Notes: generated by a model from the sequence alone, not told the origin. DNA of 37,471 nt from a virus (IMGVR_UViG_2531839523_000005), one strand, 5' to 3'; counted from the stretch's first letter, positions 1-37,471 are shown. Translations and numbers: made by a program.

Positions 1-275
1 TACCGACTGCGGCCTGAGTTTTTTAAGTGACGTAAAATCGTGTTGAGGCCAACGCCCATAATGCGGGCTGTTGCCCGGCATCCAACGCCATTCATGGCCA
101 TATCAATGATTTTCTGGTGCGTACCGGGTTGAGAAGCAGTGTAAGTGAACTGCAGTTGCCATGTTTTACGGCAGTGAGAGCAGAGATAGCGCTGATGTCC
201 GGCAGTGCTTTTGCCGTTACGCACCACCCCGTCAGTAGCTGAACAGGAGGGACAGCTGATAGAAACAGAAGCCAC
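1..275 (-). CDS. insA: IS1 InsA, GTG start at 275, stop codon falls at or just past the window edge
   Basis: Minus-strand translation from GTG (273-275) reads [43 protein letters not shown]...; not in the ORF track because the stop is not inside the window. Confidence 0.85.
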
Positions 276-330
276 TGGAGCACCTCAAAAACACCATCAT
301 ACACTAAATCAGTAAGTTGGCAGCATCACC
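1..330 (-). mobile_element. IS1 insertion sequence, left end (IRL plus insA region), truncated by window edge
   Basis: Reverse complement of 301-330 is GGTGATGCTGCCAACTTACTGATTTAGTGT, the canonical IS1 terminal inverted repeat; the InsA frame follows. Confidence 0.9.
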
Positions 331-1094
331 CAAAGCCCTGACGATCAACATCGACCATTACGGTGGCATTCGGTTTATTGCCTGTCAGATAATAATAATC
401 AACAACCGTCATACCCTGGGTATATTTCCCCTGTGTTTCCACGCCAACCCAGCGCTCAACAGAGGTAAATAACTCCGGTTTCAACAGCCTGGCGATGGTG
501 CATGGGTCATGCAGTGGTGCGCCGACAAAGCCCCATTTTTCGTCTTTATGATATTCGAGGAAGAAATCCAGCAGTTCGGCAACAATGGTTGAAACAGGGT
601 TGCCAATCGCGCGGAAACGCTCAGTGTCTTCAACGTGGATTTGTGCTTTGTGAGTAACATCCAGACCGGCCATCACCACCGGGATCCCTGACTGGAAGAC
701 AATTTCTGCCGCTTCCGGGTCAACGTAAATATTAAATTCAGCCGCAGGCGTCCAATTACCCAGCCCCATTGCGCCGCCCATAATCACGATACGGGCAATT
801 TTGCTATGCAGTTCCGGATGGCTATTGAGCAGCAAGGCAACGTTAGTTTGCGGTCCGGTAGACACAATCGTGACAGGTTCCGCACTTTCGCGCAGCGTTT
901 TCGCCATCAGCTCTACCGCCGTACAGTTTTGCGGTGCGAACGTCGGTTCCGGTAATGCCGGGCCATCCAGACCGCTTTCGCCGTGCACATTGTCCGCGAT
1001 AATCAACTCACGCATTAACGGTTTTACCGCACCGCCTGCTACCGGAATATCGGTGCGATTAAGCAAGGTCAGCATACGCAGAACATTGCGTAAG
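331..1094 (-). pseudogene. rihA: Ribonucleoside hydrolase (RihA-like, IU-nucleoside hydrolase family) internal fragment; 5' end replaced by prophage terminus, 3' end replaced by IS1
   Basis: ORF 326-1075 translation (…[24 protein letters not shown]… ending …MVDVDRQGF) matches the RihA family as recalled from memory; the reading frame continues upstream of the annotated Met to about 1095 (…LRNVLR-M), where sequence switches to phage-end-like DNA; the last codons run directly into the IS1 IRL at 330. Confidence 0.75.
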
Positions 1095-1172
1095 TGATGC
1101 GCCGCGCGATAAATGCACTCTATCTTGTGCGATAAATGGCATCCACGCGGCGTTTCATTATTTGAAAAAGAA
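1095..1172. other. Prophage right terminus (attR-like) with candidate transposase-binding repeats
   Basis: Begins TGATGCGCCGCGCGATAAATGC, resembling the Mu right end R1 site as recalled; direct repeat GCGATAAATG at 1106-1115 and 1129-1138; GCGTTTCATTATTTGAAAAAG at 1149-1169. Confidence 0.55.
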
Positions 1173-1745
1173 TTACATTTCAGGTTGCGTTATGACAGTC
1201 CCAACAGGGTGATAGCGGTAGATCGTTGACAGTCCAATATCATAGATAATTGCCAGCCGCTTTCTGTCATACCCTTTCTGGAGCAATCTTGCGATCTGCT
1301 CATGCTGCTCCTTCGTCAGTTTCGGGCGACGTCCTCCAACTCTTCCTTGTGCTCGCGCAGCAGCCAGTCCTGCCAGCGTGCGCTCAACTATCAGTTCACG
1401 CTCCATTTCTGCCAGTGCACCCATCATATGAAAAAAGAACCTTCCCATCGGAGTGCTGGTATCGATTGAATCCGTCAGACTGCGAAAATTGACACCTTTT
1501 GCGCGTAGCTCTTCTGTGAGAGCAATGAGGTGTTTCATTCTTCTACCCAACCGATCCAGCTTCCAGACCACCAATGTATCCCCTCTTTTAAGGCACTTTA
1601 AAGCGCGTTTCAGGCCTGGTCGTTCCGACTTGGTTCCGCTCATTTTGTCCTCAAAAATCTGTTCACATCCTGCGCACATTAATGCATTGCGTTGCAAATC
1701 TATGTTTTGGTCATTTGTTGACACACGTATGTAGCCAATCAGCAT
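1173..1745 (-). CDS. gin: Serine recombinase, Gin/Pin/Hin-family DNA invertase
   Basis: [49 protein letters not shown]…; true start taken as the internal Met at 1745 (RBS AAAGGGAG upstream); the longer track ORF 1173-1874 is an in-frame N-terminal extension. Confidence 0.9.
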
Positions 1746-1799
1746 TAAAAATACTCCCTTTTGAGTGGTTAAAGTACTGAGATAATGTGGGGAGGATTT

Positions 1800-1825
1800 G
1801 AGAGATAAACGTTGGTTTGGGGGAA
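1800..1825. other. Candidate gix-like crossover site at outer boundary of left inverted repeat
   Basis: CAGAGATAAACG-TT-GGTTTGGGGGAA resembles the AAACC-NN-GGTTT core of Gin/Hin recombination sites; inner half lies inside the inverted repeat. Confidence 0.4.
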
Positions 1826-2010
1826 GGCTCTGCATTGCCTGTTGGTGTACCGGTTCCATGGCCCACCGCCACACCGCCAGCAGGCTGGTTAAAGTGCGAC
1901 GGGCGCGCCTTTACAAAAGAACAATATCCTGTTCTGGCCAGAGTCTACCCGACCCTCCGTCTTCCCGATTTACGCGGTGAGTTTATCCGTGGATGGGACG
2001 ACGGGCGCAA
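1812..2010. repeat. Left arm of perfect 199-bp inverted repeat flanking the invertible tail-fiber segment
   Basis: 1812-2010 is the exact reverse complement of 3230-3428 (checked at both ends and in the middle). Confidence 0.85.
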
Positions 2011-2329
2011 AGTTGATACAGGACGTAAGTTGCTGTCCGCACAAGGGGCAACGCTGTTAAGAACAGCAATGCTGGATTATTATAACCAGGACACTACGGG
2101 AACCTCGGGGATAGTCGGCATGGGATTCAACAATGAAGATTCCATTACAGACCTTCGTGAGGGCAGCTTTAAAATGCCGGACGGGACAACATTCAGCGAT
2201 CCTGTCGTGGCAATGTCAGACAATGGTATGCAGGCTACTATTCTGACCTCTATCAGAAGCGGGTATGCGAAGGGTATCACTGTCAGACCCCGTAGCATTG
2301 CACTTAATTACATTGTGAGGGCAGTTTAA
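1817..2329 (+). CDS. Alternative tail-fiber C-terminal cassette (silent orientation); first ~65 codons lie in the inverted repeat
   Basis: Translation starts GEGSALPVGVPVPWPTATPPAGWLKCDGRAF… identical to the expressed fiber, then diverges; ends …RSIALNYIVRAV like the expressed cassette (…RNIAFNYIVRAA). No own ATG (track start is TTG inside the repeat). Confidence 0.7.
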   Translation: MGEGSALPVGVPVPWPTATPPAGWLKCDGRAFTKEQYPVLARVYPTLRLPDLRGEFIRGWDDGRKVDTGRKLLSAQGATLLRTAMLDYYNQDTTGTSGIVGMGFNNEDSITDLREGSFKMPDGTTFSDPVVAMSDNGMQATILTSIRSGYAKGITVRPRSIALNYIVRAV

Positions 2330-2943
2330 TGAGTAACACTGCAGTTCTGGATGAAAACGGTATCGCCACTGTAGCGGGCGATATCACTGTATATCACTAT
2401 GACGAGGAAACCCGGGAATACACCTCATCCTCTGTGGAGTATCTCGCCCTTGGGGTGGGTACTCCGGCACATTCGTGCGCCGATGCACCGCCGGAGGCAA
2501 TTTCGGGTTACGTGGTTTGCCGGACTGCCACGCTGAACGGGTGGGAGCATGTGCCTGATCACCGCGGCGAGACGGTATACAGCACGGAGAACGGTAACCC
2601 TGTTCTGATTACCCAACCGGGTGATTACCCGGCGGACACCACCACAAAACAGCCAGCCACGCCATGGGATACCTGGAACGGTGAGGCGTGGGTAACCGAT
2701 ACTGAACGGCAGCGAGCCGCAGAACTGGAGGTTGCCAGACAGCAACGCCAGCAACGGGTGAAACAGGCGATGGCGTCAGTCGATCTTATCAACCTCAAAC
2801 TGCGTGCTGGTCGCAGTCTGACACCAGAAGAAACGGCAAAACTGAACGCCGTGCTGGATTATATCGACGAGCTGAACGCACTGGATATCAGCACGGCACC
2901 TGAAATCAGCTGGCCGGAAGCGCCACTGGCACTTGCCAGTTGA
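2329..2943 (+). CDS. Tail fiber assembly protein (Mu U / Tfa-like), coupled to the silent cassette
   Basis: 204 aa; overlapping ATGA stop-start with upstream cassette; convergent with the expressed fiber gene. Confidence 0.75.
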   Translation: MSNTAVLDENGIATVAGDITVYHYDEETREYTSSSVEYLALGVGTPAHSCADAPPEAISGYVVCRTATLNGWEHVPDHRGETVYSTENGNPVLITQPGDYPADTTTKQPATPWDTWNGEAWVTDTERQRAAELEVARQQRQQRVKQAMASVDLINLKLRAGRSLTPEETAKLNAVLDYIDELNALDISTAPEISWPEAPLALAS

Positions 2944-2949
2944 ACGGTA

Positions 2950-4248
2950 TCACGCCGCCCTCACGATATAGTTAAACGCGATATTGCGGGGGCGGGTTAT
3001 GTTAAAGAATGCTCCGTTTAATTCGGCTTTTGCGCGACTGTTTGTTCCACCCAGAATTACGTACCACAAATAATCGCTACGGTAATTCCCCGCAAACACC
3101 TTATCGCCGCCATAGTCAATATTATTTCCGTTACTCATGTACGAGATATCAAGCGAAGAATCGTTATCGTCATGACCGCCGACCAGTGTACCTTTCTGCC
3201 ATGAAAGCAACTTACGCCCCTCGTCAATCTTGCGCCCGTCGTCCCATCCACGGATAAACTCACCGCGTAAATCGGGAAGACGGAGGGTCGGGTAGACTCT
3301 GGCCAGAACAGGATATTGTTCTTTTGTAAAGGCGCGCCCGTCGCACTTTAACCAGCCTGCTGGCGGTGTGGCGGTGGGCCATGGAACCGGTACACCAACA
3401 GGCAATGCAGAGCCTTCCCCCAAACCAAGGTAATTGAGGACATCTTTTATACTGCCCTTAGCGATAATAGCGCGACCAATAGCTGTAAGGGTTGCCAGCG
3501 CTGCGCGGTCTGCTCCGGTAAAATAAGGCAACCGATCTGCTGCAGTGGCAAGTCCTGCCAGAGCAGTGAGCGTGGCATCTGCCGGTTGTTTTCCGTTTGC
3601 CAGATCGTATGCAGCCTTGACCGCTTTCGGTGTGGCGGCCAGTATTTCAGACGTGCTGTTGATGGCACTGCTCAGTTGTACGGTGCCTTTTGCCGTCAGC
3701 GAGGCAGCAGGCACTCCCGTTATCTGACTCCACGGGTGAGTGTGGCTGACGGGCGCCTTGCCGGCTGCAAGGTCGTATGCAGCCTTGACCGCCTTCGGCG
3801 TGGCAGCCTCAGTTTCTGATTGACTGTCCGTGGCGCTGCTCAGTTGTACGGTGCCTTTTGCCGTCAGTGAAGCCGCAGGCACTCCCGTTATCTGACTCCA
3901 CGGGTGAGTGTGGCTGGCAGGCGCCTTGCCGGCTGCCAGGTCGTATGCAGCCTTGACCGCTTTTGGTGTGGCGGCCAGCGTTTCAGAGGTGCTGTTGGTG
4001 GCACTGCTCAGTTGGGTGAACCCCTTAGCTGTCAGTGTCGCGTCCGGGTGGTTACGGGAACGTACGTGTTCAGCCAGTGACTGTGCGGCTTCCTCCGTTT
4101 TCTTCTTCAGCCATTTCGTCCTGTTTGCCAGTTGCCGGGGGGCTCGATTTGATATCCCGTCTGCACCACCCAGAACCGGATCTGATGTCTCCAGTTGATA
4201 GATATTTTCTTCCCACTTTTCTGTTTCATTCAGGTTTCCCATAATCAA
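2950..4248 (-). CDS. Tail fiber protein (Mu S-like), currently expressed orientation
   Basis: 432 aa; three tandem copies of a ~56-aa PKAVKAAYDLAAGKAP…HTHPWSQITGVPA repeat; C-terminal part shared with and then divergent from the plus-strand cassette. Confidence 0.85.
   Translation of the reverse strand: MIMGNLNETEKWEENIYQLETSDPVLGGADGISNRAPRQLANRTKWLKKKTEEAAQSLAEHVRSRNHPDATLTAKGFTQLSSATNSTSETLAATPKAVKAAYDLAAGKAPASHTHPWSQITGVPAASLTAKGTVQLSSATDSQSETEAATPKAVKAAYDLAAGKAPVSHTHPWSQITGVPAASLTAKGTVQLSSAINSTSEILAATPKAVKAAYDLANGKQPADATLTALAGLATAADRLPYFTGADRAALATLTAIGRAIIAKGSIKDVLNYLGLGEGSALPVGVPVPWPTATPPAGWLKCDGRAFTKEQYPVLARVYPTLRLPDLRGEFIRGWDDGRKIDEGRKLLSWQKGTLVGGHDDNDSSLDISYMSNGNNIDYGGDKVFAGNYRSDYLWYVILGGTNSRAKAELNGAFFNITRPRNIAFNYIVRAA
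3230..3428. repeat. Right arm of perfect 199-bp inverted repeat
   Basis: Reverse complement of 1812-2010; lies inside the tail fiber coding sequence. Confidence 0.85.
3415..3440. other. Candidate gix-like crossover site at outer boundary of right inverted repeat
   Basis: Minus-strand reading CCTCAATTACC-TT-GGTTTGGGGGAA; same inner half as the left site. Confidence 0.35.
3545..4048. repeat. Three tandem 168-bp coding repeats inside the tail fiber gene
   Basis: GTCGTATGCAGCCTTGACCGC recurs at about 3604, 3772 and 3940 (period 168 bp). Confidence 0.8.
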
Positions 4249-4823
4249 CTGCTCCCGTGGTTATAACTGCCATCATGGATGGCGGTATTGTTATAGCGAA
4301 TGGCCACAGACTGATACTCCAGGCTGGCCAGATGGCAGCGGGCCGGTGCAAATGCAGCCAGCGTCTGACGCAGCATCGCGGCCTGATCGTTAGTAATGGG
4401 CTGTTTCAGAATAACGCGATAAACTGCCCAGGCGGCTGCATCTCCATGAACAAACAGTCCGTTATAGCTGCGATTGCCGTCGTAACTGAGACGACCTGTG
4501 CCTTCAATCAGATCCACTTCACCAAAGCCAAAACGGCGGATAACTTCCCGGATTGACCACGGCGTCCCTTTATACCGGTGCAGTTCGATGGCTGCTTTTA
4601 TAAGCATGCGGCGAACATCGTCCGATTCCGCCAGCTCCCAGCCATCGCCAGACAGTGAGAACTGCTCGCCCAGCCATGGCAGCGCGGAACTGTCGACGAT
4701 ATCGACGAGAAAGACCATCAGTACGCTCAGGTCGATGTTATCCAGCCGTCCTGCCAGTCTTCCCAGCGTCCTGAGACTGATATCACCCTCAAGCGGTGGC
4801 GGGAGTTGTAATGGCTCAGTCAT
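4245..4823 (-). CDS. Tail protein (P2 gpI-like / Mu gp48-like)
   Basis: 192 aa; position between baseplate J-like gene and fiber; 4-bp overlaps with neighbours. Confidence 0.7.
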   Translation of the reverse strand: MTEPLQLPPPLEGDISLRTLGRLAGRLDNIDLSVLMVFLVDIVDSSALPWLGEQFSLSGDGWELAESDDVRRMLIKAAIELHRYKGTPWSIREVIRRFGFGEVDLIEGTGRLSYDGNRSYNGLFVHGDAAAWAVYRVILKQPITNDQAAMLRQTLAAFAPARCHLASLEYQSVAIRYNNTAIHDGSYNHGSS

Positions 4824-5919
4824 CAGACACTCCAGTCATGTTAAGAGTGATTGCCGTACAGTTTGCCCATTCGTTTTCTGCCACCACCCGCAGTGCCGGT
4901 GTCACCAGTTCAACCTGGTACACCCCGGAAACGGACAATGCACTGATAATCTGGCTGGGGACAATATCGCGCCCCAGCGTGGCGGCACGTGATGCCACCC
5001 AGTTCTGTATGGCGCTGTTAGCGGCATCTTTTACAGACCTGGCATCCTGATCACGATAGATCGTAATCCTGGCTTCAATGGTGTAATCCACCTTCACTGG
5101 TGTTTTAGCCCGCACTGTATCAGTGAGTGGCCTGACTTTCTCATCAGAGCAGAAACTCTCTACCAGCGTGAGAACACCGCCGTCCGGCAGACCGGTACTG
5201 AGCAGCGGATACAGATCTACGGTCCCGGGAACCGGGGAAAGCACAGCAACATCGACAATGTTGGGATGGGCCTGCATGGCATGAAAGCGGTATGCGCCAC
5301 GGCTTCCGGCATTGGTGAATGACTCCGGGGCCAGCCTGATACGCTCCCGGAGCCTGTCATCGTCTTCCTGTTCTGAACCGCCGGAACTGGCCGTCAGATT
5401 GCTCACCAGCAGGTCGACGTTATCAATCTCATCGAGTAACTGACTGACCTGCGCAGGTTGCCAGCCGTTACCAGCGGTACCGGGTTCGGTACAGGTGGAC
5501 GTGACATTGACCAGCAGCAATCCGGCCTTCAGTACCACATCTGTATCGGTGGCAAAAATAACGCTGTCGGAAGCGCTGACGCGGGTGCCTGCCGGGATCA
5601 GCACATCAATGGCCAGTGCCTCATCTACGGAGAACTGGAGCGTGGTGGTGGCAGGCTGCGCGGCAAGACGGTATACACCAACCAGTTCACCGAGGTAATC
5701 AATCATCGGCTCACGGGCAAAGGCGACCAGATTCTGCTTTGCTGCCTCCTGTACCGCAACCCTGACCAGCATTTCGCGATAGGCCCACAGATCAATCAGC
5801 AGACGTTCTGCCTGTGCCGGGTACAGCGTTTTGCCGGTATCCGCTTCATACTTCGCAATCATTTCTGCCGTAATTTTGTCGGCATCGCGTTCAATAAAAT
5901 CGGGTTCTGTCAGCGCCAT
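4816..5919 (-). CDS. Baseplate J-like protein (Mu gp47-like)
   Basis: 367 aa; synteny and family resemblance. Confidence 0.8.
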   Translation of the reverse strand: MALTEPDFIERDADKITAEMIAKYEADTGKTLYPAQAERLLIDLWAYREMLVRVAVQEAAKQNLVAFAREPMIDYLGELVGVYRLAAQPATTTLQFSVDEALAIDVLIPAGTRVSASDSVIFATDTDVVLKAGLLLVNVTSTCTEPGTAGNGWQPAQVSQLLDEIDNVDLLVSNLTASSGGSEQEDDDRLRERIRLAPESFTNAGSRGAYRFHAMQAHPNIVDVAVLSPVPGTVDLYPLLSTGLPDGGVLTLVESFCSDEKVRPLTDTVRAKTPVKVDYTIEARITIYRDQDARSVKDAANSAIQNWVASRAATLGRDIVPSQIISALSVSGVYQVELVTPALRVVAENEWANCTAITLNMTGVSDD

Positions 5920-6257
5920 AGCAGCTCCTGAGTCCGGGTCTGTCCGTCTGAGCCTTTCCAGCTCACCCGGAGCGTAAGATGTTCGCCGTCGACGGCGGGT
6001 TTAACTGACATAAGCTGGCAGCGGGGCTCCCAGCGCCGGATGGCATCGACGGATTCGCGCACCACATGCGGAATGGCCCGGTCTACAGGCCAGTCGATAT
6101 AAAGATGCAGATTGCTGCCGAACTCCGGGCGATGCGGGTCGCTGCCGCGGGGAGTCCGCAGGATAATTTGAATCGCCTGCCGGATATCATCCAGCCCCCG
6201 GACAATTTCGCCGGGAGCCTGCAGGGCTGGTTGCCAGAATACTGAGGTTGTTTTCAT
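5910..6257 (-). CDS. Baseplate wedge protein (GPW/gp25-like, Mu gp46-like)
   Basis: 115 aa; conserved position. Confidence 0.75.
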   Translation of the reverse strand: MKTTSVFWQPALQAPGEIVRGLDDIRQAIQIILRTPRGSDPHRPEFGSNLHLYIDWPVDRAIPHVVRESVDAIRRWEPRCQLMSVKPAVDGEHLTLRVSWKGSDGQTRTQELLWR

Positions 6258-6311
6258 GGGGGCAGTATTGCCCCCGTGCGGGAACGCTGATATTAAAGGC
6301 GTTTAAAAAGC

Positions 6312-6908
6312 TCAGTGGGAGTGGTGGCTGGAGTTTTCGCCATCAGACAACATACTGCCCGTGGCATGGGCATTCCCTTTAATCTCGATATTGCCATGGA
6401 TGGTCGCGGTAACACCTTCACCACCAGAACCCGCCATGCCTCCTTCGTAAATCAGCTTACCCCTGACACGCAGATCTCCGGTAAGTTCGGTTTCCGGTGC
6501 GTCAATCGTGGCTTTCTGTGTTTTCAATACCACATCAGCACCACACTCAATGACAATATGCTCAATGCCGCCCCGGATGGTCAGAGTGTGCGTCTTCCGG
6601 TTGTAGCTGTACTCTGCACCATCAGCAAACCGGGTTCCCCGGATATTTTTGTCACTGAACGGTGGTTTATCGACGTCTGAATACACCGCGCCCAGAATAA
6701 CACCATCCTCGCCGTTGGCATCGAGCAGCACCTCAACCTGCTCCCCCACGTCAGGGAGCCAGTAATCTTTGTTATCCTGGGTATTGCGCTGCAGCACGTT
6801 AAGCCAGTTTGTGCGCAGGTTATCGCATTCAGGCAGACGAACGCGGGCCTGAACCCTGTCGGCATCAACGGCACTGACCGTACCGACCTGACGAGTGACA
6901 CCAGTCAT
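6312..6908 (-). CDS. Baseplate central spike protein (P2 gpV-like / Mu gp45-like)
   Basis: 198 aa; His-rich C-terminal tip …GENSSHHSH. Confidence 0.75.
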   Translation of the reverse strand: MTGVTRQVGTVSAVDADRVQARVRLPECDNLRTNWLNVLQRNTQDNKDYWLPDVGEQVEVLLDANGEDGVILGAVYSDVDKPPFSDKNIRGTRFADGAEYSYNRKTHTLTIRGGIEHIVIECGADVVLKTQKATIDAPETELTGDLRVRGKLIYEGGMAGSGGEGVTATIHGNIEIKGNAHATGSMLSDGENSSHHSH

Positions 6909-8059
6909 TTTTTCTTCTCCTTAATCACCGTCGATGTACTGCCATCCGGGTGATAAACCGTGAGTTTCTGAGTTTTTTGTTTTTTCCCTCTTGTGACTGG
7001 CCCCCGTGCCACTTCCAGCTCTGTGGTGTAGCCGCTGTTACGGTCAAACGCATGGCGGGCAGTGGTTATGAGCCATGGCCCGGATAACTGCCCAAAACCC
7101 ACCAGTTCAATTTTGTTGCCTGCTGTCAGTTGAGGTGTTCCCGTCAGCGTCAGGGAGCCGTTCTGCTGGTATTCGTTATGTCTGGCCAGTGCTGAATCCG
7201 CTTTAATCCGGGCACTGTCCGGGTCGCTGACGCGGCTGTTAACTTTAAGTGAGTCAGCGCTGGTAACCTTACCACCTTTGAGCTTTTTGTCGCTTTCACG
7301 GGTACCACCATCAGCTTCGTAGACGATCAGTTTTTTACTGCTGCTTTTCTGGTGTTTTACCTTTGCAGATTTATAGACCCGGTTGATGGTGTCACGCAGG
7401 GAAAAGCGGGCCACATCCTGCGGTTTTAACTGCCTGACCGGCTCCTGACTGCGCAGTGTGGCCAGATGAGAAAAAATCAGCTGGTCACTGACCACTTTCA
7501 CTGCATAACCATACTCGCTGGCCAGCCGGCGCAGAAAACCCACGTCGGTTTCAGCATACTGGGTCACCCGGTCGATTCTGATGGACTCAATGCTGCCCAC
7601 CAGTTTCAGTCGGTGCTTTCTGGCAATCCGCCCCGCAACAGCTGCCAGCGTGGTGTTCTCAAAACCACGACTGGTTTTAGTCCGCAGGGCACTGTTAACC
7701 GAGGTGGCCACCCCACGGATAGAAACAACGGAAGCGGGCGAACTCACTTCGATCTCGTCTATAGAGAACGTACCGCAGGACAGCAGCTTCTCGCCCTGAT
7801 AGCCCATTTTCAGCGTCAGCGTGTCACCCTTGCCCGGATACCACTTATCCAGCCAGCGGCCATCGGTGTCGTCCAGCTCCACCTCAATGGTATCGGACTC
7901 ATTTTTGATGTTATCGCTCCAGGTCACACGGGTGACATAAGGCGCGATATCAGAGGGGATGTTTTTCTGCAGATACCACAGAGTGAACACCGGTGTCAGC
8001 ACATCGCTGACGCCGGTTAACGCTGATGTGACTTGCGCAGTGCTGTTTATCTCAGCCAT
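6905..8059 (-). CDS. Tail protein (P2 gpD-like / Mu P-like)
   Basis: 384 aa; conserved position after tape measure cluster. Confidence 0.75.
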   Translation of the reverse strand: MAEINSTAQVTSALTGVSDVLTPVFTLWYLQKNIPSDIAPYVTRVTWSDNIKNESDTIEVELDDTDGRWLDKWYPGKGDTLTLKMGYQGEKLLSCGTFSIDEIEVSSPASVVSIRGVATSVNSALRTKTSRGFENTTLAAVAGRIARKHRLKLVGSIESIRIDRVTQYAETDVGFLRRLASEYGYAVKVVSDQLIFSHLATLRSQEPVRQLKPQDVARFSLRDTINRVYKSAKVKHQKSSSKKLIVYEADGGTRESDKKLKGGKVTSADSLKVNSRVSDPDSARIKADSALARHNEYQQNGSLTLTGTPQLTAGNKIELVGFGQLSGPWLITTARHAFDRNSGYTTELEVARGPVTRGKKQKTQKLTVYHPDGSTSTVIKEKKK

Positions 8060-8262
8060 GGGGCAATATCCTCTTCTGTACGGGCTTCTTCAGCCTCAAT
8101 CACCGGGATCAGTAACAACAGCCCGGAGGGCAGCACCGGCGTGATGGCCACGTGCGGATTGGCGGCAATAATCCGGGGATAGCCCAGCGGGTCACCGTAG
8201 TACTGCCATGCCAGCGAATCCCAGCGCTCTCCGTCACGGGTAACATGTTCAAGAAACATCAC
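8047..8262 (-). CDS. Small tail protein (P2 gpX-like)
   Basis: 71 aa; tightly packed between neighbours. Confidence 0.55.
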   Translation of the reverse strand: MMFLEHVTRDGERWDSLAWQYYGDPLGYPRIIAANPHVAITPVLPSGLLLLIPVIEAEEARTEEDIAPWLR

Positions 8263-9143
8263 ACACTCCTCGTCAGTATTCTGGCGGCCATTGCACTTAA
8301 TCCCGGAGACATGCGGTTGAATGCTGTTCCGACGGCGTTAAGCTGCCCGGAAACGGTATCCAGAGCACCTGCAATATTTCTTTTGTCCACACCACTCAGC
8401 GCAGACTGTGCCTGCTGTACATACGTGGCTGCTTCGCTGGCTGTTCTGGCCAGACTGATGGCATCGGGCATGGATTCAGAGAGTGCGTTAAACGCCGGAA
8501 CACTTTTCCCCAGAGCCCCGGAGATATTACCCAGTCCGCTCATCAGCCCCGGCACACGGGTCAGTGCGACAACGGGGTTATCCTTCATTTTCTGTGTCAC
8601 CCGAACGGCGCTGATAGTGGTCTGGAGTACAGACTGCGCCTGTTTCGCATAGTTGACGCCGTTGCGGATGAACTGCGCCACCCCGGAAGGTGAAGGAATG
8701 GCACCGGAGACCGCCCCGACACCCGGGAGCTTCGTGCGTATTGCCGGTGGTTGCAGAGGATTTTTCGGGTCACCGGTGTATTCCCGGAGAGACACGGTGG
8801 CACTGACAGCCAGCACGTTGCCGGTACTGTCAGTCTGCTCGCTGGTTGCAGTCACATCGGTAATCACGAACCAGCCGCGATAGTCACCGTTGCCGAAGAC
8901 CAGCGCCAGTGCCTGATGGGCTTTCATGGCTGTTCGCAGTCTCGCCAGCTCCACATCGGGTACACAATAATGCTGATGGAAAACCAGAGTTATCTGGATT
9001 TCGTCCAGCCTGTCGCCGACGAACTGCAGGCCAGGCTTACCCCCGATGCGGGCATGCTCCGCATAATCGACGCCGAACGTGGCCTCGAAGCCGTCCCAGT
9101 AGGTAATCAGCTCAAACTCAATATCACCCAGTACGGCAAACAT
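8259..9143 (-). CDS. Mu N-like tail-associated protein (DNA circularization protein family)
   Basis: 294 aa; immediately downstream of tape measure, 1-bp overlap. Confidence 0.55.
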   Translation of the reverse strand: MFAVLGDIEFELITYWDGFEATFGVDYAEHARIGGKPGLQFVGDRLDEIQITLVFHQHYCVPDVELARLRTAMKAHQALALVFGNGDYRGWFVITDVTATSEQTDSTGNVLAVSATVSLREYTGDPKNPLQPPAIRTKLPGVGAVSGAIPSPSGVAQFIRNGVNYAKQAQSVLQTTISAVRVTQKMKDNPVVALTRVPGLMSGLGNISGALGKSVPAFNALSESMPDAISLARTASEAATYVQQAQSALSGVDKRNIAGALDTVSGQLNAVGTAFNRMSPGLSAMAARILTRSV

Positions 9144-12100
9144 CAGCGGTACTCCTTACGTTGTTTCTGAGCAAGCAGACGCTCCAGCATTTTTTCCAGC
9201 TCATGCAGACTCATATTCAGGGCACCAGTCAGTCCTGCAGGCGCTGTGGTTTCCCTGCCATTGAGGAAAAACTGAGGATTAAAGCTGACCTGGATACCAC
9301 CAGACGTTCCACCGCCGGTTGCAGCTGCACCACGGCCTGAATATCCGGCAGCCAGGATTTCAGGCGAGGGGATACGGGGAACATCCGGTGTCATCTCATT
9401 TGCCAGACGTTGCCCTGGTAAAATCGATGCCCGGGTGGAGAGCGGAATAGCGGGCATGGAAGACAAACTATTGATTACGGCTCCGATCGCATTTTTAGCA
9501 GACGACATAAACCCATTGATATCGGGCAACGGCATACTGAAGCGAACACCTGAAGTGTTATCCCGTATTTCTGGCCCCTGAATGCTCACGGGCATTTTGG
9601 GGAGCAGTTCACTGGCCATTCGCTGCCCGGCCAGAGCTGCAAGCGGAGTGGTCCGCTGCAGGCCAATGGCGGCCCCCTGCGCGATATTGTCACCAAAGCC
9701 CATAAACACGCGGCTCGGCGAATGAATGCCCAGCTTTTCGCTGAACCAGCCACTGATGCTGTTGCCCATTCCGGTTACACTGGATTTGAGCGACTCCCAT
9801 TTGTTTTTGATACCGTTAATCAGACCATCGACAAGATGGCCACCGAAGTCGGTAAACTTTGCCGGCAGATCAACACCAAGATATTTCAGCGCAGCTGCAA
9901 AGGCTTTATAGAGCAGACCTGCCGGCGACCAGTTAATCAGCAGCTTACCAGTTCCCGCGATACCGCCGTTAAAGGCTTCCTGAATGTCAGCCCAGCACTG
10001 TTTAAACCAGCTACTGATGCTGTCACCCATTCCGGTTACACTGGATTTGAGCGACCCCCATTTGTTTTTGATACCGTTAATCAGACCGTCGATAAGATGG
10101 CCACCGAAGTCGGTGAACTTTGCCGGCAGAGTAACGCCGAAATATTTCAGCGCAGCCGCAAAGGCTTTATAGAGCAGGCCTGCCGGCGACCAGTTAATCA
10201 GCAACTTACCAGTTCCCACAATGCCGCCGTTAAAGGCTTCCTGAATGTCAGCCCAGCGCTGTTTAAACCAGCTACTGATGCTGTCACCCATTCCGGTTAC
10301 ACTGGATTTGAGCGACCCCCATTTGCTTTTGATACCGTTAATCAGACCGTCGATAAGATGGCCACCGAAGTCGGTGAACTTTGCCGGCAGAGCAACGCCG
10401 AAATATTTCAGCGCAGCCGCAAAGGCTTTATAGAGCAGGCCTGCCGGCGACCAGTTAATCAGCAACTTACCAGTTCCCACAATGCCGCCGTTAAAGGCTT
10501 CCTGAATGTCAGCCCAGCGCTGTTTAAACCAACCACTGACAGCCCCCCAGTTGCGGTAGATAAGGTAAGCTGCTGCCGCGACAGCGGTGATAACGAGACC
10601 GATGGGATTCATCATCAGCGCTCGCCCAATCCAGAGAACGGCACGTGCAGCGCTCATAAAACCGCGAACGAGGCTGCCCGCCAGAACTTTGCTGAGTTTC
10701 AGTCCTCCGCTGGTCAGTCGGCTGAATCCAGTGACAAGCCAGCGTAATTTGCCACCTTCTCCGAGTGCGGTAGTCAGTCGATGCCAGTTGGTCCGGAGTA
10801 AAACAGCATTTTTCCAGACACTTACAAAGGGGGAAATAAGGAGATTCAGCCCCAGTTTGAGACCAACAGTCGCTATCTTAATCGCAAGGAGCGCACTGAT
10901 GAGCTTAAAAGCCCCACTGACAAATTGCGGGTGAGTCGCTACCCAGTGTTTTGCCCCCTGAATGAGTGGAAGCAGTTCCTGAGTCAAAGAAATAAAAGAT
11001 GGAGCTAATTGATCGCCCAGCGTAATTGCCAGATCGCGACTGCTGACCATAAGTGTTTTAGTGGCTTCAAGGGGAGATTTCAGTCGCTGATCGTAAGCAC
11101 TGGCAAGCAAATCGTTATCCGCAGCCCTGAGAGCACCGGCACGGATCTCTCGATATCTGTCCATGTTGGCCAGCATCGGGCGGATAAATGCCATGACCTG
11201 CATATCCGCGAACATATCACCCAGACCAAAGTTTTTCGCCAGAGCCTGAAGTGCCTCATCTCTTGCCGTATCATTCTTTATTTTCATGGCGGATTTGAAG
11301 CCGGCCAGCGCTTCGGGGCTTTTGGCATTGAGGTAACGTTCTATAACACTCAACATCCCTTCAATCGGAGAGATCCCCGCAGCCTTATAACTCGCAATAG
11401 ATCCCTGCAAATCAATACCCAGATCAGCAAACTGTTTCTGAGTATCGCGGGCAAAAATTTTGGTAAGAAAGTTTTTAAAATTATTGGCTGCTTCGTCGGT
11501 GGAACCTGCACCGATTTTTGCTATCTGGAGACTGGCCCCGATTTCAGCAACAGCCTCTTTTCCACTGGCAATACCCGCCATCATTGGGGCCAGGGACTGC
11601 ATCCACTTGACCTGATCCGGGATTTCAAATGACCCCTGGTCACCGGCATAAGCCATAATATTCTGAACGGCACCAAAATCTCTGGCCGCACCTTTCAGGG
11701 AGTTTTGCCAGACTGCGGCCACTTTTGCCCAGTCCTGAGCAGACGTGCGTGTTGCCGTTGCCGCGCGGGCAATATCCGGCATCAGAAAACCGATATCTGA
11801 CACATTATCAATATTGTCGCTGATGAGTGAACCCACCGCCTCCTGCAGCTCATCCTGATACTGATTGTATTTAAGCGCCCAGCCTTTTATCTGTCCGGCA
11901 AGTGCATCCCGCGTTTTATTGTCATATTTTGCGGTGATCGACATATCAATCATTTTGTCCTGAAAAGACATGGACTGCTGAACGGCAGGGGAAACCGTAT
12001 GATAAACAGTCTGTGCCATGCCATACGCTTCAATCCCCTGACCATACAGCGCCATGCGGTTAGCTTTCAGCGCATCACTGGTAGCGGATGCCGCTGACAG

Positions 12101-12355
12101 ACGGCGCTGCTGGCGCTCAATTTGCTCCATGGTGCGGCTTACCCGCAGCAGCTCGCTGTTGAGATGCTGCATCCGGGAAGAACCCAGTTGACCATAACGT
12201 TCTGTTGCACGGGTTAAAGCGTTCTGACGTTCCTGCAGGCGGCGTGAGGTATCGCTCAGGGAATCAAGCGCACGGCGGGTACCGCTCATTGCAGAACGGA
12301 ATGTGCTGCCAATCATCCCGCCGATAACAACGCCGACTGAAAACTGTCCCGACAT
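9143..12355 (-). CDS. Tail tape measure protein
   Basis: 1070 aa; alpha-helical N-terminus; three tandem 87-aa repeats; GGAGG RBS upstream. Confidence 0.85.
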   Translation of the reverse strand: MSGQFSVGVVIGGMIGSTFRSAMSGTRRALDSLSDTSRRLQERQNALTRATERYGQLGSSRMQHLNSELLRVSRTMEQIERQQRRLSAASATSDALKANRMALYGQGIEAYGMAQTVYHTVSPAVQQSMSFQDKMIDMSITAKYDNKTRDALAGQIKGWALKYNQYQDELQEAVGSLISDNIDNVSDIGFLMPDIARAATATRTSAQDWAKVAAVWQNSLKGAARDFGAVQNIMAYAGDQGSFEIPDQVKWMQSLAPMMAGIASGKEAVAEIGASLQIAKIGAGSTDEAANNFKNFLTKIFARDTQKQFADLGIDLQGSIASYKAAGISPIEGMLSVIERYLNAKSPEALAGFKSAMKIKNDTARDEALQALAKNFGLGDMFADMQVMAFIRPMLANMDRYREIRAGALRAADNDLLASAYDQRLKSPLEATKTLMVSSRDLAITLGDQLAPSFISLTQELLPLIQGAKHWVATHPQFVSGAFKLISALLAIKIATVGLKLGLNLLISPFVSVWKNAVLLRTNWHRLTTALGEGGKLRWLVTGFSRLTSGGLKLSKVLAGSLVRGFMSAARAVLWIGRALMMNPIGLVITAVAAAAYLIYRNWGAVSGWFKQRWADIQEAFNGGIVGTGKLLINWSPAGLLYKAFAAALKYFGVALPAKFTDFGGHLIDGLINGIKSKWGSLKSSVTGMGDSISSWFKQRWADIQEAFNGGIVGTGKLLINWSPAGLLYKAFAAALKYFGVTLPAKFTDFGGHLIDGLINGIKNKWGSLKSSVTGMGDSISSWFKQCWADIQEAFNGGIAGTGKLLINWSPAGLLYKAFAAALKYLGVDLPAKFTDFGGHLVDGLINGIKNKWESLKSSVTGMGNSISGWFSEKLGIHSPSRVFMGFGDNIAQGAAIGLQRTTPLAALAGQRMASELLPKMPVSIQGPEIRDNTSGVRFSMPLPDINGFMSSAKNAIGAVINSLSSMPAIPLSTRASILPGQRLANEMTPDVPRIPSPEILAAGYSGRGAAATGGGTSGGIQVSFNPQFFLNGRETTAPAGLTGALNMSLHELEKMLERLLAQKQRKEYR
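9741..10529. repeat. Three tandem 261-bp coding repeats inside the tape measure gene
   Basis: CTACTGATGCTGTCACCCATTCCGGTTACACTGGATTTGAGCGA recurs with 261-bp period (about 9750, 10011, 10272); produces the look-alike antisense ORFs 9726-9911, 9984-10172, 10245-10433. Confidence 0.85.
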
Positions 12356-12430
12356 AGTGGTTAACCTCCGGGGAAGGTGAAAAGACGTGAGGGGATAACG
12401 CAGAACAGCCGCTACTGGCGGCTGTCTGTA

Positions 12431-12688
12431 CTATGATTTGTCGCCGTACTCGCTTTTGATTTGCTCTTCAGCCTGCTCCAGCCACATCTCCAGATCGTCA
12501 GTATCGAGGGCATCAATCTCCCCCGGCTGAAACCGGAACCATCTCGCCAGCAGCCCCTGCGCCTGCGTCAGCGCCCTGGTTGCTCTCACCCATCCCCGTG
12601 ATGAGCTGAAATCGTTTCTGTAACTGCAGGTAATCAGCCAGATCCATATTGTCGAGATCCTCCGGGAGAAGACCAGTACTGCGGGCAA
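12431..12688 (-). CDS. Possible frameshift extension of the tail assembly chaperone (+1 frame)
   Basis: C-terminal half …QPGEIDALDTDDLEMWLEQAEEQIKSEYGDKS is protein-like; N-terminal half is not; overlaps chaperone ORF by 176 nt. Confidence 0.3.
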   Translation of the reverse strand: MPAVLVFSRRISTIWIWLITCSYRNDFSSSRGWVRATRALTQAQGLLARWFRFQPGEIDALDTDDLEMWLEQAEEQIKSEYGDKS

Positions 12689-12848
12689 TCAGCGGTTCGT
12701 CCCAGTCTGCCGGGTTTTTGCTGATTTTGCGCACCTGCTTCAGGTCTTTTACCGTCAGGCGTTTCAGTTCAACCAGCTCAATTCTGGTGCCTGCAGCAGT
12801 GGTGAAGGGATAAGACAATTTAAAAGTATCGGATGGGGTCTGTGACAT
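12513..12848 (-). CDS. Tail assembly chaperone (Mu gp41-like)
   Basis: 111 aa; immediately upstream of tape measure. Confidence 0.6.
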   Translation of the reverse strand: MSQTPSDTFKLSYPFTTAAGTRIELVELKRLTVKDLKQVRKISKNPADWDEPLIARSTGLLPEDLDNMDLADYLQLQKRFQLITGMGESNQGADAGAGAAGEMVPVSAGGD

Positions 12849-12924
12849 GATTGTGCTCCTGTGTAAGTTCAGGGCAGTATGTCGGGAGAAGCGCGTGACG
12901 GATATTAAAGGAGATTAAGAAGAA

Positions 12925-12938
12925 GGGGCCGGAGCCCC
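12925..12938 (-). terminator. Weak hairpin with U-rich tail downstream of the 93-aa ORF
   Basis: Minus-strand GGGGCUCCGGCCCC followed by UUCUUCUUAAUCUCC. Confidence 0.25.
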
Positions 12939-12945
12939 TGTGATG

Positions 12946-13227
12946 TCAGCAAGTGCGAAACCCCTTGCAGTTACGCAGGAAAGCGATGAGAAGCGTCTTT
13001 CCCTCAGATTTGCCGATGCCGGAGAACCAGTGGTCGGGAGGCTCCCATGCTTCAATCAAATCCGCCAGTTTGCGGGCCTTTGAACGTGTGCAGTCAATCG
13101 GGTCATTGGTTTTACGGGTATTAAAAAGGGTTTCCACCCCCGGAATATCAAGGAGGGTAAACCACGTACCATTTGACATGCCCAGTGCCGCACATCGTCC
13201 TCCTTTATCCGTCAGTTCAACACTCAC
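12946..13227 (-). CDS. Hypothetical protein between tail tube and chaperone genes (possible moron)
   Basis: 93 aa, GTG start 3 bp after tube stop; no recognisable family. Confidence 0.4.
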   Translation of the reverse strand: MSVELTDKGGRCAALGMSNGTWFTLLDIPGVETLFNTRKTNDPIDCTRSKARKLADLIEAWEPPDHWFSGIGKSEGKTLLIAFLRNCKGFRTC

Positions 13228-13229
13228 CG

Positions 13230-13751
13230 TCAGCCCCCGATATTGATACGGTAGTCAGTCAGTTGATCAACACCGCCGACCCGGAAGATGTTGGCCAGAT
13301 AGTCCAGTTGCAGCAGCTCTTCACCATCCAGTACCTGTCTGATATACGTGCAGGTGAAGCTACTGGAGAACTCGGCGTTCTCGTGCTGTTTGAACGTCCC
13401 CAGCGGGTTCTTCTTGAACATAATCGTCAGGAAGGTGACCAGCGGGATTTCGTCAATCAGCCCCTGCGAGCTGTAGCGCTGGACGCTGGAACGACACTGC
13501 AGTGCCAGCGACCTGTACGGGTTCGCGGCAGACAGCATCGCATCGCGGTAAAAGCTGTTCCATTTGATTTCGCCTTCCAGTTTGTCAAAACCAGCCGGGA
13601 GTTCCACCTTACCCACCATCCCCAGCGCCTTGTGTTCCTGCATAATCATGGAGACATCGGGGAGTTTAACTTCCTCAGCCCGTCCCAGCAGGTTAGTACC
13701 ATCCAGATAGATGTTGGCATTCGTGATGCGGTTTATCTCAATCTTTGACAT
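13230..13751 (-). CDS. Tail tube protein (Mu M-like)
   Basis: 173 aa; directly follows sheath gene. Confidence 0.75.
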   Translation of the reverse strand: MSKIEINRITNANIYLDGTNLLGRAEEVKLPDVSMIMQEHKALGMVGKVELPAGFDKLEGEIKWNSFYRDAMLSAANPYRSLALQCRSSVQRYSSQGLIDEIPLVTFLTIMFKKNPLGTFKQHENAEFSSSFTCTYIRQVLDGEELLQLDYLANIFRVGGVDQLTDYRINIGG

Positions 13752-15178
13752 CAGTTGCCCCCTTTCAGGGTTAACAGGTATTCCGAGGTGATCTCAGTCT
13801 CAAACGTCAGTCGCTCCAGCGGCGGTGGTGGCGTATATTTGTAGCTCAGCAACAGGTGCCCGGCGGCCAGCTCCGTCTCCGGATTGCGGGCCGGATCAAA
13901 CCAGCAACGGAAGCCCAGTACCGCACCATCACCAGTCATTTTGCGACCGTAGGCGTTGACCGACTCCGTCAGTGCATCAATCAGCGCCTGAGTAATCGGC
14001 ATGTCGATGTACTGCTGGCTGAAATAACGAATGGACTCGTTGATCACATCACCGGTGCGGCGAACGTTCTCAAAGTTACGCATATGGGTGACCGTTGGCC
14101 ATGCTGCCGTCCGGTTACCCCACAGACGAAGGCCGCTGCCGTAACTGCTGAATACCGTGGTGATCCCCTGTTCGTTAAGCAGGTTCACCTCACTCTGCGG
14201 GTCATCAATCATCGCGGACAGCTGGCGCTCCACGCCGGTGATCCCCAGAATCTCCTGATTGGAGGATGACCACCAGTAGCCCTTGTCCAGATCGACTCTG
14301 GCACGCAGACCTGCTGCACGCTGGCTGAGCGGCTCCAGACGCTCTGTGTTTGTCACCGGGTCATATACCTTCACATGCGGATAGCACAGACGGACGCGGT
14401 CGGAGCTGGTATTGAAGTTGATGGTGCCTTCCGGGCCACGACCTGCCAGAGCCTGTGCAAAGGTGGTACCGACAGGCGCATCAATGTAGGTTACCGCGCC
14501 CAGCTTCTCTGCCATGGCGATAAGCTCAACTGCGACACTCTTCTGGGTGCAGAACACCGGCGCAATCAGAATTTTGGCGAAATAGCCGTACAGGTTGAAG
14601 CTGTCGTTAAGCAGCTTCATGCCGGTTCGGTTTCCGGCGCTGTTCACCCCGCCGATGATGTCCGCCGCAGTCACCTTCGACGGGTCCGCGTACTCATAGC
14701 TCACCTTCACGCTGCCACCGGCCTCAATAGCCTTGCCCGGGTTCGTGAGCACACCCGCCTGCGCATCAACACGGTAGTCCGTGTTCGCCGTGTGGGTGGT
14801 GCTGCCTTCACTGTTTTTCACCACCACATTAGCGACAACCGGATGCGCCAGTCTGGCCTGCCCTGTCGATTTGTCAAAGGTAACCACCTCATCCTCGATC
14901 GCCGTTTTATGTTTCGCCGGGTCGAGGACGTTAATGACCAGAACGGTGCCTGCACCATGGTCATAAATCGCATCCAGCGCCTGCGGAATGGTAAAGCCGG
15001 TGAACTGGCTGCCAAATGCCGCTGCGTCTTTCTCAGACAGGCACTGTACCAGCGTATTGACATCCCCCATCGGGGCGGTACCAATCAGGCCAATAACGGC
15101 AGATTTCACCGTTTTAACCGGGCGGGCACCGTTTTCCACCTCAATGGTTTCGGGACCATGCAGATAGTTAGCTGCCAT
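13751..15178 (-). CDS. Tail sheath protein (Mu L-like)
   Basis: 475 aa; conserved position and size. Confidence 0.85.
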   Translation of the reverse strand: MAANYLHGPETIEVENGARPVKTVKSAVIGLIGTAPMGDVNTLVQCLSEKDAAAFGSQFTGFTIPQALDAIYDHGAGTVLVINVLDPAKHKTAIEDEVVTFDKSTGQARLAHPVVANVVVKNSEGSTTHTANTDYRVDAQAGVLTNPGKAIEAGGSVKVSYEYADPSKVTAADIIGGVNSAGNRTGMKLLNDSFNLYGYFAKILIAPVFCTQKSVAVELIAMAEKLGAVTYIDAPVGTTFAQALAGRGPEGTINFNTSSDRVRLCYPHVKVYDPVTNTERLEPLSQRAAGLRARVDLDKGYWWSSSNQEILGITGVERQLSAMIDDPQSEVNLLNEQGITTVFSSYGSGLRLWGNRTAAWPTVTHMRNFENVRRTGDVINESIRYFSQQYIDMPITQALIDALTESVNAYGRKMTGDGAVLGFRCWFDPARNPETELAAGHLLLSYKYTPPPPLERLTFETEITSEYLLTLKGGN

Positions 15179-15422
15179 GGGTGTCCTCCGTTTTCACTTC
15201 GCTGTCACTGCTGCTTCTGCGCTTTGGTGACTGCACAGCCGGTGTGCCGGCGGGTTTAGTCTCTTCAGGTACCGGCGTCAGATGTTTCAGCGCCACCAGT
15301 ACCTTCACGTAGTCATGCTCCTCCGGCAGGGAAACCGTCTTCCCCGGCCAGAGCAGGATTTCGGTTCCGTCCGACAGCGTGACGCCGCTGGCCGGGCCGG
15401 AATAGCGGTATTCTTTCATCAC
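15168..15422 (-). CDS. Mu gp38-like small protein
   Basis: 84 aa; synteny. Confidence 0.55.
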   Translation of the reverse strand: MMKEYRYSGPASGVTLSDGTEILLWPGKTVSLPEEHDYVKVLVALKHLTPVPEETKPAGTPAVQSPKRRSSSDSEVKTEDTHGS

Positions 15423-15883
15423 TCGCTTTCCTCATAGTTCACTTCGGTTAACAGCGGGCCGGACGGTAAATCGCTGTCTTCGATAAAGACGCTTTCAGTC
15501 GCGAAGTCGAGGGCGTACTGCCACAGCCCCCTGACTTCACCGATAAACACCTCGCGGGTCAGCCAGATACGGCGGCGGCAGCCGGGCGGGGTGTGGCCAC
15601 CGAGAATGCGGCGGACAGCATCCAGGACATTAATCGCCCCTTTTTTACCGTTGAGCTGGCGGAAGACCACCGTGACGCAGAGCTGGATAGTCTGAGACTG
15701 GATCACCGCACCGGTATCATCCGGCCTGTCAAAGCGCGAACCGGCATAGCTCAACAGCAACGCGCCAACCGGATGGTTCAGGCGATATTCAGCCGGTTTC
15801 TCCGGGAAGTACTCCACCTGCAGTTGCGGCAGCTTCTCGCGTAACCGGGCCAGTACCGCATCAAGGACGGGCAGAACGTTCAT
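15419..15883 (-). CDS. Mu gp37 (K)-like head-tail protein
   Basis: 154 aa; synteny. Confidence 0.6.
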   Translation of the reverse strand: MNVLPVLDAVLARLREKLPQLQVEYFPEKPAEYRLNHPVGALLLSYAGSRFDRPDDTGAVIQSQTIQLCVTVVFRQLNGKKGAINVLDAVRRILGGHTPPGCRRRIWLTREVFIGEVRGLWQYALDFATESVFIEDSDLPSGPLLTEVNYEESE

Positions 15884-16329
15884 CAGTATTTCTCCAGTAA
15901 ACCGTCACGACCGCCGAAAGTAGCCGGGCGACTGCGTACACGAAACTCGCCAGGCTCAGGCACATCTTTCTGAGTGGACGGCAGCCCCAGCGTGAGCCTG
16001 TTATCACGTAACTCCCTGAGTTGCCGCAGCGCTTCTTTGTGGTCATCCTTCACCGTATCCGGGAGGTCACCTTCCGGGCGGCGGGCGTAGAGCCGGTAAC
16101 GGACCAGCGTGATGGCAATGTCCCGCAGAACAGTCGGTATCTCTGCCAGTGGCAGGATATAGCGTCCGCGCAGATGGGCATCAATCAGCTCGTCGGCATA
16201 GCGGATACAGCTGTCCACCACACGGGTATTCACTGTTGCAGGTGAGTCGAAGTCCATCTCTTCACTGGTGAGCTCGATAAGCGTCCGCTCCGGCACCTGC
16301 GCAAGCAAATCCTCCAGGGTGCAGTACAT
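15883..16329 (-). CDS. Mu gp36 (J)-like protein
   Basis: Start taken at internal Met (MYCTLEDLLAQ…); the track ORF 15883-16491 overlaps the upstream gene. Confidence 0.6.
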   Translation of the reverse strand: MYCTLEDLLAQVPERTLIELTSEEMDFDSPATVNTRVVDSCIRYADELIDAHLRGRYILPLAEIPTVLRDIAITLVRYRLYARRPEGDLPDTVKDDHKEALRQLRELRDNRLTLGLPSTQKDVPEPGEFRVRSRPATFGGRDGLLEKY

Positions 16330-16330
16330 G

Positions 16331-16669
16331 TCACACCCCGCGCAGGATACGAATGACGTCGCCTTCACCCCCGGCTTCATCAAGTGCAATACCACAGGAT
16401 TTACCGTCGCCGGACTGCGGCACGGCTCTGGCCTGAGCATCTGACTGAACAGCCACACCACGGCTGACAGCGGCCCCGGCCTCGACAGCAATAATGCCCA
16501 GAACGCTCACCGGCGTGCTGTCGCCGGTAACAGCATCCACTTCGGCAACCCCGAGCGCTGCGGCACCGGCTTTACAGGGGGTATTATCTGCCCCGACAAA
16601 ACGCTGCTGTGCCAGTGCTGCCCCTGCCGTTACGGTTGTGATCAGAATGACCTGCTGAGTGGTTCCCAT
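16331..16669 (-). CDS. Hypothetical head-associated protein (Mu gp35 position)
   Basis: 112 aa, Ala/Gly/Val-rich. Confidence 0.5.
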   Translation of the reverse strand: MGTTQQVILITTVTAGAALAQQRFVGADNTPCKAGAAALGVAEVDAVTGDSTPVSVLGIIAVEAGAAVSRGVAVQSDAQARAVPQSGDGKSCGIALDEAGGEGDVIRILRGV

Positions 16670-16678
16670 AACGCCTCC

Positions 16679-17632
16679 TTATTTACTGATACCGGTAATG
16701 AGATACCCGGCATCGCCACCAACCACGGCGACTTTGTAGATATCGGTATAACGGCAGTACTTCACCTTGCCACCGGCTCCGTCGTATTTGTCGGCAACAG
16801 GCATCCCCTTACGACGCAGGGTGTAGCCGAAGGACGGCTCGTTCTCGTCCGCGCTGTCCGCCCCCGGCTGCGGTTTGCCGACATAGTGCAGCATCAGATT
16901 GTCTCCCCAGATATCCGCCGGCACGCTGTTCTTATCCATTGCCGCTTTCATGGACGGCAGGGAGACTGGGGCACCGATGACGATCTCTTCGATCTGAAAG
17001 AGGTCCTGCAGGATTTCTGTGGTGATGCGCTTGCGTTCGTTGGCTCCGATGGCGGCCTGAATCGCCGGGTGGAACTTCAGCAGCGCCATCACGCCGGCCC
17101 CCATGGTCATCAGGTTAGGACGCAGCCCCGTGGCCGTACGGACCGCTTCCATACCGGCTTCAATCACCCCGATGGGGTCCCCCTTACCACCGGCCCAGCG
17201 ATCACTGGCTGTCAGTTTTTTGACGTGCCCGGTACGGTAGACCTTTTCATCCTGAGCCAGACGGGCAGCGATAAGTTCACGGCGCAGGTTCACGCCATTC
17301 GTGGCGCGACGGATGGCCTTGCTCTCTTCGTTAAACATGGACTCCGCCTGCTCGCGATAGTCCACCGGCGCAGCCAGATCGTGTTCACCCAGCACCAGGT
17401 CCAGCGTGCCTGTTTTTTCACGGACCAGAACATTGCTGTCCGCCCCGACGGCACGCTCGGTGTCATATTCCACAAAGGCGGTTTTCCCGAAGGTCGGTAC
17501 ACGCACGCCTTCCTTGTCCGTCAGCACGACGGGGAAAATACGTTCGCCGATGAATGCGGCATTTTTATAGCCACGGGCGATACTGGTCAGTACCGGATCA
17601 ACGACACGTTTACCTTTTAAGTAATCAGACAT
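16679..17632 (-). CDS. Major head subunit (Mu T-like)
   Basis: 317 aa; conserved position after I. Confidence 0.85.
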   Translation of the reverse strand: MSDYLKGKRVVDPVLTSIARGYKNAAFIGERIFPVVLTDKEGVRVPTFGKTAFVEYDTERAVGADSNVLVREKTGTLDLVLGEHDLAAPVDYREQAESMFNEESKAIRRATNGVNLRRELIAARLAQDEKVYRTGHVKKLTASDRWAGGKGDPIGVIEAGMEAVRTATGLRPNLMTMGAGVMALLKFHPAIQAAIGANERKRITTEILQDLFQIEEIVIGAPVSLPSMKAAMDKNSVPADIWGDNLMLHYVGKPQPGADSADENEPSFGYTLRRKGMPVADKYDGAGGKVKYCRYTDIYKVAVVGGDAGYLITGISK

Positions 17633-17646
17633 GCTCTCTCCTTAAA

Positions 17647-18762
17647 TTACAGGCAGCGTGCGACAGCAGCCTCATAGCTGATGCCTTCTTTTTTGGACAG
17701 GGCCACTGCTTTCTGATGCAGGGCCAGACGCTCAGGATCGGCTTCCGCAAACTCTGCCACATCCACCTTCACCGTGTCGCCGACACGCTCTTTTGTGGCC
17801 TGTTCGGCGAAATTCATCACCGGCTCCCCGTCGGAGAGCAATGAACGAAAGGCGGTGGCCAGCGGTGTGCGGCTTTCCCCCTCAGCAAACTCCCCCGGCT
17901 TGTCGCCACCGGCGACGGCATCCAGCAGGGCAACCACCACGGAGGAGGCGCGGGGAGCCAGACGGCCCTCTGCGACCAGTTTTTCTGCAAAGGCCACATT
18001 GTCCTTATGCAGTTGCTCCTGTCTGACCTGTGCATCACGCGCATCGCGATCAGCAGCCTGCTGCTTCAGGCGGCGGTTCTCCTCCTGAAGGGCTTCAATC
18101 TCTTCTTTTGTCATCGATGATTCCTCGTTACTTGCGGAAGACGGCCCCGGGCCTGTCTCACTGAATTGTGCACCTGCTGCATCCTGCGACAGTGTGTCGC
18201 GGTACGCCTCTTCGCGCAGACTGTTGAGCTGCCATTCCGGCAGGACTTTTTCTGCCTCGTCCAGACTGAAGCGGGCGATCAGAAAATCGCGCAGCTTTCC
18301 CCACAGGGAGGCATTCGTGATGGCCTGCCAGTCGGCGAACTCCACCACACCTTCTTCCTGCTCACTGAAGGACACCTGTTTCAGCCCCTTGACGGAAGGT
18401 GGCTGTGCCCCGAGAAAGCCCACATGGCGAAGGTAGAGCACGCCGGGCTTCGGATTGGACGGTGAATCCGGGAGGTAGAAAGAGGCGGACACTTTTTTGA
18501 ATCGTCCGTCGGTGACCATCTCAGCAAACTGCGGGTCCAGCTGGGCAGGCTCTGCCATCAGATCGACGCCGCTGAGCGACAGGGCTTTCACCCAGCCCCA
18601 CGCCGGGTCTTCCGTTCTGGGATGACCAATCACGAGTGGTGCTTCATGGACGGACGGGTCATAGGCTTTCACGCAGGCGGCAAGATCGTCTGGCGTGAAC
18701 GGCAGTTTTTTGCCGTGCATATCGGTATGAGTACCGGCTTTAAAAATGTGAATGGCTGACAT
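17647..18762 (-). CDS. Mu I-like protease/scaffold protein
   Basis: 371 aa, MSAIHIFKAGTHTDMHGKKLPF…; coiled-coil C-terminal half. Confidence 0.85.
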   Translation of the reverse strand: MSAIHIFKAGTHTDMHGKKLPFTPDDLAACVKAYDPSVHEAPLVIGHPRTEDPAWGWVKALSLSGVDLMAEPAQLDPQFAEMVTDGRFKKVSASFYLPDSPSNPKPGVLYLRHVGFLGAQPPSVKGLKQVSFSEQEEGVVEFADWQAITNASLWGKLRDFLIARFSLDEAEKVLPEWQLNSLREEAYRDTLSQDAAGAQFSETGPGPSSASNEESSMTKEEIEALQEENRRLKQQAADRDARDAQVRQEQLHKDNVAFAEKLVAEGRLAPRASSVVVALLDAVAGGDKPGEFAEGESRTPLATAFRSLLSDGEPVMNFAEQATKERVGDTVKVDVAEFAEADPERLALHQKAVALSKKEGISYEAAVARCL

Positions 18763-18898
18763 TTTGCTGTCCCGCGTTATGTTGTCGGAGACAGTTTGTG
18801 AGAAATGCAGGCCCGGCGATTTTAATCTGCTTTAGAAAACATCAGGGGAGAAGGACAGGGAAAGCAATGCGGTGAACCGGAGGCGGTTATAAAACAGA

Positions 18899-18930
18899 GG
18901 CTGTAAAGCCTTTATAAAGGTAATACAGCC
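18899..18930 (-). terminator. Nested palindrome between G-like and I genes; candidate intrinsic terminator or regulator site
   Basis: GGCTGTA…TACAGCC enclosing perfect palindrome CCTTTATAAAGG (18909-18920); on the minus strand followed by CUCUGUUUUAUAA. Confidence 0.4.
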
Positions 18931-18976
18931 CCTCATTCGCTGGCAATGATAAATCACCCGCCTGAAGAGAGAAAAC

Positions 18977-19435
18977 TCAGCGACGGGCCGCTGATTCAAG
19001 ATGGCGGACAATGGTATCGAGGATGGGGATTACCACTTCAAGCTGTAGTTCTCCATCCCCCGTCACCGGCAGGAACGGGCGGGCCGGAAGTTCAACAGAC
19101 TCATTACGCCCCGTTTTACCCCCGAACTGGTGAATGGCACCGTAAACAACGTTGGTCCCCACAACAGCCTGCCGGTCGTCATGGTCGGTTGATACTGACC
19201 CCATCAGACGCCCGGTATCCTGCAGTGTCTGCCCGTCACGTTCTTCCGCTGCCAGCGAGGGCATCCACCCCGGACGCCCCTCATCAAGAAAGTTAAACTG
19301 TGTTTCCGCCAGCAGGGTTCCGGCGATTTTGCGCATCGCGGGCTCCAGGTCTGTGGCAGCAAGATCCAGCGCACGGAGGCTCCGGCGCAGGGACTTATCG
19401 TTAATGGTGATACTGACCAGGTTATCGGAAGCCAT
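18977..19435 (-). CDS. Virion morphogenesis protein (Mu G-like)
   Basis: 152 aa; synteny. Confidence 0.65.
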   Translation of the reverse strand: MASDNLVSITINDKSLRRSLRALDLAATDLEPAMRKIAGTLLAETQFNFLDEGRPGWMPSLAAEERDGQTLQDTGRLMGSVSTDHDDRQAVVGTNVVYGAIHQFGGKTGRNESVELPARPFLPVTGDGELQLEVVIPILDTIVRHLESAARR

Positions 19436-19437
19436 TG

Positions 19438-20259
19438 TTATCCTCTCAGTTCCTGTTGTGCCAGTGGCTGAAGCGTACCCTGATAGCGGGCCAGGTCGGG
19501 ACGGTATGCTGCCCCCGGAGCATAAGACCAGCCGACGTCGGTGGTCACCTTCGTGGTGCCGGTATTAAAGGTGGCCACGTTCCGCATTTCGCCGGTTTTC
19601 TCTGAGACCAGTTTCAGTTCCTGGCCCATGGCAGAGCCGGAGCTGATAACCTTCAGGCCACGGGCACGTACATCCGCCGCACTCAGGGCAATCACACTAC
19701 AGCGGCAGCGCCAGCCGTTCGGCGGGTAAAATGCCTGCCAGAACGGGTCATCCCAGCGCAGCACCAGACCATGCAGCGCCAGATGGCTCCTGCGGGTATG
19801 GCTGTCGTTGATGCCGGTATACATCCAGTACGGCCTGTCGTCGACGTTTTCCATCTGTTCCGCCCAACGACCGGCGCTGTAGAGTACGGACATATTGGTG
19901 CGAAAGATGGTATCGAGCCGCCACGGACTGCCCTGCTGAATGGTGACCGGCTCACCCGTTACCGGGTCAGTCGTGTCACGTGGTCCCCACCATCCCTTAC
20001 GCTTCAGCACCGGCTCCAGCTCCTGCCGGAACCAGCGATCGGTTTTTCCTTCATCGACAGCCTGCTGCAGTGCCCCGCGAATATCTTCCAGGATATCCAG
20101 GCGGGTCACTTTAGCAACGGTAAAGGCGTGGGCATGGGCCTCCTGCCACATTTCTTCCCAGTCCCAGGTAATCTGATATCCTTTGGACTTCAGGTAGTTG
20201 ATTGCCCGCTTCGGGGGAAGCGTCATGCAGTACGCCAGTTCAGCCGTTGTCACGCTCAT
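19438..20259 (-). CDS. Head morphogenesis protein (Mu F-like)
   Basis: Start taken at Met 20259 (MSVTTAELAY…); track ORF extends to 20286. Confidence 0.75.
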   Translation of the reverse strand: MSVTTAELAYCMTLPPKRAINYLKSKGYQITWDWEEMWQEAHAHAFTVAKVTRLDILEDIRGALQQAVDEGKTDRWFRQELEPVLKRKGWWGPRDTTDPVTGEPVTIQQGSPWRLDTIFRTNMSVLYSAGRWAEQMENVDDRPYWMYTGINDSHTRRSHLALHGLVLRWDDPFWQAFYPPNGWRCRCSVIALSAADVRARGLKVISSGSAMGQELKLVSEKTGEMRNVATFNTGTTKVTTDVGWSYAPGAAYRPDLARYQGTLQPLAQQELRG

Positions 20260-21736
20260 GCAGACGCCCCCAGATATTTGCCACAAAGAGAATGCGGGCC
20301 AGCCGCTCCTGCAGATCGTCCGTGTTCATCTGAGGGTAGAGCTCCGCCAGTTCGCCCAGCAGCTCAGACGGGTTAACCCCGTTTTCGACCCGCCTGAACA
20401 GAGGTGCCAGGACGGGTTCCAGCGTGCCATTTAACGCGCCTCCGTTCATCAGAATGTCCAGCGCGTCGTCAAGCTGCTGCTGAGCCTGAATATCAGCATC
20501 AATCGCCTCGGCAAATGACAGCGGCAGCATGTTATTCTGGCGTTCCGACGGTGGTGTCTCGTCAATATCGCCGTCCTGCAGTTGGTACTCACGCTTGAAG
20601 TACTGCGGGGTCAGACGCAGACCCGCCCGGGTGAGTTTTTCGTCGCGGGTGGCACGGGTGTCATCAATGGCCTCCTGTTCCCACATGGCCCAGACCGGAC
20701 ACGGCACATCGCCGAAGTTCAGGGTGACCACCGTTCTGATGACCTGATTCACTGCCGCCTGAATGATGTCCGCATCCGCATCGCGGATATCAGCCGTTAC
20801 CTCCAGCCCGGCCTGTGCAGAGGCCTTGTTACTGTTCGCTTCCGTGGTCTGATTCTGACCGAGTAATGCAATGGAGATCTTACTGCGTGACAGTGTGATC
20901 AGCTCGCGAAATACCTCGCTGCTGTCTGCCTTGCCATCCGCTGCCCTGAGCTCAATACTGCTGTCATCGGGGATGGCGGCCACCGCTTCCTCCACCATCT
21001 GCTCCATGGAGTCCAGCAGTTTTTCAATCTCTGCATCATTTGCGCCCCTCGGGTGCTTACCGATCACCCACGGGGAGCCAAACTTTTCGGCAAAGCGGAG
21101 CCAGAATTTCATCCCGCCTTTCTTGAAGGCGACCGGCCAGAAGCACATGGACAGGTCCGGGAAACCGTAAGGATTGTCATACGAGGCATCCTGTGCCGGC
21201 ACCACGAATTTTGACGGTGACAGCAGCTCACCCTCCACACCCGCATCACGCGCCCGAAAGCGCAGGCAGTTGTCCGTATCAAACTGAAACCACTCAGGCG
21301 GTTTGCCGACAATATCCGTCACCGCCCACGACCTGACCGAACGGCCCCACATGATTTCACAGGGCTGATACCCGTAGAGCACGGCATCGCTCATTTCACC
21401 GATGATGCGGGACAGATCCAGATCGTCGAGCATGTCGCGGATGAAACGGAAGACCCGGGCAGAGGCGTGACCACGCTCCAGTCCACGCTCCAGCGATTTG
21501 AGCGCTGCTTTACGTCTGCGGATACAGCCCCCGACCAGCGGGTCGGTGCGCAGTTCGCGGTAGATACGGATATCCCGTCCCTGAGCCTTGAGAATGGGAT
21601 CAGGATTGGGCAGATACATGCCCAGTCCGTAAAAGTCGATCGCGCGGCTGCGGGAGGCAATCTGCGCGGTCAGTGATTTCTGAGGCTCAGAAAAAGCAAC
21701 AAATTCATCGGGTGAAACCCAGATACCCCTCGCCAT
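20240..21736 (-). CDS. Portal protein (Mu gp29-like)
   Basis: 498 aa; follows terminase large subunit. Confidence 0.85.
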   Translation of the reverse strand: MARGIWVSPDEFVAFSEPQKSLTAQIASRSRAIDFYGLGMYLPNPDPILKAQGRDIRIYRELRTDPLVGGCIRRRKAALKSLERGLERGHASARVFRFIRDMLDDLDLSRIIGEMSDAVLYGYQPCEIMWGRSVRSWAVTDIVGKPPEWFQFDTDNCLRFRARDAGVEGELLSPSKFVVPAQDASYDNPYGFPDLSMCFWPVAFKKGGMKFWLRFAEKFGSPWVIGKHPRGANDAEIEKLLDSMEQMVEEAVAAIPDDSSIELRAADGKADSSEVFRELITLSRSKISIALLGQNQTTEANSNKASAQAGLEVTADIRDADADIIQAAVNQVIRTVVTLNFGDVPCPVWAMWEQEAIDDTRATRDEKLTRAGLRLTPQYFKREYQLQDGDIDETPPSERQNNMLPLSFAEAIDADIQAQQQLDDALDILMNGGALNGTLEPVLAPLFRRVENGVNPSELLGELAELYPQMNTDDLQERLARILFVANIWGRLHERDNG

Positions 21737-23331
21737 CAGAATCCCCCCAGCATACGGGCCGCCTGACGACGACGGCGTGAGCTTGCCTTCACCGGCCCTT
21801 TGTTAATTTCACGGCTGGCGAAATACGCCAGCGCCAGTGCGATGGCTGAATCCCCGTGGCGTTTACCACCGTCAGCCTTTGCTTTTGAGCGTTGCTCCGG
21901 TACGCGGGGGACACCGTTCACCACCTGAACGGCCCGCAGGTCATCCAGTGTGTCTTCATCCTTTGGTAAGTCCACCAGGTTGCCGTCTTCCAGTGCAGCT
22001 TTGACCGGAGGCATATGCTCCCGGTACCAGCCTTCGGTTGGCATCACCTGCTGAACCCGGCCGGAGCCGTAGCGCTGCATGGCGTATTCAGCCAGATAGG
22101 CACCATTACCACGGGCATCAAACGCTGCACCCAGCAGACCGGGCAGGCCATCCATCAGATACCAGGTGATTTGCTCCTGCTGTCTGAACGGCACGTTACG
22201 CAGCTCCAGTACGAATGGCACGCGTCGTACCAGGTTCTTCTCCTGCAGCAGGGGATAGTCCACCGACAAATCACCGCTACGGCCAAAGTCGCGCCCCAGG
22301 AAAGAGCGGGCATCAGTGGGGAGTGCCTCCAGCAATGGTTTCAGATACTCATCAAGCCAGTCCTGCGTCTCGCGGAAGCGAACCTCATCAGACAGCAGTT
22401 CATAACCTTCCTTGCAGGTCAGACGCAATACCGGCGTATCAGCGGACATGCGGGACTCTATCAGGGCACGGGACAGCCAGGCACCGCCACCGTTGGCCGG
22501 AATACAGTCAAGCTCTTCGGATGCGCCGGCACCGTAGAATTTGTACACCGATGCCATCCAGGCCTGCTCGGATGCCTCCGACCATTCCTTCCCGGTGCGC
22601 AGACAGACGCGCCGGAACAGCCCCTCAGATACGGCTTCCCGGAAAGTGATGCGATGTATGCTGCCTCCCTGACGTCCGGCACGGATATCCCCGATAAGCG
22701 TATTGAACGGATTGTCGTCACCGTCATGGGTGGAGATAACGCGTACCTTTCCCCCCCAGATAAGCATCGCCAGCGCCGCTTTCAGCAGTTCGTCCAGTTG
22801 CTCATGGAACGCCGCTTCGTCGATAACAATAATACCCTGACGGCCACGCAGGTTAGACGGGCGGCTGGAGAGCGCAACAATACGAAAGCCGGAGTCAGGA
22901 AATTTGATGGTGTAAGTCTTGATGTGTTTGTCGTCGTCGTCCTCTTCCCAGAATCCTTCTTCAATTTCACTGGCCGCATAGTTGAATGCCCGTGCCCACA
23001 TCGCACACGCCTGAATGTATTCGACGGTCATGTCCTGGTTATAAGCGATGTAATACACATTCATCCCGCCTGCTGGCGCAGAAGAGGCGGCGGTCAGTAC
23101 GTTATCGGATGCCTCAGCCCATGTAATACCGGTACGACGGCTCTTTTCTATCACCTTAAGCGGAGAGGTGTCTGCCACCCAGCGCTGCTGGTAAGGCAAC
23201 AGAACGGGAGGGGCATCCAGCGCCGAGGTATCAGGCAAAACGGGAGCAAGGTTATTCCTCCCGTCCATGGGACTCATCCCTTCGGGGCCGCCGCCAGCGG
23301 CGTTTAAAATCACTCCGGATGATTTTGTCAT
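21736..23331 (-). CDS. Terminase large subunit (Mu gp28-like)
   Basis: 531 aa; conserved position. Confidence 0.85.
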   Translation of the reverse strand: MTKSSGVILNAAGGGPEGMSPMDGRNNLAPVLPDTSALDAPPVLLPYQQRWVADTSPLKVIEKSRRTGITWAEASDNVLTAASSAPAGGMNVYYIAYNQDMTVEYIQACAMWARAFNYAASEIEEGFWEEDDDDKHIKTYTIKFPDSGFRIVALSSRPSNLRGRQGIIVIDEAAFHEQLDELLKAALAMLIWGGKVRVISTHDGDDNPFNTLIGDIRAGRQGGSIHRITFREAVSEGLFRRVCLRTGKEWSEASEQAWMASVYKFYGAGASEELDCIPANGGGAWLSRALIESRMSADTPVLRLTCKEGYELLSDEVRFRETQDWLDEYLKPLLEALPTDARSFLGRDFGRSGDLSVDYPLLQEKNLVRRVPFVLELRNVPFRQQEQITWYLMDGLPGLLGAAFDARGNGAYLAEYAMQRYGSGRVQQVMPTEGWYREHMPPVKAALEDGNLVDLPKDEDTLDDLRAVQVVNGVPRVPEQRSKAKADGGKRHGDSAIALALAYFASREINKGPVKASSRRRRQAARMLGGF

Positions 23332-23873
23332 GTGGCAATCCCCAGAATCTCGCGACGAAGCGCCTGTACTGCGTCGCTTGACAGTCCCCCCTTACGGGCA
23401 ATTTTCTCGGCGTTGCTGGCTGCCTGCTGCGCTCTGGCCCGTACTTCAGACTGGAACTTTTTGAGGTTGACGGACGCGCGGGACAGCGTAGCCACATTCT
23501 TCGCCACCTTCGACAGCAGGGCCACGCGTTCTTTAGGATCGACTTCGCCTTCTTCCGCCTCCTGCAACTGGACAATACTCTCGAACAGCTCGGTCTGAAT
23601 AAGGGCTATCACAGCCTCCGAACGCGCATCCTGATCGTCTGCTGCGCCTTCGGTCAGCATGCGGGCCGCTTCTGTTGCCGCACGGATAGCACCATAGCGG
23701 CGCTCAATCTTCTGTCCATAGCGATGGATAGCGGATTTGCTGATGACGTACCCCCGCTCACGCAACAGGGACTCCAGCTCGTTATACCCGCTGAAGCCGG
23801 ATTCAGTCAGCGCCCGTTCAAGCCAGCGGCGCACGTCTTCCGGCAGCTTTTCTATTGTGCTGCGTCTGGCCAT
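23328..23873 (-). CDS. Terminase small subunit-like protein (Mu gp27-like)
   Basis: 181 aa; N-terminal HTH-like segment; directly upstream of large terminase. Confidence 0.65.
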   Translation of the reverse strand: MARRSTIEKLPEDVRRWLERALTESGFSGYNELESLLRERGYVISKSAIHRYGQKIERRYGAIRAATEAARMLTEGAADDQDARSEAVIALIQTELFESIVQLQEAEEGEVDPKERVALLSKVAKNVATLSRASVNLKKFQSEVRARAQQAASNAEKIARKGGLSSDAVQALRREILGIAT

Positions 23874-24184
23874 TATTCACTCCAGTACTTTTCCGGGCGG
23901 GCAATACCCGGACCACATTCCACGGTGTATTCCACCAGGTCTACGCCGAGGCGGGTCAGGTCAGCAAACCAGTCGCCAGAAGGTTTTTTCTCCAGCTCAA
24001 CCATTTTACGGTCAGCCAGATAATCCAGTTCGCGGCGCAGTTCCAGCGGTGTGGTGTCCGGGTAGATGGCACGGGACACATCCAGCAGCAGCGTCTCGCT
24101 GGCGGTGTAAGGGCGGGTCTTGTTCAGGGCAACCAGCAGACTCCAGCGCAGGGATTCGCGGCGTACCCGGGTAATATCGACCAT
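23873..24184 (-). CDS. Hypothetical protein (Mu gp26 position)
   Basis: 103 aa. Confidence 0.5.
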   Translation of the reverse strand: MVDITRVRRESLRWSLLVALNKTRPYTASETLLLDVSRAIYPDTTPLELRRELDYLADRKMVELEKKPSGDWFADLTRLGVDLVEYTVECGPGIARPEKYWSE

Positions 24185-24510
24185 TATTGACCTCCGGTAT
24201 TGCGGTACTGCTGTACCACTTCCAGTTTGTTATAAAGCGCGTCCAGTTTGGCCTCAATGACTGTCTGGCCACGGATATAATCCTCTCGACGGACATAATT
24301 CAGCGGTAAATCCGCTTTAAATCGCATAAATTCTTTTTCCAGCTCGCCCCAGTTGGAGGCGGATTGTTGCAGGGCCTGTTCAAGGGAGGCGAATCGTGCC
24401 GCCTGGCGTTCTTCTGTTTTACTGAACAACCATTTGGCGAGCCCTCCCACAAACCCCATGAAGGTGAGCAGAAAACTCACCACCGTCCAGAATTCAACCT
24501 GCAGTGTCAT
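24184..24510 (-). CDS. Small membrane protein downstream of spanins
   Basis: 108 aa; N-terminal hydrophobic helix. Confidence 0.5.
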   Translation of the reverse strand: MTLQVEFWTVVSFLLTFMGFVGGLAKWLFSKTEERQAARFASLEQALQQSASNWGELEKEFMRFKADLPLNYVRREDYIRGQTVIEAKLDALYNKLEVVQQYRNTGGQ

Positions 24511-25259
24511 TTCTGTAATCCTTCCCGTTCATCCAGCAGCGCGTTTATCTGGTTCCGCCAGCGACGACATTGCCATGCGTTGTCGATGATGTTGGCGAGA
24601 ACGTCACGCTGGGAGACACCCGAATCGCGTAACCGGGGGTCAGTGGTTTCAGGTTGCCCGGTCGCTGTGCCAGAGCGGGTGCCAGTGGCGGCAACTGAGT
24701 CTGAATGACCGGTGTCGACGGATGCGTTGTCATATCCGAGTGCGGCGTTGTACTGGCGCACGAAACCGCGAGTAAACACGCACTCAATGGGATGACTCTT
24801 ACCTTTTTCATCAATCCAGCGCTGTGTGACATCGTTAATTTGCCCCTGTAGTTGTTTGTTCCGGCTCTCCAGTTGAGCAATCTGCTCAAGATAACCGGCT
24901 TCAGCCCGCTGCCCGGCGGCCACCTGCTCCTGATACCGTCTGGCCCAGGCCCGCAGCGCAGCATTCTCAAGCGTTGCCTGCTCCGTTTTGTACGCGTCAA
25001 ATGCTGACTGCAACTGACTTAGCGCGGTATCACCGTCACGCTTTGCAGAGTCATGACCACTTCTGTATCCCATGGCATACAGGCCGACCAGAAAGGCATT
25101 GATAAGAATGGCCAGCAGAATGCCGCGCCACGGCAGCTTTTTAACCAGATGCCACACAACTGCTGCCTCCCCATGTGAGATATCGCGGTGCCAGTTCGTG
25201 CAGGATGCGCTGCGGATAATGGCGGTTCTCCCGCCAGCTGGCCGCATTGCGTCCGGCAT
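24507..25259 (-). CDS. i-spanin (Rz-like); true start probably downstream, near the TM segment
   Basis: TM helix ILLAILINAFLVGLY then coiled-coil; candidate GTG start 25157 with GGGGAGG upstream. Confidence 0.6.
   Translation of the reverse strand: MPDAMRPAGGRTAIIRSASCTNWHRDISHGEAAVVWHLVKKLPWRGILLAILINAFLVGLYAMGYRSGHDSAKRDGDTALSQLQSAFDAYKTEQATLENAALRAWARRYQEQVAAGQRAEAGYLEQIAQLESRNKQLQGQINDVTQRWIDEKGKSHPIECVFTRGFVRQYNAALGYDNASVDTGHSDSVAATGTRSGTATGQPETTDPRLRDSGVSQRDVLANIIDNAWQCRRWRNQINALLDEREGLQK
24545..24811 (-). CDS. o-spanin (Rz1-like lipoprotein) embedded out of frame in the i-spanin gene
   Basis: MKKVRVIPLSACLLAVSC lipobox, Pro-rich mature part; start at internal Met 24811. Confidence 0.6.
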   Translation of the reverse strand: MKKVRVIPLSACLLAVSCASTTPHSDMTTHPSTPVIQTQLPPLAPALAQRPGNLKPLTPGYAIRVSPSVTFSPTSSTTHGNVVAGGTR

Positions 25260-25881
25260 TCACCGTGGCGACATGTCCGAACCAGCGGGTGCTGTCCAGA
25301 CCTTTCTGTGATGCAAGCCGCCTGTCCCGTTGTACCCAGCCCAGACCACCGTTATAGCCCGACAGTGTCATGGCCATACGCTCGCAGTCACTGGCGGCGC
25401 TGACACGCTGCCACAGCCAGCGGTCATAGCTGACCAGCGCCCGGATAGCCCATGCCGGATTAAACGGCTCACGACTGCTCAGCATCGGTATCAACTGGCT
25501 TATCCAGTCGGCAGTGGCAGGCATGAACTGCGCCAGTCCCTGAGCGCCAGCCGGCGAGATCGCATCAGGTCGCCAGCCGCTTTCCTGATGCAGTTGCGCG
25601 GCGAAATCGGCCACCGGCGCAGACAGTCCCCATTCAAGCCGGGCATTACGGATCACATCATCGCGATACTGCAGCGCAGCCTGCGGAGGTTGTGCTGCGC
25701 ATGCCTGGCTGAAAAAGCCGCCACACCAGAGCAACATTGCGACAAAGAATACCCATGCCATATGAACCAGAAAGGTCCCGGCGCGGACTGACAGGCGTTC
25801 GGTTCTGATGAAGACCCGAAAGGCTTCGAAAGCCAGTTTCAGGGACATGCATACAATCCAGGTGATCTGCGGCCAGTTCAT
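25141..25881 (-). CDS. Endolysin, lytic transglycosylase (SLT domain), possible signal-anchor type
   Basis: GLAQFMPATA SLT motif; hydrophobic segment MAWVFFVAMLLWCGGFF; start abuts holin stop. Confidence 0.8.
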   Translation of the reverse strand: MNWPQITWIVCMSLKLAFEAFRVFIRTERLSVRAGTFLVHMAWVFFVAMLLWCGGFFSQACAAQPPQAALQYRDDVIRNARLEWGLSAPVADFAAQLHQESGWRPDAISPAGAQGLAQFMPATADWISQLIPMLSSREPFNPAWAIRALVSYDRWLWQRVSAASDCERMAMTLSGYNGGLGWVQRDRRLASQKGLDSTRWFGHVATVNAGRNAASWRENRHYPQRILHELAPRYLTWGGSSCVASG

Positions 25882-25883
25882 GA

Positions 25884-26234
25884 TTAAAGCCCCATCGCAA
25901 CAGCCAGGCAGACCGCTGCAACAATCAGTGCACGGCGGATTAACGCAGCAGAAAACACCAGGTGAAGGCCGGTCTGTACCGGGAAACGCCCTTCAGCCAT
26001 CAGCCTGTCGTCATGTTTCAGGTACTGACCGGGACGGGCTTTGGGGAAGAGCGAACGGTCAAGCCAGTAACCCAGCACTGCTGCCAGCGTGATGAGTGCC
26101 AGCTTGTAGATCACAACAGGCAGCTGCTGTGGTGAGACCAGAGCGATGGTGCCCAGCAACAGCACTGAGGTCAGCAGCCAGCCGCTGAGGCGAGGTTTTT
26201 TAACAGGGGGAATGAATTTTTTCAGGTTTTTCAT
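25884..26234 (-). CDS. Putative holin, first gene of the lysis/late operon
   Basis: Start MKNLKKF at 26234 with AAGGAGA RBS; three predicted TM helices. Confidence 0.55.
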   Translation of the reverse strand: MKNLKKFIPPVKKPRLSGWLLTSVLLLGTIALVSPQQLPVVIYKLALITLAAVLGYWLDRSLFPKARPGQYLKHDDRLMAEGRFPVQTGLHLVFSAALIRRALIVAAVCLAVAMGL

Positions 26235-26364
26235 GTGTGTCTCCTTATCTGGTGGAGACAGCATCACAAATACAGGGCGCGAAGGATTTTAAAGCGCGTT
26301 AAGAGAGCCGGGGATACGGGATGTGCAGGATAAACGATGAATTATTCACAGAGGAGAATACGAT

Positions 26365-27093
26365 ATGACGCAGACACTGAATCCGGTCATCACTGTCACC
26401 GTGTCCGGTCCTGTGGGCAGCGGTAAAAGTTACGTACTGGCGCGAATAGAGGAAGTGGTGAAACAGGAATTCGGAAACAGCGTCATTGTCGACGCCGCAG
26501 ACGTGGACGGTGAGCGCCGTATGAGTGGGGATGATCTGAGCACATGGCAGAAACCACGGGCTGGCACAGTGATCAGGCTGGAGGAATACACGGGACAGGG
26601 CCTGTTGTCATACGGCGAGGAGCGTATCTGTCGGACGAATGAGCTGCTGGATGTTATATGCCCCACGGGCCGGCAACCCTGGATACTGCCCGATGCACTG
26701 CATGCCACCATTGCGGCACTGATGACAGTTTACGATCAGGAGCTGCTCATGAAGGAGTTACGTAAACTCACTGGTCAGTCAACAGAATGTTGTTCGTCCC
26801 CGAAGTACGGCAAACAGGAACACATCCCGATTAACCAGCCTCCCCGGTTCTTCGACGAATACCTTCTGACACCGGAAAATAAAGCTGAGCATGAAGAGAT
26901 CAAAGCGGCGTTGTTCCGGGAAATCAGGAAGATTGCTGAAATGCAACTGGAGGGCGGGCTGGACAGAGTGATGGCGAGAGGAGAATGGGCATCGCTGTTT
27001 GAAAGAGTTTCCCCGGAATTACTTCCCCTCGCACTGGCTATCGGGATTATGCAGACAGCGGATAAACCTCACTTACGTTCATTAAACACGTAA
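26365..27093 (+). CDS. P-loop NTPase-like protein of unknown function
   Basis: Walker A VSGPVGSGKSYV near N-terminus; GAGGAG RBS; opposite strand to late operon. Confidence 0.6.
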   Translation: MTQTLNPVITVTVSGPVGSGKSYVLARIEEVVKQEFGNSVIVDAADVDGERRMSGDDLSTWQKPRAGTVIRLEEYTGQGLLSYGEERICRTNELLDVICPTGRQPWILPDALHATIAALMTVYDQELLMKELRKLTGQSTECCSSPKYGKQEHIPINQPPRFFDEYLLTPENKAEHEEIKAALFREIRKIAEMQLEGGLDRVMARGEWASLFERVSPELLPLALAIGIMQTADKPHLRSLNT

Positions 27094-27473
27094 CGCATAA
27101 TCCGGGATACGCATTCAGCGATGACTGCATTTTCACCGGTTTTTACTGCATCCAGAAGTGACTCTTTAAATGGTACGGGCCGGGGCTGCAGAAAGGTCGG
27201 CATGGCATTGAGCAGACAGAGCGTTTTTTCCGTGAGGACGACATCAGCCGCTCCCACAGCCAGCAACTGAGAGTAACGAATATAGCTGTTATCCCGAAGC
27301 CATATCAGCGTATCAATAAAACACCGGCACTTTTTCTGGTCGTGATCAACCTGGTCCGGGATATCGAAAAAACCAGAATAAATCAAAACCTGAGGTGCCG
27401 GATGCGTGTTCAGTAATCGGCAGAATATTTTGCCGGTGAGTACATAAAAATCATCATTTAAGGAGTGCATCAT
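27069..27473 (-). CDS. Hypothetical protein, head-to-head with 27472-27687
   Basis: 134 aa; 3' end overlaps P-loop gene by 25 nt. Confidence 0.4.
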   Translation of the reverse strand: MMHSLNDDFYVLTGKIFCRLLNTHPAPQVLIYSGFFDIPDQVDHDQKKCRCFIDTLIWLRDNSYIRYSQLLAVGAADVVLTEKTLCLLNAMPTFLQPRPVPFKESLLDAVKTGENAVIAECVSRIMRYVFNERK

Positions 27474-27687
27474 GAATCCCCGATTAACGTTAACAGAACA
27501 TCAGCGCCGTGCTGAAGCAGTGAACAATGTTCTGGAAGATATTATCCGGTTATACCGCGGAGAACTGAGTGTCTGTCGTGCCGCTTTTCATTTTCAGGGA
27601 ATACAAAAGCAGTTTGATACTTCTGTTTTTGCAGAAGGTATTACTTATGCCCTGGACCGGATAAGGTCAGAAAATCGCCCCGGATAA
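27472..27687 (+). CDS. Hypothetical small protein
   Basis: 71 aa; strong AAGGAG RBS 6 nt upstream of ATG. Confidence 0.4.
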   Translation: MNPRLTLTEHQRRAEAVNNVLEDIIRLYRGELSVCRAAFHFQGIQKQFDTSVFAEGITYALDRIRSENRPG

Positions 27688-27742
27688 TCCCTAAACCACA
27701 TTAACAGAAATCCCGCCATCCCTGCCGCATCATGAAAGAACG

Positions 27743-27772
27743 ACCAGCCCGGCACCCGAAAGCCGGGCTGGT
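27743..27772. terminator. GC-rich stem-loop between the small ORF and the methyltransferase gene
   Basis: ACCAGCCCGGC-acccgaaa-GCCGGGCTGGT, perfect 11-bp stem; no clear T-tract on plus strand. Confidence 0.35.
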
Positions 27773-27877
27773 CATCGCCCCACAGGAATGCGCTGTGAGC
27801 CGACCAAGGTTCAGTCAGTCTCGCGAGACCTGACCAGACTGCCATATTTTTTAATAATTGTAAAAGGCTTACAGATT

Positions 27878-28642
27878 ATGAAAATGCAGACATTACCCAT
27901 CGTGCCGTGGATTGGTGGCAAACGCCGCCTTGCAAAACACATTCTGCCGCTGTTTCCGGCGCATGAATGTTATGTGGAGCCGTTTTGTGGGGCAGCAGCG
28001 CTCTATTTTCTTAAGACACCCGGCAAGATCGAAGTCATCAATGATATCAACGGTGAACTGGTGAATCTGTACCGGGTGGTAAAGCATCACCTGGAAGAAT
28101 TTGTCCGCCAGTTCAAATGGGCGCTGGTCAGCCGTCAGATCTACAAATGGCTGCAGATCACCCCGGAAGAAACACTGACGGATATCCAGCGTGCGGCACG
28201 GTTCTACTACCTTCAGAAGCAGGCGTTTGGCGGCAAGGTGGCAGAGCACAGCTTCGGTACCTCCACCACATCCCCGCCACGCTTCAACCTGCTACGTATT
28301 GAAGAAGAACTGTCAGCGGCACACCTGCGGCTTTCCAGAACAGTCATAGAACACATGGACTGGCAACAGTGCATTGAGCGTTATGATCGTCCGCACACGC
28401 TGTTCTACTGCGACCCACCGTACCTGGGTACGGAAGGCTATGGTGTGGATTTTCCTGAAGGGAACTACTCGCGGCTGGCAGAGCTGGCCCGGTGCATCAG
28501 AGGAAAAATGATAATTTCGGTGAACGACATCCCGCAGATGCGCGAGGTGTTCACTGGACTGAACATACAGACAGTGAATATCAACTACAGTCTGGCGGGT
28601 AAACCCACGCCGCGCCGTGAACTGCTAATCTGCAACTTCTGA
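27878..28642 (+). CDS. Dam-family N6-adenine DNA methyltransferase (orphan)
   Basis: VPWIGGKRRL, VEPFCGAAALYF, DINGELVNLYRVVK and YCDPPY motifs; start taken at MKMQTLP (27878), the track ORF begins at 27788. Confidence 0.9.
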   Translation: MKMQTLPIVPWIGGKRRLAKHILPLFPAHECYVEPFCGAAALYFLKTPGKIEVINDINGELVNLYRVVKHHLEEFVRQFKWALVSRQIYKWLQITPEETLTDIQRAARFYYLQKQAFGGKVAEHSFGTSTTSPPRFNLLRIEEELSAAHLRLSRTVIEHMDWQQCIERYDRPHTLFYCDPPYLGTEGYGVDFPEGNYSRLAELARCIRGKMIISVNDIPQMREVFTGLNIQTVNINYSLAGKPTPRRELLICNF

Positions 28643-28649
28643 AACAAAA

Positions 28650-28672
28650 CCGGAAAGCACAATGCTTTCCGG
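28650..28672 (-). terminator. Intrinsic terminator downstream of the repressor gene
   Basis: CCGGAAAGCA-caa-TGCTTTCCGG, 10-bp stem; on the minus strand followed by UUUUGUUUC. Confidence 0.5.
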
Positions 28673-28758
28673 TAAACCAAACAACTTCCACTATGTCACT
28701 GGCGATGTTTTCTGAAAGCATCCAGATCAACCACCTGTCCTTTGTGTCCGGGTCAGTA

Positions 28759-29115
28759 TCAGCCTGCGATTTTTCCTGGTTTTGGCTGAGTATAGAATCG
28801 CCCAATCTCAAGAAATGAGCGTTGTTGGTCTGGTGTCATGTCGTCAAAAGTATCTATTAGTTTTTGTTTTTCTGGGGAAATTTGATTCTGGTTTCTAGTC
28901 ATACCATCTGTGCTCATTCCAGTGAGCAACCAATTTACATCAACATTAAACTCTTGATGCATCTTTAACAGAAACTCCCCTCCAGGCATCGCCTTTCCAT
29001 TTTCAATCTGACTGATACCACCATTAGAAATACCTAAACGAGCTGCAAATTCTCTCTGGTTCAACCCTGCTTTCTTCCTCACAGAAATAACGCGCTCTCC
29101 TATATCTTTGCTCAT
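28759..29115 (-). CDS. XRE-family HTH transcriptional repressor (phage repressor candidate)
   Basis: N-terminal HTH LNQREFAARLGISNGGISQIENGK; divergent from early operon. Confidence 0.8.
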   Translation of the reverse strand: MSKDIGERVISVRKKAGLNQREFAARLGISNGGISQIENGKAMPGGEFLLKMHQEFNVDVNWLLTGMSTDGMTRNQNQISPEKQKLIDTFDDMTPDQQRSFLEIGRFYTQPKPGKIAG

Positions 29116-29161
29116 AAAAGTGAATCTCTATCTTGATATGCTCATAATTATGAGCAATAAT
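29107..29161 (+). promoter_or_regulatory. Early promoter/operator region
   Basis: -35 TTGATA (29133-29138), 17-bp spacer, -10 AATAAT (29156-29161); perfect 16-bp palindrome GCTCATAATTATGAGC (29140-29155) in the spacer; half-site CTCATAA also at 29111-29117. Confidence 0.45.
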
Positions 29162-29208
29162 CTAACACATATAAGGCAAACATCATTGCATCAACAAAGG
29201 AGACAACG

Positions 29209-29397
29209 ATGACTGCAGAACAAGTCAAAGCTCTCTTCCGCCAGCGCGGGATCACTTTCACCCGCTGGGCAGAAGAAAACGGCTACAACCGCAATGAGGT
29301 ATACCGCGTTCTCAACGGGCAGACCAAAGCCCGTTACGGTAAATCCCATGAAATCGCCGTGAAGTTGGGACTGAAATCAACAGCTCAGGCGGCCTAA
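29209..29397 (+). CDS. Ner/Cro-like small DNA-binding protein, first gene of early operon
   Basis: 62 aa; pattern resembles Mu Ner; AAAGGAG RBS. Confidence 0.55.
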   Translation: MTAEQVKALFRQRGITFTRWAEENGYNRNEVYRVLNGQTKARYGKSHEIAVKLGLKSTAQAA

Positions 29398-29449
29398 ATA
29401 TTTTGAGTCTTTGTAAAAGGTTATCACATATCGCAAAAGAGGTATGCAG

Positions 29450-29758
29450 ATGAGTAAGACGAATGTTTCAAGCTCCGGCAGTCGCATCCTCCGGGTACTC
29501 AAAGCGCTGCGCGGTCATGCCCTGAACGGTATTTCTAACGGTGAACTGGCGACAGCACTGCACGAGTCACCGGCAAACATCAACCGGGCACTCAACACCC
29601 TCATTGAAGAAGGGCTGGCTCTGAAACTGGAGAACGGACGTTTTGCACCGGGCATCCAGTTACTGCAGATCGCCATGGCCCACAGTAACGAGATGGCACG
29701 TGCACAGGATCGTATTAACGAAATTAACCAACGTGTCATTTCAGGTAGTCGTTTGTAA
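29450..29758 (+). CDS. Hypothetical winged-helix-like protein
   Basis: Start taken at second Met (better RBS spacing); …ISNGELATALHESPANINRALNTLIEEGL…. Confidence 0.45.
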   Translation: MSKTNVSSSGSRILRVLKALRGHALNGISNGELATALHESPANINRALNTLIEEGLALKLENGRFAPGIQLLQIAMAHSNEMARAQDRINEINQRVISGSRL

Positions 29759-29768
29759 GGAGTAATCA

Positions 29769-30689
29769 ATGGGACGTACCAAATCACCGATTAACACTGA
29801 ACTGAACGCCGATGTACCGCTGTCGGATGATCTCAACGTCAGCCTGAATGCCATGACACAGCATCGCATGGAGATCATGCAGCAGTTTGGTGATGGACTG
29901 CCTTATGAACGTGAACGCATCGTTCACGAAGCACGTTTTTATATGGCGCAGAGTGCTGAATCTATGTTGGAAGCGGGTAAGCGGCTGATCATCTTAAAAG
30001 AAAATGAACCGCATGGTGATTTCACAAATATTCTGGAAAACGACCTCGGATTAGCACCACAGGTAGCTCGTCGCATGATGCAGGCCAGCGTGAAATTTCT
30101 CGGCAATGGAGATGAACAGCCAAAACGCTCAGCGCTGAGCGTTTTGGGAAAAACCAAGTTATATGAACTGATGGTTCTGGATGACGAAGAACTCGACGCA
30201 TTAGCTGATGGTGGAACCGTCGCCGGTGCAACGCTTGATGATATTGATCGCATGACCAGCCGCGAACTGAAGGCCGCCCTGCGTGAAGCGCGCGAAACCA
30301 ACGCAGCTCAGCAACAGGTGCTTGCCGGAAAGGACGAAAAAATCAACGAACTGGCCACAAAACTGGAGAAGAAATCGCGCCTGCAACCTCCGCCGCCAGA
30401 CGAAGAACTGAAAAAATTGCGGGCGGAAGTGACGGCATTAGCGGTTGAGGCCGAATCGGCTATCGCCGTCCGGCTGTCCAGTGTTTTTGAGACCCTGTGT
30501 GAATACTGCACCAAAAACATGATCGATACCCCCAGAGATTTCATGGCCGGTCTGGTCTGCCAGATTGAACGCAGTGTTCATGCATTACGTGAGACGTTTG
30601 ACCTTGAGGCCGCTCCATCGGGTAACGATGCCCCCGCCTGGCTGACCGAACCGGAACCTGAAATCAACCGACCGGAGGATATGCAGTAA
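29769..30689 (+). CDS. Hypothetical early protein with coiled-coil and Pro-rich linker
   Basis: 306 aa; TAAGGAG RBS. Confidence 0.55.
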   Translation: MGRTKSPINTELNADVPLSDDLNVSLNAMTQHRMEIMQQFGDGLPYERERIVHEARFYMAQSAESMLEAGKRLIILKENEPHGDFTNILENDLGLAPQVARRMMQASVKFLGNGDEQPKRSALSVLGKTKLYELMVLDDEELDALADGGTVAGATLDDIDRMTSRELKAALREARETNAAQQQVLAGKDEKINELATKLEKKSRLQPPPPDEELKKLRAEVTALAVEAESAIAVRLSSVFETLCEYCTKNMIDTPRDFMAGLVCQIERSVHALRETFDLEAAPSGNDAPAWLTEPEPEINRPEDMQ

Positions 30690-31006
30690 TGAATACGAAT
30701 AACACACAAAATACCCTGATGGACAGCCCGGAGGCACTGGGGCACGCACTGTGTAATCTGCTGCCGGAGATGGTGCAGGGTTTCCGCGTGGTGACCCCTT
30801 CCGGTGAAATCTGCGTACCCGCACAGGAGACGCACCCGTTTGTACTGACGATGGAGGTGATGCTGATGCAGCAGATAAGACGTCTGCAGAATCAGTCAGC
30901 ATTACGCCCGGTAGTTGCACCGCAACCGGTAAATACCGTGGTGAAAACCTGCGATGGCGAAACACTGTGCGACCTCGCCAGAAAAATTGCCGCCAGAATC
31001 GGATAA
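30689..31006 (+). CDS. Hypothetical early protein
   Basis: 105 aa; start overlaps upstream stop. Confidence 0.45.
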   Translation: MNTNNTQNTLMDSPEALGHALCNLLPEMVQGFRVVTPSGEICVPAQETHPFVLTMEVMLMQQIRRLQNQSALRPVVAPQPVNTVVKTCDGETLCDLARKIAARIG

Positions 31007-31021
31007 CAGGGAAGACAAGCT

Positions 31022-32791
31022 ATGACCCCGGCACTGACTGAAAAACTGGTTGAAACAGCCCGCGCGGCACGTGACGCGGGGCATGGTAAACGCGGTGCAA
31101 TATACGACGCTGCCTGTGCTGAACTTGGCATGTCCCGCGCCACTCTGCTGCGCAGGCTGAAGGAGGTATCTGTGACTGATAAACGCAAAAACCGCGCCGA
31201 TGCCGGGCGCAGCGCCCTGACCCGCGACGAAGCCGCGCTGATATCTGCCACACTGCGTGAGGCCACCCGCAAGAACGGTAAGCGTCTCTATTCCATCGCA
31301 GATGCAGTGGAAACCCTGCGGGCTAACGGCTTTATCACCGCAGGCAGAACAGATGAAACCACCGGTGAGTTTTTCCCGTTGTCTGAAGATGCCATCAGCC
31401 GTGCTCTGCGTAACTATGGCCTGCACCCGGAACAACTGGATGCCCCTGCACCACATACCGAAGTGGCCAGTCTGCATCCCAATCATGTCTGGCAGATTGA
31501 CGCCTCACTCTGCACGCTTTACTACCTGAGCAATGGACATAAAGGGCTGCAGGTGATGGACAGCGCGAAGTTCTACAAGAACAAGCCCGCTAACCTTGCC
31601 CGTATCGCCAGTGACCGCGTGTGGAGTTACGAGATTACCGACCATGCCAGCGGCTGGATTTACGTTGAGTATGTGACGGGCGCGGAATCAGGTGAGAACC
31701 TGTGTTCTGTGCTTATCAACGCCATGCAGGAGCGTGGCGGCGCAGACGTGCTGCACGGCGTGCCGAAAATACTCTATCTCGACCCCGGCTCGGCAAACAC
31801 CGCGGGTATGACGAAAAACATGTGCCGCTCACTGGGCATCGACCTGATAGCGCACAAGCCGCATAACGCCCGCGCCACCGGACAGGTGGAAAAGGCGCGT
31901 GACATTATCGAACGCAAGCTGGAGCCGGGTCTGAAGTTCCGGCCGGTTCACAGTCTGGAAGAACTCAACGCGCTGGCCGCGAAATGGCGCAGCCACTTTA
32001 ACGCCACGGCTGTTCACAGCCGCCACGGTAAAACCCGCACGGATATCTGGCTGAAGATTACTGCTGAGCAGCTGAAAAAAGCGCCTTCCGTTGAGGTATG
32101 TCGTGAACTGGCTGTGGCGGCACCAGAACTCCGCAAAGTCACGCCAAAACTTCGTGTCTCGTTCCGGGGCACTGAATTTGACGTATCAACGGTACCGGGC
32201 GTACTGGTTGGTGAAAAACTGATGATTACCCGTAACCCATGGCGCAGCGATGTGGCACAGGTGGTTCTGACCGGTGAGGACGGCCACGAGACGTTCTTCC
32301 TGGTCGAAGAGGTCAGAAAGAACAAGTTTGGCTTTGCTGAAGGCGCGGCGGTATTTGGCGAAAGTTACAAAGCCCTGCCGGAAACCCCGGCACAGATGGC
32401 GGCAAAAGAAACCGAAGCGCTGGTTACCGGTACAGACAACGCCGCAGATGCAGCCGCCGCACGCAAGGCGAAGGCGCTGCCGTTCGGCGGGCGGCTTGAC
32501 CCGTATAAACATATCGACGACACCACACTTCCGGCCTATATGCCGAAGCGTGGTCAGGCCTCTGACGTACGCGGGCCGCGCACTGAACAACGTCCCATGA
32601 CTCATGTGGAGGCCGCGAAAGCCCTGCGCGATAAGTTCAGCGCCGACGGCCTTACCTGGACGCCGGAACATTACCGCCAGTTAACGGCACAGTACCCGGA
32701 CGGCGTACCGGAAGCCGCACTGGATGAAGTCATGGCCACGCTGACCACACCGGCCCGCAGCAGTGTTATCAGCATTGTTAACGGCAACTGA
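31022..32791 (+). CDS. DDE transposase (MuA-like transposase A)
   Basis: 589 aa; N-terminal HTH, integrase-core-like HPNHVWQIDASLCTLYY … ILYLDPGSANTAG. Confidence 0.85.
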   Translation: MTPALTEKLVETARAARDAGHGKRGAIYDAACAELGMSRATLLRRLKEVSVTDKRKNRADAGRSALTRDEAALISATLREATRKNGKRLYSIADAVETLRANGFITAGRTDETTGEFFPLSEDAISRALRNYGLHPEQLDAPAPHTEVASLHPNHVWQIDASLCTLYYLSNGHKGLQVMDSAKFYKNKPANLARIASDRVWSYEITDHASGWIYVEYVTGAESGENLCSVLINAMQERGGADVLHGVPKILYLDPGSANTAGMTKNMCRSLGIDLIAHKPHNARATGQVEKARDIIERKLEPGLKFRPVHSLEELNALAAKWRSHFNATAVHSRHGKTRTDIWLKITAEQLKKAPSVEVCRELAVAAPELRKVTPKLRVSFRGTEFDVSTVPGVLVGEKLMITRNPWRSDVAQVVLTGEDGHETFFLVEEVRKNKFGFAEGAAVFGESYKALPETPAQMAAKETEALVTGTDNAADAAAARKAKALPFGGRLDPYKHIDDTTLPAYMPKRGQASDVRGPRTEQRPMTHVEAAKALRDKFSADGLTWTPEHYRQLTAQYPDGVPEAALDEVMATLTTPARSSVISIVNGN

Positions 32792-32801
32792 GGAGGGAAA
32801 C

Positions 32802-33968
32802 ATGCTGGTACTGAAGCAGCAACTGAAAGAGGCCCGTATTCCACAGGCGGTGGTGGCGAGAGCTGTCGATGTTTCTGAGGCCACGCTGGCCCAGATTGTG
32901 AATCATAACGCGTGGCCCCGCACCAGCCCCGGAGAAGTGCGCCGGCGTCTTGCGTCCTGGCTGGAAAGTCAGGGGATTGATACAACGAAGAGTTTTGATG
33001 CTGTACAGGGCGCGGCCACGCCCCGTACAGCGGGTACCACAGATAAAACGAGCCTCAGTGAGGAAGAGAATATGTTACTCAAAAAACAGGTGTTATTTCC
33101 AGCAACCAAAAAAGCGTTTGGTCTTTTCCGTGACCCGTTCGCCGACGAAGCCATGCAGGGTTCTGATGATGTGTTCACCACCCCGGATATTCGCTACGTG
33201 CGTGAGGCGTTGTACCAGACAGCCCGTCATGGTGGGTTTATGGCCGTCATCGGTGAGTCCGGTGCGGGTAAATCCACGCTGCGCCGCGACCTGACTGAAC
33301 GTATCAACCGCGAGAATGCGCCGGTAATTGTTATCGAGCCATACATCATCGCTATGGAAGACAACGATGTGAAAGGGAAAACCCTGAAGGCAGCAGCGAT
33401 TGCCGAAGCCATTATCAGTACCATCGCACCACTGGAAAGCATCAGACGCAGTCAGGACGCCCGCTTTCGCCAGTTGCATCGCGTCCTGAAAGACAGCAGC
33501 CAGGCGGGGTTCAGCCACGTTCTGGTGATTGAGGAGGCCCACAGTCTGCCCATTCCGACACTGAAACACCTCAAACGCTTTTTTGAGCTGGAGTCCGGTT
33601 TCAAAAAACTGCTGTCCATCGTGCTGATTGGCCAGCCGGAACTGGCGACAAAACTGTCTGAACGCAATATGGAAGTCCGTGAAGTCGTTCAGCGCTGTGA
33701 GGTGGTCGAACTTCTGCCTCTGGACAATAACCTTGAAGAGTTTCTGACGTTCAAACTGCAACGGGCCGGTAAACAACTGACGGACATTATGGACGCCAGC
33801 GCAGTGGATGCCATACGTGCCCGCCTGAGCAATCCGGGAAGTCATCGTAAAAATATGGTCAGCCTGCTGTATCCGCTGGCCGTCAGTAACCTGGTAATAG
33901 CCGCCATGAATCTGGCCGCTGAAATCGGGGTTCCACAGGTCAACGCTGACGTTGTCAAAGGGGTTTAA
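32802..33968 (+). CDS. AAA+ ATPase transposition protein B-like
   Basis: Walker A GESGAGKST; N-terminal HTH; AGGAGGG RBS; follows transposase. Confidence 0.8.
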   Translation: MLVLKQQLKEARIPQAVVARAVDVSEATLAQIVNHNAWPRTSPGEVRRRLASWLESQGIDTTKSFDAVQGAATPRTAGTTDKTSLSEEENMLLKKQVLFPATKKAFGLFRDPFADEAMQGSDDVFTTPDIRYVREALYQTARHGGFMAVIGESGAGKSTLRRDLTERINRENAPVIVIEPYIIAMEDNDVKGKTLKAAAIAEAIISTIAPLESIRRSQDARFRQLHRVLKDSSQAGFSHVLVIEEAHSLPIPTLKHLKRFFELESGFKKLLSIVLIGQPELATKLSERNMEVREVVQRCEVVELLPLDNNLEEFLTFKLQRAGKQLTDIMDASAVDAIRARLSNPGSHRKNMVSLLYPLAVSNLVIAAMNLAAEIGVPQVNADVVKGV

Positions 33969-33970
33969 TA

Positions 33971-34240
33971 ATGAAATCCACCACAGGTATCAACCAGCAA
34001 ATCAGCAAAGTGCAGTCAGCCATTATGGCGCTTAAGGCGACGAACACGGATGTACAAAGCATCACCATCAGGGGTAACAAACCTGTCATCCGCGTTTCCC
34101 GGAGTGCGCATTGCATGCGCATGCTTGAGCAGGGAAAGGCCTGTTATCTGTATACCGGTCATGACCACAGGGGACATTTCCGTCAGGGCGTTTTCGAACT
34201 GCACGGCTGTCGCGTCGTGTGGCCGGAATCTTTGTGGTAA
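33971..34240 (+). CDS. Hypothetical early protein
   Basis: 89 aa. Confidence 0.45.
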   Translation: MKSTTGINQQISKVQSAIMALKATNTDVQSITIRGNKPVIRVSRSAHCMRMLEQGKACYLYTGHDHRGHFRQGVFELHGCRVVWPESLW

Positions 34241-34267
34241 TCAGCACAACAGGAGGAGTCATAAAAT

Positions 34268-34798
34268 ATGGCAAAAAGTACAAAAGGGGCAAAACGTATC
34301 AAAGCCGCAGCAGCACTCTGGGTGCCGGGGACACGCGAAGAGGTCATTGAGGGAATCAGACTGCTTGGTGACGCGCAACGTGAACTGGTCAGGGCTGAAA
34401 CAGAAATGAATGACACCATTGGCGACATCACTGCACGTTATGCCCCGCTCACCGAGAGCCTGAAAAAACGCATGGCCGAACTGCAGTCCGGTATCCAGAC
34501 ATGGTGTGAGGCGCACCGTGATGAACTGACCGGCAACGGGAAGGTGAAGTTCGCTAACCTCACCACCGGCGAGGTGCAGTGGCGAAACCGTCCGCCGTCA
34601 GTCAGCATTCGCGGGGCGGATAATGTCATTGAACTGCTGAGACGTCTGGGGCTTGAGCGCTTTATTCGTGTAAAGGAGGAAATAAATAAAGATGCCATTC
34701 TGAATGAAAAAGAGGCTGTGAAAAATATTCCCGGTATTACCATAAAAAGTGATATTGAGGATTTTTCAATAATTCCTTTTGAGCAGGATGTGCAGTAA
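34268..34798 (+). CDS. gam: Gam-like host-nuclease inhibitor (Ku-like DNA-end-binding protein)
   Basis: MAKSTKGAKRIKAAAALWVP… and …ITIKSDIEDFSIIPFEQ match Mu Gam as recalled. Confidence 0.85.
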   Translation: MAKSTKGAKRIKAAAALWVPGTREEVIEGIRLLGDAQRELVRAETEMNDTIGDITARYAPLTESLKKRMAELQSGIQTWCEAHRDELTGNGKVKFANLTTGEVQWRNRPPSVSIRGADNVIELLRRLGLERFIRVKEEINKDAILNEKEAVKNIPGITIKSDIEDFSIIPFEQDVQ

Positions 34799-34895
34799 AC
34801 ACACCACGTTAATTATTTAATAAAAACATTTTCTTTTTTATTCCGGCGTCAGCGCCGCGGGCTTCTGCACGCCGGAAACAGAGGAGAATTAAATT

Positions 34896-35090
34896 ATGAT
34901 ATTTAAATGTATTCAGTGCGAGAGGGATATAACAGCCCTGCGTTTTCACAGCGCCATCGCCGTGATGTCCGGTAAGTATCACATACCTGCAGTACGTGTC
35001 ACCCTGGTCTGCCCGTACTGCAGCCAGCATTTTTCGGCGGACGTGCCCGTCATGGAATTCTCCCGCCCTGACAGGGAGGACGCGCAATGA
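34896..35090 (+). CDS. Small zinc-ribbon-like protein
   Basis: 64 aa with CxxC … CxxC. Confidence 0.45.
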   Translation: MIFKCIQCERDITALRFHSAIAVMSGKYHIPAVRVTLVCPYCSQHFSADVPVMEFSRPDREDAQ

Positions 35091-35359
35091 TTACCCCACA
35101 GGAAGCACGACAGCGCACCCGAACTCTTGTTGAACACTATGTCAACGAGTGTGAATGCCGCGACCTCACCGATGTGAAGCACGTCCTGACGGCGCTAATC
35201 AGCATGGCCACACAGGCCATTGTGGCGACCAACGGAAAGGAGGCTGCCCTGCAGGTACTGATGAACACACTCACCCACACGGCAGAGCATGAGGTGCCGT
35301 ACCGGATGGAAACCACTGCAGAAGGCGGCCTGCACATCACCGTCAGCCGGAAGCACTGA
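35087..35359 (+). CDS. Hypothetical early protein
   Basis: 90 aa. Confidence 0.4.
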   Translation: MITPQEARQRTRTLVEHYVNECECRDLTDVKHVLTALISMATQAIVATNGKEAALQVLMNTLTHTAEHEVPYRMETTAEGGLHITVSRKH

Positions 35360-35368
35360 GGGCGCGGC

Positions 35369-35665
35369 ATGACACGAAACACCGAACTCACCCGCACCGC
35401 CCTCTACCGTCTGGCCCTGCAGCGTTTCGGGCCGGACGCACAGGCCCTGAAACTGGCAGAAGAGGCCGCTGAACTGGCGGCCAGTGCCGCCCGCAACCTG
35501 AACGGACAGGGCAGCGAAAGTGACCTCGCGGCAGAGCTGGCAGACGTGGAAATCATGACAGAGCAACTGCGCCTTCAGGGGATGGACCGGCTGATTGACT
35601 TCCACAAACAGAAAAAACTGGAACGTCTGGCTGCACGACTGGGCGTGATTTACACGAACGAGTAA
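35369..35665 (+). CDS. Small all-alpha protein, possibly MazG-like NTP pyrophosphohydrolase
   Basis: …LAEEAAELAASA…ELADVEIMTEQL… resembles MazG-type motifs; not verified. Confidence 0.4.
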   Translation: MTRNTELTRTALYRLALQRFGPDAQALKLAEEAAELAASAARNLNGQGSESDLAAELADVEIMTEQLRLQGMDRLIDFHKQKKLERLAARLGVIYTNE

Positions 35666-35679
35666 CCGGGAGGCATTCA

Positions 35680-35895
35680 ATGGCTGACATACTCAGGGAA
35701 ATCACCGCATGGACACTGATTCTTACTGGCCTGGCGACATGCCTCAGTGCGGGGGCAGCCCTGGCTGCCCTGCTGATGCACATAACAACACAGTGGTTAT
35801 GGGAAAAGCTTAAAGCAGCATACAGCCTGAAAGAGCTGTCCGACGCTGTCCGGGCATGGAAACGGCAGAAAAATACCGGAGATACAGAACAATGA
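35680..35895 (+). CDS. Small membrane protein
   Basis: 71 aa; one TM helix; GGGAGG RBS. Confidence 0.4.
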   Translation: MADILREITAWTLILTGLATCLSAGAALAALLMHITTQWLWEKLKAAYSLKELSDAVRAWKRQKNTGDTEQ

Positions 35896-36575
35896 CAGAC
35901 CAGAATAAACACATTGAGAAACTGAAAAAGTTGCTGGCGCTGGCCGCATCCGGCAACCCGCACGAGGCCGCTCTGGCACTGCGCCGAGCCCGTAAACTGA
36001 TGGATGTTCACGGCATCACACATTCCGACATTGCTATGAGTGATATTGATGAAACCATCAGTCACTACTGGCCGACAGGCAGTCTCCGTCCACCGCGCTA
36101 CATGCTGGGCCTGATGAACATCATCCGCGAGGTATTTGGTGTTAACTCCATCATTCACCCCGGCACGCATCCGTCTGTGGGGTTCTACGGCAACCGGGAA
36201 CGTGCGGCACTGGCTGCATACACCTGGGAAGTGCTGGCCCGTCAGCTGAAAAAGGCGCGTCAGCAGTATATCAGTGCACAGAACAAAAGAATAAAAACCG
36301 CCACCCGCACCAGCCGTGGAGACCAGTTTGCCGAAGGCTGGGTGCTGGCCGTTATCAGTGAAATACAGTCCTTTGCCCTGACCGATGATGAGCGTGAATT
36401 GATGCAGCAGTGGCTGGAACATAAATACCCGCAGACGCAAACCACCAGGGCGCGTAAACCGGGAAGAAGCCGCAATGGCGACGCCTCGCGCTATGCGGGG
36501 TTTCGTGAAGGGCAGAACGTCAGACTGCACCGCCCGGTCAGTGGGCAGGAACAACAGAAACTGGAGGCCAGATGA
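35892..36575 (+). CDS. DUF2786-like protein
   Basis: Start at MTDQNKHIEKLKKLLALAASGNPHEAALALRRA (35892). Confidence 0.55.
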   Translation: MTDQNKHIEKLKKLLALAASGNPHEAALALRRARKLMDVHGITHSDIAMSDIDETISHYWPTGSLRPPRYMLGLMNIIREVFGVNSIIHPGTHPSVGFYGNRERAALAAYTWEVLARQLKKARQQYISAQNKRIKTATRTSRGDQFAEGWVLAVISEIQSFALTDDERELMQQWLEHKYPQTQTTRARKPGRSRNGDASRYAGFREGQNVRLHRPVSGQEQQKLEAR

Positions 36576-36802
36576 TTACGCTATCAGGTAAAAGCCGGAA
36601 ATTAAAAGCCTGCCGAATATCTGCCAGATACCTTTTTGCCCGCGCCTTTTTTAAGAACGTCAGGCCGGGGATCACAATTGGTGTTATTGCCGGACGCGAA
36701 CAGGTTGAAAAATACATGTCAGGTGCATGGTGGAATAACGACCCTGTCATTGCTGCCCGTAATATTCATATCGAATGGGGAGGTATTCAGAATGACTACT
36801 GA
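36572..36802 (+). CDS. Hypothetical small protein
   Basis: 76 aa. Confidence 0.35.
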   Translation: MITLSGKSRKLKACRISARYLFARAFFKNVRPGITIGVIAGREQVEKYMSGAWWNNDPVIAARNIHIEWGGIQNDY

Positions 36803-36998
36803 AACCATTGTCTGTTTTCTTTTCTGGTATATGTACGCAGGATCATGCAGCGCAAGACTTCATCGTTCCCTGGGCTATGGCAGGCACTACGACACCGCGC
36901 ATTACATCCTGTACATGACCGCCGTCATGTTGTTCTGGCCAGTCACCCTGCCAGCTGCAACCGACATTGTTGCCGACAGACTGAAAAAAAGGAGATGA
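36792..36998 (+). CDS. Small membrane protein
   Basis: Start at MTTETIVCF (36792), GGGGAGG RBS. Confidence 0.4.
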   Translation: MTTETIVCFLFWYMYAGSCSARLHRSLGYGRHYDTAHYILYMTAVMLFWPVTLPAATDIVADRLKKRR

Positions 36999-36999
36999 T

Positions 37000-37177
37000 A
37001 TGCAGAAAAAACGCCTGATACAGCTTATCCATATTGCCCGTAATGAACTGGGTATGGATGAAGACACCTACCGCCAGATGTTACAGGGGCTGACCGGTAA
37101 AGCCTCAACCAAAGGAATGGATACCACACAACTAAACTGCGTGCGTAAGCGTCGTCTCAGCACCGTCTGGCAGATCC
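37000..37177 (+). pseudogene. GemA-like (Mu gp16 / DUF1018-like) gene, interrupted by IS insertion
   Basis: N-terminus …LIQLIHIARNELGMDEDTYRQMLQGLTGKASTKGM… fits the GemA pattern; reading frame runs into the IS terminus and stops after 65 codons. Confidence 0.5.
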
Positions 37178-37471
37178 TGAAATTCCTGAGAGAATAGTGG
37201 ACACCAAATATGGTGGACGCTATTCATGAAATCATTAACCGCAGTGCGTAAAAAAAGCCCTAATTATCCCGTTGAGTTCAAAATCAAAATGGTGGAACTC
37301 TCGCATCGACCAGAGATCTCCGTAGCGCAACTCGCTCGTGAGCATGGGATCAACGATAATTTGCTGTTCAAGTGGCGCCAGTACTGGCGCGAAGGAAAAC
37401 TACGTCCTCCTTCAACAACAGAAAACAACGTGCCTGAGCTGCTCCCGATAACACTTGATGCCGAAGATGTT
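37178..37471 (+). mobile_element. IS3-family insertion sequence, left end (continues beyond window)
   Basis: Terminus TGAAATTCCTGAGAGAATAGTGGACACC resembles the IS3 left inverted repeat (AATAGTGGACAC core) as recalled. Confidence 0.6.
37226..37471 (+). CDS. IS3-family transposase OrfA (HTH), 3' end beyond window
   Basis: MKSLTAVRKKSPNYPVEFKIKMVELSHRPEISVAQLAREHGINDNLLFKWRQYW…. Confidence 0.65.
   Translation, partial: MKSLTAVRKKSPNYPVEFKIKMVELSHRPEISVAQLAREHGINDNLLFKWRQYWREGKLRPPSTTENNVPELLPITLDAEDV

Follow-up and report, generated by a model that had tools for sequence, protein, structure and literature searches.

Which functions are encoded by the small genes packed between the transposition gene B and gemA in this prophage, and are any of them directed against host defenses? 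The preliminary description of the window (the whole 37,471-nucleotide stretch analyzed) had expected anti-defense functions here, since the position is equivalent to the host-interaction region of Mu. The interval from 33971 to 36998 is a block of accessory early genes in an E. coli transposable prophage of the BcepMu type; the kind is common, and the sequence is already public. Escherichia phage PhiKM (Bcepmuvirus) matches the whole interval at 98.6% identity, and the element was found in 629 of 5,426 complete E. coli genomes. Its transposase is of the Tn552/rve type, as in BcepMu, and is 68% identical to the BcepMu transposase; the late genes lie on the opposite strand. The B protein, named "ExeA family protein" in RefSeq, is 94% identical to its counterparts in Klebsiella KP12 and Salmonella relatives and 55 to 60% identical to the B proteins of BcepMu, phiE255, and H72. 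We regard the interval as an ordinary, previously sequenced representative of a known phage type.

The gemA fragment that borders the block downstream matched PF06252 at 3.4e-7 (profile positions 1 to 30 of 119). In RefSeq records of intact relatives, a 149-aa gp16/GemA is followed by Mor and then by the prophage end. Here, the remainder of the window is 99.4% identical to IS66-family transposase regions of Stx2 phages, and the PhiKM match ends exactly where this sequence begins. Since gemA is broken by the insertion sequence in the present copy, the prophage may be defective, and its genes may not currently matter to the phage life cycle.

Table 1. Features of the B-to-gemA interval and its two borders (window coordinates)
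Feature	Coordinates	Strand	Description	Basis
B	32802..33968	+	Transposition protein B (AAA+/ExeA-type), upstream anchor	BLAST, RefSeq
orf1	33971..34240	+	89 aa, RefSeq "HI_1482 family protein"; probable distant Mu Kil homologue	phrog_2041
gam	34268..34798	+	176 aa, predicted Mu Gam-type (Ku-like) DNA-end-binding protein	PF07352, phrog_491
Hairpin	34828..34889	+	Conserved T-run and imperfect hairpin in the sole sizeable intergenic gap	Folding, conservation
orf3	34896..35090	+	64 aa, CxxC...CxxC zinc-ribbon protein	phrog_3401
orf4	35087..35359	+	90 aa, variable accessory gene	phrog_3691
orf5	35369..35665	+	98 aa, predicted minimal MazG-like (all-alpha) NTP pyrophosphohydrolase	phrog_2245, motif, model
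orf6	35680..35895	+	71 aa, single-TM peptide	phrog_3958, hydropathy
orf7	35892..36575	+	227 aa, basic; DUF2786 helical hairpin and DUF7168 alpha/beta core	Pfam
orf8	36572..36802	+	76 aa, basic protein in an exchangeable slot	phrog_3681
orf9	36792..36998	+	68 aa, two hydrophobic segments; always directly upstream of gemA	phrog_6436
gemA	37000..37143	+	First 48 codons only, downstream anchor	PF06252
IS66-family end	37144..37471		End of an insertion sequence interrupting gemA	Nucleotide match

The block consists of nine tightly packed plus-strand genes, Gam and eight small ORFs, all of them located where the preliminary description had placed them (Table 1). A Shine-Dalgarno-like motif lies 5 to 10 nt before every one of the nine, at three junctions the genes overlap by 4 nt (ATGA), and coding sequence makes up ~95% of the interval. 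Each ORF matched one PHROG family end to end (E values of 1e-34 to 2e-77), the RefSeq annotation of relatives contains exactly the same nine-ORF set, and the ORFs were intact in all distinct relatives compared (28 to 48 per ORF). dN/dS ranged from 0.04 to 0.38 in the plus-strand frame; with values below 0.4 in every gene, nothing points to positive selection. Together, the Shine-Dalgarno motifs, PHROG matches, RefSeq annotation, and dN/dS values identify all nine as real genes. They are conserved in relatives, and none of the nine gave a clear match to a replication-housekeeping function. Promoter- and terminator-like sites were not enriched within the interval. The relatives have a constant backbone, with genes swapped at a few slots, and a likely role can be assigned to only three or four of the nine small genes.

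We consider it highly probable that the interval forms the distal, accessory portion of a BcepMu-like prophage's early operon, the counterpart of the Mu semi-essential region, and that it provides host-takeover functions and DNA metabolism support. The positional likeness to Mu drawn in the preliminary description was borne out, as the genes of the block all lie on one strand, with A/B before them and gemA/mor after. The Mu region (kil, gp6 to gp9, gam, and gp11 to gp14, up to gemA/mor) occupies the same place after A and B and is likewise dense in small genes on one strand. The two phages have Gam (61.5% identical), GemA, and probably a Kil-type first gene in common, whereas the other seven ORFs of the present block gave no PHROG or BLAST match to Mu gp6 to gp9 or gp11 to gp14. 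From the layout and by analogy with Mu, the early promoter would drive the block together with the transposase genes, and translation would run through its genes as a tightly coupled series. The products would then serve as a support package during the first minutes that follow induction or infection.

Within such a package, gam had been described as encoding a Ku-like DNA-end binder, and its product is a true Mu Gam homologue. It matched PF07352 at 1.1e-40 (139.5 bits, cutoff of 28.3, profile positions 1 to 148 of 149) and phrog_491 at 2e-73; its identity to Mu Gam extends over 169 aa, and its dN/dS is 0.04. Its homology argues strongly for DNA-end binding and RecBCD blocking; Gam would occupy free double-strand ends and keep RecBCD away. 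Besides stopping RecBCD from loading, Gam_Mu licenses Gabija (bioRxiv 10.1101/2025.08.30.673261).

The first gene of the block, orf1, probably encodes a distant homologue of Mu Kil, although the link is statistically weak. The protein matched phrog_2041 at 1e-36, and Kil families were its second- and fourth-best PHROG matches (phrog_6381, E = 0.023, and phrog_2743, E = 0.21); for phrog_6381, 8 of 11 family members gave a match (best E = 0.0027). Alignment to Mu and Aeromonas Kil with hhalign gave E values of 0.0015 to 0.0045 at a probability of only 8 to 17%, and a Pfam search yielded no match at E values up to 0.1, hence none to PF26843 (Kil_protein). The orf1/Kil alignment is colinear, with a common C-terminal motif, L-x-G-C-x-[VI]-x-W. 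orf1 starts 2 nt past the B stop codon and is the first gene after B, as is Mu kil, and its product falls within the size range of Kil proteins (~75 to 110 aa); in an Aeromonas Mu-like prophage, Kil is encoded by the third small gene after B. The dN/dS of orf1 is 0.16. A passage of PMC3961180 describes Mu kil as a host-killing gene, and a Kil-type small protein, as orf1 probably is, would harm or arrest the host cell.

The suggestion that the block encodes a possible MazG-like pyrophosphohydrolase was supported for orf5 by motif and PHROG matches but not by Pfam, where the protein scored below threshold. It matched phrog_2245 ("nucleoside triphosphate pyrophosphohydrolase") at 5.5e-34 and other PHROG NTP-PPase families at 1.3e-4 and 4e-3. 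The metal-binding motif EExxE(12-28)ExxD is intact (E31-E32-A-A-E35, 20 residues, E56-L-A-D59); across 46 aligned sequences, E31 never varies, and conservation is at least 90% at E32, E35, E56, and D59. In Pfam, PRA-PH (PF01503) reached 15.5 bits, below the cutoff of 21.3, and MazG (PF03819) gave no match; only 2 of the 46 orf5 homologues matched the latter, at 2e-4. The AF2 model is all-helical (pLDDT of 96.3), and its best Foldseek matches in the PDB were almost all NTP-PPases, but with E values of at least 0.12 and TM scores of ~0.5. These matches comprised DCTPP1 (probability of 0.98), iMazG, RS21-C6, HisE/HisN2, Bacillus MazG, AF1178, YpjD, and S-2L MazZ, and a profile search of PDB sequences returned the same NTP-PPase proteins at E values of 0.07 to 0.4. 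Sequence and model strongly suggest that orf5 encodes a minimal MazG-type NTP pyrophosphohydrolase, which would act on the nucleotide pool; non-canonical dNTPs and (p)ppGpp are candidate substrates.

The comparison with closer relatives separates a backbone from the exchangeable positions. A Klebsiella contig (KP12) and a Salmonella enterica prophage (L051) have the same backbone of orf1, hairpin with orf3, orf5, orf9, GemA, and Mor, with orf7 in addition in L051 and orf8 in addition in KP12. Both carry DUF3164 in place of Gam and are without orf4 and orf6, and orf8 is a gene that can be absent or replaced. orf4, orf6, orf8, and orf9 encode lineage-specific small or membrane proteins in slots open to gain, loss, and swapping.

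The constrained genes could instead form a replication or transposition support module, in which Gam or DUF3164, orf3, orf5, and orf7 serve phage DNA and nucleotide supply and are not aimed at host immunity; we consider this somewhat unlikely. In orf7, the DUF2786-like domain noted in the preliminary description was confirmed (PF10979, 4.8e-11, 42.9 bits, cutoff of 23.9, residues 20 to 56 of the 239-aa reading), together with DUF7168 (PF23771, 1.1e-25, 90.4 bits, cutoff of 25.5, residues 58 to 201 of the same reading). That longer reading begins at the mechanical ORF start, 35856, which annotators do not use; the start of orf7 is 35892. The two domains stand in the usual order, and all 26 aligned homologues are colinear. 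Besides many other phages, three lineages of transposable phages encode the protein, the latter in their early regions, and its gene adjoins Gam or DUF3164 there in prophages of the BcepMu-like, B3-like, and true Mu-like kinds; in phage AXL1, a DUF2786 protein was placed in the DNA replication and repair module (PMC9206674). orf7 is also basic, with a conserved motif, QNKRIK..T, in which K132 and R133 are nearly invariant and K135 and T138 are invariant, and its modeled core is KH-like, although other small alpha/beta folds score nearly as high. Unlike KH domains, however, the core has a loop in place of the first KH helix, is without sequence similarity to them, and is without the nucleic-acid-binding GXXG loop: the matching stretch reads YWPTGSLRPPRY, and an alignment of the family shows no conservation of the loop. 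Under the main reading of an accessory early block, our guess is that orf7 assists replication or regulation by binding nucleic acid or protein.

A support role would also fit the strong purifying selection, as well as the gene content of BcepMu, whose B-gemA interval holds genes for a pyrophosphatase, a DUF3164 protein, an HU-like DNA-binding protein, and gp03 (record note, "single-stranded DNA binding protein"). This content points to DNA metabolism accessories as much as to anti-defense. The corresponding genes of BcepMu (gp03 to gp07) and phiE255 (gp34 to gp38) lie in the same A-B ... GemA-Mor frame; both intervals also include a pyrophosphatase gene and start with a small gene right behind B. 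However, BLAST found only B and GemA in common with the window; DUF3164, HU-like, and gp03 genes stand in place of Gam, orf3, orf4, and orf6 to orf9, and the pyrophosphatase (phrog_5658) and the post-B gene (phrog_2043) belong to PHROGs different from those of the window. The B-gemA gene content is almost completely different between Mu, BcepMu, and the present phage, which argues against an indispensable mechanistic role, and any DNA-binding or enzymatic activity of orf3 or orf7 is hypothetical.

The expectation that anti-defense functions are located in the block was supported in part, through Gam and possibly the MazG-like enzyme only. A broader version, in which most of the small ORFs are early-delivered inhibitors of host immunity and the orf4, orf6, orf8, and orf9 slots track the E. 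coli defense repertoire, appears unlikely to us. Besides the position of the block, it draws on the RecBCD antagonism established for Mu Gam and predicted here, and on the precedent of Atd1, a MazG-like pyrophosphatase of Pectobacterium phage PcCB7V, whose depletion of (p)ppGpp protects against TIR-STING toxicity (bioRxiv 10.1101/2022.06.09.495361). Atd1 is a worked example of counter-defense by a short phage-encoded MazG-type catalytic domain, whereas orf5 encodes a 98-aa single-domain protein under the Pfam MazG threshold, and the two are likened by enzyme type, not by sequence.

The variable slots provide the remaining support for such inhibitors. The named records among the 41 orf4 homologues are all from E. 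coli, save one partial Pseudomonas aeruginosa record; full-length 90-aa alleles are as little as 68% identical, and nucleotide diversity is 2 to 3 times that of the neighboring genes (0.077 versus 0.03). Some E. coli relatives carry orf6 and others do not (the strain 8178 variant is one without it), and neither orf4 nor orf6 was found in the Klebsiella and Salmonella relatives. orf8 is 77% identical in KP12 and absent in the Salmonella relative, and in some E. coli relatives, a 135-aa zinc-ribbon/coiled-coil ORF occupies its slot. orf9 exists as two deep allelic types that are ~40% identical and have the same architecture; its nucleotide diversity is 0.28, and its identity with the KP12 and Salmonella relatives is 39 to 45%. 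Nevertheless, the nine ORFs matched nothing in PADLOC (defense systems), in NCBIfam, or among solved structures searched by sequence, and none matched a characterized counter-defense protein among those tested; a literature search by accession number and domain name found no functional study. Even the variable genes, with dN/dS values of 0.38 (orf4) and 0.33 (orf8), lack a sign of positive selection. Given that the backbone genes orf1, orf3, orf5, and orf7 are strongly constrained across genera, conserved host or phage targets fit better than strain-specific immunity.

The reading as an accessory early block leaves room for parts that are more than filler, namely, a switch resembling Mu Com made up of the hairpin and orf3 and, at the exchangeable slots, counter-defense or exclusion factors specific to E. 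coli; we regard this combination as quite unlikely. The hairpin has a predicted minimum free energy of -29.5 kcal/mol (z = -4.35), an equally good fold was obtained in 0 of 200 shuffles, and in the predicted fold, the Shine-Dalgarno sequence of orf3 is base-paired with the outer stem. It is nearly invariant in the Klebsiella and Salmonella relatives despite a different upstream gene and an orf3 that is only 54% identical; it matched no Rfam family, and its shape is not terminator-like. The CxxC zinc ribbon reported in the preliminary description can be seen directly in orf3, whose cysteines C5, C8, C39, and C42 stay invariant when a 50%-identical Klebsiella homologue and Mu Com are aligned to it. 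The protein matched phrog_3401 at 1.2e-40, Pfam zinc-finger matches were only sub-threshold, and dN/dS is 0.09. In a post-transcriptional switch of this type, the RNA structure may mask the orf3 ribosome-binding site, and the zinc-finger protein may gate distal early gene expression. Likewise, orf4, orf6, orf8 or the 135-aa ORF, and the two orf9 alleles may be undescribed factors of the kind proposed for the slots.

A search for sequence similarity between orf3 and Mu Com gave nothing significant: Com was absent from the Pfam matches (E values up to 0.1), and BLASTP against Mu Com gave an E value of 0.11. The likeness is limited to the two CxxC knuckles, which are spaced 30 residues apart in orf3 versus 16 in Com.

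Two of the variable genes encode membrane proteins, both of which had been described as single pass. This holds for orf6, with one clear transmembrane segment (Kyte-Doolittle score of 1.98, residues 14 to 32), but orf9, given its two hydrophobic segments, is more likely a two-segment protein. Since these small membrane proteins show presence/absence and allelic variation, orf6, orf9, and the other variable genes might be cargo for lysogenic conversion or superinfection exclusion, expressed from the prophage and benefiting or protecting the lysogen. Some effect in the lysogen is hinted at by an ST131 TraDIS screen, in which exposure to colicin E9 plus EDTA lowered the abundance of insertions in the gene for the identical protein to orf5 (WP_001295929.1; logFC of -1.96) (PMC6351738). 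However, this signal comes from a single unvalidated gene and could reflect a polar or read-out transposon effect, and no promoter-like site serves these genes separately within the early lytic operon, where, by analogy with Mu, they would be repressed in a lysogen. We consider the cargo reading very unlikely.

It is hardly credible that some of the small ORFs arose by chance in GC-rich DNA and are not genes or that the true genes lie on the opposite strand, as in the PhiKM record, which has a minus-strand coding sequence at 34809 to 35030 in place of orf3: long minus-strand ORFs do exist (35553 to 36554, 333 aa; 35195 to 35680, 161 aa; and 34809 to 35087, 92 aa), but the translation signals, PHROG matches, constraint, and intactness described above all belong to the plus-strand ORFs, RefSeq places orf3 on the plus strand, and all four of its cysteines are kept in homologues at 54% identity.

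The nine plus-strand open reading frames (ORFs) that fill positions 33971 to 36998 were defined from a mechanical ORF list and inspection of the sequence (see the table). The preliminary description had noted Gam and eight small ORFs downstream of B, and both PHROG and RefSeq agreed with this observation: each ORF matched one PHROG family from end to end (E values of 1e-34 to 2e-77), and RefSeq relatives carry the identical nine-gene set followed by gp16/GemA, Mor, and host DNA. The RefSeq names are "HI_1482 family protein," Gam, [quoted passage not shown] DUF2786, and five hypothetical proteins. Since the plus-strand ORFs were all intact, with low dN/dS values, across 28 to 48 distinct relatives, and given their PHROG matches, we rejected the long minus-strand ORFs as genes and consider them artifacts. 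In the GenBank record of the near-identical Escherichia phage PhiKM (L001), a minus-strand hypothetical protein at 6839 to 7060 (window 34809 to 35030) takes the place of orf3; this call is likely a misannotation, as the RefSeq genomes, the PHROGs, codon-level selection, and a Shine-Dalgarno motif all support the plus-strand orf3.

Positions of features in and around the accessory early genes, with dN/dS computed from 28 to 48 distinct relatives
Feature	Position	Strand	Length (aa)	dN/dS	Remark
Long ORFs	326-26267	-			tail and baseplate in PhiKM annotation
Dam-type methylase gene	27788-28642
Early operon	29444-37197	+
Transposase A	31022-32791				upstream of interval
AAA+ protein B	32802-33968				upstream of interval
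orf1	33971-34240	+	89	0.16
gam	34268-34798	+	176	0.04
Hairpin	34828-34889				in gam-orf3 spacer, with T-run
orf3	34896-35090	+	64	0.09
orf4	35087-35359	+	90	0.38
orf5	35369-35665	+	98	0.18
orf6	35680-35895	+	71
orf7	35892-36575	+	227	0.10
orf8	36572-36802	+	76	0.33
orf9	36792-36998	+	68	0.33
gemA, 5' end	from 37000
IS66-family element	from 37144/37145

The layout of the interval is that of a single translationally coupled operon. A Shine-Dalgarno-like motif precedes all nine starts, orf1 begins 2 nt after the stop codon of B, and ATGA overlaps join orf3 to orf4, orf6 to orf7, and orf7 to orf8. The overlap between orf8 and orf9 is 11 nt, and the 97-nt gap between gam and orf3 is the sole sizeable intergenic space. 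A scan of 33500 to 37471 for promoter- and terminator-like sites found no excess, with fewer such sites than in shuffled sequence. Outside the interval, the long ORFs of the minus strand run divergently from the early operon, with the Dam-type methylase gene between them. BcepMu has the same divergent arrangement of late and early genes, whereas those of Mu run in a single direction.

The interval is 98.6% identical to that of PhiKM (genus Bcepmuvirus), and the transposase shares 68% identity with those of BcepMu and phiE255 and 57% with those of Pseudomonas B3-like phages. Of 5,426 complete E. coli genomes, 629 contain the interval, with at least 80% coverage in 619 of these, and its location was nearly always chromosomal. 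Given that the prophage is present in about one-ninth of the complete E. coli genomes searched, ST131 isolates included, any activity that these early genes direct at the host would be widespread in clinical strains. In the copy studied here, an IS66-family element interrupts gemA after codon 48; copies of this element in Stx2 phages are 99.4% identical to it. Here mor is displaced and the prophage may be defective; since mor and the prophage right end lie outside the window, it may be unable to switch on its middle and late genes.

The region is an accessory early region of transposable phages that has already been sequenced and annotated. By sequence comparison, Mu and BcepMu carry different gene sets. 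Only Gam and GemA are shared with Mu based on BLAST and PHROG comparisons, and only B and GemA are shared with BcepMu and phiE255, whose corresponding interval contains gp07, a pyrophosphatase of another PHROG, DUF3164, an HU-like protein, and gp03. Among three closer relatives, a Klebsiella "KP12" contig carries orf1, DUF3164, orf3, orf5, a 128-aa ORF, orf8, and orf9; a Salmonella prophage carries orf1, DUF3164, orf3, orf5, orf7, and orf9; and Pseudomonas H72 has Gam followed directly by an orf7 homologue. Kil, DUF3164, and a homologue of orf7 are also present in an Aeromonas prophage that has true MuA and MuB genes. The conserved backbone thus consists of a Kil-like gene, Gam or DUF3164, the hairpin with orf3, a MazG-like gene, often orf7, and orf9, and a few slots turn over. 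One slot holds either Gam or a DUF3164 protein (phrog_846) in different BcepMu-like prophages (gam of the window compared with L047 9737 to 10348, L051 3843 to 4454, and L046 10423 to 11040, records of relatives of which L051 is a Salmonella enterica prophage), which suggests that the two proteins are functional alternatives.

Gam scored far above its Pfam threshold and shares 61.5% identity with its Mu counterpart. The distribution of orf1 is narrow (Enterobacterales), and two Kil families were its best matches after its own PHROG among 38,880 families. It matched phrog_6381 with an E value of 0.023, and 8 of 11 family members also matched this PHROG (best E value, 0.0027); its match to phrog_2743, the family best matched by Mu Kil itself, had an E value of 0.21 with an end-to-end alignment. 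orf1 aligns colinearly with Kil proteins from Mu and Aeromonas, and all three have in common a basic-P-[VI]-[IL]-x-[IV] motif and a C-terminal L-x-G-C-x-[VI]-x-W motif; orf1 and Mu kil are also both the first gene after B. Profile-profile tests between orf1 and Kil gave E values of 0.0015 to 0.0045 with probabilities of only 8 to 17%, which are low because the alignments are shallow. On balance, these comparisons lead us to lean toward homology between orf1 and Kil. A relationship to BcepMu gp07 and H72 gp11 (phrog_2043) was unsupported (hhalign probability of 2.8%), as only the C-terminal pattern was similar.

orf3 encodes a strongly constrained CxxC...CxxC zinc ribbon that had no significant similarity to Pfam zinc-finger families; we rejected its membership in the Com family, since its similarity to Mu Com was not significant. 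The imperfect hairpin ahead of orf3 folds far better than shuffled sequences (z = -4.35), and its outer stem is predicted to pair with the Shine-Dalgarno sequence of orf3. The hairpin is nearly invariant in relatives from Klebsiella and Salmonella, despite a different upstream gene, an orf3 that is only 54% identical, and much greater divergence in the coding sequence on its flanks. Its two variable bases fall in a bulge and in the loop. Pairing at one stem position is preserved by a compensated change from C-G to U-A; in several E. coli variants, the stem is broken by changes on one side only. A terminator scan indicated that its shape is not that of a terminator, and Rfam searches of the whole window at gathering thresholds and of the hairpin at permissive thresholds returned no credible family. 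The hairpin may act as a translational operator, as a site of RNA processing, or, at the DNA level, as a binding site for a protein.

orf5 likely belongs to the NTP pyrophosphohydrolase (MazG-like) superfamily. It matched three PHROGs with this annotation (best E value, 5.5e-34), and 1,625 relatives were found at an E value of ≤1e-3 in a representative library. The EExxE...ExxD metal-binding motif is kept, with E31 invariant and E32, E35, E56, and D59 at least 90% conserved among 46 homologues. Its AF2 model is all helical (pLDDT of 96.3), and the best PDB matches found by Foldseek were almost exclusively NTP-PPases (DCTPP1, integron iMazG, RS21-C6, HisN2, Bacillus MazG, AF1178, YpjD, and cyanophage S-2L MazZ), all with E values of ≥0.12 and TM scores of ~0.5. 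A sequence-profile search of the PDB returned the same enzymes below significance, making orf5 the sole ORF with even a weak solved-structure relative by sequence; single-sequence PDB queries with orf1, orf3, orf5, orf7, and orf8 gave nothing meaningful, and profile queries with orf1, orf4, and orf7 gave nothing. orf5 did not reach Pfam thresholds, and searching its longer homologues against Pfam for informative fusions yielded only weak zinc-ribbon and HTH matches. None of the ten ORFs scanned had a match in NCBIfam or PADLOC. Literature searches on DUF2786 and DUF7168, on BcepMu-like prophages of E. coli, and on the RefSeq accessions of the proteins turned up no functional study, the sole match being one TraDIS table entry: in ST131 strain NCTC 13441, insertions in WP_001295929.1, which is identical to orf5, were depleted upon exposure to colicin E9 plus EDTA (logFC of -1.96; q = 9.7e-9). 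Alone among the hits of that table, this protein has no annotation related to the envelope, and the paper does not discuss it (PMC6351738).

orf7 contains DUF2786 and DUF7168, both above threshold. A 26-sequence alignment contains basic residues that are invariant or nearly so, and around the conserved stretch Q-N-K-R-I-K..T, K132 and R133 are nearly invariant and K135 and T138 are invariant. The confident AlphaFold2 model built from this alignment (pLDDT of 86.7) has an N-terminal helical hairpin followed by a beta-alpha-beta-beta-alpha core and more helices. The modeled core resembles a KH fold rather than belonging to it, as it lacks the GXXG loop and the first helix of that fold, and other small alpha/beta folds score almost equally. 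The whole architecture recurs in viral models from many unrelated phages searched with Foldseek, including Delftia PhiW-14, Sinorhizobium phiM12, Serratia MTx, Mycobacterium Hawkeye, and Bacillus SP-15, in which the proteins are all uncharacterized. orf7 homologues also recur in the early regions of three transposable-phage lineages.

Direct observations cover the gene structure, the assignment of Gam and orf7 to their families, and the conservation and constraint. Based on Mu biology and the layout, the block would be transcribed with A and B from the early promoter and would act in the first minutes of lytic development. By homology, Gam would shield DNA ends from RecBCD, orf5 would hydrolyze some nucleoside triphosphate or alarmone, and orf1 would probably damage or arrest the host in the manner of Mu Kil. 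The earlier interpretation is partly supported: the analogy with the semi-essential region of Mu was right, but the anti-defense role expected there is unproven. This idea has one solid member, Gam, and one with precedent, orf5, since the phage MazG-like enzyme Atd1 is reported to deplete (p)ppGpp and blunt TIR-STING toxicity (bioRxiv 10.1101/2022.06.09.495361). Gam_Mu and GemA have been reported to make phages visible to Gabija, with such licensing reported for JBD30 (bioRxiv 10.1101/2025.08.30.673261), and such genes would therefore stand on both sides of the arms race. These results fit a set of unstudied genes into a known framework and provide a few testable leads; nothing here would surprise a specialist, and the understanding of Mu-like phages is unchanged. 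Their practical value is a ranked list for experiments: orf1, a probable Kil-type toxin; orf5, a minimal MazG-type enzyme with its active-site motif intact; orf7; the hairpin with orf3; and the three or four slots that exchange genes between strains (orf4, orf6, orf8, and orf9).

These variable slots are where one would naturally seek strain-specific functions, yet dN/dS never exceeds 0.4. Nucleotide diversity is 0.011 to 0.033 for B, orf1, gam, orf3, orf5, and orf7 and is higher for orf4 (0.077), orf8 (0.105), and orf9 (0.283). orf6 has one clear transmembrane segment and is absent in some E. coli relatives. orf8 encodes a basic protein, and some E. coli relatives have a 135-aa zinc-ribbon/coiled-coil ORF in its slot instead (window 36572 to 36998 compared with L056 4101 to 4704 and L055 3878 to 4313, both records of relatives). 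orf9 has two hydrophobic segments and occurs as two deep allelic types that are ~40% identical but have the same architecture. The 41 homologues of orf4 come from E. coli records except for one partial Pseudomonas aeruginosa record; full-length 90-aa alleles are as little as 68% identical, and a conserved C terminus follows several distinct N-terminal sequence types. We rejected positive selection on orf4, as dN/dS was 0.37 in both halves; its evolution is relaxed or diversified, not demonstrably under positive selection. The 70-aa E. coli database protein P0275 joins the orf3 N terminus in frame to the orf4 C terminus; it represents a variant, found in some prophage of E. coli, with a deletion across the junction of the two genes.
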